DNA from: Escherichia coli
Lineage (GTDB): Bacteria; Pseudomonadota; Gammaproteobacteria; Enterobacterales; Enterobacteriaceae
NCBI RefSeq assembly: GCF_030013595.1
Contig: NZ_CP122768.1
Direction: 5' to 3' (one strand)
Length of the DNA: 64,000 nucleotides
In this document: positions 1-64,000 of the stretch, in pieces
How the letters are laid out: every line of letters begins with the position of its first letter
How positions within the stretch are numbered: the first letter of the stretch is position 1
The notes under the pieces: generated by a model
The model's input: only the letters and a program-made list of their open reading frames with translations
Databases searched by the model: none
What the model was told of the DNA's origin: nothing
Position numbers and translations under genes: made by a program

Positions 1-549
1 TGGCAGGGGCGACAGTATCAGCCGTATCCCATTCAGGGGAGTGGTTTTGAACTGAATGGCAAAGGCACCAGTACGCGCCCCACGCTGACGGTTTCTAACC
101 TGTACGGTATGGTCACCGGGATGGCGGAAGATCTGCAGAGTCTGGTCGGCGGAACGGTGGTCCGGCGTAAGGTTTACGCCCGTTTTCTGGATGCGGTGAA
201 CTTCGTCAACGGAAACAGTGACGCCGATCCGGAGCAGGAGGTGATCAGCCGCTGGCGCATCGAGCAGTGCAGCGAACTGAGCGTGGTGAGTGCCTCCTTT
301 GTACTGTCCACGCCGACGGAAACGGATGGCGCTGTTTTTCCGGGACGTATCATGCTGGCCAACACCTGCACCTGGACCTATCGCGGTGACGAGTGCGGTT
401 ATAGCGGTCCGGCTGTCGCGGATGAATATGACCAGCCAACGTCCGATATCACGAAGGATAAATGCAGCAAATGCCTGAGCGGTTGTAAGTTCCGCAATAA
501 CGTCGGCAACTTTGGCGGCTTCCTTTCCATTAACAAACTTTCGCAGTAA
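1..549 (+). CDS. Phage minor tail protein L (5' end outside window)
   Basis: Frame open from nt 1; translation ...GSGFELNGKGTSTRPTLTVSNLYGMVTGMAEDLQSLVGG... resembles lambda gpL; precedes K-I-J. Confidence 0.8.
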   Translation, partial: WQGRQYQPYPIQGSGFELNGKGTSTRPTLTVSNLYGMVTGMAEDLQSLVGGTVVRRKVYARFLDAVNFVNGNSDADPEQEVISRWRIEQCSELSVVSASFVLSTPTETDGAVFPGRIMLANTCTWTYRGDECGYSGPAVADEYDQPTSDITKDKCSKCLSGCKFRNNVGNFGGFLSINKLSQ

Positions 550-554
550 ATCCC

Positions 555-1298
555 ATGACACAGACAGAATCAGCGATTCTGGCGCACGCCCGGCGATGTG
601 CGCCAGCGGAGTCGTGCGGCTTCGTGGTGAGAGCGCCGGAGGGGGAACGATATTTTCCCTGCGTGAATATTTCCGGTGAGCCGGAGGATTATTTCCGGAT
701 GGCTCCGGAGGACTGGCTGCAGGCAGAGATGCAGGGTGAGATTATGGCACTGGTCCACAGTCATCCCGGTGGTCTGCCCTGGCTGAGTGAGGCTGACCGG
801 CGGCTGCAGGTGCAGAGTGATTTGCCGTGGTGGCTGGTCTGCCGGGGGGCGATTCATAAGTTCCGCTGTGTGCCGCATCTCACCGGGCGGCGCTTTGAGC
901 ACGGGGTGACGGACTGTTATACGCTGTTCCGCGATGCCTATCATCTTGCAGGTATCGATTTGCCGGATTTTTACCGACATGATGACTGGTGGAAATCAGG
1001 TCAGAATCTCTATCTGGATAATCTGGAGGCCACAGGGCTGTATCAGGTGCCGTTGTCAGCGGCGCAGCCGGGCGATGTGCTGCTGTGCTGTTTTGGTTCA
1101 TCGGTGCCGAATCATGCCGCCATTTACTGTGGTGACGGCAAGCTGCTGCACCATATTCCTGAACAACTGAGCAAACGAGAGAGGTATACCGACAAATGGC
1201 AGCGACGCACACACTCCCTCTGGCGTCACCAGGCATGGCACGCATCTGCCTTTACGGGGATTTACAACGATTTGTCCGCCGCATCGATCTGCGTGTGA
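555..1298 (+). CDS. Phage tail assembly protein K (NlpC/P60 plus JAB/MPN type)
   Basis: 247-aa ORF with HSHP metalloprotease-like and Cys/His motifs typical of gpK; 3' end overlaps gene I, and the true stop may define a shorter product. Confidence 0.8.
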   Translation: MTQTESAILAHARRCAPAESCGFVVRAPEGERYFPCVNISGEPEDYFRMAPEDWLQAEMQGEIMALVHSHPGGLPWLSEADRRLQVQSDLPWWLVCRGAIHKFRCVPHLTGRRFEHGVTDCYTLFRDAYHLAGIDLPDFYRHDDWWKSGQNLYLDNLEATGLYQVPLSAAQPGDVLLCCFGSSVPNHAAIYCGDGKLLHHIPEQLSKRERYTDKWQRRTHSLWRHQAWHASAFTGIYNDLSAASICV

Positions 1299-1837
1299 AA
1301 ACGGGGGCCGAAGCTATCCGGGCGCTGGCCATGCAGATCCCGGCGTTTCGTCAGAAGCTGAGCGACGGCTGGTATCAGGTACGCATTGCCGGGCGTGATA
1401 CAGGTGAAACGGAATTATCAGCCCGTCTTAATGAACCGCTGGCAAATGGTGCTGTGATCCATATCGTGCCGCGTCTGGCAGGAGCCAAAAGTGGCGGTGT
1501 GTTTCAGGCTGTGCTGGGGGCGGCTGTTATGGCGGTTGCTATATGGATGCCGGGGGTAGGAATTATGGCGAGTAATCTGCTGTTTTCTCTCGGTGCCAGT
1601 ATGACGCTTGGCGGTGTTGCACAGATGCTGGCCCCTAAACCCAAAACCCCCCGCACACAGACAACGGATAACGGCAAACAGAATACGTATTTCTCCTCAC
1701 TGGATAACATGGTTGCCCAGGGCAATGTTCTGCCCGTTCTGTACGGTGAAATGCGCGTGGGGTCGCGGGTGGTTTCTCAGGAGATCAGCACGGCAGACGA
1801 AGGGGATGGTGGTCAGGTTGTGGTGATTGGTCGCTGA
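1196..1837 (+). CDS. Phage tail assembly protein I
   Basis: 213 aa starting MAATHTLPLASPGMARICLYGDLQRF, ending ...GEMRVGSRVVSQEISTADEGDGGQVVVIGR, as in lambda gpI. Confidence 0.85.
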   Translation: MAATHTLPLASPGMARICLYGDLQRFVRRIDLRVKTGAEAIRALAMQIPAFRQKLSDGWYQVRIAGRDTGETELSARLNEPLANGAVIHIVPRLAGAKSGGVFQAVLGAAVMAVAIWMPGVGIMASNLLFSLGASMTLGGVAQMLAPKPKTPRTQTTDNGKQNTYFSSLDNMVAQGNVLPVLYGEMRVGSRVVSQEISTADEGDGGQVVVIGR

Positions 1838-1897
1838 TACAACATGTTTTATGTGAAACCGCCTGCGGGCGGTTTTATCGTTTATGGAGCATGACGA

Positions 1898-4800
1898 ATG
1901 GGTAAAGGCAGCAGTAAGGGGCATACCCCGCGCGAAGCGAAGGACAACCTGAAATCCACGCAGCTGCTGAGTGTGATTGATGCCATCAGCGAAGGGCCGG
2001 TTGAAGGTCCGGTGGATGGATTAAAAAGCGTGCTGCTGAACAGTACGCCAGTGCTGGACAGTGAGGGGAATACCAACATCTCCGGCGTCACGGTGGTGTT
2101 CCGGGCCGGTGAGCAGGAGCAGACACCGCCGGAGGGATTTGAATCCTCCGGCTCCGAGACGGTGCTGGGTACGGAAGTGAAATACGACACGCCGATCACC
2201 CGGACCATCACGTCGGCAAACATTGACCGACTGCGTTTTACCTTCGGCGTGCAGGCACTGGTGGAAACCACCTCAAAGGGGGACAGGAATCCGTCGGAAG
2301 TCCGCCTGCTGGTTCAGATACAGCGTAACGGTGGCTGGGTGACGGAAAAAGACATCACCATTAAGGGCAAAACCACCTCGCAGTATCTGGCCTCGGTGGT
2401 GGTGGGTAACCTGCCGCCGCGCCCGTTCACTATACGGATGCGCAGGATGACGCCGGACAGCACCACAGACCAGCTGCAGAACAAAACGCTCTGGTCGTCA
2501 TACACCGAAATCATCGATGTGAAACAGTGCTACCCGAACACGGCACTGGTCGGCGTGCAGGTGGACTCGGAGCAGTTCGGCAGCCAGCAGGTGAGCCGTA
2601 ATTATCATCTGCGCGGGCGTATTCTGCAGGTGCCGTCGAACTATAACCCGCAGACGCGGCAATACAGCGGTATCTGGGACGGAACGTTTAAGCCAGCATA
2701 CAGCAACAACATGGCCTGGTGTCTGTGGGATATGCTGACCCATCCACGCTACGGCATGGGGAAACGTCTTGGTGCGGCGGATGTGGACAAATGGGCGCTG
2801 TATGTCATCGGCCAGTACTGCGACCAGTCGGTGCCGGACGGCTTTGGCGGCACGGAGCCGCGCATCGCCTGTAATGCGTACCTGACCACACAGCGCAAGG
2901 CCTGGGATGTGCTCAGTGATTTCTGCTCGGCGATGCGCTGTATGCCGGTATGGAACGGGCAGACGCTGACGTTCGTGCAGGACCGACCGTCGGATAAGGT
3001 GTGGACCTATAACCGCAGTAATGTGGTGATGCCGGATGATGGCGCACCATTCCGCTACAGCTTCAGCGCCCTGAAAGACCGCCATAATGCCGTTGAGGTG
3101 AACTGGATTGACCCGGATAACGGCCAGGAGACGGCGACAGAGCTTGTGGAGGACTCGCAGGCCATTGCCCGTTACGGTCGTAACGTCACGAAGATGGATG
3201 CGTTTGGCTGTACCAGCCGGGGGCAGGCGCACCGCGCCGGGCTGTGGCTGATTAAAACAGAACTGCTGGAAACGCAGACCGTGGACTTCAGCGTGGGTGC
3301 CGAAGGGCTTCGCCATGTACCGGGCGATGTCATTGAAATCTGCGATGATGACTATGCCGGTATCAGCACCGGCGGGCGCGTGCTGGCGGTGAACAGCCAG
3401 ACCCGGACGCTGACGCTCGACCGTGAAATCACGCTGCCATCCTCCGGCACCACGCTGATAAGCCTGGTTGACGGAAGTGGCAATCCGGTCAGCGTGGAGG
3501 TCCAGTCCGTCACCGACGGCGTGAAGGTGAAAGTGAGCCGGGTTCCTGACGGCGTTGCCGAGTACAGCGTGTGGGGGCTGAAGCTGCCGACGCTGCGCCA
3601 GCGCCTGTTCCGCTGTGTGAGTATCCGTGAGAACGACGACGGTACGTATGCCATCACTGCAGTGCAGCATGTACCGGAGAAAGAAGCCATCGTGGATAAC
3701 GGGGCGCACTTTGACGGTAACCAGAGCGGCACGGTGAATGGTGTCACGCCGCCAGCAGTGCAGCATCTGACCGCAGAAGTCACCGCAGACAGCGGGGAAT
3801 ATCGGGTGCTGGCCCGCTGGGACACGCCGAAGGTGGTGAAGGGCGTGAGCTTCCTGCTTCGCCTGACCGTGGCAGCGGATGACGGCAGTGAGCGGCTGGT
3901 CAGCACGGCCCGGACGACGGAAACCACTTACCGCTTCACACAACTGGCTCTGGGGAACTACAGGCTGACAGTCCGGGCAGTAAATGCGTGGGGGCAGCAG
4001 GGCGATCCGGCGTCGGTATCGTTCCGGATTGCCGCACCGGCAGCGCCGTCGCGGATTGAGCTGACGCCGGGCTATTTTCAGATAACCGCCACGCCGCATC
4101 TTGCGGTTTATGATCCGACGGTACAGTTTGAGTTCTGGTTCTCGGAAAAGCGGATTGCGGATATCAGGCAGGTTGAAACCACAGCACGCTATCTTGGCAC
4201 GGCGCTGTACTGGATAGCCGCCAGTATCAATATCAAACCGGGCCATAATTATTATTTTTACGTTCGCAGTGTGAACACCGTTGGCAAATCGGCATTCGTG
4301 GAGGCTGTTGGTCAGCCGAGTGATGACGCATCCGGCTATCTGGATTTTTTCAAAGGCGAGATAGGGAAAACCCATCTGGCTCAGGAGCTGTGGACGCAGA
4401 TTGATAACGGTCAGCTTGCGCCTGACCTGGCTGAAATCAGGACGTCCATTACGGATGTCAGCAATGAAATCACACAGACCGTCAATAAGAAACTGGAAGA
4501 CCAGAGTGCAGCAATTCAGCAGATACAGCAGGTTCAGGTTGATACAAGTAATAACCTGAACAGCATGTGGGCTGTGAAGTTGCAGCAGATGCAGGACGGA
4601 CGCCTTTATATTGCGGGTATCGGTGCCGGTATTGAGAACACCCCCGACGGCATGCAGAGTCAGGTGCTGCTGGCGGCAGACAGGATTGCGATGATTAATC
4701 CTGCAAATGGCAACACAAAACCGATGTTTGTTGGTCAGGGTGATCAGATATTCATGAATGAAGTGTTCCTGAAATATCTGACGGCTCCCACCATTACCAG

Positions 4801-5377
4801 CGGCGGTAATCCTCCTGCATTTTCCCTGACACCGGACGGAAAGCTGACCGCTAAAAATGCAGATATCAGTGGCAGTGTGAATGCGAACGCCGGGACGCTC
4901 AACAACGTTACGATAAATGAAAACTGTCAGATTAAAGGGAAACTGTCAGCCAACCAGATTGAAGGCGATATTGTCAAAACAGTGGGTAAGGCTTTCCCGC
5001 GGGACTCCCGGGCACCGGAGCGGTGGCCATCAGGGACCATTACCGTCAGGATTTATGACGATCAGCCGTTTGACCGGCAGATTGTTATTCCGGCGGTGGC
5101 ATTCAGCGGTGCTAAACATGAGAGAGAGCATACTGATATTTACTCCTCATGCCGCCTGATAGTGAAGAAAAATGGTGCTGAAATTTATAACCGTACCGCG
5201 CTGGATAATACGCTGATTTACAGTGGTGTTATTGATATGCCAGCTGGTCACGGCCACATGACGCTGGAGTTTTCGGTGTCAGCATGGCTGGTAAATGACT
5301 GGTATCCCACAGCAAGTATCAGCGATTTGCTGGTTGTGGTGATGAAGAAAGCCACCGCAGGCATCAGTATCAGCTGA
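1898..5377 (+). CDS. Phage tail tip / host specificity protein J
   Basis: 1159-aa ORF directly after I; size, position and fibronectin-III-like central region match lambda gpJ. Confidence 0.9.
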
Positions 5378-5395
5378 ATTTTATAACCCATATAC

Positions 5396-5420
5396 GGGCG
5401 CCAGAAATGGCGCCTTTTTT
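5396..5420 (+). terminator. Rho-independent terminator after J
   Basis: GGCGCC-AGAAAT-GGCGCC hairpin followed by TTTTTT. Confidence 0.6.
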
Positions 5421-5444
5421 ATTGCAGAAAAGCGAGAGGTAATT

Positions 5445-6044
5445 ATGCGTAAAGTTTGTGCAGCCATTTTGTCCACAGCCATCTGTCTGGCCGTATCCGG
5501 TGCGCCTGCATGGGCGTCTGAGCAGCAGGCCACACTGAGCGCAGGGTATCTTCATGCCCGTACGAACGCTCCCGGCAGCGATAATCTGAACGGGATTAAC
5601 GTGAAATACCGTTATGAGTTTACGGACACGCTGGGGCTGATTACGTCATTCAGTTATGCCAACGCTGAAGATGAGCAAAAAACGCATTACAGCGATACCC
5701 GCTGGCATGAAGATTCCGTGCGTAACCGCTGGTTCAGCGTAATGGCGGGGCCGTCTGTGCGCGTGAATGAATGGTTCAGCGTGTATGCGATGGCGGGTGT
5801 GGCTTACAGCCGTGTGTCGACTTTCTTCGGGGATTATCTCCGCGTAACTGACAACAAGGGGAAAACGCACGATGTGCTGACCGGAAGTGATGACGGTCGC
5901 CACAGCAACACGTCTCTGGCGTGGGGGGCTGGCGTGCAGTTTAACCCGACCGAATCCGTGGCCATTGATATTGCTTATGAAGGCTCCGGCAGTGGTGACT
6001 GGCGCACTGACGGTTTCATCGTGGGTGTCGGTTATAAATTCTGA
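5445..6044 (+). CDS. lom: Lom outer-membrane protein (Ail/Lom/OmpX beta-barrel family), prophage moron
   Basis: 199 aa with signal peptide and C-terminal ...GVGYKF beta-barrel ending; sits between J and stf as in lambda. Confidence 0.9.
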
Positions 6045-6070
6045 TTAGCCAGGTAACACAGTGTTATGAC

Positions 6071-6098
6071 AGCCCGTCGGTTCAGGCGGGCTTTTTTG
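6071..6098 (+). terminator. Rho-independent terminator after lom
   Basis: GC stem (gcccg/cgggc) followed by TTTTTT just before stf. Confidence 0.55.
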
Positions 6099-6108
6099 TG
6101 GGGTGAAT

Positions 6109-9100
6109 ATGGCAGTAAAGATTTCAGGTGTACTGAAAGACGGCACAGGAAAACCGGTACAGAACTGCACAATCCAGCTGAAAGCAAAACGTAACAGCAC
6201 CACGGTGGTGGTGAACACGCTGGCCTCAGAAAATCCGGATGAAGCCGGGCGTTACAGCATGGACGTTGAGTACGGTCAGTACAGCGTTATTCTGTTGGTG
6301 GAAGGATTCCCGCCGTCACATGCCGGGACCATCACCGTGTATGAAGACTCCCGACCCGGTACGCTGAATGATTTTCTCGGTGCCATGACGGAGGATGATG
6401 CCCGGCCAGAGGCACTGCGCCGTTTTGAGCTGATGGTGGAAGAGGTGGCGCGTAACGCGTCCGCGGTGGCACAGAACACGGCAGCCGCGAAGAAGTCAGC
6501 CGGCGATGCCGGCACATCAGCCCGTGAGGCGGCAACCCATGCGACTGATGCTGCAGGCTCAGCACGCGCAGCCAGCACGTCAGCCGGACAGGCCGCGTCG
6601 TCGGCTCAGTCAGCGTCTTCCAGCGCAGGAACGGCATCAACAAAGGCCAGTGAAGCATCGAAAAGTGCTGCTGCTGCAGAGTCCTCAAAAAGCGCGGCAG
6701 CTACCAGTGCCAGTGCCGCGAAAACGTCAGAAACGAATGCCGCAGCGTCACAACAATCAGCAGCCACTTCTGCATCCACCGCGACCACGAAAGCGTCAGA
6801 AGCTGCCACCTCAGCCCGGGATGCGGCGGCCTCAAAAGAGGCAGCGAAATCATCAGAAACGAACGCATCCTCGAGCGCCAGTAGCGCAACTTCCTCGGCA
6901 ACGGCGGCAGGAAATTCCGCGAAGGCGGCAAAAACGTCCGAGACGAACGCTAAGTCTTCTGAGACGGCAGCGGGACAGAGCGCCTCAGCTGCGGCAGGCT
7001 CAAAAACAGCGGCTGCATCATCTGCCAGCGCCGCGTCAACAAGTGCCGGGCAGGCCTCAGCCAGTGCCACCGCCGCCGGAAAATCGGCAGAAAGCGCCGC
7101 ATCATCCGCTTCAACAGCCACAACGAAGGCTGGCGAAGCCACTGAACAGGCCAGCGCAGCAGCGAGTTCTGCTTCCGCAGCGAAGACATCCGAAACGAAC
7201 GCGAAAGCGTCGGAAACCAGCGCAGAATCCTCAAAAACGGCTGCCGCATCGTCAGCCAGTTCGGCGGCGTCATCGGCATCATCGGCGTCTGCTTCAAAAG
7301 ATGAGGCGACCAGACAGGCGTCAGCAGCGAAGGGCAGCGCCACGACAGCATCCACGAAGGCGACAGAGGCAGCTGGTAGTGCGACAGCGGCAGCTCAGAG
7401 CAAAAGTACGTCGGAATCTGCAGCAACGCGTGCCGAGACAGCAGCAAAACGGGCAGAGGATATTGCATCTGCCGTGGCGCTTGAGGATGCGAGCACGACG
7501 AAAAAGGGGATAGTACAGCTCAGCAGTGCGACCAACAGTACGTCTGAAACGCTGGCGGCAACGCCAAAGGCAGTAAAATCAGCCTATGACAATGCAGAGA
7601 AACGTCTGCAGAAAGACCAGAACGGCGCTGATATACCCGATAAGGGACGCTTCCTGAACAACATTAACGCGGTCAGTAAAACAGACTTTGCTGATAAGCG
7701 TGGTATGCGTTATGTGCGGGTTAACGCTCCTGCAGGTGCAACATCTGGAAAATATTACCCTGTTGTTGTTATGCGTTCTGCTGGCTCAGTAAGCGAACTG
7801 GCATCAAGGGTCATTATCACCACGGCAACGCGAACCGCAGGCGATCCGATGAATAACTGCGAGTTTAACGGATTTGTTATGCCTGGTGGCTGGACTGACA
7901 GGGGGCGTTATGCTTATGGAATGTTCTGGCAATATCAAAACAATGAACGAGCCATCCACTCAATAATGATGAGTAATAAGGGCGATGATTTGCGCTCTGT
8001 GTTCTATGTTGATGGCGCTGCTTTCCCTGTTTTTGCGTTTATCGAAGATGGCCTGTCAATATCCGCACCTGGTGCTGATCTCGTTGTTAATGATACGACC
8101 TATAAGTTTGGGGCAACAAATCCAGCGACTGAATGTATCGCGGCGGACGTTATCCTTGATTTTAAGAGTGGGCGTGGTTTTTATGAGTCTCATTCGTTAA
8201 TCGTTAACGATAATTTGTCGTGCAAAAAACTTTTTGCCACAGACGAAATTGTAGCGCGTGGTGGTAATCAGATTCGAATGATAGGTGGGGAGTATGGTGC
8301 ATTATGGCGTAATGATGGCGCTAAAACTTACCTGCTGCTTACCAATCAAGGTGATGTTTATGGTGGCTGGAATACATTAAGACCGTTTGCTATTGATAAC
8401 GCAACCGGCGAACTGGTTATTGGAACCAAACTGTCCGCAAGTCTGAACGGTAATGCATTAACAGCAACAAAGCTGCAAACGCCAAGACGGGTTTCTGGTG
8501 TTGAGTTTGATGGTTCCAGAGATATTACTTTAACCGCCGCGCATGTGGCTGCTTTTGCCAGAAGGGCAACGGATACATATGCCGATGCGGATGGTGGCGT
8601 TCCCTGGAATGCCGAATCAGGTGCTTACAATGTCACCCGCTCTGGCGACAGCTATATTCTGGTTAACTTCTATACCGGAGTCGGAAGTTGCCGGACCCTG
8701 CAGATGAAGGCGCATTACAGAAATGGTGGTCTGTTCTACCGTTCTTCAAGAGACGGTTATGGTTTTGAGGAAGACTGGGCAGAAGTTTATACCTCGAAAA
8801 ATCTTCCACCAGAAAGCTACCCAGTCGGCGCACCAATCCCGTGGCCATCAGATACCGTTCCGTCTGGTTATGCCCTGATGCAGGGGCAGACTTTTGACAA
8901 ATCTGCTTACCCGAAACTTGCAGCCGCTTATCCGTCAGGCGTGATCCCTGATATGCGTGGCTGGACGATTAAGGGCAAACCTGCCAGTGGTCGGGCCGTA
9001 TTGTCTCAGGAACAGGACGGCATTAAATCGCATACCCACAGCGCCAGCGCATCCAGTACGGATTTGGGGACGAAAACCACATCGTCGTTTGATTACGGCA

Positions 9101-9459
9101 CTAAATCCACGAATAACACCGGGGCGCATACCCATAGTGTTAGCGGTACGGCTGCTTCAGCCGGTGCACATACCCATTCGATGACATTTGTTTCAGGTGG
9201 TTCCAGTGGTGCTCCGGGAAGTGGAGCATCTGATTATTCTAAATACAGTGTTAACACTTCTTCTGCAGGCGCTCATACGCACTCTGTATCGGGTACTGCT
9301 GCAAGCGCAGGTGCACACGCACATACTGTGGGTATTGGTGCTCATACGCACTCCGTTGCGATTGGTTCACATGGACACACCATCACCGTTAACGCTGCTG
9401 GTAACGCGGAAAACACCGTCAAAAACATCGCATTTAACTATATTGTGAGGCTTGCATAA
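6109..9459 (+). CDS. stf: Side tail fibre protein Stf (long form)
   Basis: ORF track starts at a GTG (6103); likely ATG at 6109 giving [17 protein letters not shown]... Contains a long Ala/Ser/Thr-rich repeat region and a C-terminal His-rich GAHTHS repeat block. Confidence 0.9.
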
Positions 9460-10034
9460 TGGCATTCAGAATGAGTGAACAACCACGGACCATAAAAATT
9501 TATAATCTGCTGGCCGGAACTAATGAATTTATTGGTGAAGGTGATGCATATATTCCGCCTCATACAGGTCTGCCAGCAAACAGTACCGATATTGCACCGC
9601 CAGATATTCCGGCTGGCTTCGTGGCTGTTTTCAACAGTGATGAGTCATCGTGGCATCTCGTTGAAGATCATCGGGGTAAAATGGTTTATGACGTGGCTTC
9701 CGGCGACGCGTTATTTATTTCTGAACTCGGTCCGTTACCGGAAAATGTTACCTGGTTATCGCCGGAAGGGGAGTTTCAGAAGTGGAACGGTACAGTCTGG
9801 GTGAAGGATACGGAAGCAGAAAAACTGTTCCGGATCCGGGAGGCGGAAGAAACAAAAAACAGCCTGATGCAGGTAGCCAGTGAGCATATAGCGCCACTTC
9901 AGGATGCTGTAGATCTGGAAATCGCAACGGAGGAAGAAACCTCATTGCTGGAAGCCTGGAAAAAGTATCGGGTGTTGCTGAACCGTGTTGATACATCAAC
10001 TGCACAGGATATTGAATGGCCAGCACTGCCGTAG
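9459..10034 (+). CDS. tfa: Tail fibre assembly protein Tfa
   Basis: 191 aa, start overlaps stf stop (TAATG); Tfa-family chaperone immediately after stf. Confidence 0.9.
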
Positions 10035-10131
10035 GGTAAAACATATAAATTCTATAATTAGATGTATCTTTCCATTTACGGCAAGGAAGGGGGCTTGGAA
10101 GACGTAAAGCATCTCACACCGAGATTATTTT

Positions 10132-10722
10132 TTATATGTCAGGTGTCTGAAGTTTTGCTTTGGCTCTTAAAATGGTTTGCCGCGAGGTTTTGAATTCCCG
10201 GGCAATGGCACTTATACTTACACCTGACTTAATTCGTTCGAATACCACCTGTTTCTGTTCTTCATTTAACACAGGTGGTCGACCAAAACGTTTCCCTGCG
10301 CCGCGGGCTCTTACTATCCCGGAATGAGTGCGTTCAAGTAAAAGGTCTCGTTCAAATTCAGCGACTGCTGAAATTACGTGCATCATCATTTTTCCTGTTG
10401 GACTGGTCAGGTCAATGCCCCCCAATGCTAAGCAATGCACTCTGATACCTGTTTCGGTCAGTTGTTCCACTGTTTTCCTGATATCCATTGCATTACAACC
10501 AAGGCGATCCAGTTTTGTCACAATCAATTGATCACCACATTTCAGGCGAGCAAGCAACCGGTTAAAACCAGGACGCTCACTGGTTGCTGCTGAGCCGCTA
10601 ATGTGTTCTTCGATTATTTGCTGAGGTTTGATTTTAAAACCTGCACTTTCGATTTCCCGGCGTTGATTTTCGGTGGTCTGATCCAGCGTTGATATCCGAC
10701 AGTAAGCAAAAATTCGAGACAT
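10132..10722 (-). CDS. pin: Pin-type serine DNA invertase (Hin/Gin/Cin family)
   Basis: 196 aa [15 protein letters not shown]... with resolvase catalytic Ser region and C-terminal HTH; convergent with tfa, as pinQ/pinR in K-12 prophages. Confidence 0.9.
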
Positions 10723-11038
10723 AGTGAGACTCTATACGAAATTGGTGTTCATATCATAATGCATCTCAGAAAATAATTTTGATTATTTTTGTGCATATTT
10801 GTATGTACACGTTCGAAAATAAACGAATGCGTATGCAACCCCGTAATTTTGGTGAGACCCAAAATCGATTTTGTGAAAAATGGCTTTAACTCGGTTTGTT
10901 TTTCGAGTTCCGGGCAGACTCAAGGAAGAAGAATAGTGTTGCGTGTTATTTTAACCAGATTTCAATTTGTTTGGTCGTGGAAAAGTGGAGCAAAATGTTG
11001 TTAAAGTGGAAAAATGATAAAAAAGTAAGTTTGTTATA

Positions 11039-11272
11039 TTACATTTTACCATTTAAATTTTGGTTGTCTTTAAGAACTGATATCGCTGTTTGTAATAATT
11101 CTTTGTTATCCAGCCATGATTTTTTCTTTATGTTTCCTTCAATGTAATCAAGCAATGTTCTGGTATTGATAGGTCTTCCCTGTTTTGCTACTTCCACTAC
11201 AGCATCCCCTAGGATAATTCTTACTTCAGGAAGCTGCGCAGGGAACCACTTTAGGGTGTCTTTTGATTTCAT
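11039..11272 (-). CDS. ydfK: Prophage cold-shock-induced protein YdfK/YnaE family
   Basis: ORF track gives 88 aa; product recalled as 77 aa starting MKSKDTLKWFPAQLPEVRIILGD, so the start is placed at 11272. Confidence 0.7.
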   Translation of the reverse strand: MKSKDTLKWFPAQLPEVRIILGDAVVEVAKQGRPINTRTLLDYIEGNIKKKSWLDNKELLQTAISVLKDNQNLNGKM

Positions 11273-21241: not shown

Positions 21242-21367
21242 TATTTGCCTCCGTTTATGGTGTGGTGTGTTTCCTCGCTTACCTTAATTTTCATCTCAAT
21301 GAGAAAGATATTAGCAGAGGTAACCTAAACGAAGGCTGAATTAAATTTTTATTGTGTTCGACTTAAA

Positions 21368-22555
21368 TCAACAAAGCGCGGGCTGCCCCCACGGTCTTGC
21401 ACGAATTCCTTTTAACATAAGCACCCACGCAGCAATGATCACCAACGCTAAGATGATAAACAGCGAGAAAGGCGGCAGACTGGTAAGCACTATGCCACTC
21501 ACTAATGGGTTAATCGCCGCACCAAGCCAGCCTAAAGACTGAGCGGAAAAATAGCTGGCTTTCATTCCTGGCGGTGCAATATGGTCAATCAACATATACT
21601 CGCCCGGCGCATAAATGATTTCACCGACAGTAAATACCGCAGCTGACATACCCCACAATAGCAGGCTGTTGCCGGAAAAAATAAAACCGACCAGCCCAAT
21701 GACGAAACAGAGGGTGCCTGCTGTCATCAGCGCGCGGATGTTAGCCGGGTTAAGGCGGCGGCCCACGGAATATTGCAACGTAACCACCATGGCAGCATTC
21801 ACCGGAAGAACAACCGCGACCACCTTTTCGGCAAAATCACCATCAGCAATCACCATCACATATTGTGAAATGCATGAAGCAAATGCGCCGCTAACAAAAG
21901 AAGCCAGAAAGCCAGAGCAGGTAAACCACAACAGTGCTTTATCTTGTAATAAAACTTTCGGCGACCAGACACTGCCTGTTTCCGTGGCGATGATTTTCTC
22001 GCTGCGCTTTACCCAAATTTGAATGAAAAGCATGGGAAACGCGGAACAGATAGCTGCCAGCCAAAAGGGCAGATTGATGCTCTGCATCACCAACAGCGTG
22101 CCGAGCGGCGGACCGATGGTCCAGCCAATGTTGAGCATGGTGTAGTTGATTGAGAAGATTTTCGTTTTGCTGGTGGAGGAAAGATTGTCGGCAAACCAGG
22201 CTTTCAACACGGTAGCAAAAACGGAATAGGCGCAGTTAATAAGGGCAAAAAAGAGCACCACCAGCGTCACGTTATTCACTAAAGGAATGGCAATAAAACC
22301 GCTGGCGAAGGCGGTAATTGCAAGTAACATATAGCGTTTCTTGTCGAACTTATCCGCCAGGATACCAAAACCGAGGCTAAAAACGACGCCAATAGTGAGC
22401 GCAATTGTCATCGCATAACCGATTAGATCGACACTCAGGCTGTACTGGCGACTCAAGTAAATGGTCATAAACGGCAGCGTAGCGCCGCGTCCGATGGTTA
22501 ATAACAACGACGAGGCAAGAAGGGCGCTGGTAGAGCGTCGTAGGGATAAGTTCAT
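21368..22555 (-). CDS. ydeE: MFS dipeptide exporter YdeE
   Basis: 395-aa polytopic MFS protein at the expected position. Confidence 0.85.
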   Translation of the reverse strand: MNLSLRRSTSALLASSLLLTIGRGATLPFMTIYLSRQYSLSVDLIGYAMTIALTIGVVFSLGFGILADKFDKKRYMLLAITAFASGFIAIPLVNNVTLVVLFFALINCAYSVFATVLKAWFADNLSSTSKTKIFSINYTMLNIGWTIGPPLGTLLVMQSINLPFWLAAICSAFPMLFIQIWVKRSEKIIATETGSVWSPKVLLQDKALLWFTCSGFLASFVSGAFASCISQYVMVIADGDFAEKVVAVVLPVNAAMVVTLQYSVGRRLNPANIRALMTAGTLCFVIGLVGFIFSGNSLLLWGMSAAVFTVGEIIYAPGEYMLIDHIAPPGMKASYFSAQSLGWLGAAINPLVSGIVLTSLPPFSLFIILALVIIAAWVLMLKGIRARPWGQPALC

Positions 22556-22749
22556 TTGTCTGTCCGGCAGTGCGTTTCGTTATGTTTTGTTTTAGAGATG
22601 TAAAGAAATAGCATGGCAAAAATCCGAAGTATAGCGACTTATTTGCGCATTAATGCCGTCGTAATCGGCGACTAACGAATCAACTGTTAAAGAAAAGTAA
22701 ATTCAGCTAAGTTGATTGCTTACAAAAGATGAAATTCAGAGGCGGTAGA

Positions 22750-23649
22750 ATGTCGCGAAAAGATGGGGTGTTGGCGCTACTGGTAGTGGTCGTATGGGGG
22801 CTAAATTTTGTGGTCATCAAAGTGGGGCTTCATAACATGCCACCGCTGATGCTGGCCGGTTTGCGCTTTATGCTGGTCGCTTTTCCGGCCATCTTTTTTG
22901 TCGCACGACCGAAAGTACCACTGAATTTGTTGCTGGGGTATGGATTAACCATCAGTTTTGCGCAGTTTGCTTTTCTTTTTTGTGCCATTAACTTCGGTAT
23001 GCCTGCTGGACTGGCTTCGCTGGTGTTACAGGCACAGGCGTTTTTTACTATCGTACTTGGCGCATTTACTTTCGGTGAGCGGCTGCATGGCAAACAATTG
23101 GCGGGGATTGCCTTAGCGATTTTTGGCGTACTGGTGTTAATCGAAGATAGTCTGAACGGTCAGCATGTGGCGATGCTCGGCTTTATGTTGACCCTGGCGG
23201 CAGCATTTAGTTGGGCGTGTGGCAACATCTTCAATAAAAAGATCATGTCGCACTCAACGCGCCCGGCGGTGATGTCGCTGGTAATCTGGAGCGCATTAAT
23301 CCCAATCATTCCCTTCTTTGTTGCCTCGCTGATTCTCGATGGTTCCGCAACCATGATTCACAGTCTGGTCACTATCGATATGACCACCATCTTGTCTCTG
23401 ATGTATCTGGCGTTTGTGGCGACAATTGTTGGTTATGGGATCTGGGGGACGTTACTGGGACGCTATGAAACCTGGCGGGTTGCACCGTTATCGTTACTGG
23501 TGCCCGTAGTAGGACTGGCAAGTGCGGCACTATTGTTGGATGAACGCTTAACGGGTCTACAATTTTTCGGTGCGGTGCTCATTATGACCGGGCTGTATAT
23601 CAATGTATTTGGCTTGCGGTGGCGTAAAGCGGTAAAGGTTAGAGGCTAA
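22750..23649 (+). CDS. eamA: Cysteine/O-acetylserine exporter EamA (DMT superfamily)
   Basis: ORF track 306 aa; trimmed to the 299-aa form starting MSRKDGVLALLVVVVWGLNF. Confidence 0.85.
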   Translation: MSRKDGVLALLVVVVWGLNFVVIKVGLHNMPPLMLAGLRFMLVAFPAIFFVARPKVPLNLLLGYGLTISFAQFAFLFCAINFGMPAGLASLVLQAQAFFTIVLGAFTFGERLHGKQLAGIALAIFGVLVLIEDSLNGQHVAMLGFMLTLAAAFSWACGNIFNKKIMSHSTRPAVMSLVIWSALIPIIPFFVASLILDGSATMIHSLVTIDMTTILSLMYLAFVATIVGYGIWGTLLGRYETWRVAPLSLLVPVVGLASAALLLDERLTGLQFFGAVLIMTGLYINVFGLRWRKAVKVRG

Positions 23650-23693
23650 ACCATACGCACAGAATGTGATGCCAGCACTCTGTGCGTATGCTT

Positions 23694-24392
23694 TTATCGC
23701 GGGAAAAAGTACTTTACCTGGAACTCGAAAATATTGCTGTAAAGTAACGAATAATCCAGCGGAATAGAGTTACTGTCCACAGCCTGGGTCTGAATTTTAA
23801 GTATGGGATCCCGTGGGCTGATCCGTAAAATACTGGCGATTTCTGGGGTAGGAAAAGTAGGGGAGAAAGTTTCAAAGGTGCCAATGATTTTGATCCCGCA
23901 TTCGTTCTCAATATACGAAAATTTGGATTTTTGCATATGTGCTACGGTTAAATCAGGAAAACGTGCCACTGACATCCACGTTTCTTCTAATTGTGCTGCA
24001 TTATCCTCAATGAATCGCAGTCTCTTTATGTAATAAACCTGCTCACCAGTCACTAAATTCAGCTCAGTCGCAATAGGGGGAGAAGCATCCTGCACTTCAA
24101 ATTTCATAATCTGACTTCCTGCCTCCTTGCCGCTTTTATGCGCAATTTCACTGAAGCTGTTCATGTGATCAATGTGTGCAACAAAATTCTTTTTTTGAAT
24201 ATATGTTCCTGAACCATGCTTTCTATGAATAATTCCTTCGCCTTCCAGCAAGGATAATGCCTTACGCAGGGTATTACGCGAAACATTATAACGAACAGCG
24301 AGTTCAGCTTCTGACGGCAACAAATCACCAACATGCCATGAATAGCCATTGATCTCGGATTTAAGTAAGCGGGCAATCTTTTGAAAAATCAC
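23694..24392 (-). CDS. bgcR: GntR/HutC-family regulator (UTRA effector domain) of the beta-glucoside islet
   Basis: 232 aa; N-terminal GntR HTH (LPSEAELAVRYNVSRNTLRKAL); divergent from the PTS genes. Name recalled from the described bgc operon. Confidence 0.7.
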   Translation of the reverse strand: MIFQKIARLLKSEINGYSWHVGDLLPSEAELAVRYNVSRNTLRKALSLLEGEGIIHRKHGSGTYIQKKNFVAHIDHMNSFSEIAHKSGKEAGSQIMKFEVQDASPPIATELNLVTGEQVYYIKRLRFIEDNAAQLEETWMSVARFPDLTVAHMQKSKFSYIENECGIKIIGTFETFSPTFPTPEIASILRISPRDPILKIQTQAVDSNSIPLDYSLLYSNIFEFQVKYFFPR

Positions 24393-24590
24393 TTTTGCAC
24401 CTTTTAAGAGCCATTGAAAACAAGGAGTTGAGTCCTGATTGGTTTATCGTATGGCCGAGTCGTTTAATTATTACCCTGATGTTGAACAACTTTATTGCTG
24501 TATTACTGTGATCAATGTACCAGGACGTATAGCTACTGCGGGATATGATATTTACACAATGTAATCTGTTATATACCAGTAAGGGAAAAT

Positions 24591-24902
24591 ATGAAAAAGA
24601 TATTGTTAGTTTGCGCTGCGGGCATGTCAACCAGTATGCTGGTTAAACGTATGATTGATCATGCTAACGCTATTTCACTTGAAGTTAATATTTCCGCATT
24701 GGCGATTGCAGAGGCTAAAGGGAAAATTAAAAATAACGAAGTTGACGTTGTTTTACTTGGCCCGCAAGTTCGCTTTCAGAAACCAGAGATTGAAGCTGTT
24801 GCACAGGGGAAAATGCCTGTAGCTGTTATCGAGATGAAAGACTATGGCACCATGAACGGACAGGCAGTTCTTGAATTTGCGATGAAACTACTGCAAGAGT
24901 AA
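24591..24902 (+). CDS. bgcE: PTS EIIB, lactose/cellobiose family
   Basis: 103 aa MKKILLVCAAGMSTSMLV with the IIB(Cel) phosphocysteine motif. Confidence 0.8.
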   Translation: MKKILLVCAAGMSTSMLVKRMIDHANAISLEVNISALAIAEAKGKIKNNEVDVVLLGPQVRFQKPEIEAVAQGKMPVAVIEMKDYGTMNGQAVLEFAMKLLQE

Positions 24903-25016
24903 GAATCTAATATTATTAAACTATTACCTGAACTAACTTTTCACACATCATAAAATGGATATGGCATACATGCTTTATTGGGATGTATAAATATCCAGAA
25001 CAACAGGTATAAAAAA

Positions 25017-26339
25017 ATGGGATTAATGACCTCATTCGAACGTGGAATGGAACGTTTTCTTGTTCCAGTTGCTATCAAGTTAAACTCACAAAAACATGTT
25101 GCAGCGGTGAGAGATGGATTCGTTTTTACGTTTCCAATTATCATGGCAAGCTCATTAATTATATTAATAAACTTTGCCATATTATCGCCAGACGGCTTTA
25201 TTGCCGGACTGCTGCATCTGAACAGCGTTTTTCCCAACCTTGAAAAAGCACAAGCTATTTTTACTCCGGTAATGAATGGCTCTGTAAATATCATGTCAAT
25301 TATGATTGCTTTCCTGGTCGCCAGAAATATGGCGATTAGCTATGAGCAAGATGATCTTTTATGCGGATTAACGGCAATAGGAGCATTTTTTATTGTTTAT
25401 ACGCCATATCAGATGATAGATGGGCAAGCATTCCTGACGACCAAATATCTCGGCGCACAGGGGTTGTTTGTTGCTGTTATCGTTGCATTAATCACCAGTG
25501 AAATATTTTGTCGCTTAGCTCGAAACCCAAAAATCACCATAACGATGCCGGCAGCTGTACCTCCTGCGGTAGCGCGTTCATTTAAAGTTTTATTGCCAAT
25601 ATTTTTTGTCATGGTGTTCTTTTCCGCACTTAATTATTGCCTGACACTGATATCCCCGGCAGGATTAAACGATCTCATTTACACATTAATCCAGACGCCG
25701 CTCAAACATATGGGAACGAATATCTTTGCGGTAATTATCCTGGGAGCTGTGGGTAATTTCCTGTGGGTGCTGGGTATCCACGGACCTAATACCACGTCGG
25801 CAATTCGAGAAACTGTTTTTTCTGAGGCTAATCTGGAGAATCTCTCCTGGGCCGCTCAACACGGCACTACCTGGGGCGCGCCATATCCGATTACCTGGAC
25901 TTCTATTAATGATGCATTCGCCAACTGCGGCGGTTCAGGTATGACGTTGGGATTATTGTTGGCTATTTTTATCGCGTCTAAGCGTGCGGAATACCGTGAT
26001 CTGGCAAAAATGTCGTTTATCCCCGGTATTTTCAATATCAATGAACCGATAATGTTCGGCCTTCCTATTGTACTTAACCCCATCATGATGGTGCCGTTTA
26101 TTCTGGTTCCCATTGTTAATTGTGCCATTGGTTACTTCTTTGTTTCGATGGAAATTATTCCACCGGTTGCTTATGCCGTGCCCTGGACTACGCCCGGACC
26201 TTTAATTGCTTTCCTCGGAACCGGGGGAAACTGGCTGGCGTTACTGGTGGGTTTTTTATGTTTAGGTGTGGCGACAATGATCTATTTACCTTTTGTTATT
26301 GCCGCCAACAAGGTCAATAACATGACAACTAACGGATAA
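25017..26339 (+). CDS. bgcF: PTS EIIC, lactose/cellobiose family permease
   Basis: About 440-aa polytopic membrane protein; start uncertain (ORF track starts at 24978; Met at 25017 or 25026 more likely). Confidence 0.8.
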   Translation: MGLMTSFERGMERFLVPVAIKLNSQKHVAAVRDGFVFTFPIIMASSLIILINFAILSPDGFIAGLLHLNSVFPNLEKAQAIFTPVMNGSVNIMSIMIAFLVARNMAISYEQDDLLCGLTAIGAFFIVYTPYQMIDGQAFLTTKYLGAQGLFVAVIVALITSEIFCRLARNPKITITMPAAVPPAVARSFKVLLPIFFVMVFFSALNYCLTLISPAGLNDLIYTLIQTPLKHMGTNIFAVIILGAVGNFLWVLGIHGPNTTSAIRETVFSEANLENLSWAAQHGTTWGAPYPITWTSINDAFANCGGSGMTLGLLLAIFIASKRAEYRDLAKMSFIPGIFNINEPIMFGLPIVLNPIMMVPFILVPIVNCAIGYFFVSMEIIPPVAYAVPWTTPGPLIAFLGTGGNWLALLVGFLCLGVATMIYLPFVIAANKVNNMTTNG

Positions 26340-26366
26340 TCCCATTTACACAGGAAGGAGATGTTG

Positions 26367-26678
26367 ATGTTTGCAGATGAAGAACTTGTTATGGAGTTAC
26401 TGATCAACGCGGGACAGGCACGTTCTGATGCGATGGAAGCCATACGTTGTGCCGGGCAAAAAGACTGGCAGGGCGCAACTCAGCTAATGGCCAGTTCGGA
26501 ATTAGCCTGTCTTCAGGCACATAAGATTCAGACCGCGTTAATTAGTCAGGATGAAGGTTGTGGCAAAATAGAAGTTAATTTAATTCTGGTTCATGCACAG
26601 GATCATTTGATGAATGCAATATTATGCCAGGATTTAGCCAGGGAAATTATTTCATTAAGAAAAGAGCTCCATCCCTGA
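26367..26678 (+). CDS. bgcI: PTS EIIA, lactose/cellobiose family
   Basis: About 104 aa; ...LVHAQDHLM... motif as in ChbA; GGAGG 7 nt upstream of this ATG. Confidence 0.8.
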   Translation: MFADEELVMELLINAGQARSDAMEAIRCAGQKDWQGATQLMASSELACLQAHKIQTALISQDEGCGKIEVNLILVHAQDHLMNAILCQDLAREIISLRKELHP

Positions 26679-26730
26679 TTTTTTCCTCCAGTGCGATAGC
26701 TGGAGGAAATTATTACACTCTTAAGGATAA

Positions 26731-29871
<3,141 letters not shown>

Positions 29872-29896
29872 GACTTCAGGAAGATATTACGGAGAT

Positions 29897-29922
29897 GTCA
29901 GGCTCTGTGATCAGAGCCTGAC
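29897..29922. terminator. Hairpin between convergent bgcA and marB
   Basis: Perfect 11-bp inverted repeat gtcaggctctg/cagagcctgac with a 4-nt loop. Confidence 0.5.
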
Positions 29923-29927
29923 AATAA

Positions 29928-30146
29928 CTACATAGCGTGTTGATTATAATAGGGCACGCCGAGCGCATCCGACTTATCACTGCCAGTATCCATGTGATTT
30001 AAATCAAACGGTGGCTGTTCCTGCGATGGGGGAACAACCACGACATTGGCACAGGAAGTAACAACCGGCTGCGTGGTTTGTTCCGCAATGCCCTGCGTGG
30101 AAAAGAGAATAAGCGCAGCTGCTATTGCGGATAAAAGTGGTTTCAT
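29928..30146 (-). CDS. marB: Multiple antibiotic resistance protein MarB (periplasmic, 72 aa)
   Basis: MKPLLSAIAAALILFSTQGIAEQTTQPVVTSCANVVVVPP... as recalled for MarB. Confidence 0.9.
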   Translation of the reverse strand: MKPLLSAIAAALILFSTQGIAEQTTQPVVTSCANVVVVPPSQEQPPFDLNHMDTGSDKSDALGVPYYNQHAM

Positions 30147-30177
30147 GATTGCCTCAGTGACGTTGTCACGTTATCAA

Positions 30178-30567
30178 CTAGCTGTTGTAATGATTTAATG
30201 GATGTAAAAAGCGCGATTCGCCCTGCATATTGGTCATCCGGTATTTATGCGGCGGAACATCAAAGTAATTTTTGAAGGTTCGGGTCAGAGTTTGTTGCGA
30301 CTCGAAGCCATATCGTTCTGCCAGATAGAGTATCGGCTCGTTACTTTCCTTCAGCTTTTGCGCGATTTCCGTCATCTTACGGCTGCGGATGTATTGGCCT
30401 AATGAATGACCGGTTTCTTTTTTAAACATCCGTTGCAGGTGCCATTTGGAGTAACCCGAACGCTCTGACACTTTCTCCAGTGACAGTGGCGATTCCAGGT
30501 TGTCCTCGATCCAGTCCAAAATGCTATGAATGGTAATAGCGTCAGTATTGCGTCTGGACATCGTCAT
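30178..30567 (-). CDS. marA: AraC/XylS-family transcriptional activator MarA
   Basis: ORF track 129 aa; K-12 form is 127 aa from [28 protein letters not shown], so the true start may be 6 nt inside. Confidence 0.9.
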
Positions 30568-30581
30568 ACCTCTTTTTTTGT

Positions 30582-31016
30582 TTACGGCAGGACTTTCTTA
30601 AGCAAATGCTCAAGTGTTGCCACTTCGTCCGCCGTCAGGTTTTTTGTTAATTCTTGATGCAGGTCCTGGCCAACTAATTGATGGCATTGTTCACATATTG
30701 CCGCGCCGCTGGTGGTAAGTTTTACCAGTACGCCGCGCTTGTCATTCGGGTTCGGCAACCTTTCCACCCAGCCTTTACAGACCAGGCGATCCAGCATACG
30801 GGTCAGCGCTCCCAGGTCGACCGACAACACTTTTTTCAGTTCAACCGGAGTAATACACGCCGCGCAGCGGATAGAGCAGAGCACCTTAAACTGTGCCGCG
30901 GTAATATCCAGCGGAGACAGATACTCATTAAGCAGGCGATCTTTCTTCTGATTAACCATATGGATTAAGCGACCCAATGGAATAATTTCATTGAACAGAT
31001 CGCTGGTACTTTTCAC
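30582..31016 (-). CDS. marR: MarR repressor of the mar operon
   Basis: 144 aa [46 protein letters not shown]... Confidence 0.9.
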
Positions 31017-31227
31017 ATTAGTTGCCCTGGCAAGTAATTAGTTGCAGGGGATAATATTGCCCAGGCAAGTATAAGTCAAATGAATGAATTGACCGATGCC
31101 ACGTTTTGCTAAATCGGTTCAAGTTTTGGTCAGTGCGATGCAAGGCTAGCTAAAGAGTGACACTTTATCGTTGTTTACCCCTTATACTTTTCGCTGATAA
31201 CCCAGATACACAGGATAACAACCACCA
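31017..31227. promoter_or_regulatory. marO divergent promoter/operator region between marR and marC
   Basis: Position only (established arrangement of the mar locus); individual MarR sites and marbox not mapped. Confidence 0.5.
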
Positions 31228-31893
31228 ATGTTAGATTTGTTTAAAGCAATAGGCCTGGGGCTGGTGGTGTTACTGCCGTTAGCTAACCCATTAACAACTG
31301 TCGCGTTATTTCTTGGCCTGGCAGGCAACATGAACAGTGCCGAACGTAATCGTCAGTCGTTGATGGCCTCGGTGTACGTATTTGCCATCATGATGGTGGC
31401 GTATTACGCCGGGCAACTGGTGATGGATACATTTGGCATTTCGATTCCCGGTCTGCGAATTGCAGGCGGCTTAATCGTCGCGTTTATCGGTTTTCGGATG
31501 CTCTTTCCGCAACAGAAAGCGATTGATTCACCGGAGGCGAAAAGCAAGTCGGAAGAGCTGGAAGATGAACCCAGCGCCAATATTGCTTTTGTACCACTGG
31601 CAATGCCAAGTACCGCCGGTCCGGGAACCATTGCAATGATTATTAGCTCGGCGTCCACAGTGCGTCAGAGTTCAACCTTCGCTGATTGGGTGCTGATGGT
31701 TGCGCCGCCGCTGATCTTTTTCCTGGTGGCGGTTATTTTGTGGGGAAGTCTACGCAGCTCTGGCGCAATTATGCGGCTGGTGGGTAAGGGGGGCATTGAA
31801 GCGATCTCCCGTCTGATGGGATTCCTGCTGGTATGTATGGGGGTGCAGTTTATTATTAACGGCATCCTGGAAATCATTAAAACGTACCACTAA
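31228..31893 (+). CDS. marC: Inner-membrane protein MarC (UPF0056 family)
   Basis: 221-aa multi-TM protein divergent from marRAB. Confidence 0.9.
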
Positions 31894-31916
31894 AAAAGGC
31901 CCAAATGGGCCTTTCA
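31893..31916. terminator. Bidirectional terminator hairpin between marC and sotB
   Basis: aaaggccc-AAAT-gggccttt hairpin flanked by an A-run and a T-run. Confidence 0.55.
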
Positions 31917-31917
31917 A

Positions 31918-33108
31918 CTATTGTGTCTGTTCTTCGAGTGTCACTGGCCAGCGGCGGAAAATGATGATTGACCATATTAACGCGGCAAAGGCAGGCACCG
32001 CGCCCACATAACCAATCATCGACATTGACCAGTGCAGACTTACCTGATTACCTACCAACGCACCCGCGCCGATTCCAATATTAAATATCCCCGAGAATAG
32101 CGCCATCGCGACGTCGGTGGCATCTGGTGCCAGCGCCAGCACTTTAACCTGCATACCAAGCCCGATGATCATCATCGCGATCCCCCAGAAAATACTTAGC
32201 ACCCCGAGGTGTATTTCACTGTTCGCCGCAGGTAGCAGCAGTGCGAGGCACACCAGCAACAACGCAATCGCCGTACTCACCAACGCAGACGCATACTGAT
32301 TACCCAGTTTCCCGAAAATCACGCTGCCAATAATGCCCGCACCACCGAGTAATAACAGTAATGCCGTGGCAAAGTTGGCGCTGAATCCCGCAATGTTTTG
32401 CACAAAAGGCTCGATATAGCTGTATGCCGTGTAATGGGCGGTGACAACCACCACAGTTAACAAATAAATGCTCATTAATGCCGGGCGGCGGAACAATAGC
32501 GGGAGGCTTTTCAATGAACCGGAATGCTCACTGGGCAGCAAGGGAAGTAACTTAATCAGGCACAAAAGGGTAATAAACGCCCCGATACCAATCGCGAAGA
32601 AGGTCATTCGCCAGCCAAAATACTGCCCCACAATGCGCCCGAGAGGTAAACCTAATACCATTGCCAGTGCTGTACCGGTGGCAATTAAACTCAACGCCTG
32701 CGCTCGCTTCCCGGCCGGAGCCATACGGATCGCCAGAGACGCCGTAATCGACCAGAAAATCGCATGTGCAAAAGCCACACCAATGCGACTGATCACCAGA
32801 ACGGTAAAGCTCCACGACAAAAACGACAGTACGTGGCTGGCAATAAATACCACAAACAGGCAGATCAGTAATTTGCGCCGTTCAACCTGGCTGGTCATTA
32901 ACATAAAAGGCAATGACATTAGCGCTACTACCCATGCGTAAATGGTCAACATAATGCCGACCTGAGCGGTTTGCATGTGAAAACTTTGCGCAATGTCAGA
33001 GAGCAGGCCAACTGGGACAAATTCGGTGGTGTTGAAGATGAAGGCGGCGACTGCCAGCGTAACGACCCGTAGCCACGCCACTTTGCGGGAAACAGTGTTT
33101 GTTGTCAT
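31918..33108 (-). CDS. sotB: MFS sugar efflux transporter SotB (YdeA)
   Basis: 396-aa 12-TM MFS protein. Confidence 0.85.
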
Positions 33109-33257
33109 AACAGATTATCGGGTGAGTTGCGAAAAAGTGATGAAATGATCTTAAAACGGTTAATGATGTGAATACAATGCATTTGTGATCTGGATCGCGT
33201 TTTCCGTTTCTCTGACGCTGATTCTTTCACGCGTCAGAGAGTCGGTCACATCACGGT

Positions 33258-34373
33258 TTAATAACGTTCAGGGAGGTCTGGCGTTTTGGAGGTTGCGGGT
33301 ATAGGTGGTCTGACAGGGGAGCGAGGCCTGTTTTTCACCAGGTCTTCATGAGTAACTTTTGGCGGCGTTTCATTTTTTACAAAAAGTTTGAGGGTCTTGC
33401 ACGCCATATGTTTGATGATTTTATCATCACTTAATGATGCTGGCATCAACACGTCAATCAAATCACTTTCATTGGGATTCATAAATTGGTGATAGTGCAA
33501 TAACATATTGGCGAAAAATAAAAACAAGTCCTGAAAATGTGGAAAATCTTGTTCTGCTAAAATGGATAAAAAGCAGATGCAGACTTCGGGTAGTACATGT
33601 TTGTTAGAACCTAGTGAATCCATCAGACTTTGCAATAAATCCTCTTTTAATTCGCTGTCCGTTATGTCGAGAATAGCGGTGAGCAAGTTAGGTTCTTTAT
33701 TCCCGAACCATCTGTGAACCTCAGAGTTATTCCATAATCGGGGGAGTATGACAAAATTACCGCGAGAGATAAAATTCAGGACAAGCAAATCAAACAGGCG
33801 TAAGTAATCTGCAGCGGTATGGTGATCCGGATGCAGGGGTTCAATATGTGGCGTATGCGCTCTTTTGATAGGAACGCCAGGGTTGATCATTGGAAATTGT
33901 TCAATAAAATCATTCAGAAACAGAAAGAGTACACGCTCGACGCCGGTCTGAAATACGCGCCCCATAGTGACAGGCTTTGGGTTGGGAGCGCAAAAAATAT
34001 TAATTTCCCCATCATGGCGGAAATTATCTAAATAAATAGGGCTTAAATTTATTACTACCTGAAATTCAATATTTTCTTTGTGTCTTCCATTCCTGGCAGG
34101 ATAAGTGAGTTTAAATTGAACTTTTTCATTGTATAGCGTGTCGTTACCCCGGAAAGAGGTTCTCTGAATATATGATAAGTTATCAAGGTTATTAAATATC
34201 TTTTTTGTGGCTGAGCTGATGTTTAAAGACGTACGCCACTCTTCATCACATATTATTGTACTTAGCGAATCAATAAAATCCTTTAAAACTTCTTTTACCT
34301 GAGGTGCAATATTACGAACGGGAAAATCATCAGGAAGAGATATGTAATTGCTGATGCTTACTGGCGTAACCAT
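33258..34373 (-). CDS. yneK: Uncharacterised protein YneK
   Basis: 371-aa ORF, no recognisable domain by eye, AT-rich; matches K-12 position and size of yneK. Confidence 0.7.
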   Translation of the reverse strand: MVTPVSISNYISLPDDFPVRNIAPQVKEVLKDFIDSLSTIICDEEWRTSLNISSATKKIFNNLDNLSYIQRTSFRGNDTLYNEKVQFKLTYPARNGRHKENIEFQVVINLSPIYLDNFRHDGEINIFCAPNPKPVTMGRVFQTGVERVLFLFLNDFIEQFPMINPGVPIKRAHTPHIEPLHPDHHTAADYLRLFDLLVLNFISRGNFVILPRLWNNSEVHRWFGNKEPNLLTAILDITDSELKEDLLQSLMDSLGSNKHVLPEVCICFLSILAEQDFPHFQDLFLFFANMLLHYHQFMNPNESDLIDVLMPASLSDDKIIKHMACKTLKLFVKNETPPKVTHEDLVKNRPRSPVRPPIPATSKTPDLPERY

Positions 34374-34456
34374 ATTTGCCCCATATAGTCATAAGTCATC
34401 GGAGCATCACTATATAGAGCATATTAGCCGCAAGAACTATCAAAAATAGCTCATTG

Positions 34457-35332
34457 CTAACTCTGTTTTGCCGAGTCAGACACATCCAGTAGTTGAATAA
34501 ATGCCTCAAGCGGACGCGTTTTTGCACCGCGACGCCAGACCAGCCATGTTGTTAACCAACGCCATTGCTCAGCTAACGGCCACGCTTCAACCTGGTGATG
34601 CCCCGGCATACTTTCCAGCATAGAGCGTGGAATAAGCGCAATGCCTGCTCCTGCGACCACACAGGCCAACATCCCGTGATACGACTCCATCTCGTGAATA
34701 GTTCCCGGAGCGGCACCGTCAGCATGAAACCAGCTCTCGAAGTGGCGACGATACGAACAATTGGCGCGGAAGGCATAAATGTTACTGCCATTAACCTGAC
34801 TGGCACGGGTTACTGGCGCATGTCCTTGTGGCGTGACAATCATCAGCTCCTCGCGGTACACCGGTATCCCGTCAATGGCAGTATGGTTAATGGGCCCATC
34901 AATAAACGCCGCATTCAGTTTTCCCTCCAGCACCCCTTCCAGCATAGTGCCGGAAGGGCCGGTGGAAAGTGAAAACTGAATTTTGGGATAACGACGGTTA
35001 AATTCCGCCAGCGTGGCCGGAATGCGCACTGCTGCGGTGCTTTCCAGCGAACCAAGAGAAAATAAACCTTGCGGCTCATCGCCAGCGACAACGCTCCGCG
35101 CTTCATCCACTAACGCGAGAATTTGTTGGCTATAGCGTAAAAAGTTATGCCCGGCAGGCGAGAGACGTAAACGCTGATTCTCGCGAATAAACAGATCAAC
35201 CCCCAGTTCTGTTTCCAGCTGGCGTAGACGGGTAGTGAGATTCGACGGCACGCGATGCACTTTTGCTGCAGCCTGGGTAATGCTGCCAGCTTCGGCAACC
35301 GCGTTGAACATCTCCAGTTGGGTCAGATCCAT
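34457..35332 (-). CDS. yneJ: LysR-family transcriptional regulator YneJ
   Basis: 291 aa with N-terminal LysR HTH; divergent from sad. Confidence 0.85.
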
Positions 35333-35432
35333 AATATTCTCGATTCGTGAATAAGTGGCTTAATATTATTCATTTTAAAGCAAGAGTAAATCTGCGTATC
35401 TTTTTACCATAACTCATAAAGGAGATACCCCG

Positions 35433-36821
35433 ATGACCATTACTCCGGCAACTCATGCAATTTCGATAAATCCTGCCACCGGTGAACAACTTTCTGTGCT
35501 GCCGTGGGCTGGCGCTGATGATATCGAAAACGCACTTCAGCTGGCGGCAGCAGGCTTTCGCGACTGGCGCGAGACAAATATAGATTATCGTGCTGAAAAA
35601 CTGCGTGATATCGGTAAGGCTCTGCGTGTCCGTAGCGAAGAAATGGCGCAAATGATCACCCGTGAAATGGGCAAACCAATCAACCAGGCGCGCGCTGAAG
35701 TGGCGAAATCGGCGAATTTGTGTGACTGGTATGCAGAACATGGTCCGGCAATGCTGAAGGCGGAACCTACGCTGGTGGAAAATCAGCAGGCAGTTATTGA
35801 GTATCGACCGTTGGGGACAATTCTGGCGATTATGCCGTGGAATTTTCCGTTATGGCAGGTGATGCGTGGCGCGGTTCCCATCATTCTTGCAGGTAACGGC
35901 TACTTACTTAAACATGCGCCGAATGTGATGGGCTGTGCACAGCTCATTGCCCAGGTGTTTAAAGATGCGGGTATCCCACAAGGCGTATATGGCTGGCTGA
36001 ATGCCGACAACGACGGCGTCAGTCAGATGATTAAAGACTCGCGCATTGCTGCTGTCACGGTGACCGGAAGTGTTCGTGCGGGAGCGGCTATTGGCGCACA
36101 GGCTGGAGCGGCACTGAAAAAATGCGTACTGGAACTGGGCGGTTCGGATCCATTTATTGTGCTTAACGATGCCGATCTGGAACTGGCGGTTAAAGCGGCG
36201 GTAGCCGGACGTTATCAGAATACCGGACAGGTATGTGCAGCGGCAAAACGCTTTATTATCGAAGAGGGAATTGCTTCTGCATTTACCGAACGTTTTGTGG
36301 CAGCTGCGGCAGCCTTGAAAATGGGCGATCCCCGTGACGAAGAGAACACTCTCGGACCAATGGCTCGTTTTGATTTACGTGATGAGCTGCATCATCAGGT
36401 GGAGAAAACCCTGGCGCAGGGTGCGCGTTTGTTACTGGGCGGGGAAAAGATGGCTGGGGCAGGTAACTACTATCCGCCAACGGTTCTGGCGAATGTTACC
36501 CCAGAAATGACCGCGTTTCGGGAAGAAATGTTTGGCCCCGTTGCGGCAATCACCATTGCGAAAGATGCAGAACATGCGCTGGAACTGGCTAATGATAGTG
36601 AGTTCGGCCTTTCAGCGACCATTTTCACCACCGACGAAACACGGGCCAGACAGATGGCGGCACGTCTGGAATGCGGTGGGGTGTTTATCAATGGTTATTG
36701 TGCCAGCGACGCGCGAGTGGCCTTTGGTGGCGTGAAAAAGAGTGGCTTTGGTCGTGAGCTTTCCCATTTCGGCTTACACGAATTCTGTAATATCCAGACA
36801 GTGTGGAAAGACCGGATCTGA
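35433..36821 (+). CDS. sad: NAD(P)-dependent succinate-semialdehyde dehydrogenase Sad (YneI)
   Basis: 462-aa aldehyde dehydrogenase family member with catalytic Cys region. Confidence 0.9.
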
Positions 36822-36884
36822 CGCGACATATTCAGCTCTGATATACTCGCAGGTCTTTTCAGACCTGCGGTCCAGGAGTAGAAA

Positions 36885-37811
36885 GTGGCAGTCGCCATGG
36901 ATAATGCAATTTTAGAAAACATCTTGCGGCAAGTGCGGCCGCTCATTGGTCAGGGTAAAGTCGCGGATTATATTCCGGCGCTGGCTACAGTAGACGGTTC
37001 CCGATTGGGGATTGCTATCTGTACCGTTGACGGACAGCTTTTTCAGGCCGGAGACGCGCAAGAACGTTTTTCCATTCAGTCTATTTCCAAAGTGCTGAGT
37101 CTCGTTGTCGCCATGCGTCATTACTCCGAAGAGGAAATCTGGCAACGCGTCGGCAAAGATCCGTCTGGATCACCGTTCAATTCTTTAGTGCAACTGGAAA
37201 TGGAGCAGGGTATTCCGCGTAATCCGTTTATTAATGCCGGTGCGCTGGTGGTCTGCGATATGTTGCAAGGGCGATTAAGCGCTCCTCGGCAACGTATGCT
37301 GGAAGTCGTGCGCGGCTTAAGCGGTGTGTCTGATATTTCCTACGATACGGTGGTAGCGCGTTCCGAATTTGAACACTCCGCGCGAAATGCGGCTATCGCC
37401 TGGCTGATGAAGTCATTTGGCAATTTCCATCATGACGTGACAACCGTTCTGCAAAACTACTTTCATTACTGCGCTCTGAAAATGAGCTGTGTAGAGCTGG
37501 CCCGGACGTTTGTCTTTCTGGCTAATCAGGGGAAAGCTATTCATATTGATGAACCCGTGGTGACGCCGATGCAGGCGCGGCAAATTAATGCGCTGATGGC
37601 GACCAGTGGTATGTACCAGAACGCGGGGGAGTTTGCCTGGCGGGTGGGACTACCGGCAAAATCTGGCGTTGGTGGCGGTATTGTGGCGATTGTTCCGCAT
37701 GAAATGGCCATCGCAGTCTGGAGCCCGGAACTGGATGATGCCGGTAACTCGCTTGCGGGCATTGCTGCCCTTGAACAATTGACGAAACAATTAGGGCGTT
37801 CGGTTTATTAA
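36885..37811 (+). CDS. glsB: Glutaminase 2 (GlsB/YneH)
   Basis: 308-aa serine-dependent glutaminase family protein. Confidence 0.9.
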
Positions 37812-38170
37812 TGCAGTCTCTCGATCCACTCTTCGCGCGTTTATCCCGTTCAAAATTTCGCTCTCGCTTTCGTTTGGGTGTGAAAGAGCGTCAGTATTGT
37901 CTGGAGAAAGGCGCGCCAGTCATCGAACAACATGCGGCGGATTTTGTCTCTAAACGTCTTGCTCCGGCATTACCGGCTAACGACGGTAAGCAAACCCCCA
38001 TGCGCGGGCATCCGGTGTTTATCGCTCAGCACGCCACTGCAACCTGTTGTCGCGGTTGTCTGGCTAAGTGGCATAACATTCCGCAGGGTGTTTCGTTAAG
38101 CGAGGAACAACAACGTTATATCGTGGCGGTAATCTATCACTGGTTGGTTATACAGATGAATCAGCCATGA
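37811..38170 (+). CDS. yneG: Uncharacterised protein YneG
   Basis: 119 aa, start overlaps glsB stop (translational coupling). Confidence 0.8.
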   Translation: MQSLDPLFARLSRSKFRSRFRLGVKERQYCLEKGAPVIEQHAADFVSKRLAPALPANDGKQTPMRGHPVFIAQHATATCCRGCLAKWHNIPQGVSLSEEQQRYIVAVIYHWLVIQMNQP

Positions 38171-38308
38171 TAATTGCGGAAAACGATAAAATAGCATTCC
38201 CAGGATATCTTTATTTGCCGCCGCTGTCAGCGAACATGCTATCCTTTATGAGAATTTACTTATTACGTTGAGATAATTGCCATCCGCAATTGTATGGACC
38301 GATAATTA

Positions 38309-39727
38309 ATGCATGTACAGCCCATTTCAACTTTCCGTTTGTTCCAGGAAGGTCATCTGCTACGTAATAGCATCGCTATTTTTGCGCTAACCACGCTGTT
38401 CTATTTTATTGGTGCAGAGTTACGGCTGGTTCACGAACTTTCTCTTTTCTGGCCGCTGAATGGCGTAATGGCGGGGGTGTTTGCCCGCTATGTCTGGCTT
38501 AATCGACTGCATTACTATGCGATCAGTTATGTGGCAATGCTGGTTTATGATGCCATAACCACCGAATGGGGGCTGGTTTCACTGGCTATCAATTTCTCCA
38601 ATATGATGTTTATTGTTACCGTCGCCTTACTGGTCGCGCGGGATAAGCGTCTGGGGAAAAATAAGTATGAGCCAGTAAGTGCCTTACGGCTATTTAATTA
38701 CTGTCTGATTGCCGCATTATTATGCGCTATTGTCGGGGCGATTGGTTCGGTCAGTATTGATAGTCTGGATTTCTGGCCTTTGCTTGCCGACTGGTTCAGT
38801 GAGCAATTCTCAACGGGCGTGTTGATCGTGCCTTGTATGCTGACGTTGGCAATTCCTGGAGTGCTGCCGCGCTTTAAAGCAGAACAGATGATGCCCGCTA
38901 TCGCGCTTATTGTGTCGGTTATTGCCTCGGTAGTCATTGGCGGAGCGGGGAGTCTGGCGTTCCCGCTGCCTGCATTAATCTGGTGTGCAGTGCGCTATAC
39001 GCCGCAGGTAACATGTCTGTTGACCTTTGTCACCGGTGCGGTGGAAATCGTACTGGTGGCAAATTCGGTGATTGATATCTCGGTCGGTTCGCCATTCTCC
39101 ATTCCAGAAATGTTCTCCGCACGTCTCGGTATTGCCACGATGGCGATATGCCCAATTATGGTTTCTTTTAGCGTGGCAGCGATCAATTCGCTAATGAAGC
39201 AAGTTGCGCTGCGAGCCGACTTTGATTTTCTGACTCAGGTTTACTCACGGTCCGGTCTTTATGAGGCGCTGAAAAGTCCATCGCTGAAACAGACACAACA
39301 TCTGACTGTCATGCTGCTTGATATCGACTATTTCAAAAGCATTAACGATAACTATGGACATGAATGTGGCGATAAAGTGTTAAGCGTGTTTGCCCAGCAT
39401 ATTCAGAAGATTGTCGGTGATAAGGGGCTGGTGGCGCGAATGGGCGGCGAAGAATTTGCTGTTGCAGTGCCGTCGGTGAATCCTGTCGATGGTCTGCTAA
39501 TGGCGGAAAAAATCCGTAAAGGCGTTGAACTGCAACCGTTCACCTGGCAACAAAAAACGCTTTATCTCACGGTAAGTATTGGCGTCGGTAGTGGTTGCGC
39601 ATCGTACCGAACGCTGACCGATGACTTTAATAAATTGATGGTCGAAGCCGATACATGTCTGTATCGCTCGAAGAAAGATGGGCGCAACCGTACCAGCACT
39701 ATGCGTTACGGTGAGGAAGTTGTCTGA
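38309..39727 (+). CDS. dgcF: Membrane-anchored diguanylate cyclase DgcF (YneF)
   Basis: 472 aa; N-terminal polytopic membrane domain, C-terminal GGDEF with GGEEF motif; start codon choice uncertain. Confidence 0.8.
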   Translation: MHVQPISTFRLFQEGHLLRNSIAIFALTTLFYFIGAELRLVHELSLFWPLNGVMAGVFARYVWLNRLHYYAISYVAMLVYDAITTEWGLVSLAINFSNMMFIVTVALLVARDKRLGKNKYEPVSALRLFNYCLIAALLCAIVGAIGSVSIDSLDFWPLLADWFSEQFSTGVLIVPCMLTLAIPGVLPRFKAEQMMPAIALIVSVIASVVIGGAGSLAFPLPALIWCAVRYTPQVTCLLTFVTGAVEIVLVANSVIDISVGSPFSIPEMFSARLGIATMAICPIMVSFSVAAINSLMKQVALRADFDFLTQVYSRSGLYEALKSPSLKQTQHLTVMLLDIDYFKSINDNYGHECGDKVLSVFAQHIQKIVGDKGLVARMGGEEFAVAVPSVNPVDGLLMAEKIRKGVELQPFTWQQKTLYLTVSIGVGSGCASYRTLTDDFNKLMVEADTCLYRSKKDGRNRTSTMRYGEEVV

Positions 39728-39953
39728 CATCTTTATTCATTCACAGCGATTTAAATGCAATGTGTTCTACCACTTTATGTTCGAAGAAAAGGCGTATTTC
39801 CTCAATTAAACCATGATCCGCGCCACACTTTTCTCATAAAACTGCTTATTAATCATCAGGAGTTGATCAAAACAGGGGTTCGGCGTATTAAAGTTTGCTA
39901 ACCTGTCGCACCAATTTAAACAGGTTGTATGACTAATCAGAAGGGAACCCATT

Positions 39954-41405
39954 GTGAAAACACTAAATCGTCGCGATTTTCCCGGTGCACAGTATCCAGA
40001 ACGTATCATTCAGTTTGGTGAAGGTAACTTCCTGCGCGCCTTTGTTGACTGGCAAATCGATCTCCTGAATGAGCACACCGATCTGAATTCTGGCGTGGTC
40101 GTTGTTCGTCCGATTGAAACTTCATTCCCGCCGTCACTGAGCACGCAGGATGGTCTGTATACCACCATTATCCGTGGTCTGAACGAGAAGGGGGAAGCGG
40201 TCAGCGACGCGCGTCTGATTCGCTCTGTTAATCGTGAAATCAGCGTCTACAGTGAATACGATGAATTCCTGAAACTGGCGCACAACCCGGAAATGCGCTT
40301 TGTTTTCTCTAACACCACCGAAGCGGGTATCAGCTACCATGCGGGCGATAAATTCGATGACGCGCCAGCGGTAAGTTATCCGGCAAAACTGACCCGTCTG
40401 CTGTTCGAACGTTTTAGCCATTTCAACGGTGCGCTGGATAAAGGTTGGATCATCATCCCGTGTGAGTTGATCGACTACAATGGCGACGCGTTGCGTGAAC
40501 TGGTGCTGCGCTATGCGCAAGAGTGGGCACTGCCAGAAGCATTTATTCAATGGCTGGATCAGGCTAACAGCTTCTGTTCTACGCTGGTGGACCGTATCGT
40601 TACCGGTTATCCGCGCGATGAAGTGGCTAAACTGGAAGAAGAACTGGGTTATCACGATGGTTTCCTCGACACCGCTGAACACTTTTACCTGTTTGTGATT
40701 CAGGGGCCGAAATCCTTAGCGACTGAGCTGCGCCTGGACAAATATCCGCTCAACGTGCTGATTGTTGACGATATTAAACCGTATAAAGAACGCAAAGTGG
40801 CAATCCTCAACGGTGCGCACACCGCGCTGGTGCCGGTGGCGTTCCAGGCAGGGCTGGATACCGTAGGTGAAGCGATGAATGATGCTGAAATTTGCGCATT
40901 CGTTGAAAAAGCCATCTACGAAGAGATTATTCCGGTACTGGATTTGCCTCGTGATGAACTGGAATCTTTCGCCAGTGCAGTCACCGGACGTTTCCGTAAT
41001 CCGTACATCAAGCATCAGCTGCTGTCTATCGCGCTTAACGGTATGACCAAGTTCCGCACCCGTATCCTGCCGCAGCTGCTGGCAGGGCAGAAGGCAAACG
41101 GCGCACTTCCGGCGCGCCTTACTTTCGCATTAGCGGCATTGATTGCGTTTTATCGCGGTGAGCGTAACGGAGAAACATATCCGGTACAGGACGATGCACA
41201 CTGGCTGGAACGTTATAAGCAACTCTGGAGCCAGCATCGTGACCGTGTTATCGGTACCCAGGAACTGGTAGCGATTGTGTTGGCAGAAAAAGACCACTGG
41301 GAGCAGGACCTGACGCAAGTGCCTGGTCTGGTCGAGCAGGTGGCTAATGACCTGGATGTGATTCTCGAAAAAGGAATGCGCGAAGCTGTACGTCCGTTGT
41401 GCTAA
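39954..41405 (+). CDS. uxaB: Altronate oxidoreductase (tagaturonate reductase) UxaB
   Basis: 483-aa mannitol dehydrogenase-family enzyme. Confidence 0.9.
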
Positions 41406-41412
41406 TACTCTG

Positions 41413-41437
41413 AACCCGGTTTCGACCGGGTTTCTTA
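41413..41437 (+). terminator. Rho-independent terminator after uxaB
   Basis: aacccggt-TTCG-accgggtt hairpin followed by a T-rich tract. Confidence 0.6.
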
Positions 41438-41601
41438 TTTCACTATATTAGTTACAACATCCTATGTGCCTTTATCATTAACGGGTGCCATATGCCACAC
41501 CTGTAAATGTTGTAAGCTTGTAGGTAATTTGTACGTAGCGTCTTGAGAATGTGATCGTAATCACGTTTAATAGGGCGACTTTTCCACGCCTGAAGATAAC
41601 C

Positions 41602-42516
41602 ATGATAGTTCGTCCACAACAACACTGGCTGCGCCGTATTTTTGTCTGGCATGGCTCAGTATTATCCAAGATATCCTCGCGCTTACTACTCAATTTTCTC
41701 TTTTCTATCGCTGTTATTTTCATGCTGCCCTGGTACACGCATCTGGGCATCAAATTCACCCTCGCACCGTTCAGCATTCTCGGTGTCGCCATCGCCATTT
41801 TTCTTGGTTTTCGTAATAATGCCGGGTACGCCCGTTACGTTGAAGCGCGAAAACTTTGGGGGCAGTTGATGATTGCCTCACGGTCGTTACTGCGGGAGGT
41901 AAAAACGACATTGCCGGATTCGGCAAGTGTAAGGGAGTTTGCACGGCTGCAAATCGCCTTCGCCCACTGTTTACGCATGACATTACGCAAACAACCACAG
42001 GCGGAAGTGCTGGCACATTATCTCAAGACTGAAGATCTTCAGCGTGTACTGGCTTCGAACTCTCCAGCTAACCGTATCTTGTTAATAATGGGGGAGTGGT
42101 TGGCGGTTCAGCGCCGCAATGGACAGCTTTCAGATATCCTGTTTATTAGCCTCAACGATCGGCTTAACGATATTTCAGCGGTTCTGGCAGGCTGCGAGCG
42201 CATTGCCTATACGCCAATTCCCTTTGCCTACACCCTGATTTTGCATCGTACCGTTTATCTGTTTTGTATCATGCTGCCGTTCGCGCTGGTCGTGGACCTG
42301 CATTACATGACGCCTTTTATCTCTGTGCTGATTTCCTACACTTTTATTTCGCTGGATTGTCTGGCGGAAGAACTGGAAGATCCCTTCGGTACTGAAAACA
42401 ATGATTTACCGCTGGATGCCATCTGCAACGCTATTGAAATTGACCTGTTACAGATGAACGATGAAGCAGAAATTCCGGCAAAAATTCTTCCCGATCGTCA
42501 TTACCAGCTGACGTAA
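41602..42516 (+). CDS. yneE: Bestrophin-family membrane protein YneE
   Basis: ORF track 321 aa; trimmed to the 304-aa form starting MIVRPQQHWLRRIFVWHGSVL. Confidence 0.8.
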   Translation: MIVRPQQHWLRRIFVWHGSVLSKISSRLLLNFLFSIAVIFMLPWYTHLGIKFTLAPFSILGVAIAIFLGFRNNAGYARYVEARKLWGQLMIASRSLLREVKTTLPDSASVREFARLQIAFAHCLRMTLRKQPQAEVLAHYLKTEDLQRVLASNSPANRILLIMGEWLAVQRRNGQLSDILFISLNDRLNDISAVLAGCERIAYTPIPFAYTLILHRTVYLFCIMLPFALVVDLHYMTPFISVLISYTFISLDCLAEELEDPFGTENNDLPLDAICNAIEIDLLQMNDEAEIPAKILPDRHYQLT

Positions 42517-42519
42517 GAT

Positions 42520-43278
42520 TTACTCCGTACGCCGGGCAACAATAAACAGACGCGGAAATGCCAGCAGTATCTGTCCGTTCTCTTGCAGTGGATACTGCTC
42601 TTCCAGCATCTGATGGTAGCGCGTAAGAAAATGCTGCTGTTCGCTCTCGGTCAGATCCTGTAACCACGGACGTAATCCAGTGGCGGTCACCCAATCGATA
42701 ATCGCCTGGTGCGACGGCATCTGGTGATAGTAAGTGGTTCGCCAGATATCGACCTCACATCCGGCTTCGCTCAAAATATCGTAGTAAGCATGAACGCCAG
42801 CCAGCGGCTCACGCCCGCGATCCGGATAATTTTGTTCCCAGGCGACTTCGCGCATGAGCACATGGGTTGGCTCTAGCCAGTTATCTGGCATCTGTACTGC
42901 CAACACACCATGCGAATTAAGTAAAGAAACCAGATGAGGGAACAATTCGTAGTGGTCGGGCAGCCATTGCAGTGAGGCATTAGCAAAAATCAGATCGAGT
43001 GCCTGTTCCGGTTGCCAGTTGCGGATGTCTGCTTCCACGAACTGGCAGTCTGGCAAAGCACTGCGCGCTTCAGCAATCATCGCCGGAGACGAGTCGATGC
43101 CTGTTATCCTGGCCGCAGGCCAACGTTGATGCAGCAGGGCGGTGCTGTTACCTGGGCCACAGCCAAGATCGGCAACGTATTCGATATTCTCCAGCGGCAC
43201 TCTGGCAAGCAGCTCCACCGCCGGACGCGATCGTTCAGCGGCAAAGTGCAGATATAAAGAGGGGTTCCAGTCAGACAT
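42520..43278 (-). CDS. tam: Trans-aconitate 2-methyltransferase Tam
   Basis: 252 aa with SAM-binding DLGCGPG motif. Confidence 0.9.
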
Positions 43279-43334
43279 TTTTTTACTCCCGTCAGCGCGT
43301 TACCCCAATTGTAGATAAAATTGATAAATTCGCC

Positions 43335-43625
43335 TCACGGCATCAACCCATTGAACAGACGTTTTTTACGCGGCCCGGTCATTAAAGATTCCAGTTTCGC
43401 GACACAGGTTTTGTAGTGGGGCGTGGTTTTATGGAACGCCACTGCGTCTTCATCTTTATAGGCTTCGTAGATATAAAAGCGCGAATTCACTTCCGGGTCC
43501 TGTAAGACATCGAAGCGCAAATTGCCTTCTTCCTGTACCGAGCCCAGGTGGTTCTGGCGAAAAACTTCGATAAACTCGTCAACCTTGTCTTCATGAACGT
43601 TAATTTCAACCAGTGTGACGTGCAT
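43335..43625 (-). CDS. lsrG: Autoinducer-2 degrading protein LsrG (ABM monooxygenase-like)
   Basis: ORF track 108 aa; trimmed to the 96-aa form starting [18 protein letters not shown]. Confidence 0.85.
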
Positions 43626-43647
43626 GTTTCTTCTCCTTAATCCGCAG

Positions 43648-44523
43648 TTACTGTTTTTCACTCAGATAGAGTTCATATGCCCGATCAGCCGTTTCGTTAT
43701 GGTGTACTACCGCCTGTACGGCTTTCATCATCGCCACCGGATGGTCAGACTGGAAAATATTACGCCCCATATCCACACCAGAAGCGCCCTGATCGATAGC
43801 CTGCCAGCACATTTCCAGCGCCTCGCGCTCCGGTAATTTTTTACCGCCAGCAATAACAATGGGTACCGGACATCCGGCAACAATCCGTTCAAAACCTTTT
43901 TCGACATAATAGGTTTTGATAATCTGCGCCCCCATTTCAGCGGCGATTCGAGTCGCGAGCGAGAAATAACGCTGATCGCGCACCATATCTTTGCCCACGC
44001 CAGTCACGGCCATGGTCGGCATTCCCACTTTCATTCCGGCATCGACCAGCTGAATAATATTTTTGATCGACTGATGTTCATATTCGCTGCCGATATAAAC
44101 CTGCGCCGCCACCGCGCAACTGTTCAGGCGCACGGCATCATCCATCGATAACGCCACGGCTTCATTACTTAATTCCGCCAGAATAGAGTTCGCACCTGAC
44201 GCCCGCAGTACCACCGGTTTATTGGTCGCAGGGGGGACTACGCTGCGCAAAATGCCGCGCGTACACATTAATACATCGGCATGTTCAAACAGCGGGGCGA
44301 TATTTATATCAATGCGTTCAAGTCCGGTAGTCGGCCCCTGAAAATAACCATGGTCAAAGGCCAGCATCACGGTTTTACCCGTTTTCGGATTAAATATCCG
44401 TGATAAGCGTGACTGCATTCCCCAATCCAGCGCACCGCAACCTTTCAGGGTAAAAGGGATATTTTGTTGCGGTTGATCGGTACGAAAATCTTTACCATCT
44501 TTAATATCGTCTAAATCTGCCAT
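43648..44523 (-). CDS. lsrF: LsrF, class I aldolase-like thiolase of AI-2 catabolism
   Basis: 291 aa. Confidence 0.9.
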
Positions 44524-44549
44524 AACGTACTCCGGTTAAGTAATGCACA

Positions 44550-45572
44550 TCAGAAATCGTATTTGCCGATATTCTCTTTGTTGAATATCACGCGCTCCGG
44601 TAACAGTACGATGCCATTACCATCCGCTTCGTAGTCATAGCCCTGAACGCTGTTTGGCGAGACTTCCACCTGACCTACGCCCTGAATATCCAGCTTGTCG
44701 CCCGTTTTCATTGATCCTTTTTTCAATAATTCATCCGCGACATAAACTGAAATTTTGCCTTGCTGAACCACATCCCACAGGCCAAATTCTTTCACCGTGC
44801 CGCGTTCCACATACGGACGCATCACGTTTGGCGTACTGAATCCGACAATCGCAACTTTGTCATTTTTCAGGTTTTCTGCGGCTTGTGCGGCAGCGGGCAG
44901 GGCGTTGGCGTCGGGGGCGATAATGGCGTCGAGATCGCTATACGCTTTTAATATTCCTTCTGCGGTTTGTAATGATTTAGTGGCATCGTTATAGCCAAAC
45001 TGCGTAGTGACAATTTCCCAGCCTGGATGCTCTTTGGCGATTTTCGCTTTCGCCTCTTTCACCCACTGGTTTTGGTCCGTAACGGTGGGGCTTGAGTAGA
45101 AAAACGCGACTTTGGCTTTGTCTTTATTCACCTGACGCGCCGCCATATCCACCAACATACCTCCCAACTGGGCGGGCGTTCCCTGATTAATGTAGTAAGA
45201 GCGGCACTCCGGTTTGGTATCAGAGTCCCAGGTCAGCACTCTCACACCACGTTGCATGGCGCGTTTCAGTGCCGGACACAAGCCATCAGGCGAAACCGCA
45301 GAAACGATAATGGCGTTATAACCCTGATTGACGAAGTTATTAATCAACTGTACCTGACCAGAAACACTGGGTTCTGTCGGCCCGTCGTAGGTCACATCAA
45401 CGCCCAGCTCTTTACCCGCTTGTTGTGCGCCGTTGCCACCGCTGGTAAAAAATCCCACGCCAACCAGTTTGGGAATAAATGCAATACGCTCTGCGGCCTG
45501 CACATTCATAGAGATTGCGGCAATGCCAAGCGCGCTAAGTAAGGCGATTTTCTTAAAGCGATGAAGTGTCAT
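44550..45572 (-). CDS. lsrB: AI-2 periplasmic binding protein LsrB
   Basis: 340 aa with signal peptide. Confidence 0.9.
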
Positions 45573-45583
45573 GAAGATATCCT

Positions 45584-46576
45584 TTATGGCAATGGGTTAT
45601 TGGCCCGACGCGCCAGCCACTCTTTAATTTGCTGGCGATGCAGGCTAACGGAACGACCTACGACAACGACGATAAGTAGCGCACCGGAAAGGGCGCTGGA
45701 CACCTGATTTGGCACTCCTGCCATTTGCAAACCTTGTTGCAAATATCCCACTAATAAAACCGCAATGGCGGTGCCGATAATGGAACCGGAACCACCATAA
45801 ATATTGGCACCGCCAAGCACCACGGCGGTGATGGCGGGCATCAGAAACGACGCACCGAGATCGGAACGTGCTGATCCAAAATACGATACCAGCAGCACAG
45901 CGGCGACTGCAGACGCCAGCCCCGCCATGGCATAGAGCGCACACAAGGTGCGGTTAACTGGAATCGCGCTATAAACCGCCACACGCGGGCTTTGCCCAAT
46001 TAAAAACACGTTACGTCCGGCATGGGTTTTATGCAGCCAGAGCCAGAAAACGAGGAGACATATCAGGAAGATAATCAGCGGAACGGGGAGTCCCAGTACA
46101 TCCAGGTTAGCGAAATCTGTAAACGCCATCGGGAATCCACCAATACCTTCGTACCCCGTCGCTCCGGCCATCCCGGAAAGCAGCAGGGCACTTCCGGCAA
46201 ACAGATACAGCGTGCCAAGCGTAATCACCAGCGGGTTAACTTTGGTATAGATAATTAATCCGGCGTTGATCAGCCCGCACAATGCGCCGAGCAGTAAGGT
46301 CAGAAGAATCGCCAGCGGCATCGGCACACCACTTTGAAACAGTACGCCCAATGCAATGGCGCAGAGGCCGATAGTCGAACCAAACGAAATATCGATCCCG
46401 CCACTGACAATCACCATCGTCAGCGGTAGGGCGACAATGCCAATGCAGATAAAGTCACTGGTGCTGAACAGCAACATATTGAGATCTAACATCCGCGGGT
46501 TAATTGCACCAAATGCGACAATCTCAATAACGAGCAGTGCGGCAAGAGCCAGTTCCCAACCGTAGCGAATACGCAT
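45584..46576 (-). CDS. lsrD: AI-2 ABC transporter permease LsrD
   Basis: 330 aa. Confidence 0.9.
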
Positions 46577-47604
46577 TATGCAGCCTCCCGTTTTTTACCT
46601 GACGAAGCGGGTTTAACGGATGGCGGTGGTGTCATAAAGCGGGCATATTTTTGCCGCCGCAGATTACGTTCCAGCGCACAACGCAGGCGTCCATCAAACA
46701 CCAGCACCGCCAGCAGCACGAGGCCCGCGATAAAATCGTTCCACCATGCCGGAATGCGCAACAGCACCAGTACACTATCGATCTGCGTCAGGAACCATGC
46801 GCCGAGTACCGCACCGATGATCGCGCCGGAACCGCCGAGCAAACTAATGCCGCCCAGCACGCAGGCTGCAATTGCTTTCATCTCCAGCCCGGTACCGGTC
46901 TGGTTGGGGATAAAACCAATCTGCGAAGCAAACACAATTCCCGCCAGTGCCGCCATGCAGCCGTTCAACGAAAATGCCACAATGCGAATGGCTTCCGTAC
47001 GAACGCCCAGTTGACGAGCGCCCTGTAAATTATCGCCCGTGACATAAAAACTGCGTCCAAACGCCGTCTTTGCCAGCAGCCAGGCCATAAATACCACCAG
47101 AATTATCGTCAACCAACCAATCGCGGAAACGCCAAACAGCAGCGGGGCGGAGAGCTGTTTCAGTTCGGCGGGTAACCCTTCAATCCATTTGCCGCCAGTC
47201 CACAGCAACATGATGCCTCTGGACAACCCTAACGTGCCAAGGGTGGCGACAATGGCAGGGATCTTTAGCCACGCGACCAGGACACCGTTGAAAAATCCCG
47301 CGAGCAAACCAAGCAGTAAAGTCGCGACACAAGCAACAGGTAGTGAATACCCCGCGTTCAGTAACATCCCCAACAGCACTGCGCACATTCCGGTAATCGA
47401 ACCTACCGAAACATCGATATTGCGCGTGAGCATCACCAGCGTCGCGCCCATTGCCAGCAGGATCAGGATTTGCGCGCTGCTATAAACCATGGTCAGCGTT
47501 TGCACACTTAAATACTGGCGGTCGAGAAAACCGGGTAATACAAACAGCAGCACCACCGCCAGCAGTGCCGTGATTTCACGGTTGTTCTGAATAAATTTCA
47601 GCAT
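46576..47604 (-). CDS. lsrC: AI-2 ABC transporter permease LsrC
   Basis: 342 aa; overlaps lsrD and lsrA ends. Confidence 0.9.

Positions 47605-64000: not shown

Follow-up and report, generated by a model that had tools for sequence, protein, structure and literature searches.

Does a gene that lies between two terminators inside a phage tail operon make up a transcription unit of its own? The question is raised by lom in a lambdoid prophage of Escherichia coli, which an initial annotation had described as isolated by its two flanking Rho-independent terminators and as having the layout of a classic moron, with a promoter to be sought in 5378-5444. The window analysed here is a stretch of 64,000 nucleotides that holds the right end of this prophage, integrated at ydfJ (the Qin site).

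Gene content of the locus

The prophage genes run in the order L, K, I, J, lom, stf, tfa and pinQ, with host genes from ~12 kb, and are collinear with L-K-I-J-lom-stf-tfa of lambda. The start of the window falls within the tail genes, and the Q gene and the late promoter pR' lie outside it. The genes on which the argument turns are these:

1898-5377, + strand: J, the tail tip and host-specificity gene, identified by J-specific Pfam domains and by the RefSeq annotation of a 98% identical prophage
5445-6044, + strand: lom, encoding a 199-aa Ail/Lom outer-membrane beta-barrel with an N-terminal signal peptide (PF06316)
6098-9459, + strand: leader of stf (Shine-Dalgarno GGGGTG at 6100-6105, ATG at 6109) and the side tail fibre gene stf itself
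9459-10034, + strand: tfa, the tail-fibre assembly gene

The stop codons of J and lom are at 5375-5377 and 6042-6044, respectively. The Lom protein matches PF06316 (Ail_Lom) in Pfam over residues 1-199 of 199 (2e-124, 413 bits against a cut-off of 23), and this full-length match, together with the gene order, upholds its earlier identification as an Ail/Lom outer-membrane protein encoded inside the tail operon. Its relatives in the PDB are Lom (9wso), OmpX and Ail; chain C of 9wso bears the name 'Outer membrane protein lom' in the 2026 PDB copy and has the lambda length, 206 aa. The 199-aa allele of the window is common, the same one being carried by many E. coli prophages, and J-lom-stf is the common lambdoid arrangement, which most E. 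coli genomes have. The stf coding sequence (6109-9459) is intact and specifies 1116 aa.

Several other features of the prophage end were recorded. An Rfam IS009 match (RF02111) on the + strand at 9802-10000 scores 226 bits (gathering score 117) and lies wholly inside tfa. A pinQ-type invertase gene (10132-10722, - strand) adjoins stf and tfa, and no second set of fibre tips is evident among the annotated genes. The junction between prophage and host is at a truncated ydfJ (~11.7-12.1 kb). The strongest hairpin of the window (11772-11813, - strand) is in the ydfK/ynfT region, as is a weak CssrB match in Rfam.

Hairpins downstream of J and lom

The initial annotation had reported a hairpin and T-run after J and another after lom. 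Both are present, the second ending one base short of the 6098 originally given:

5396-5420, + strand: T1, an intrinsic-terminator motif after J (stem 5396-5415, T-run 5415-5420)
6071-6097, + strand: T2, an intrinsic-terminator motif after lom (stem 6071-6092, T-run 6092-6097)

T1 begins 18 nt after the J stop codon and T2 26 nt after that of lom, each on the same (+) strand as its gene. T1 has the form GGGCGCCA-GAAA-TGGCGCCT, with eight pairs (six G-C, one A-U and one G.U), and the first T of its TTTTTT run closes the stem. Its predicted fold (-15.7 kcal/mol, z = -3.9) is matched in stability by 0 of 200 shuffles. T2, AGCCCGTC-GGTTCA-GGCGGGCT, also has 8 bp, six of them G-C, with a 6-nt loop and a TTTTTT run; 1 of 200 shuffles is as stable as its fold (-15.5 kcal/mol, z = -2.85).

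Such sites are rare by chance. Within positions 1-12000 of the window no other terminator-like match is as good as T1 and T2, and by hairpin energy they rank 7th and 8th of 73 over both strands of all 64 kb. When the window was dinucleotide-shuffled fifteen times, sites of T1/T2 strength arose at a rate of 0.018 per kb per strand; in the two intergenic gaps, 131 nt together, ~0.002 such sites are expected and two are observed.

Both hairpins are also maintained in relatives. We surveyed 80 IMG/VR loci encoding close relatives of this Lom, and in all 78 that could be scored terminator-like hairpins flank the lom copy, at most 90 nt away on its upstream side and at most 200 nt away on its downstream side. 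In the T1 alignment 99.2% of cells are paired, a figure that drops to 38-64% in every slid register. Changes in T1 keep the structure: a C-G pair becomes U-A (GGGCGTC/GACGCC), a G-C pair becomes A-U (GGGCACC/GGTGCC), with both single-step intermediates also found, and a paired deletion yields GGGCC/GGGCC. The loop with its closing pair is exactly inverted, from AGAAAT to ATTTCT, in 12 of the 78 loci (L003, L007 and ten others), a flip about the centre of the palindrome that leaves the hairpin in place. An extended variant occurs in Stx1_132418, and unrelated hairpins take the T1 position in lambda and Stx1_132418. T-runs are kept in all hairpin variants. Two T1 pairs have changed on both sides, a count reached by 10 of 500 shuffles, which is a modest signal in a sample of close relatives (92-98% Lom identity).

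T2 is nearly invariant among relatives, with 99% of cells paired; five of six stem substitutions yield G.U, and zero pairs have changed on both sides. A second context follows lom in 22 of the 78 loci and in prophage P-EibA, where the stop codon is succeeded by ~80 different nt containing an extra hairpin and then by a 13-bp hairpin with T7-8 that shares the outer stem of T2, AGCCCG/CGGGCT (for example L052 3100-3240 and L083, which is P-EibA, 1056-1205). Downstream of the distant lom of the Sepvirinae there is yet another hairpin with T6.

Because the hairpins are kept in relatives and change in ways that preserve their structure, we regard the terminators after J and after lom as selected features. 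Both elements have the properties of intrinsic terminators, namely a G+C-rich stem, a short loop (by the measure used, a stem of ~5-14 bp and a loop of 3-8 nt), a U-tract, a position after a stop codon and evolutionary maintenance. Judged from these properties of the DNA, T1 and T2 are most likely Rho-independent terminators in the distal late (tail) operon. Neither they nor lom match any Rfam family at a permissive E-value; the lambda records J02459, NC_001416 and PV340536 annotate no regulatory features at J-lom-stf, and a literature search found no published description of terminators around lom.

Hairpins bracket J as well as lom

A scan of the whole window brought out a third terminator-like element of the operon, located upstream of J:

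1858-1879, + strand: hairpin and T-run between I and J, ACCGCCTGCGGGCGG TTTTAT

This hairpin is AAACCGCC-TGCG-GGCGGTTTT (also written AAACCGCC-TGCG-GGCGGTTTTAT), with a T-run of four T, and a 63-nt segment containing it folds at -25.7 kcal/mol (z -5.2). The I-J gap is 96% identical to that of lambda and the hairpin itself is invariant. In this stretch a hairpin thus occupies each of the three intercistronic gaps that reach 60 nt, namely I-J, J-lom and lom-stf, and the essential gene J is bracketed in the same way as lom, by the I-J hairpin and T1. Since J is bracketed too, flanking terminators do not mark a gene as a moron or as an autonomous unit. The sequence after tfa (10035-10131) differs from these three strong cases earlier in the operon: its one hairpin with a T-run is AU-rich and weak.

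A lom cassette that begins and ends in T-tracts

The ownership of T1 can be read from phages that lack lom. We used a chimeric query, the 3' end of J joined to the 5' end of stf, and found phages in which these genes are only ~58 nt apart. Their junction reads J stop, ATTTTATAACCCAGATAC, GGGCGCCAGAAATGGCGCC, TTTTTTATT, TGTGGAGTGAATATG(stf); thus in Lambda_4C10, PhiR57_1 and mEp460_4F5 the J stop codon is followed by 18 nt, T1, TTTTTTATT and TGTGGAGTGAATATG(stf). T1 is unchanged in these phages and is joined straight to the stf leader, the same leader that in the window follows T2. An exact-match scan of IMG/VR for T1 returned 119 copies. The lom leader comes next in 107 of them and the stf leader in the remaining 12, so that no other cargo was seen at this site among the 119 and lom is absent from ~10% of the relatives. 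Because T1 is intact where lom is missing, we assign it to J as the resident terminator of the J/stf junction, not to a lom unit.

Alignment of the lom-less junctions with both junctions of the window delimits the segment that comes and goes:

~5424-6096, + strand: lom cassette (leader, lom and T2), absent from lom-less relatives
5421-5444, + strand: lom leader, 24 nt, with Shine-Dalgarno GAGAGG at 5434-5439, near-invariant in the 107 copies

The cassette of ~673 bp comprises a 21-nt leader with the Shine-Dalgarno sequence, lom, a 26-nt spacer and T2. Its boundaries are ambiguous by 1-2 T residues, and both breakpoints are in a terminator T-tract. An insertion and a deletion would fit this alignment equally well and are indistinguishable in it. 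One further locus, L087 (PPompW_499, 1725-2127), has J and T1 followed by a lom truncated to a 327-nt ORF, beyond which lies espO, a T3SS effector gene in the opposite orientation; in this case the lom cassette has decayed or been replaced while T1 has stayed. We hold the structural conclusions on the hairpins and the cassette with high confidence.

Promoter-like sequences upstream of lom

If lom were transcribed on its own, there should be a place for its promoter. Only 24 nt (5421-5444) separate the T-run of T1 from the lom ATG, and they are occupied by the ribosome-binding site; a promoter therefore has no space either between T1 and lom or within the cassette. Scans for sigma-70-like sites, which a non-sigma-70 or activator-dependent promoter would escape, are in line with this. 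A consensus scan found no promoter-like site on the + strand between 4275 and 8630. With a position weight matrix whose frequencies are approximate values, the best score for a -10 element ending in 5300-5432 was 5.2, which is background (~15 such sites per kb per strand in the window), and no sigma-70-like site rose above background in the 150 nt upstream of lom. The promoter prediction for 5378-5444 that the initial annotation had called for thus returned nothing above background by either scan.

One candidate, TTTATA-17-AGAAAT, was considered and rejected. With a score of 3.8, it would place the -10 element in the T1 loop, the sole geometry by which a transcript escapes T1, but relatives have this loop inverted or replaced by another sequence.

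Other lom genes offer more. Upstream of the Sepvirinae lom lie ~90 nt of AT-rich DNA with sites scoring 8.9 (background tail 1.5e-4) and no hairpin, and in lambda a fair -10-like sequence, TATTAT/TATAAA, lies just past its T1 (PWM score 6.0). A literature search found no mapped lom promoter or transcription start site.

Proposed mechanism and alternatives

In lambda, the Q-modified polymerase reads through late-operon terminators. We consider it probable, on the strength of the hairpins and the cassette boundaries, that the elements described here are intrinsic terminators of this kind, overridden by Q-modified polymerase in lytic growth and confining transcription in the lysogen, with T1 belonging to J and the lom cassette being without a promoter. 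During lytic growth, polymerase starting at the late promoter and modified by Q would ignore T1, T2 and the I-J hairpin, and J, lom, stf and tfa would then be co-transcribed from that promoter. In the lysogen, unmodified polymerase would be stopped: T1 would shield lom and stf from stray J transcription, and T2 would keep any lom transcript from reaching the tail-fibre genes. That Q permits read-through of downstream terminators is also stated for Stx phages (reviewed in PMC8065619). Lysogenic lom RNA, in this proposal, may arise by leakage through T1 or at a weak non-canonical promoter that overlaps the end of J as well as T1, and would not originate inside the cassette. How the source of lom RNA should be divided between these two origins and an autonomous promoter is a matter on which our confidence is about even.

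A more far-reaching form of this proposal is that lom is a promoter-less cassette of gene plus terminator, expressed in lysogens through leakage past the J terminator or from a hybrid promoter created at the junction, and that terminator T-tracts in distal late operons serve generally as joints at which cassettes of Shine-Dalgarno sequence, ORF and terminator are gained and lost. It makes sense of the structure, as the cassette edges are exactly at the T1 and T2 T-tracts and each of I, J and lom ends in a hairpin just before the ribosome-binding site of the next gene. We offer it tentatively, as a minority view among those weighed here.

The model of the initial annotation, in which promoter, lom and T2 form an autonomous unit with T1 as its upstream insulator, draws mainly on expression data. 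Lambda Lom is cited as moron-encoded and lysogen-expressed (PMC7067206, PMC3594210), expression in lambda lysogens being reported for both lom and bor (PMC7067206). In phi24B, lom expression has been measured and is uncoupled from induction. T2 is a convincing 3' end for such a unit, and the -10-like sequence past lambda's T1 could also be counted in its favour. Against these observations stand the 24 nt between the T-run and the ATG, the background-level scores upstream and the poor conservation of the only usable -10 element, AGAAAT in the T1 loop, which is flipped in 12 of 78 relatives and different in lambda. The phi24B evidence moreover concerns a distant lom whose upstream region is different, AT-rich and free of a hairpin, and one array study did not detect lom in lambda lysogens and remarks that little is known about its promoter. 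We therefore judge an autonomous promoter in 5378-5444 unlikely; the isolation of lom as its own unit is not borne out by this DNA, which leaves no room for a promoter and in which the upstream terminator is J's.

The hairpins might instead act mainly as protectors of RNA 3' ends or as processing boundaries in the long late mRNA, setting the stabilities of the J, lom and stf segments. Such a role would explain why every gap of at least 60 nt has one, and it would also account for their presence although Q-modified polymerase would ignore terminators in the sole phase that needs J and stf. It does not call for the conserved run of six T (four in the I-J case) immediately after each hairpin, which is a signature of termination and is unneeded for protection from exonucleases. 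Protection and termination are not mutually exclusive roles, and as the main function we think protection improbable. That the hairpins are chance palindromes without function is effectively refuted by comparison, weak hairpins being generally abundant (18 sites against 11.7 expected in a permissive scan of 12 kb) but only ~0.002 of this strength being expected in the two gaps, where hairpins recur in 78 of 78 relatives with compensatory changes and unrelated hairpins stand at the equivalent sites of lambda and other phages.

Status of lom as a moron

A moron in the sense of HK97 gene 15 has its own promoter, its own terminator and a deviant composition, is absent in relatives and is expressed from the prophage (PMC3594210). 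At this locus, lom is absent from otherwise collinear relatives (12 of 119 T1 copies are lom-less, with the same breakpoints) and brings its own downstream terminator, T2 lying within the indel. An own promoter was not detected, given a cassette leader of 21 nt and scans at background, and the composition is not deviant: lom has a GC content of 0.51-0.58, compared with 0.44-0.65 in the mosaic J and stf flanks, and a foreign origin argued from GC was accordingly dropped as there is no contrast. Lom is also dispensable for plaque formation (PMC10695390). The claim of a classic moron layout consequently survives in part. The indel, the terminator and the moron status accorded to lom in the literature support it, whereas the missing promoter, the ownership of T1 and the ordinary GC do not. 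Because the classic moron consists of promoter, gene and terminator, two bracketing terminators are not that layout, and the lom locus is a moron in a loose sense.

The significance of these results reaches little beyond annotation, Lom being a textbook lysogenic-conversion protein. They do supply a refinement, a small and testable detail: T1 is older than lom or has persisted after its loss, and the cassette lacks a promoter and is bounded by T-tracts. They also supply a methodological correction, in that two flanking terminators do not make a gene autonomous, the upstream one here being that of an essential neighbour, J. The transcription of lom in lambda-type lysogens is a small question that the literature itself raises, and the exact boundaries of the cassette are suited to the design of constructs.

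Comparison with known systems

Within the Ail/Lom/OmpX/PagC/Rck family (PF06316), the Lom of the window matches over its full length and shows no notable difference. Its locus resembles the HK97 gene 15 moron (Juhala et al. 2000) in being extra DNA in a tail operon with a downstream terminator and a lytically dispensable product that acts on the envelope, and differs from it in that a moron by definition also has a promoter of its own and a deviant GC content, neither of which is detectable in the cassette.

The Stx podophages of the 933W/phi24B type (Sepvirinae) likewise have an Ail/Lom gene followed by a hairpin and T6 terminator. In these phages the allele is a distant one of ~240 aa, preceded by the AT-rich region of ~90 nt with promoter-like sites and by no hairpin. 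It is this Sepvirinae lom, and not the locus in the window, that is laid out as a textbook moron. The phi24B small RNA 24B_1, described as 'downstream of lom', was considered and set aside; it belongs to the podophage context and is absent from the window.

The closest counterpart is lambda. Tandem terminators t'J1-t'J4, which we take to include, probably, sites homologous to those described here, were reportedly mapped downstream of J in its late operon by Luk & Szybalski in 1983 (Mol Gen Genet 189:289). The order J-lom-stf (orf-401) in lambda (J02459, ~18.9-19.65 kb) is that of the window, and there too a hairpin with a T-run follows J (L001 221-236, in the numbering of the lambda locus) and lom (L001 913-934). 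The I-J hairpin is identical in both, and across the lom-stf gap, with T2 and the stf leader, identity is 94%. The T1 of lambda is unrelated in sequence (CGTCCGGGAACGGGCG+TTTT) and folds at -9.7 kcal/mol, as against -15.7 in the window; stf is intact in the window and frameshifted in laboratory lambda. Lambda Lom (L001 266-883) is 43% identical to that of the window, but the last 27 aa are identical, and this sharing of the C-terminus and of the DNA downstream implies a recombination breakpoint inside the 3' end of lom. The arrangement around lom is thus already known in substance: it is that of lambda itself.

Follow-up and report, generated by a model that had tools for sequence, protein, structure and literature searches.

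Heptad repeats very probably forming a coiled-coil rod in the Ala/Ser/Thr-rich part of an stfR-type side tail fibre gene of an Escherichia coli prophage

We analysed a 64,000-nt stretch of Escherichia coli DNA (the window) and found that the Ala/Ser/Thr-rich kilobase of its side tail fibre gene very probably encodes the heptad-repeat coiled-coil rod of a lambda-type side tail fibre. The rod, a PCoil domain, was mapped to 6400..7488 on the plus strand (aa 98-460, about 51-52 uninterrupted heptads) by heptad stacking, autocorrelation, register and a predicted AF2 helix. The PCoil domain, its heptad pattern, its trimeric coiled coil and its length variation in sevens have already been published, and the feature is an ordinary one.

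Results

The gene lies among the distal tail genes of a lambdoid prophage, which occupy positions 1898-10722 of the window according to ORFs and Pfam matches. J (1898-5377, from the ORF) is followed by lom (5445-6044, from the ORF and Pfam Ail_Lom) and by stf (6109..9459, plus strand), a 1116-aa side tail fibre gene of the stfR type as judged by its ORF, Pfam matches, homology and flanking genes. Downstream of stf are tfa, coding for a Caudo_TAP assembly chaperone (9459-10034; ORF and Pfam PF02413), and, on the minus strand, a gene for a pin-type invertase (10132-10722; ORF/Pfam). The order J-lom-stf-tfa typical of lambda-type Stf is present in the window, and the RefSeq annotation of a near-identical locus gives the same order. 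We conclude that the prophage is lambdoid and that its side tail fibre gene is of the stfR type, in the arrangement J-lom-stf-tfa-pin. Its DNA is 99.6% identical to the annotated stf of E. coli WP8-S18-CRE-02, a copy found inside a prophage adjoining ydfK/ydfJ. Matches to some part of stf were found in 5175 of 5426 complete E. coli genomes.

RefSeq starts stf at an ATG (6109) and the ORF lister at a GTG (6103). Positions of Pfam and PDB matches are numbered from the GTG, and subtracting 2 converts them to the ATG numbering used for everything else. Pfam matches in Stf (PF08400, PF21446, PF07484 and PF03335) give an architecture of PfN (PF08400), a gp34-type trimerisation domain, a collar domain and fibre repeats. 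In GTG numbering, PF08400 (PfN, phage_tail_N) covers aa 3-136 (E 9e-72), while aa 3-96 match residues 1-94 of the lambda Stf collar chain in PDB 9e7m (E 2e-51), aa 444-523 match Mu fibre S (5yvq) and aa 904-1118 match the T4 gp37 tip (2xgf). Between the first and second of these parts, aa 137-443 gave no sequence match in either Pfam or PDB. The 9e7m match, together with AF2 strands at residues 3-77, places the PfN/collar domain, a beta sandwich, at aa 1-94 (6109..6390, plus strand); this domain docks the fibre on the tail tip (PMC12617516). At its distal end the rod is closed by a conserved 24-residue motif (7507..7578, plus strand), recognised by alignment and by the regex that set the distal anchor for our length measurements, and spanned by the Mu fibre S match.

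The original prediction of an Ala/Ser/Thr-rich stretch of about 1 kb in the side tail fibre was borne out: the stretch is real and covers nt ~6400-7488, and these three residues make up 65-85% of Stf between about aa 120 and 460 (nt ~6460-7490). Autocorrelation of the protein gave identities of 0.37-0.42 at lags 7, 14 and so on up to 56, against about 0.2 at other lags. The signal at multiples of 7 reached z = 8-10 relative to residue shuffles up to lag 56, and no signal was seen at lags that are not multiples of 7. The consensus heptad is (S/T)-x-A-x-(T/S)-S-A, or equivalently S-A-x-x-A-x-x. When heptads were stacked, two core-spaced columns held Ala in 46 of 50 and 34 of 49 cases, and the column preceding one of them held Ser in 37 of 49. 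SAxxAxx occurs 24 times in the region in a single phase and A..A..S 25 times in one phase throughout. By contrast, the 18-residue repeat ASxSAxxAxTSAxxAxxS that had been proposed for this stretch has no literal occurrence; it amounts to 2.5 heptads of SAxxAxx. The heptads begin at about aa 98-104, right after the PfN domain, which is the position of a PCoil, and the register is constant over aa 111-459 in the window Stf and in three other E. coli Stf proteins. No higher-order repeat, for example of 15 heptads, was detected. The best protein self-matches are scattered over many different multiples of 7 (154, 84, 70, 238 and others), so there is no single super-period.

Next, we compared rod lengths among relatives, taking as the measure the distance from the N-domain anchor LNDFL to the distal GIVQLSS motif. 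Twenty-seven representatives of 50%-identity clusters have both anchors, and in 23 of them the distance equals 3 modulo 7 (59, 66, 157, 164, 178, 269, 276 and 381). The same holds for 49 of 49 IMG/VR loci (269, 276, 374, 381 and 486). The four exceptions among the representatives have distances of 128 (three proteins) and 173 (one protein); over all sequences the classes that break the heptad rule are 128, 173, 378 and 384, seven sequences altogether, and the 128 class results from a deletion shifting the register by one residue. Coil indels among the 120 closest database relatives, a sample biased towards full-length matches, comprised one 28-aa deletion, two 3-aa events and two single-residue events. 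Rod length thus varies more than eightfold in the family (59-486 residues between anchors), nearly always by whole heptads, and the window Stf falls in the commonest long class.

The comparison with lambda illustrates such a step. Lambda Stf is about 87-90% identical to the window protein and differs by a single gap of 105 residues (15 heptads), which is in frame and in register in both protein and DNA alignments. The corresponding 315-nt block (7017..7331, plus strand) is present in the window and in K-12 StfR and absent from lambda Stf (orf-401). Lambda is therefore the shorter by 15 heptads, and the K-12 StfR coil has the same length as that of the window. Over evolutionary time, rod length very probably changes as whole heptads are lost, doubled or swapped, with register-breaking variants being rare and presumably selected against. 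A speculative reading of low probability, milder than that of an overlapping gene considered below, is that whole-heptad switching, such as the recurrent 15-heptad steps (276 to 381 to 486), adaptively tunes the reach of the fibre to the thickness of the host surface. The recurrence of 105-residue steps, for which no super-period accounts, may be coincidental.

The length variation raises the question of whether the DNA itself is a tandem repeat, that is, a slippage- or recombination-prone contingency tract which drives length change and creates the extra ORFs. Internal DNA periodicity is indeed present at 21 nt, with 46% identity against a baseline of 36% (z = 7.8 relative to codon shuffles), and a self-comparison without such periodicity had been named as the outcome that would count against a repetitive region. 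However, permuting synonymous codons while keeping the protein fixed reproduces the periodicity (z of about 0 at lags 42-126 and 2.3 at lag 21), and it is therefore a mere mirror of the protein heptads. TRF run on the region reported no array, its sole report being a 22-nt trinucleotide-like run, and DNA self-blastn gave a single marginal match of 26 nt. The longest exact direct repeat, 11 nt, is matched by a non-repeat control stretch of stf and does not exceed the synonymous-codon-permuted null. A repeat search returned nothing beyond short in-phase segments of 60-88% similarity. Head-to-tail copies of high nucleotide identity, as in a tandem-repeat or contingency locus, were not found. The DNA is thus not meaningfully repetitive in any sense useful for slippage, none of its repeats is of a length that would make it an obvious substrate for recombination, and its repetitiveness had been overstated.

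Recombination joints were then considered, as they provide the remaining arguments for such a tract. One relative (locus L067, anchor distance 486) carries a 315-nt (15-heptad) segment duplicated in tandem; the two copies, at lag 315, share 96.6% identity, as seen by self-blast and by comparison with the window. Its joint maps to two in-phase window segments, 69% similar and 315 nt apart. The left segment (6676..6720, plus strand; repeat family D1) was found by the repeat search and the L067 comparison; the right segment (6991..7035, plus strand), which was found in the same ways and in the lambda alignment, overlaps the left border of the lambda gap as well. A second locus, L006, is a hybrid that is of window type up to stf nt 839 and carries the PCoil variant of locus L007 from nt 813. 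The joint lies inside the region, in a motif of about 27 nt (AAKTSETNA) common to both PCoil variants. Comparison of L006 with L007 places the crossover point at the motif copy at 6925..6950 (plus strand; repeat family D3); the other three copies of this family are at 6715-6740, 6841-6866 and 7177-7202. These two recombinants have internal joints, and crossovers inside the region therefore do happen; at least some of the length changes and exchanges are very probably crossovers that took place at short motifs lying in the same phase.

However, a spread sample of 60 matches in E. coli genomes shows joints mainly at the two ends of the region. Homology ended at stf nt ~350, the border between PfN and PCoil, in 10 matches and at nt ~1460-1487, just past the conserved closing motif, in 24; only 4 ended inside the region, at nt ~840. 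In 3540 of 5426 complete E. coli genomes a match extends over 80% or more of the query, which comprised the N domain and the coil; the sampled matches that run through the whole coil are as long as the query. According to De Paepe et al. (2014; PMC3945230), lambda and Rac recombine within stf at about 2e-6, and there is no hotspot. Of the earlier suggestion that the region is a hotspot for recombination and length variation, the length variation stands, being extensive (59-486) and quantised; a recombination hotspot in the region is weakly supported and not established. Taken with the open frames described below, which codon shuffles reproduce, these results make a contingency tract very unlikely.

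Two long ORFs in other frames, which had been called spurious, exist at exactly the coordinates given for them. One is a 335-aa, Arg/Pro/Gln-rich ORF in the +1 frame (6506..7513, plus strand) and the other a 249-aa, Ala/Asp/Val/Phe-rich antisense ORF (6606..7355, minus strand); both come from the ORF list, and the latter has a counterpart in lambda orf206b and a match to phrog_560. Their spurious nature was upheld, but not the proposal that repetitive DNA is their cause. Codon shuffling removes the periodicity yet keeps long open frames: the mean open runs in shuffled sequences were 249 codons (+1) and 241 codons (antisense), compared with 351 and 262 observed. Codon position 2 in the region is 65% C and 3% T, and the long open frames arise because of this C-rich, T-poor codon composition of stf, not because of DNA repetition. 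The extreme Ala/Ser/Thr codon usage thereby leaves the other frames free of stops and gives rise to two long, meaningless ORFs. The region contains no Tyr codons and few Gln or His codons.

Could either ORF, most plausibly the antisense one at 6606-7355, be a genuine overlapping gene hidden in the coil-coding region? The lambda reference record annotates an ORF, orf206b, at the homologous antisense position, and the window ORF matches phrog_560 ("unknown function") over its full length (E 5.8e-123); the +1 ORF has no PHROG match. We compared 41 different natural variants sharing the same coil length: none interrupts the antisense ORF, whereas 11 carry a stop inside the +1 ORF. The openness of the antisense frame nonetheless follows from stf codon composition alone. 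A stop in this frame would call for a Tyr or Gln/His codon in stf, and the region has almost none of these; the antisense frame also shares wobble positions with stf (GCN reads as GCN, Ala; TCN as GAN; ACN as GTN), so that its apparent conservation comes free. Because the wobble positions coincide, an excess of substitutions at third positions does not tell the two frames apart, and a degeneracy-class test was used in its place. Transversion polymorphism was seen at none of 26 sites changing Stf but not the antisense product, at 8 of 33 sites changing the antisense product only, and at 18 of 43 sites silent in both frames. Constraint on the sense frame was significant (p = 4e-5). The difference between 24% for antisense-changing and 42% for fully silent transversions is in the direction expected of a gene, although with p = 0.14 for constraint on the antisense frame; the asymmetry between the two frames gave Fisher p = 0.007. 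Constraint is thus detectable in the stf frame only. As the antisense product is also of low complexity, we regard an overlapping gene as extremely unlikely, and both alternative-frame ORFs are best regarded as artefacts. Neither should be called a gene in annotation, and the antisense ORF has already spread through databases as lambda orf206b and PHROG family 560.

The assignment of the region to the shaft of the side tail fibre agrees with its heptads, its predicted helix and its homology to PCoil and lambda Stf. An AF2 monomer model, built on an alignment of 36 sequences, has a mean pLDDT of 64, with most of the helix at 60-76. It consists of a beta N-domain (strands 3-77), helix at residues 98-282 and 298-456, and small beta elements at the conserved GIVQLSS...AATPKAVK motif. 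At a low-confidence break (283-297) the single chain folds back on itself, which is probably an artefact of modelling one chain. The alpha-helix of a PCoil is, for the window protein, a prediction by AF2. Several points were counted against a coiled coil: the exact segment is without a structure, aa 137-443 fall in the Pfam/PDB gap, the AF2 confidence is moderate, and the four length classes named above depart from the heptad rule. A core made entirely of Ala and Ser is, moreover, unusual for a coiled coil.

The extreme Ala+Ser+Thr content, the lack of a Pfam domain over the segment and the moderate AF2 confidence would also suit an intrinsically disordered, mucin-like linker in which the repeats merely reflect low complexity. 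Residue shuffles of the same composition, however, carry no lag-7 signal, while the real sequence gives z = 8-10 and stays in one register for about 350 residues; relatives differ by indels in steps of seven, and the AF2 model is helical. In addition, in vitro work on the homologous PCoil showed a helical trimer (PMC3368898), and the lambda segment is a visible rod (PMC12617516). Disorder, to which we give hardly any credence, is largely refuted already. Another fibrous fold (triple beta-helix, beta-spiral or collagen-like helix) is practically negligible as a reading: beta-spirals and triple beta-helices are the fold of many phage fibres, distal parts of the same Stf are gp34/gp37-like and beta-structured, and some family members have collagen repeats after the coil, but the segment has a period of 7 with 3-4 spacing of small core residues, lacks Gly-X-Y repeats and is predicted to be helical, and the homologous domain is alpha-helical by CD (PMC3368898).

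Discussion

We propose that Stf forms a parallel alpha-helical coiled coil of three chains, which their N-terminal PfN/collar domains anchor on the tail tip; core positions a and d are nearly all Ala, with adjacent Ser. With about 51 heptads, the thin rod would measure roughly 53 nm, exceeding that of lambda by 15 heptads (about 15 nm), and it may act as a spacer between the tail and the T4-gp37-like distal part that binds the receptor. The parallel trimeric state and the spacer role are inferred from homologues in the literature. Alanine-zipper trimers such as E. coli Lpp-56, and T4 fibritin, likewise combine heptads, small residues in a trimer core and a rod-like spacer. Compared with these, the Stf core is nearly exclusively Ala, has Ser next to it and runs for about 50 heptads without stutters.

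The Ala/Ser-rich region between PfN and the next domain was named PCoil by Ghosh et al. (2012, PLoS One; PMC3368898) in EPclA and EPclB. They described its A-x-x-A/S-x-x-S periodicity and its lengths differing by multiples of seven, and obtained an alpha-helical CD spectrum for EPclA, a trimer by SEC-MALLS for its PfN-PCoil part and a rod in rotary-shadowing EM. As in the window, the PCoil of EPclA and EPclB stands straight after PfN (PF08400), has the same Ala/Ser-rich heptad and differs in length by multiples of seven. The window coil is longer, at about 360 aa compared with about 90-140, and has more Thr and less Glu. After the coil, the window has the GIVQLSS motif and gp34/gp37-like distal domains, whereas EPclA and EPclB have collagen. 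Collagen-bearing members also occur in the family sampled here.

A second close counterpart comes from the cryo-EM study of Ur-lambda by Wang et al. (2025, Sci Adv; PMC12617516), which resolved the Stf collar (residues 1-94, PDB 9e7m), the linkers and the trimeric bundle. The bundle covers the proximal ~120 residues of lambda Stf, and residues 102-393 were modelled as a proximal coiled coil. That segment is orthologous to the window rod, about 87-90% identical where aligned and flanked by the same collar domain and closing motif. The window rod differs in its 15 extra heptads (7017-7331) and in a distal half of StfR type rather than lambda type. A third is the Rac StfR of K-12 (1120 aa), which shares coil length, register (aa 111-459) and the stf-tfa-pin layout with the window and whose stfR is 96-97% identical to the window stf at the DNA level. 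It is set apart by scattered substitutions and by a length difference of four residues outside the coil; a further difference is that the near-identical genome WP8-S18-CRE-02 has its copy next to ydfJ/ydfK.

For phage engineering, the family offers a natural catalogue of tolerated rod lengths along with short in-phase motifs at which crossovers have taken place in nature. The stf rod region is poorly handled by low-complexity filters and by short-read assemblers. Most close relatives in the databases are entered as partial, and several bear the wrong name "short-chain fatty acid transporter".

Length variants and hybrids of the coil

Among relatives of the side tail fibre (Stf), the longest rod that we observed is encoded by an stf locus from IMGVR_UViG_2660237933_000006 (L067). 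Its anchor distance, counted in residues from the N-domain anchor LNDFL to the GIVQLSS motif, is 486 and is due to a tandem duplication of 315 nucleotides (15 heptads) within the coil, the two copies being 96.6% identical (nucleotides 321-987 of the extracted anchor-to-anchor fragment). This step equals in size the block of 15 heptads that separates the window from lambda Stf, but its position is different.

Changes by whole heptads are not kept to in rare members, namely the Stf relatives P0152, P0146 and P0190 (anchor distance of 128) and P0172 (anchor distance of 173). One of the exceptions is a deletion that moves the register by one residue.

A different kind of variant was found in E. 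coli strain 204 (L006; NZ_CM134209.1, 3501-7280), where stf is annotated as a pseudogene and is cut off after a hybrid coil. Downstream of it lies a separate gene for a fibre protein of 917 amino acids, named "pyocin knob domain-containing S74 family peptidase". The truncated stf with its hybrid coil, followed by this separate fibre gene, suggests a replacement of the distal module with the joint inside the coil.

The distal tip of Stf

Amino acids 904-1118 of Stf (8812-9456, plus strand; counted from GTG 6103) strongly resemble the receptor-binding needle of T4 gp37 (PDB 2xgf, E = 2e-88), and the likeness extends to the His-rich GAHTHS repeats. This gp37-like C-terminal tip is a classic lambda/T4 fibre mosaic.

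Antisense reading frames and annotation of relatives

An antisense ORF lies within the coil-coding region (6606-7355, minus strand) and is matched along its whole length by phrog_560, a PHROG family of unknown function. Its counterpart in the lambda reference genome (NC_001416, 20147-20767, minus strand) is annotated as orf206b. Together, the ORF, orf206b and phrog_560 look like a compositional artefact that has been turned into a database "family". An antisense ORF of 625 amino acids inside gene J (2498-4375, minus strand) is probably another spurious long ORF opposite a real gene.

Of the 120 proteins listed as nearest to Stf, the majority carry the label "partial". NCBI gives several of them the name "short-chain fatty acid transporter, partial", which is clearly wrong as far as the transporter is concerned (proteins cited for these labels are P0011, P0020, P0029 and P0035).

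The region beyond stf and RNA-family matches

The 3' half of tfa contains, within its coding sequence, a match to Rfam IS009 (RF02111; 9802-10000, plus strand, 226 bits). Directly beyond tfa is a Pin-type serine invertase with Resolvase and HTH_7 domains (10132-10722, minus strand); in the tfa-to-pin interval, no cassettes of alternative fibre or tfa genes are obvious. In chromosomal DNA outside the prophage, the Hfq-binding sRNA STnc560 (RF01407) is matched over its full length (20939-21152, plus strand, 280 bits).

Follow-up and report, generated by a model that had tools for sequence, protein, structure and literature searches.

The stf gene of the window, by which we mean the whole stretch of 64,000 nucleotides analysed, encodes a side tail fibre that ends in a dense series of His-x-His (HxH) units. 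The locus raises the question of what these histidines do and which part of the fibre meets the host cell. Nucleotides 8815-9456 very probably encode the receptor-binding tip module of a lambda-type Stf, built of a collar, a metal-bound needle and a head, folded by Tfa and homologous to the tip of T4 gp37.

RefSeq starts the gene at ATG 6109, which is 6 nt downstream of the GTG at 6103, and labels it stfR or prophage tail fiber N-terminal domain-containing protein. Residues are numbered here from GTG 6103; RefSeq numbers are ours minus 2. Translation of 6103-9456 (+) gives 1118 aa, in which Pfam places the tail-attaching prophage tail fibre N-terminal domain (phage_tail_N, PF08400) at residues 3-136 (E = 9.2e-72), a Gp34_trimer domain at 665-764 and a Phage_fiber domain at 1004-1017. 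The gp37-type tip module comprises residues 905-1118 (nt 8815-9456), with the Collar domain at its start and a C-terminal strand, near-identical to its T4 and lambda counterparts, at its end. Small ORFs that overlie the tip in another reading frame or antisense to it (8957-9184, 9188-9448 and 8935-9135) are without support.

6103..9459, plus strand: stf, side tail fibre gene, a 1118-aa ORF from GTG 6103 (ORF list).
8827..8970, plus strand: Collar domain, Stf residues 909-956; PF07484 at 45.5 bits, cut-off 24; aligned with the collar of gp37 (2XGF).
9379..9456, plus strand: C-terminal return strand, which goes back into the collar; at least 90% conserved among 96 unique homologues.

Seven HxH units lie in the last 142 residues of Stf, at positions 977, 1009, 1023, 1058, 1072, 1081 and 1090 (nt 9031-9378). 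The sequence-only reading had counted at least six, which recognized the motif and slightly understated its number; the span it gave, 8990-9400, contains all seven, and the peptides it quoted are correct.

9031..9039, plus strand: HxH 1, H977/H979, SHTHS; aligned to T4 gp37 H883/H885.
9127..9135, plus strand: HxH 2, H1009/H1011, GAHTHS; aligned to gp37 H915/H917.
9169..9177, plus strand: HxH 3, H1023/H1025, GAHTHS; aligned to gp37 H929/H931.
9274..9282, plus strand: HxH 4, H1058/H1060, GAHTHS; aligned to gp37 H966/H968.
9316..9324, plus strand: HxH 5, H1072/H1074, GAHAHT; aligned to gp37 H980/H982.
9343..9351, plus strand: HxH 6, H1081/H1083, GAHTHS; aligned to gp37 H989/H991.
9370..9378, plus strand: HxH 7, H1090/H1092, SHGHT; aligned to gp37 H998/H1000.

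The exact form GAHTHS is found in four of the seven units, the remaining three being SHTHS, GAHAHT and SHGHT. The last 218 residues contain 14 histidines, every one of them in an HxH pair, against 6 histidines in the preceding 900. When these 218 residues were shuffled 100,000 times with their composition preserved, the maximum was 6 HxH and no shuffle reached 7. Low complexity or chance enrichment in histidine is ruled out by this test together with the homology described below. The DNA of the repeats is degenerate, the 20-nt units sharing 70-90% identity among the copies within the window. This argues for a conserved protein motif and led us to reject a recent tandem duplication of DNA as their origin.

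Comparison with the PDB provides the structural framework. In a phmmer search the tip matched 2XGF, the T4 gp37 tip, with E = 8.8e-90 across all 215 residues of the module (query 4-218, chain 27-242). That crystal structure was reportedly described by Bartual et al. in 2010. By BLASTP, Stf residues 905-1118 and gp37 residues 812-1026 are 69% identical. All seven HxH units align, and their spacing (32/14/35/14/9/9 in Stf, 32/14/37/14/9/9 in T4) is the same except at the head. The likeness to the T4 tip proposed from the letters alone is thus true homology. The HxH motifs of the T4 needle coordinate seven irons, and H929 and H931 are essential, as the variants H929A and H931A abolish function (PMC6957217). 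In several fibres and spikes of phages, HxH provides octahedral coordination for Fe(II), the iron being buried and held by six histidines (PMC6116203).

The module is widespread, with 1974 homologues at E <= 1e-5. The earlier reading would have fallen had other functional Stf proteins lacked the repeats; they are present in lambda and T4, and 96 of 106 complete modules surveyed have exactly seven HxH. Most His columns are invariant in an alignment of 34 sequences, and among 96 unique homologues the module beyond the head is at least 90% conserved. Stf shares with T4 gp37 the order of collar, needle and head, an identical C-terminal ending and a dedicated chaperone gene directly 3'. It differs in that the remainder of the protein is lambda-type rather than a T4 distal half-fibre, in that its chaperone is a lambda-type Tfa, and in that the locus gives no sign of needing a gp57A-like helper. 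The T4/lambda receptor-binding protein family, catalogued by Magaziner & Salmond in 2022 with PhiNP ORF6 and over 200 phages, has more than 200 members, and its variable region determines specificity (PMC9659904). It likewise has a terminal module, ~215 aa long and conserved, that diverges only in the specificity region. We see no difference of substance between that family and the present Stf, which is another member on a long lambdoid shaft. More distant parallels are the R-type pyocin fibres, the P2 gpV and phi92 spikes and T4 gp12, in which a single octahedral metal site on the trimer axis is assembled from three HxH motifs (PMC6116203). Those proteins have one such site, whereas Stf would have seven in a row, and the needle has no detectable sequence homology to them. 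The gp12-type short fibre also has a collar domain, matched in the collar region only (9cuy, E = 5.7e-9).

Between HxH 3 and HxH 4 lies the sole hypervariable part of the module, a head of 32 residues that is free of histidine.

9178..9273, plus strand: hypervariable head (residues 1026-1057), presumed to be the loop region that binds the receptor; from the conservation profile, the mosaic pattern and correspondence to the T4 head.

Across residues ~1027-1052 the 96 unique homologues show at most 30% identity to the query. Compared with phage ev099, the head is a DNA mosaic cassette (nt ~9139-9267) between flanks that are ~95% identical, and it behaves as an exchangeable unit. In T4, head residues 933-953 of gp37 bind LPS and OmpC (PMC6957217); the T4 head has 34 residues, and only 10 of the 32 in Stf are identical to it. 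The proposal that the His block marks the receptor-binding tip is right about the tip, but the HxH units would be its structural needle and the His-free head the part that contacts the receptor.

The gene that follows stf was identified as the chaperone expected for such a tip.

9459..10034, plus strand: tfa, tail fibre assembly chaperone, 191 aa; Caudo_TAP, PF02413, E = 1.1e-43.

Its product shows 95% identity to lambda Tfa and 30% to T4 gp38 (E = 2e-18), both known chaperones for tips of this type, which bears out the earlier assignment. The tfa ATG overlaps the stf stop codon (TAATG). The same overlap exists in Ur-lambda, as does the gene order J, lom, stf, tfa (from the ORFs, Pfam, the RefSeq annotation of an identical locus and the lambda layout). 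Ur-lambda Stf, which is structurally homologous to gp37 and binds OmpC (PMC12617516), is 75% identical to the present protein over 260 residues of the N-terminal region and 68% in the C-terminal tip. Its tip differs by having 8 HxH, an additional SFDYGTK unit and a longer head, so that the module has 246 residues against 214. The middle of our Stf, roughly residues 490-900 including the Gp34_trimer domain, is unmatched in lambda Stf.

Structure prediction, the check that the earlier reading proposed, gave models too poor to use. AlphaFold2 modelled the tip monomer (residues 901-1118, 34-sequence alignment) at low confidence (pLDDT 49.8), and the sole feature to emerge was a long beta-hairpin formed by query residues 109-131 and 146-168. 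A trimer written as one chain, with (GGGGS)5 linkers between its three copies and an alignment concatenated to match, reached a pLDDT of 35.3, again low. A Foldseek search of the PDB with the low-confidence monomer returned nothing at E <= 0.001, and its top matches, pore-toxin beta-hairpins, are meaningless here. The poor models are probably due to an interdigitated, metal-dependent trimer fold, and we infer the trimeric, His-lined needle of Stf from homology rather than from de novo prediction.

On the T4 precedent, the assembled tip can be pictured as follows. Three Stf chains would ascend the needle, build the head and descend again. At each of seven needle levels the three chains would offer two imidazoles apiece, and the six histidines would hold one buried metal ion in octahedral geometry. 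By analogy with T4 this would be Fe(II), with seven ions per trimer. The metals would hold the three chains in register and make them stiffer, leaving the His-free head of 32 residues to touch the bacterial receptor. Tfa, whose gene is translationally coupled to stf, would serve as the dedicated chaperone that trimerises and folds the Stf tip.

The Qin prophage of K-12, at the ydfJ site, is defective. Here stf belongs to a lambdoid prophage of the Qin type, located at ydfJ with pinQ, ydfK and ynfT as neighbours. In the RefSeq annotation of an identical locus, which also gives these neighbours, none of the tail genes that lie upstream of stf (L, K, I, J and lom) is flagged as a pseudogene. The prophage carrying stf may itself be cryptic. 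A serine invertase gene adjoins the fibre genes.

10132-10722, minus strand: pinQ-like serine invertase, Resolvase and HTH_7 (ORF list, Pfam, RefSeq).

We considered an invertible alternative tip of the Mu Gin, P1 Cin or e14 Pin type. Inverted repeats of relevance were absent from 5400-12100, the ORF list shows neither another tip nor another tfa in reverse orientation, and near stf or tfa we found no core of the AAACCnnGGTTT type, the crossover-site core motif of invertible tail-fibre systems. An invertible tip was rejected on the missing inverted repeats and crossover-site cores.

Several other accounts of the His block must be weighed against a metal-stapled receptor-binding tip. The same fold could hold Zn(II) or another divalent ion, and the HxH site of T4 gp12 does hold zinc in its crystal structure. 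That zinc may be an artefact, however, introduced when the protein was refolded in a zinc salt, and the usual HxH ligand, as in gp37, P2 gpV, phi92 and R-pyocin fibres, is iron (both points from PMC6116203). Since gp37, the closest homologue of the tip, holds its seven irons (PMC6957217), we consider another metal quite unlikely. The repeats might instead be kept mainly as DNA recombination motifs ('His boxes') for swapping heads, with a secondary role in metal binding. The mosaic boundaries against ev099 do coincide with the repeats on either side of the head, which is itself enclosed by a 22-aa direct repeat, and a database protein with only 5 HxH (P0095) resembles a deletion between the two repeats. 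In T-even phages, too, exchanges occur at conserved adhesin motifs (Tetart 1996, 1998, as cited in PMC3157838). Yet copies as divergent as those in the window make a poor substrate for homologous recombination, and the long flanks shared with ev099 would be enough for exchange between phages. The His codons, moreover, are kept at the protein level despite synonymous changes, even against T4, where the DNA is only ~70% identical, and the T4 alanine variants at H929 and H931 lose function. The recombination-motif and metal-binding roles are not mutually exclusive, but that recombination should be the main reason for the repeats strikes us as very unlikely.

It could also be argued that stf is the inert relic of a cryptic prophage, its conservation reflecting recent common descent only. 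The insertion site, shared with the defective Qin of K-12, and an invertase without an invertible segment would fit such decay. But neither the 1118-aa stf ORF nor tfa is broken, the two are translationally coupled, no pseudogene flag falls on L, K, I, J or lom, and not one of the 14 histidines has been lost. A hypervariable head amid conserved flanks in hundreds of genomes argues for ongoing selection for function in the family, and we regard a mere relic as unlikely. Least plausible, and to us scarcely credible, is the 'Ferrojan horse' hypothesis, cited for HxH-bearing fibres in PMC11705849, by which the fibre iron would act as a ligand that mimics siderophore-bound iron and engages an iron-uptake receptor. 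Iron in homologous HxH sites is buried and has its coordination filled by six histidines, the T4 contacts with LPS and OmpC are made by head residues (PMC6116203 and PMC6957217), and OmpC is used by lambda Stf (PMC12617516) and by AV118 (PMC10844046). The reading retained is that of a gp37-type tip in which the metals have a structural function and the head recognizes the receptor.

As such, the His block is already known biology, an ordinary gp37/Stf-type metal-stapled needle with nothing new. Tip structure, metal sites, chaperone dependence and modular exchange were described from 1989 to 2010, and the family was catalogued in 2022. The block marks the functional end of the side tail fibre as an intact needle of this type and locates the head on which the phage's choice of cells for adsorption should depend. 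It adds to the annotation, as the RefSeq name covers only the N-terminal domain, and it is of use for predicting host range and for choosing fusion points in engineered lambda- or T4-based particles.

The distribution of this head gives some indication of its target. The variant is present in 622 of 5426 complete E. coli genomes (~11%). Among 50,697 phage records the same head type was found in isolates only in the Mosigvirus phages AV116 and AV118, whose gp37 heads are identical to that of Stf at 25 of 32 residues, with ~85% nucleotide identity over the cassette; an identical head was found in none of the sequenced phage isolates. The nearest whole-module match in a phage, 2H10 (90%), has a different head. 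Unlike Stf, gp37 of AV116/AV118 has 8 HxH and a duplicated SFDYGTK unit, and it is carried between T-even-type flanks by a lytic myovirus. Experiments have shown that AV118 depends on OmpC (PMC10844046). The porin OmpC would most likely be the receptor of the Stf head as well, an assignment that is weak because of the limited identity of the head to those of T4 and AV118. Tentatively, and with the odds somewhat against it, this variant may be a specificity cassette recently exchanged between lambdoid prophages and virulent T-even phages, perhaps targeting a particular OmpC allele. If so, resident prophages would be a reservoir of host-range modules for lytic phages.

Comparison of the Stf side tail fibre (1118 residues, counted from GTG 6103) with the T4 long tail fibre provides the frame for reading its histidine-rich end. 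Over its last 215 residues Stf matches the crystallised T4 gp37 receptor-binding tip (PDB code 2XGF, E = 8.8e-90), and BLASTP puts Stf 905-1118 at 69% identity to gp37 812-1026; the likeness to gp37-type tips noted in the sequence-only reading is true homology. That reading had counted at least six His-x-His (HxH) units, and there are seven, at residues 977, 1009, 1023, 1058, 1072, 1081 and 1090 (nt 9031-9378). Four are exactly GAHTHS and the remaining three are SHTHS, GAHAHT and SHGHT. All 14 histidines of the last 218 residues fall in these pairs, and the first 900 residues hold only six histidines. When the last 218 residues were shuffled 100,000 times, no shuffle had seven units (highest, six). 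As DNA, the copies of this unit share only 70-90% identity over 20 nt, which rules out a fresh duplication as the origin of the repeats and argues for a selected protein motif. The seven units align with gp37 H883/885, 915/917, 929/931, 966/968, 980/982, 989/991 and 998/1000, and as their spacing is 32/14/35/14/9/9 in Stf vs 32/14/37/14/9/9 in T4, the needle register is unchanged, the difference in length being confined to the head, a 32-residue His-free stretch between units 3 and 4. The lambda Stf tip is 68% identical, with indels, and differs in having eight units and a longer head of its own.

A search of 5.8 billion proteins, with 8000 candidates scored, returned 1974 homologues of the tip (E <= 1e-5). 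Among the best 120 hits exactly seven units occur in 96 of the 106 complete modules (range 5 to 9), so the repeats recur in other functional Stf and gp37 proteins, T4 (seven) and lambda (eight) included. In the same hits nearly all positions are 90% or more identical to the query, the exception being residues ~1027-1052 (at most 30%); when T4, lambda and other homologues are aligned (34 sequences in all), the majority of His columns are invariant. Compared as DNA, the window and phage ev099 are near-identical across the collar and both needle arms and diverge abruptly at ~nt 9139-9267, a stretch that reads as a cassette exchange with the His repeats as borders. The "T4- and lambda-based RBP family" is already known to show this pattern (PMC9659904), and a lambda-like phage is the suggested source of the T4 tip and g38 (PMC3157838). 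The His block is real but a textbook feature; the prophage gene that carries it is very common in E. coli. A 22-residue direct repeat flanks the head (window 9118-9183 and 9265-9330; Stf 1006-1027 and 1055-1076). One database homologue (P0095), a 165-residue module with five units, seems to have arisen by deletion from one repeat copy to the other, with loss of the whole head.

According to PMC6957217, the T4 tip is made up of collar domain, six-stranded needle and head. Along the needle sit seven iron atoms, and each is bound by HxH motifs from all three chains. H929 and H931 are essential; LPS and OmpC bind to tip residues 933-953. PMC6116203 describes buried octahedral Fe(II) sites from HxH triplets as recurrent in phage fibres and spikes, thought to tune stiffness and to serve as reference points for trimer folding. 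Ur-lambda Stf, a structural homologue of gp37, binds OmpC (PMC12617516). From the homology and this literature, together with that on Tfa and gp38, we infer the trimerisation, metal content and receptor of Stf: nt 9031-9378 would form a metal-stapled needle, nt 9178-9273 the head touching the receptor, and the tfa product would be the chaperone for the tip. The earlier assignment of the block to a receptor-binding tip thus stands by homology, with the HxH units moved to the needle and receptor contact to the head; in essence that interpretation was right.

Of 5426 complete E. coli genomes, 3904 have a match to the full 661-nt tip and 622 to the specific head cassette. In a set of 50,697 phage records, the only matches to the cassette are in the lytic Mosigvirus AV116 and AV118 (85% nucleotide identity), whose heads have 25/32 residues in common with that of Stf vs 10/32 for T4. 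Experiments on ECOR4 showed that AV118, with the nearest head, requires OmpC (PMC10844046), which makes OmpC our best guess for the receptor, though no more than that. For AV116, the authors use the phylogeny of full-length gp37 to predict dependence on LPS; as the two gp37 tips are 100% identical over the last 232 residues, these assignments appear inconsistent.

A metal other than iron is possible but unlikely; the zinc of gp12 may be a refolding artefact, according to PMC6116203. That the fibre iron itself engages the receptor as bait conflicts with the evidence, as the metal sites are buried and the known receptors are at odds with it. If the repeats served mainly as "His boxes" for recombination, the mosaic borders would fit, but this would leave unexplained both the protein-level conservation across synonymous divergence and the lethality of T4 His-to-Ala changes.

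For the needle reading, the 69% identity to the solved 2XGF is much stronger evidence than either AlphaFold2 model, and neither model speaks against it. The monomer of the tip, a single-chain, metal-free model (pLDDT 49.8), gave only a long beta-hairpin with the head as its turn, and Foldseek found no significant PDB match for this low-confidence model. A linker-joined trimer with matched alignment reached pLDDT 35.3, by a method that handles neither true multimers nor metals.

The gene neighbourhood of stf fits a lambda-type tail end.

Features of the stf locus (window coordinates; domains from Pfam, J and Lom from the ORF list and Pfam)
1898-5377, J, 5' of stf
5445-6044, Lom, 5' of stf
6103-9459 (+), stf, one ORF, 1118 residues
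Stf residues 3-136, prophage tail-fibre N-terminal domain (E = 9.2e-72)
Stf residues 665-764 (~8095-8394), Gp34_trimer, T4 gp34-type (proximal long fibre) trimerisation domain (E = 3.4e-27)
Stf residues 909-956, phage tail collar domain
Stf residues 1004-1017, 14-residue "phage tail fibre repeat"
9459-10034, tfa, Caudo_TAP protein of 191 residues, 3' of stf
10132-10722 (-), pinQ-type serine invertase (Resolvase and HTH_7), directly past tfa
12057-13340 (+), ydfJ lacking its N-terminus, MHS-family transporter, at the right-hand prophage/chromosome junction

With the RefSeq start at ATG 6109, Stf residue numbers are 2 lower in RefSeq than those given here. The proposal that the downstream Tfa serves the tip is supported by the Caudo_TAP assignment and by 95% identity to lambda Tfa and 30% to T4 gp38 (E = 2e-18); Tfa and gp38 help tips of the gp37 type to assemble as trimers (PMC6957217, PMC7291167). 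The stf stop overlaps the tfa ATG (TAATG, 9457-9461), which suggests translational coupling of fibre and chaperone. Lambda has exactly this overlap, whereas T4 g38 begins 27 nt past g37.

The locus is identical in E. coli strain 2018-18.25PC, where the annotation lists phage tail genes (among them those for minor tail protein L and the tail tip protein, J) and, after these, Lom, stfR, a tail fibre assembly protein, pinQ, ydfK, ynfT and a 5'-truncated ydfJ; by this annotation it is a Qin-type lambdoid prophage integrated in ydfJ. The insertion site is that of Qin in K-12. There is a small chance that the prophage is a relic, against which its genes are intact. In window 5400-12100 no inverted repeats flank the invertase or stf-tfa, no AAACCnnGGTTT crossover cores were found near them, and there is no alternative tip or tfa in opposite orientation, which rules out an invertible tip as a host-range switch and marks the enzyme as an orphan.

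The Stf shaft also departs from that of lambda. A long Ala/Ser/Thr-rich tract with recurring AAKTSETNA and SASAA units (window ~6490-7570, residues ~130-490) shares 75% identity with the coiled-coil region at the N-terminus of lambda Stf and runs beyond the aligned stretch, which may mean a longer proximal shaft. The Gp34_trimer region, a second T4-long-fibre-like module that lambda Stf lacks, lies within the shaft, and Stf 722-787 weakly matches T4 gp37 584-651 by BLASTP.

Follow-up and report, generated by a model that had tools for sequence, protein, structure and literature searches.

Why does a gene annotated as a DNA invertase stand beside a single set of tail-fibre genes, with no second cassette to invert? 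This question is raised by a 64-kb stretch of DNA (the window, to whose positions the coordinates below refer), which is the right arm of an E. coli lambdoid prophage of the Qin/Rac type. The gene order of the prophage is J, lom, stf, tfa, pinQ, ydfK, ynfT, and a truncated ydfJ-like transporter gene, and complete genomes with identical sequence annotate the genes of the locus as pinQ, tfaQ, ydfK, and ynfT. The features around the recombinase gene are as follows.

6103-9459, plus strand: stf, side tail-fibre gene (open reading frame, 1118 aa; phage context, outside the element described below)
9459-10034, plus strand: tfa, tail-fibre assembly gene (Pfam Caudo_TAP, E=1e-43)
10035-10131: spacer between tfa and pinQ, exactly 97 bp
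10035-10083: phage-derived part of the spacer, kept with the 3' flank of tfa across all related prophages and phages
10132-10722, minus strand: pinQ, TnpR-type small serine recombinase (open reading frame and Pfam, 196 aa)
11039-11305, minus strand: ydfK/ynaE-type cold-shock gene, the phage b-region flank upstream of pinQ

The stf product matches the Pfam families phage_tail_N, Gp34_trimer, Collar, and Phage_fiber. The name ydfK for 11039-11305 is taken from the annotation of identical genomes, and the order of genes is the same in K-12 Qin and Rac. pinQ is convergent with tfa, and its upstream side points away from the fibre genes.

The locus has no alternative cassette and no crossover sites

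Din-type crossover sites are about 26 bp long and occur as an inverted pair with the core AAACC-NN-GGTTT. An earlier note on this DNA took the gene to be a Pin of the Mu/P1/e14 type, for which a fibre switch would be expected, and reported just one tfa between stf and the convergent pin, a tfa-pin spacer of 97 bp, no second tfa-like reading frame in inverted orientation, and no crossover sites visible by eye. Each of these observations holds up in a computational search. With tblastn, Tfa matched only itself on the two strands of the 64-kb window; Tfa, Stf, and the recombinase together gave three self matches over the whole window, and any further match on either strand had E≥0.4. The spacer coordinates agree exactly with 97 bp. 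An inverted-repeat search of 5400-12100 returned short, low-identity pairs at chance level and nothing meaningful. The Din-core pattern AAACCNNGGTTT occurs in the window at the frequency expected by chance (33 found versus 31 expected), with no occurrence within stf, tfa, or the tfa-pinQ spacer, and the e14 pix repeat CCTTCTCCCAAACCAA has no match in the window even with up to three mismatches allowed. As a positive control, both patterns recovered both of the pix sites of K-12 e14 (L002, 3786-3806 and 5604-5624), which are 1797 bp apart, so the search method works.

The same layout (tfa, a 97-bp spacer, and convergent pinQ or pinR) is found in K-12 Qin and Rac, and the order tfa, spacer, and pin is also found in the viable phages Turner, 2H10, and PhiR63_1. 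Because the layout is so widespread, an "orphan" pin beside one tfa is the normal, long-annotated state of Qin/Rac-type prophages. The arrangement is, in other words, already known.

PinQ groups with the recombinases of Tn3-family transposons

PinQ matches the Pfam families Resolvase (E=4e-36) and HTH_7. This architecture is common to invertases and resolvases and so does not discriminate between them. Nor does NCBIfam: for PinQ, PinE, and the TnpR proteins of transposons alike, scores against one and the same set of generic models are well under the cut-offs. Sequence identity is more informative. Members of the Din family (Gin, Cin, Pin, and Hin) share roughly 60% identity or more with each other. 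PinQ falls short of this level, with 38% identity to PinE of e14 and 36-39% to Gin; it is about 32% identical to gamma-delta resolvase. By contrast, its identity is 77-84% to recombinases whose genes stand beside a Tn3-family tnpA and a res site. This comparison speaks against the premise that PinQ is a Mu/P1/e14-type Pin.

Proteins that are about 77-86% identical to PinQ are abundant in Enterobacterales and beyond, and tblastn found copies at 60-90% identity on about 1650 plasmids. For example, plasmid pAA-ST131 (L005) has a relative of PinQ that is 160 bp from a divergent Tn3-family transposase gene. We also sampled the genomic contexts of two relatives. One that is 84% identical to PinQ (P0014) had a divergent gene for a 994-aa transposase, at the same spacing of 160 bp, in seven of eight contexts; another that is 78% identical (P0100) had a divergent full transposase in six of eight, and the remaining two were truncated copies. 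Pooled, the full 994-aa transposase was placed divergently in 13 of 16 contexts. This protein contains the domains DUF4158 and DDE_Tnp_Tn3 and scores 1193 bits against the NCBIfam model for Tn3 family transposases (NF033527; cut-off, 500).

In Tn3-family transposons, cointegrates are formed by TnpA and are then resolved by TnpR, which recombines two res sites in direct repeat. The most compact relatives that carry a PinQ-like recombinase are 3815 bp long, lie on plasmids of Enterobacterales (L021, L023, L025, and L028), and contain only tnpA, res, and tnpR; others carry passenger genes (L005 and L013). Complete relatives are bounded by a 38-bp terminal repeat (GGGGTCCGCTTGGAAAACGGAAAATATCCCACGCTAAG), which is perfect in the 3815-bp form, and 5-bp duplications (AATAT, TAATA, AAGTA, and TAGAT) border their independent insertions. 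Their tnpA-tnpR intergenic regions contain five to seven half-sites of the type TGTMCGAAA at fixed positions in three pairs, and this order is the organisation of a Tn3-family res. In these intact relatives, the 994-aa TnpA forms the cointegrates, and their resolution by TnpR takes place at site I of the res, whose six half-sites lie between the divergent genes. (A literature search with the terminal-repeat sequence for a paper that names the transposon gave one unrelated paper only.)

pinQ lies within a probable decayed transposon

We propose that pinQ is the tnpR of a decayed, 834-bp fossil of a Tn3-family transposon at 10089-10922 rather than the invertase gene of a fibre-switching system. 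We put the probability of this reading at about 80%. From end to end, the element consists of a terminal repeat, res, tnpR, and the other terminal repeat, with tnpA absent. Its parts, other than pinQ itself, are as follows.

10084-10088: left copy of the target-site duplication, AGGAA
10089-10123, plus strand: IR-a, degenerate Tn3-family terminal repeat, with its outer end (GGGG) at 10089
10733-10835, minus strand: decayed remnant of res that lines up in order with subsites III, II, and I of the relatives
10860-10873: perfect palindrome of 14 bp (CAAAATCGATTTTG) that lies in the res-IR-b spacer
10885-10922, minus strand: IR-b, degenerate terminal repeat, with its outer end at 10922
10923-10927: right copy of the target-site duplication, AGGAA

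Homology to the 3815-bp transposon (82% at the nucleotide level) covers site II of res through pinQ and ends 7 nt short of the transposon's terminus. IR-a (GGGGGCTTGGAAGACGTAAAGCATCTCACACCGAG) matches the 38-bp repeat of complete relatives at 27 of 38 positions in a hand alignment with a 3-nt deletion, and it is separated from the stop codon of the recombinase gene by 8 nt, as in the relatives. Since IR-a lies within the spacer, about half of the 97 bp between tfa and pin is a transposon end.

IR-b (TGAGTCTGCCCGGAACTCGAAAAACAAACCGAGTTAAA) matches the upstream repeat of a tnpA-less plasmid element (L003) at 26 of 38 positions, and about 0.003 matches of this quality would be expected in the window by chance. 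It is a weak repeat, with 23-27 matching positions out of 38 (23 to the consensus repeat and, by hand count, 27 to the L042-type repeat), and it ends in TGAG rather than GGGG. Nevertheless, both IR-a and IR-b sit at the predicted positions and in the predicted orientations, and the left module (the repeat, about 60 bp, and site I) lines up along its whole length with plasmid copies. Compared with one another, IR-a and IR-b agree at only about 17 of 38 positions (hand count), which is why they were missed by eye and by the repeat search. A 5-bp direct repeat, AGGAA, abuts both ends of the element and has the same length as the duplications made by complete relatives. It is kept in phages and divergent alleles as well as in Qin and Rac of K-12. 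The flanking Tn3-type repeats, degenerate as they are, and the 5-bp duplication also count against a pin of the Mu/P1/e14 type.

Between pinQ and IR-b, the res site is a relic. Only two of the six half-sites are left in the window, versus five to seven in functional relatives. One surviving half-site (TATACGAAA, 10733-10741) is at the expected position of site III, and the other (CGTTCGAAA, 10810-10818) is at the expected position of the pinQ-proximal half of site I; the remaining half of site I is beyond recognition. From its sequence, we predict that this res is non-functional and do not expect it to support recombination. As for tnpA, a tblastn search of the window with the 994-aa TnpA found nothing better than E=0.44. 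Since tnpA is missing, the element is a non-autonomous derivative. Overall, the features of the Tn3 family that are present are an orthologue of tnpR, a relic of res, degenerate repeats of about 38 bp, and a 5-bp duplication.

The palindrome CAAAATCGATTTTG has no other exact copy in the window and lies within the part of the element that runs parallel to the left-end module of plasmid copies. We considered it as a crossover site or as site I of res and rejected it, as the alignment with the relatives places site I at 10810-10835.

If pinQ is not derived from a fibre-switch system, then the missing second fibre/tfa cassette is expected, and this settles the puzzle from which we began: there is no second cassette to look for. 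The suggestion that the invertase is an orphan is correct in the sense that the locus has no local invertible tail-fibre segment, but the premise that PinQ is a Din-type Pin that ought to have one is not supported.

A probable single insertion that is carried by half of E. coli genomes

Of 5426 complete E. coli genomes, 2730 contain the 844-bp stretch that surrounds pinQ at a coverage of at least 80%, nearly always at 99% identity or above. Thousands of genomes carry pinQ with an unbroken reading frame, as do functional phages, including Turner and 2H10. Every copy of the element that we examined has the same two flanks, which implies one ancestral insertion. Because the copies examined all lie at one site, there is no sign of present mobility, and a search for independent insertions of the mini-element found none among these copies. 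In PhiR63_1, the tail-fibre module has been exchanged, but the 3' stub of tfa and the element are still there, so the insertion predates the exchange. We found no empty site (the flank of tfa, a single AGGAA, and the flank of ydfK) in the 5426 E. coli genomes or in phage records, IMG/VR, or metagenome contigs, so the insertion event is inferred rather than seen.

Putting these results together, we suggest that an element without tnpA inserted a short distance downstream of tfa in a lambdoid phage ancestor, within the b region, which is not essential. The insertion would have duplicated AGGAA, and all of the Qin/Rac-type copies that we examined would descend from this single event. Decay would have followed: there is no transposase, both repeats are degenerate, four of the six res half-sites are lost, and an arginine of the recombinase became Cys76.

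A conserved arginine is replaced by cysteine

Two codons of pinQ are of particular relevance to its activity:

10690-10692: Ser11
10495-10497: Cys76, where the relatives have an arginine that is equivalent to R71 of Tn3 resolvase

The active-site set of Tn3 resolvase (Y6, R8, S10, D36, R68, and R71) is incomplete in PinQ. Y7, R9, S11, and R73 are present, and the position of D36 is a glutamate throughout the PinQ clade. At the position of R71 of Tn3/gamma-delta resolvase, the otherwise invariant motif DRLGR is DRLGC. Among the 120 best cluster representatives, five have this cysteine, and all of these are of prophage type; the others keep the arginine. Cys76 is also found in K-12 PinR and in phage copies. 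In Tn3 resolvase, the substitutions R71A and R71K abolished recombination and reduced cleavage about 1000-fold, while binding to site I persisted (PMC2794168). Extrapolating from Tn3 resolvase, PinQ probably catalyses recombination poorly or not at all, and it may retain DNA binding. At its own locus, PinQ would have no partner site to recombine and would at most bind the residual sites; it would play no part in switching stf or tfa. Together, the lack of transposase, the degenerate ends, the decayed res, and the missing active-site arginine imply that the element is immobile. The homology, the gene contexts, the repeats and duplication, the changed residue, and the distribution are direct observations, and the loss of activity and the lack of any part in fibre switching are inferred.

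To ask whether the protein is still under constraint, we compared two diverged lineages that both have Cys76. Their dN/dS ratio was 0.34-0.38 (33-35 non-synonymous and 25-28 synonymous changes), versus 0.05-0.16 for comparisons of transposon-borne genes. The ratio for the Cys76 lineages is clearly below 1 (p<0.001, from a rough chi-square by hand on the counts). Constraint on these lineages is relaxed but not gone, and because a ratio of about 0.36 is still below 1, some function has probably been retained.

What might PinQ still do?

It is possible, if on balance doubtful, that PinQ is a putative domesticated DNA-binding protein of TnpR origin that is kept for regulation and not for recombination. 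Suggested roles include autoregulation, modulation of other recombinases, and interference with related transposons or the res sites of plasmids. The intact reading frame in 2730 genomes and in viable phages fits with domestication, as do the dN/dS of 0.34-0.38 between lineages that both carry Cys76, a helix-turn-helix region that is close to that of functional relatives, and the persistent binding of R71 mutants of Tn3 resolvase to site I (PMC2794168). On the other hand, most of PinQ's own res half-sites have decayed, and the ratio below 1 may partly reflect recombination with transposon-borne copies (for example, the chimera L038). The broader proposal, that PinQ and PinR are a domesticated, catalysis-impaired TnpR that serves as a putative DNA-binding modulator in half of E. 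coli genomes, strikes us as quite improbable.

A second possibility is that PinQ acts elsewhere. The earlier note's suggestion that it might act on sites that were not resolved by eye has a published version in trans: according to Kirigo et al. (NAR 2025; PMC12529663), the P segment of e14 is inverted by PinQ, and the adsorption of phage T2 is blocked as a result. In this account, PinQ is an active invertase that acts on the pix sites of the P segment, and the resulting chimeric StfE2 blocks adsorption. In survivors of T2 that carried pCA24N-pinQ, the 1797-bp P segment was inverted; by qPCR, the inverted fraction was 30% in the wild type versus 88% when PinQ was overproduced from this plasmid; and the effect of PinQ was lost upon deletion of stfP, stfE, or e14 (PMC12529663). 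It also counts in favour of this account that the PinQ of the window is essentially identical to PinQ and PinR of K-12, with one residue different from PinR.

Other data from the same study point away from PinQ as the catalyst. In its Table S4, a pinE deletion strain with pinQ and pinR intact shows 1.5% inversion, and the deletion of pinQ lowers inversion just from 30% to 22%; the 88% value was obtained in a pinE+ background; and the paper itself describes pinE mutants as locked (PMC12529663). We found no experiment with PinQ in a pinE-deleted background, or with its catalytic serine mutated, in the portions of the article and its supplement covered here. By the data of that study, the inversion of the e14 P segment needs pinE. 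Furthermore, PinQ has a cysteine at the position of R71, the TGTMCGAAA-type half-sites of its clade are absent from the pix sites, and the 64-kb window has no pix site. The distributions also differ: a colinear e14 P segment with pinE was found in at least 170 of the 5426 genomes, versus 2730 with the pinQ element (the search splits inverted P segments, so the count for e14 is a minimum). So, while action on distant sites has a published counterpart, the site is not in the window, the claim has these weaknesses, and we consider it unlikely that PinQ is itself the active invertase of e14.

If PinQ were instead a modulator, then it could bias the orientation of inversion that is driven by PinE, which would reconcile a PinQ effect with the pinE dependence in PMC12529663. 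Alternatively, such a modulator could bind the res or promoter of incoming Tn3-family transposons and plasmids that are related to the element.

Finally, we think it very improbable that the locus is a degraded fibre inversion system of the Mu/P1/e14 type whose invertase survived while the cassette and crossover sites were deleted: pinQ does adjoin stf-tfa, as invertases do in Mu, P1, and e14, and a second partial tfa lies beyond ydfK in Turner (L001, 3954-4085) and UTAK-10 (L039, 5557-5769), but both additional fragments are direct rather than inverted copies and are outside the element, the upstream side of pinQ faces away from the fibre genes, no remnant of a crossover site was found, Tn3-type repeats and a 5-bp duplication flank pinQ, and the closest relatives of pinQ are tnpR and not Din genes.

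Comparison with known systems

Returning to the reading of pinQ as the tnpR of a transposon fossil, the closest known counterparts are pinQ of Qin and pinR of Rac in K-12. These are the same gene in the same layout (stf, tfa, the 97-bp spacer, convergent pin, ydfK or ynaE, and ynfT or ynaM), and they have the repeats, the duplication, and Cys76 as in the window. The prophage in the window has full-length stf, lom, and J, like Rac and unlike the truncated Qin of K-12; we do not expect a functional difference.

The compact 3815-bp transposons have a recombinase that is 84% identical to that of the window at the protein level (82% for DNA). They share with the window the type of 38-bp repeat, the 8-nt gap between stop codon and repeat, a res upstream of tnpR, and a 5-bp duplication. 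The window element differs in that it lacks tnpA, has degenerate repeats and a degenerate res, has Cys76 in place of the arginine, and lies in a phage b region instead of a plasmid. The element L003 of plasmid pS84-1 (852 bp; repeat, res, tnpR, and repeat) has a tnpA-less architecture like the window's and a colinear left-end module. In contrast to the window element, it keeps Arg76 and an intact res, its right repeat is perfect, and it lacks a target duplication. Left-end modules that consist of a repeat, the spacer, and site I are present on about 3500 plasmids; across this module, the window is only 56-62% identical to them. Other non-autonomous derivatives of the Tn3 family are, in the parts of their descriptions that we consulted, bounded by terminal repeats of the family type, as is the window element. 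In comparison to those same descriptions, the window element is distinguished by keeping a recombinase gene and a remnant of res and by its occurrence at one site only.

Like PinQ, the Din invertases (Gin of Mu, Cin of P1, Pin of e14, and Hin) have the fold of small serine recombinases and a C-terminal helix-turn-helix. Gin is the best match to PinQ among solved structures (4m6f, E=2e-30), and PinQ is found alongside phage tail-fibre genes, as the Din invertases are. In contrast to the Din systems, the PinQ locus has no 26-bp crossover sites, no invertible segment, and no alternative cassette, and PinQ itself is only 36-39% identical to the Din invertases, has lost a conserved arginine, and points the opposite way relative to the fibre genes.

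In the searchable literature, we found no description of a Tn3-family origin for pinQ, of its repeats and duplication, or of the change to Cys76. Our result is a re-annotation that comes with a clear experimental test and is not a new kind of system. It gives a new reading of two K-12 genes, pinQ and pinR, whose names and annotations are those of DNA invertases and which are found in about half of complete E. coli genomes. The ancestry of pinQ, the change from arginine to cysteine, and the result of the pinE deletion bear on the 2025 claim that PinQ itself inverts e14 DNA as a defence against phages (PMC12529663) and call for a direct test of that claim. The locus also documents a Tn3-family element that has become fossilised in the genomes of lambdoid phages and is carried by viable phages.

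In plasmid papers, Tn3-associated resolvases bear the automatic annotation "pinR."

Putative recombination boundaries around pinQ

The pinQ coding sequence is approximately 99% identical between prophage sub-lineages (the window versus L007 and L008, the latter from phage PhiR63_1), whereas the segment directly upstream of it (window 10723-10935, which covers the res remnant, IR-b, and the ydfK side) is about 10% divergent in the same comparison. This change in sequence divergence implies a putative recombination boundary close to the pinQ start codon.

Another boundary is seen on the tail-fibre side. In phage PhiR63_1 (L008 1-2477), another tail-fibre module, made up of one side fibre and three hypothetical genes, takes the place of stf and tfa, yet a 110-bp stub of the 3' end of tfa is still present together with the pinQ element. 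The stub and the element mark a boundary of modular exchange inside tfa.

Two relatives carry a partial second tfa: phage Turner (L001 3954-4085) and E. coli UTAK-10 (L039 5557-5769). It corresponds to the C-terminal part of the gene (86% identical to window 9867-9998) and lies about 2.6 kb past pinQ, on the ydfK side. Since it is oriented as tfa is, the repeat is direct, not inverted. This partial copy is absent from the window, in which the prophage ends earlier.

Possible contact with plasmid-borne elements

A chimeric pinQ allele is found in a prophage context in E. coli GCA_910593615.1 (L038 6001-6591). By sequence comparison, residues 1 to ~185, including Arg76, match the TnpR of a plasmid transposon, and the last residues match PinQ. 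Such a chimera suggests that gene conversion has occurred between the prophage relic and a plasmid-borne Tn3-family transposon.

One plasmid carries an element without tnpA:

L003 4786-5637: repeat-res-tnpR-repeat element, 852 bp, on the IncI-type plasmid pS84-1

We found no target duplication for this element. Its left end (~90 bp, repeat plus spacer) is found on about 3,500 Escherichia and Klebsiella plasmids (for example, L041 2501-2589 and L042 2501-2600), and on an IncF plasmid it adjoins pemK/pemI.

Surroundings in the window and in K-12

Window 10860-10873: perfect 14-bp palindrome, CAAAATCGATTTTG, between the res remnant and IR-b; no other exact copy within the window
Window 12057-13340: ydfJ-like MFS transporter ORF (427 aa), abutting the prophage end
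K-12 NC_000913.3 (L009/L010) 1433084-1433674, minus strand: pinR
K-12 NC_000913.3 (L009/L010) 1633622-1634212, plus strand: pinQ

In K-12, Qin adjoins ydfJ, as the prophage end does here, and the ydfJ-like ORF likely marks an attachment-site junction near 11.5-12.0 kb of the window. The K-12 pinR and pinQ genes are in inverted orientation and 200 kb apart. Numerous long ORFs, in other reading frames or on the complementary strand, are spurious products of the Ala/Ser-rich and repetitive middle of stf (window 6500-7500); 6506-7513 (+) and 6606-7355 (-) are examples.
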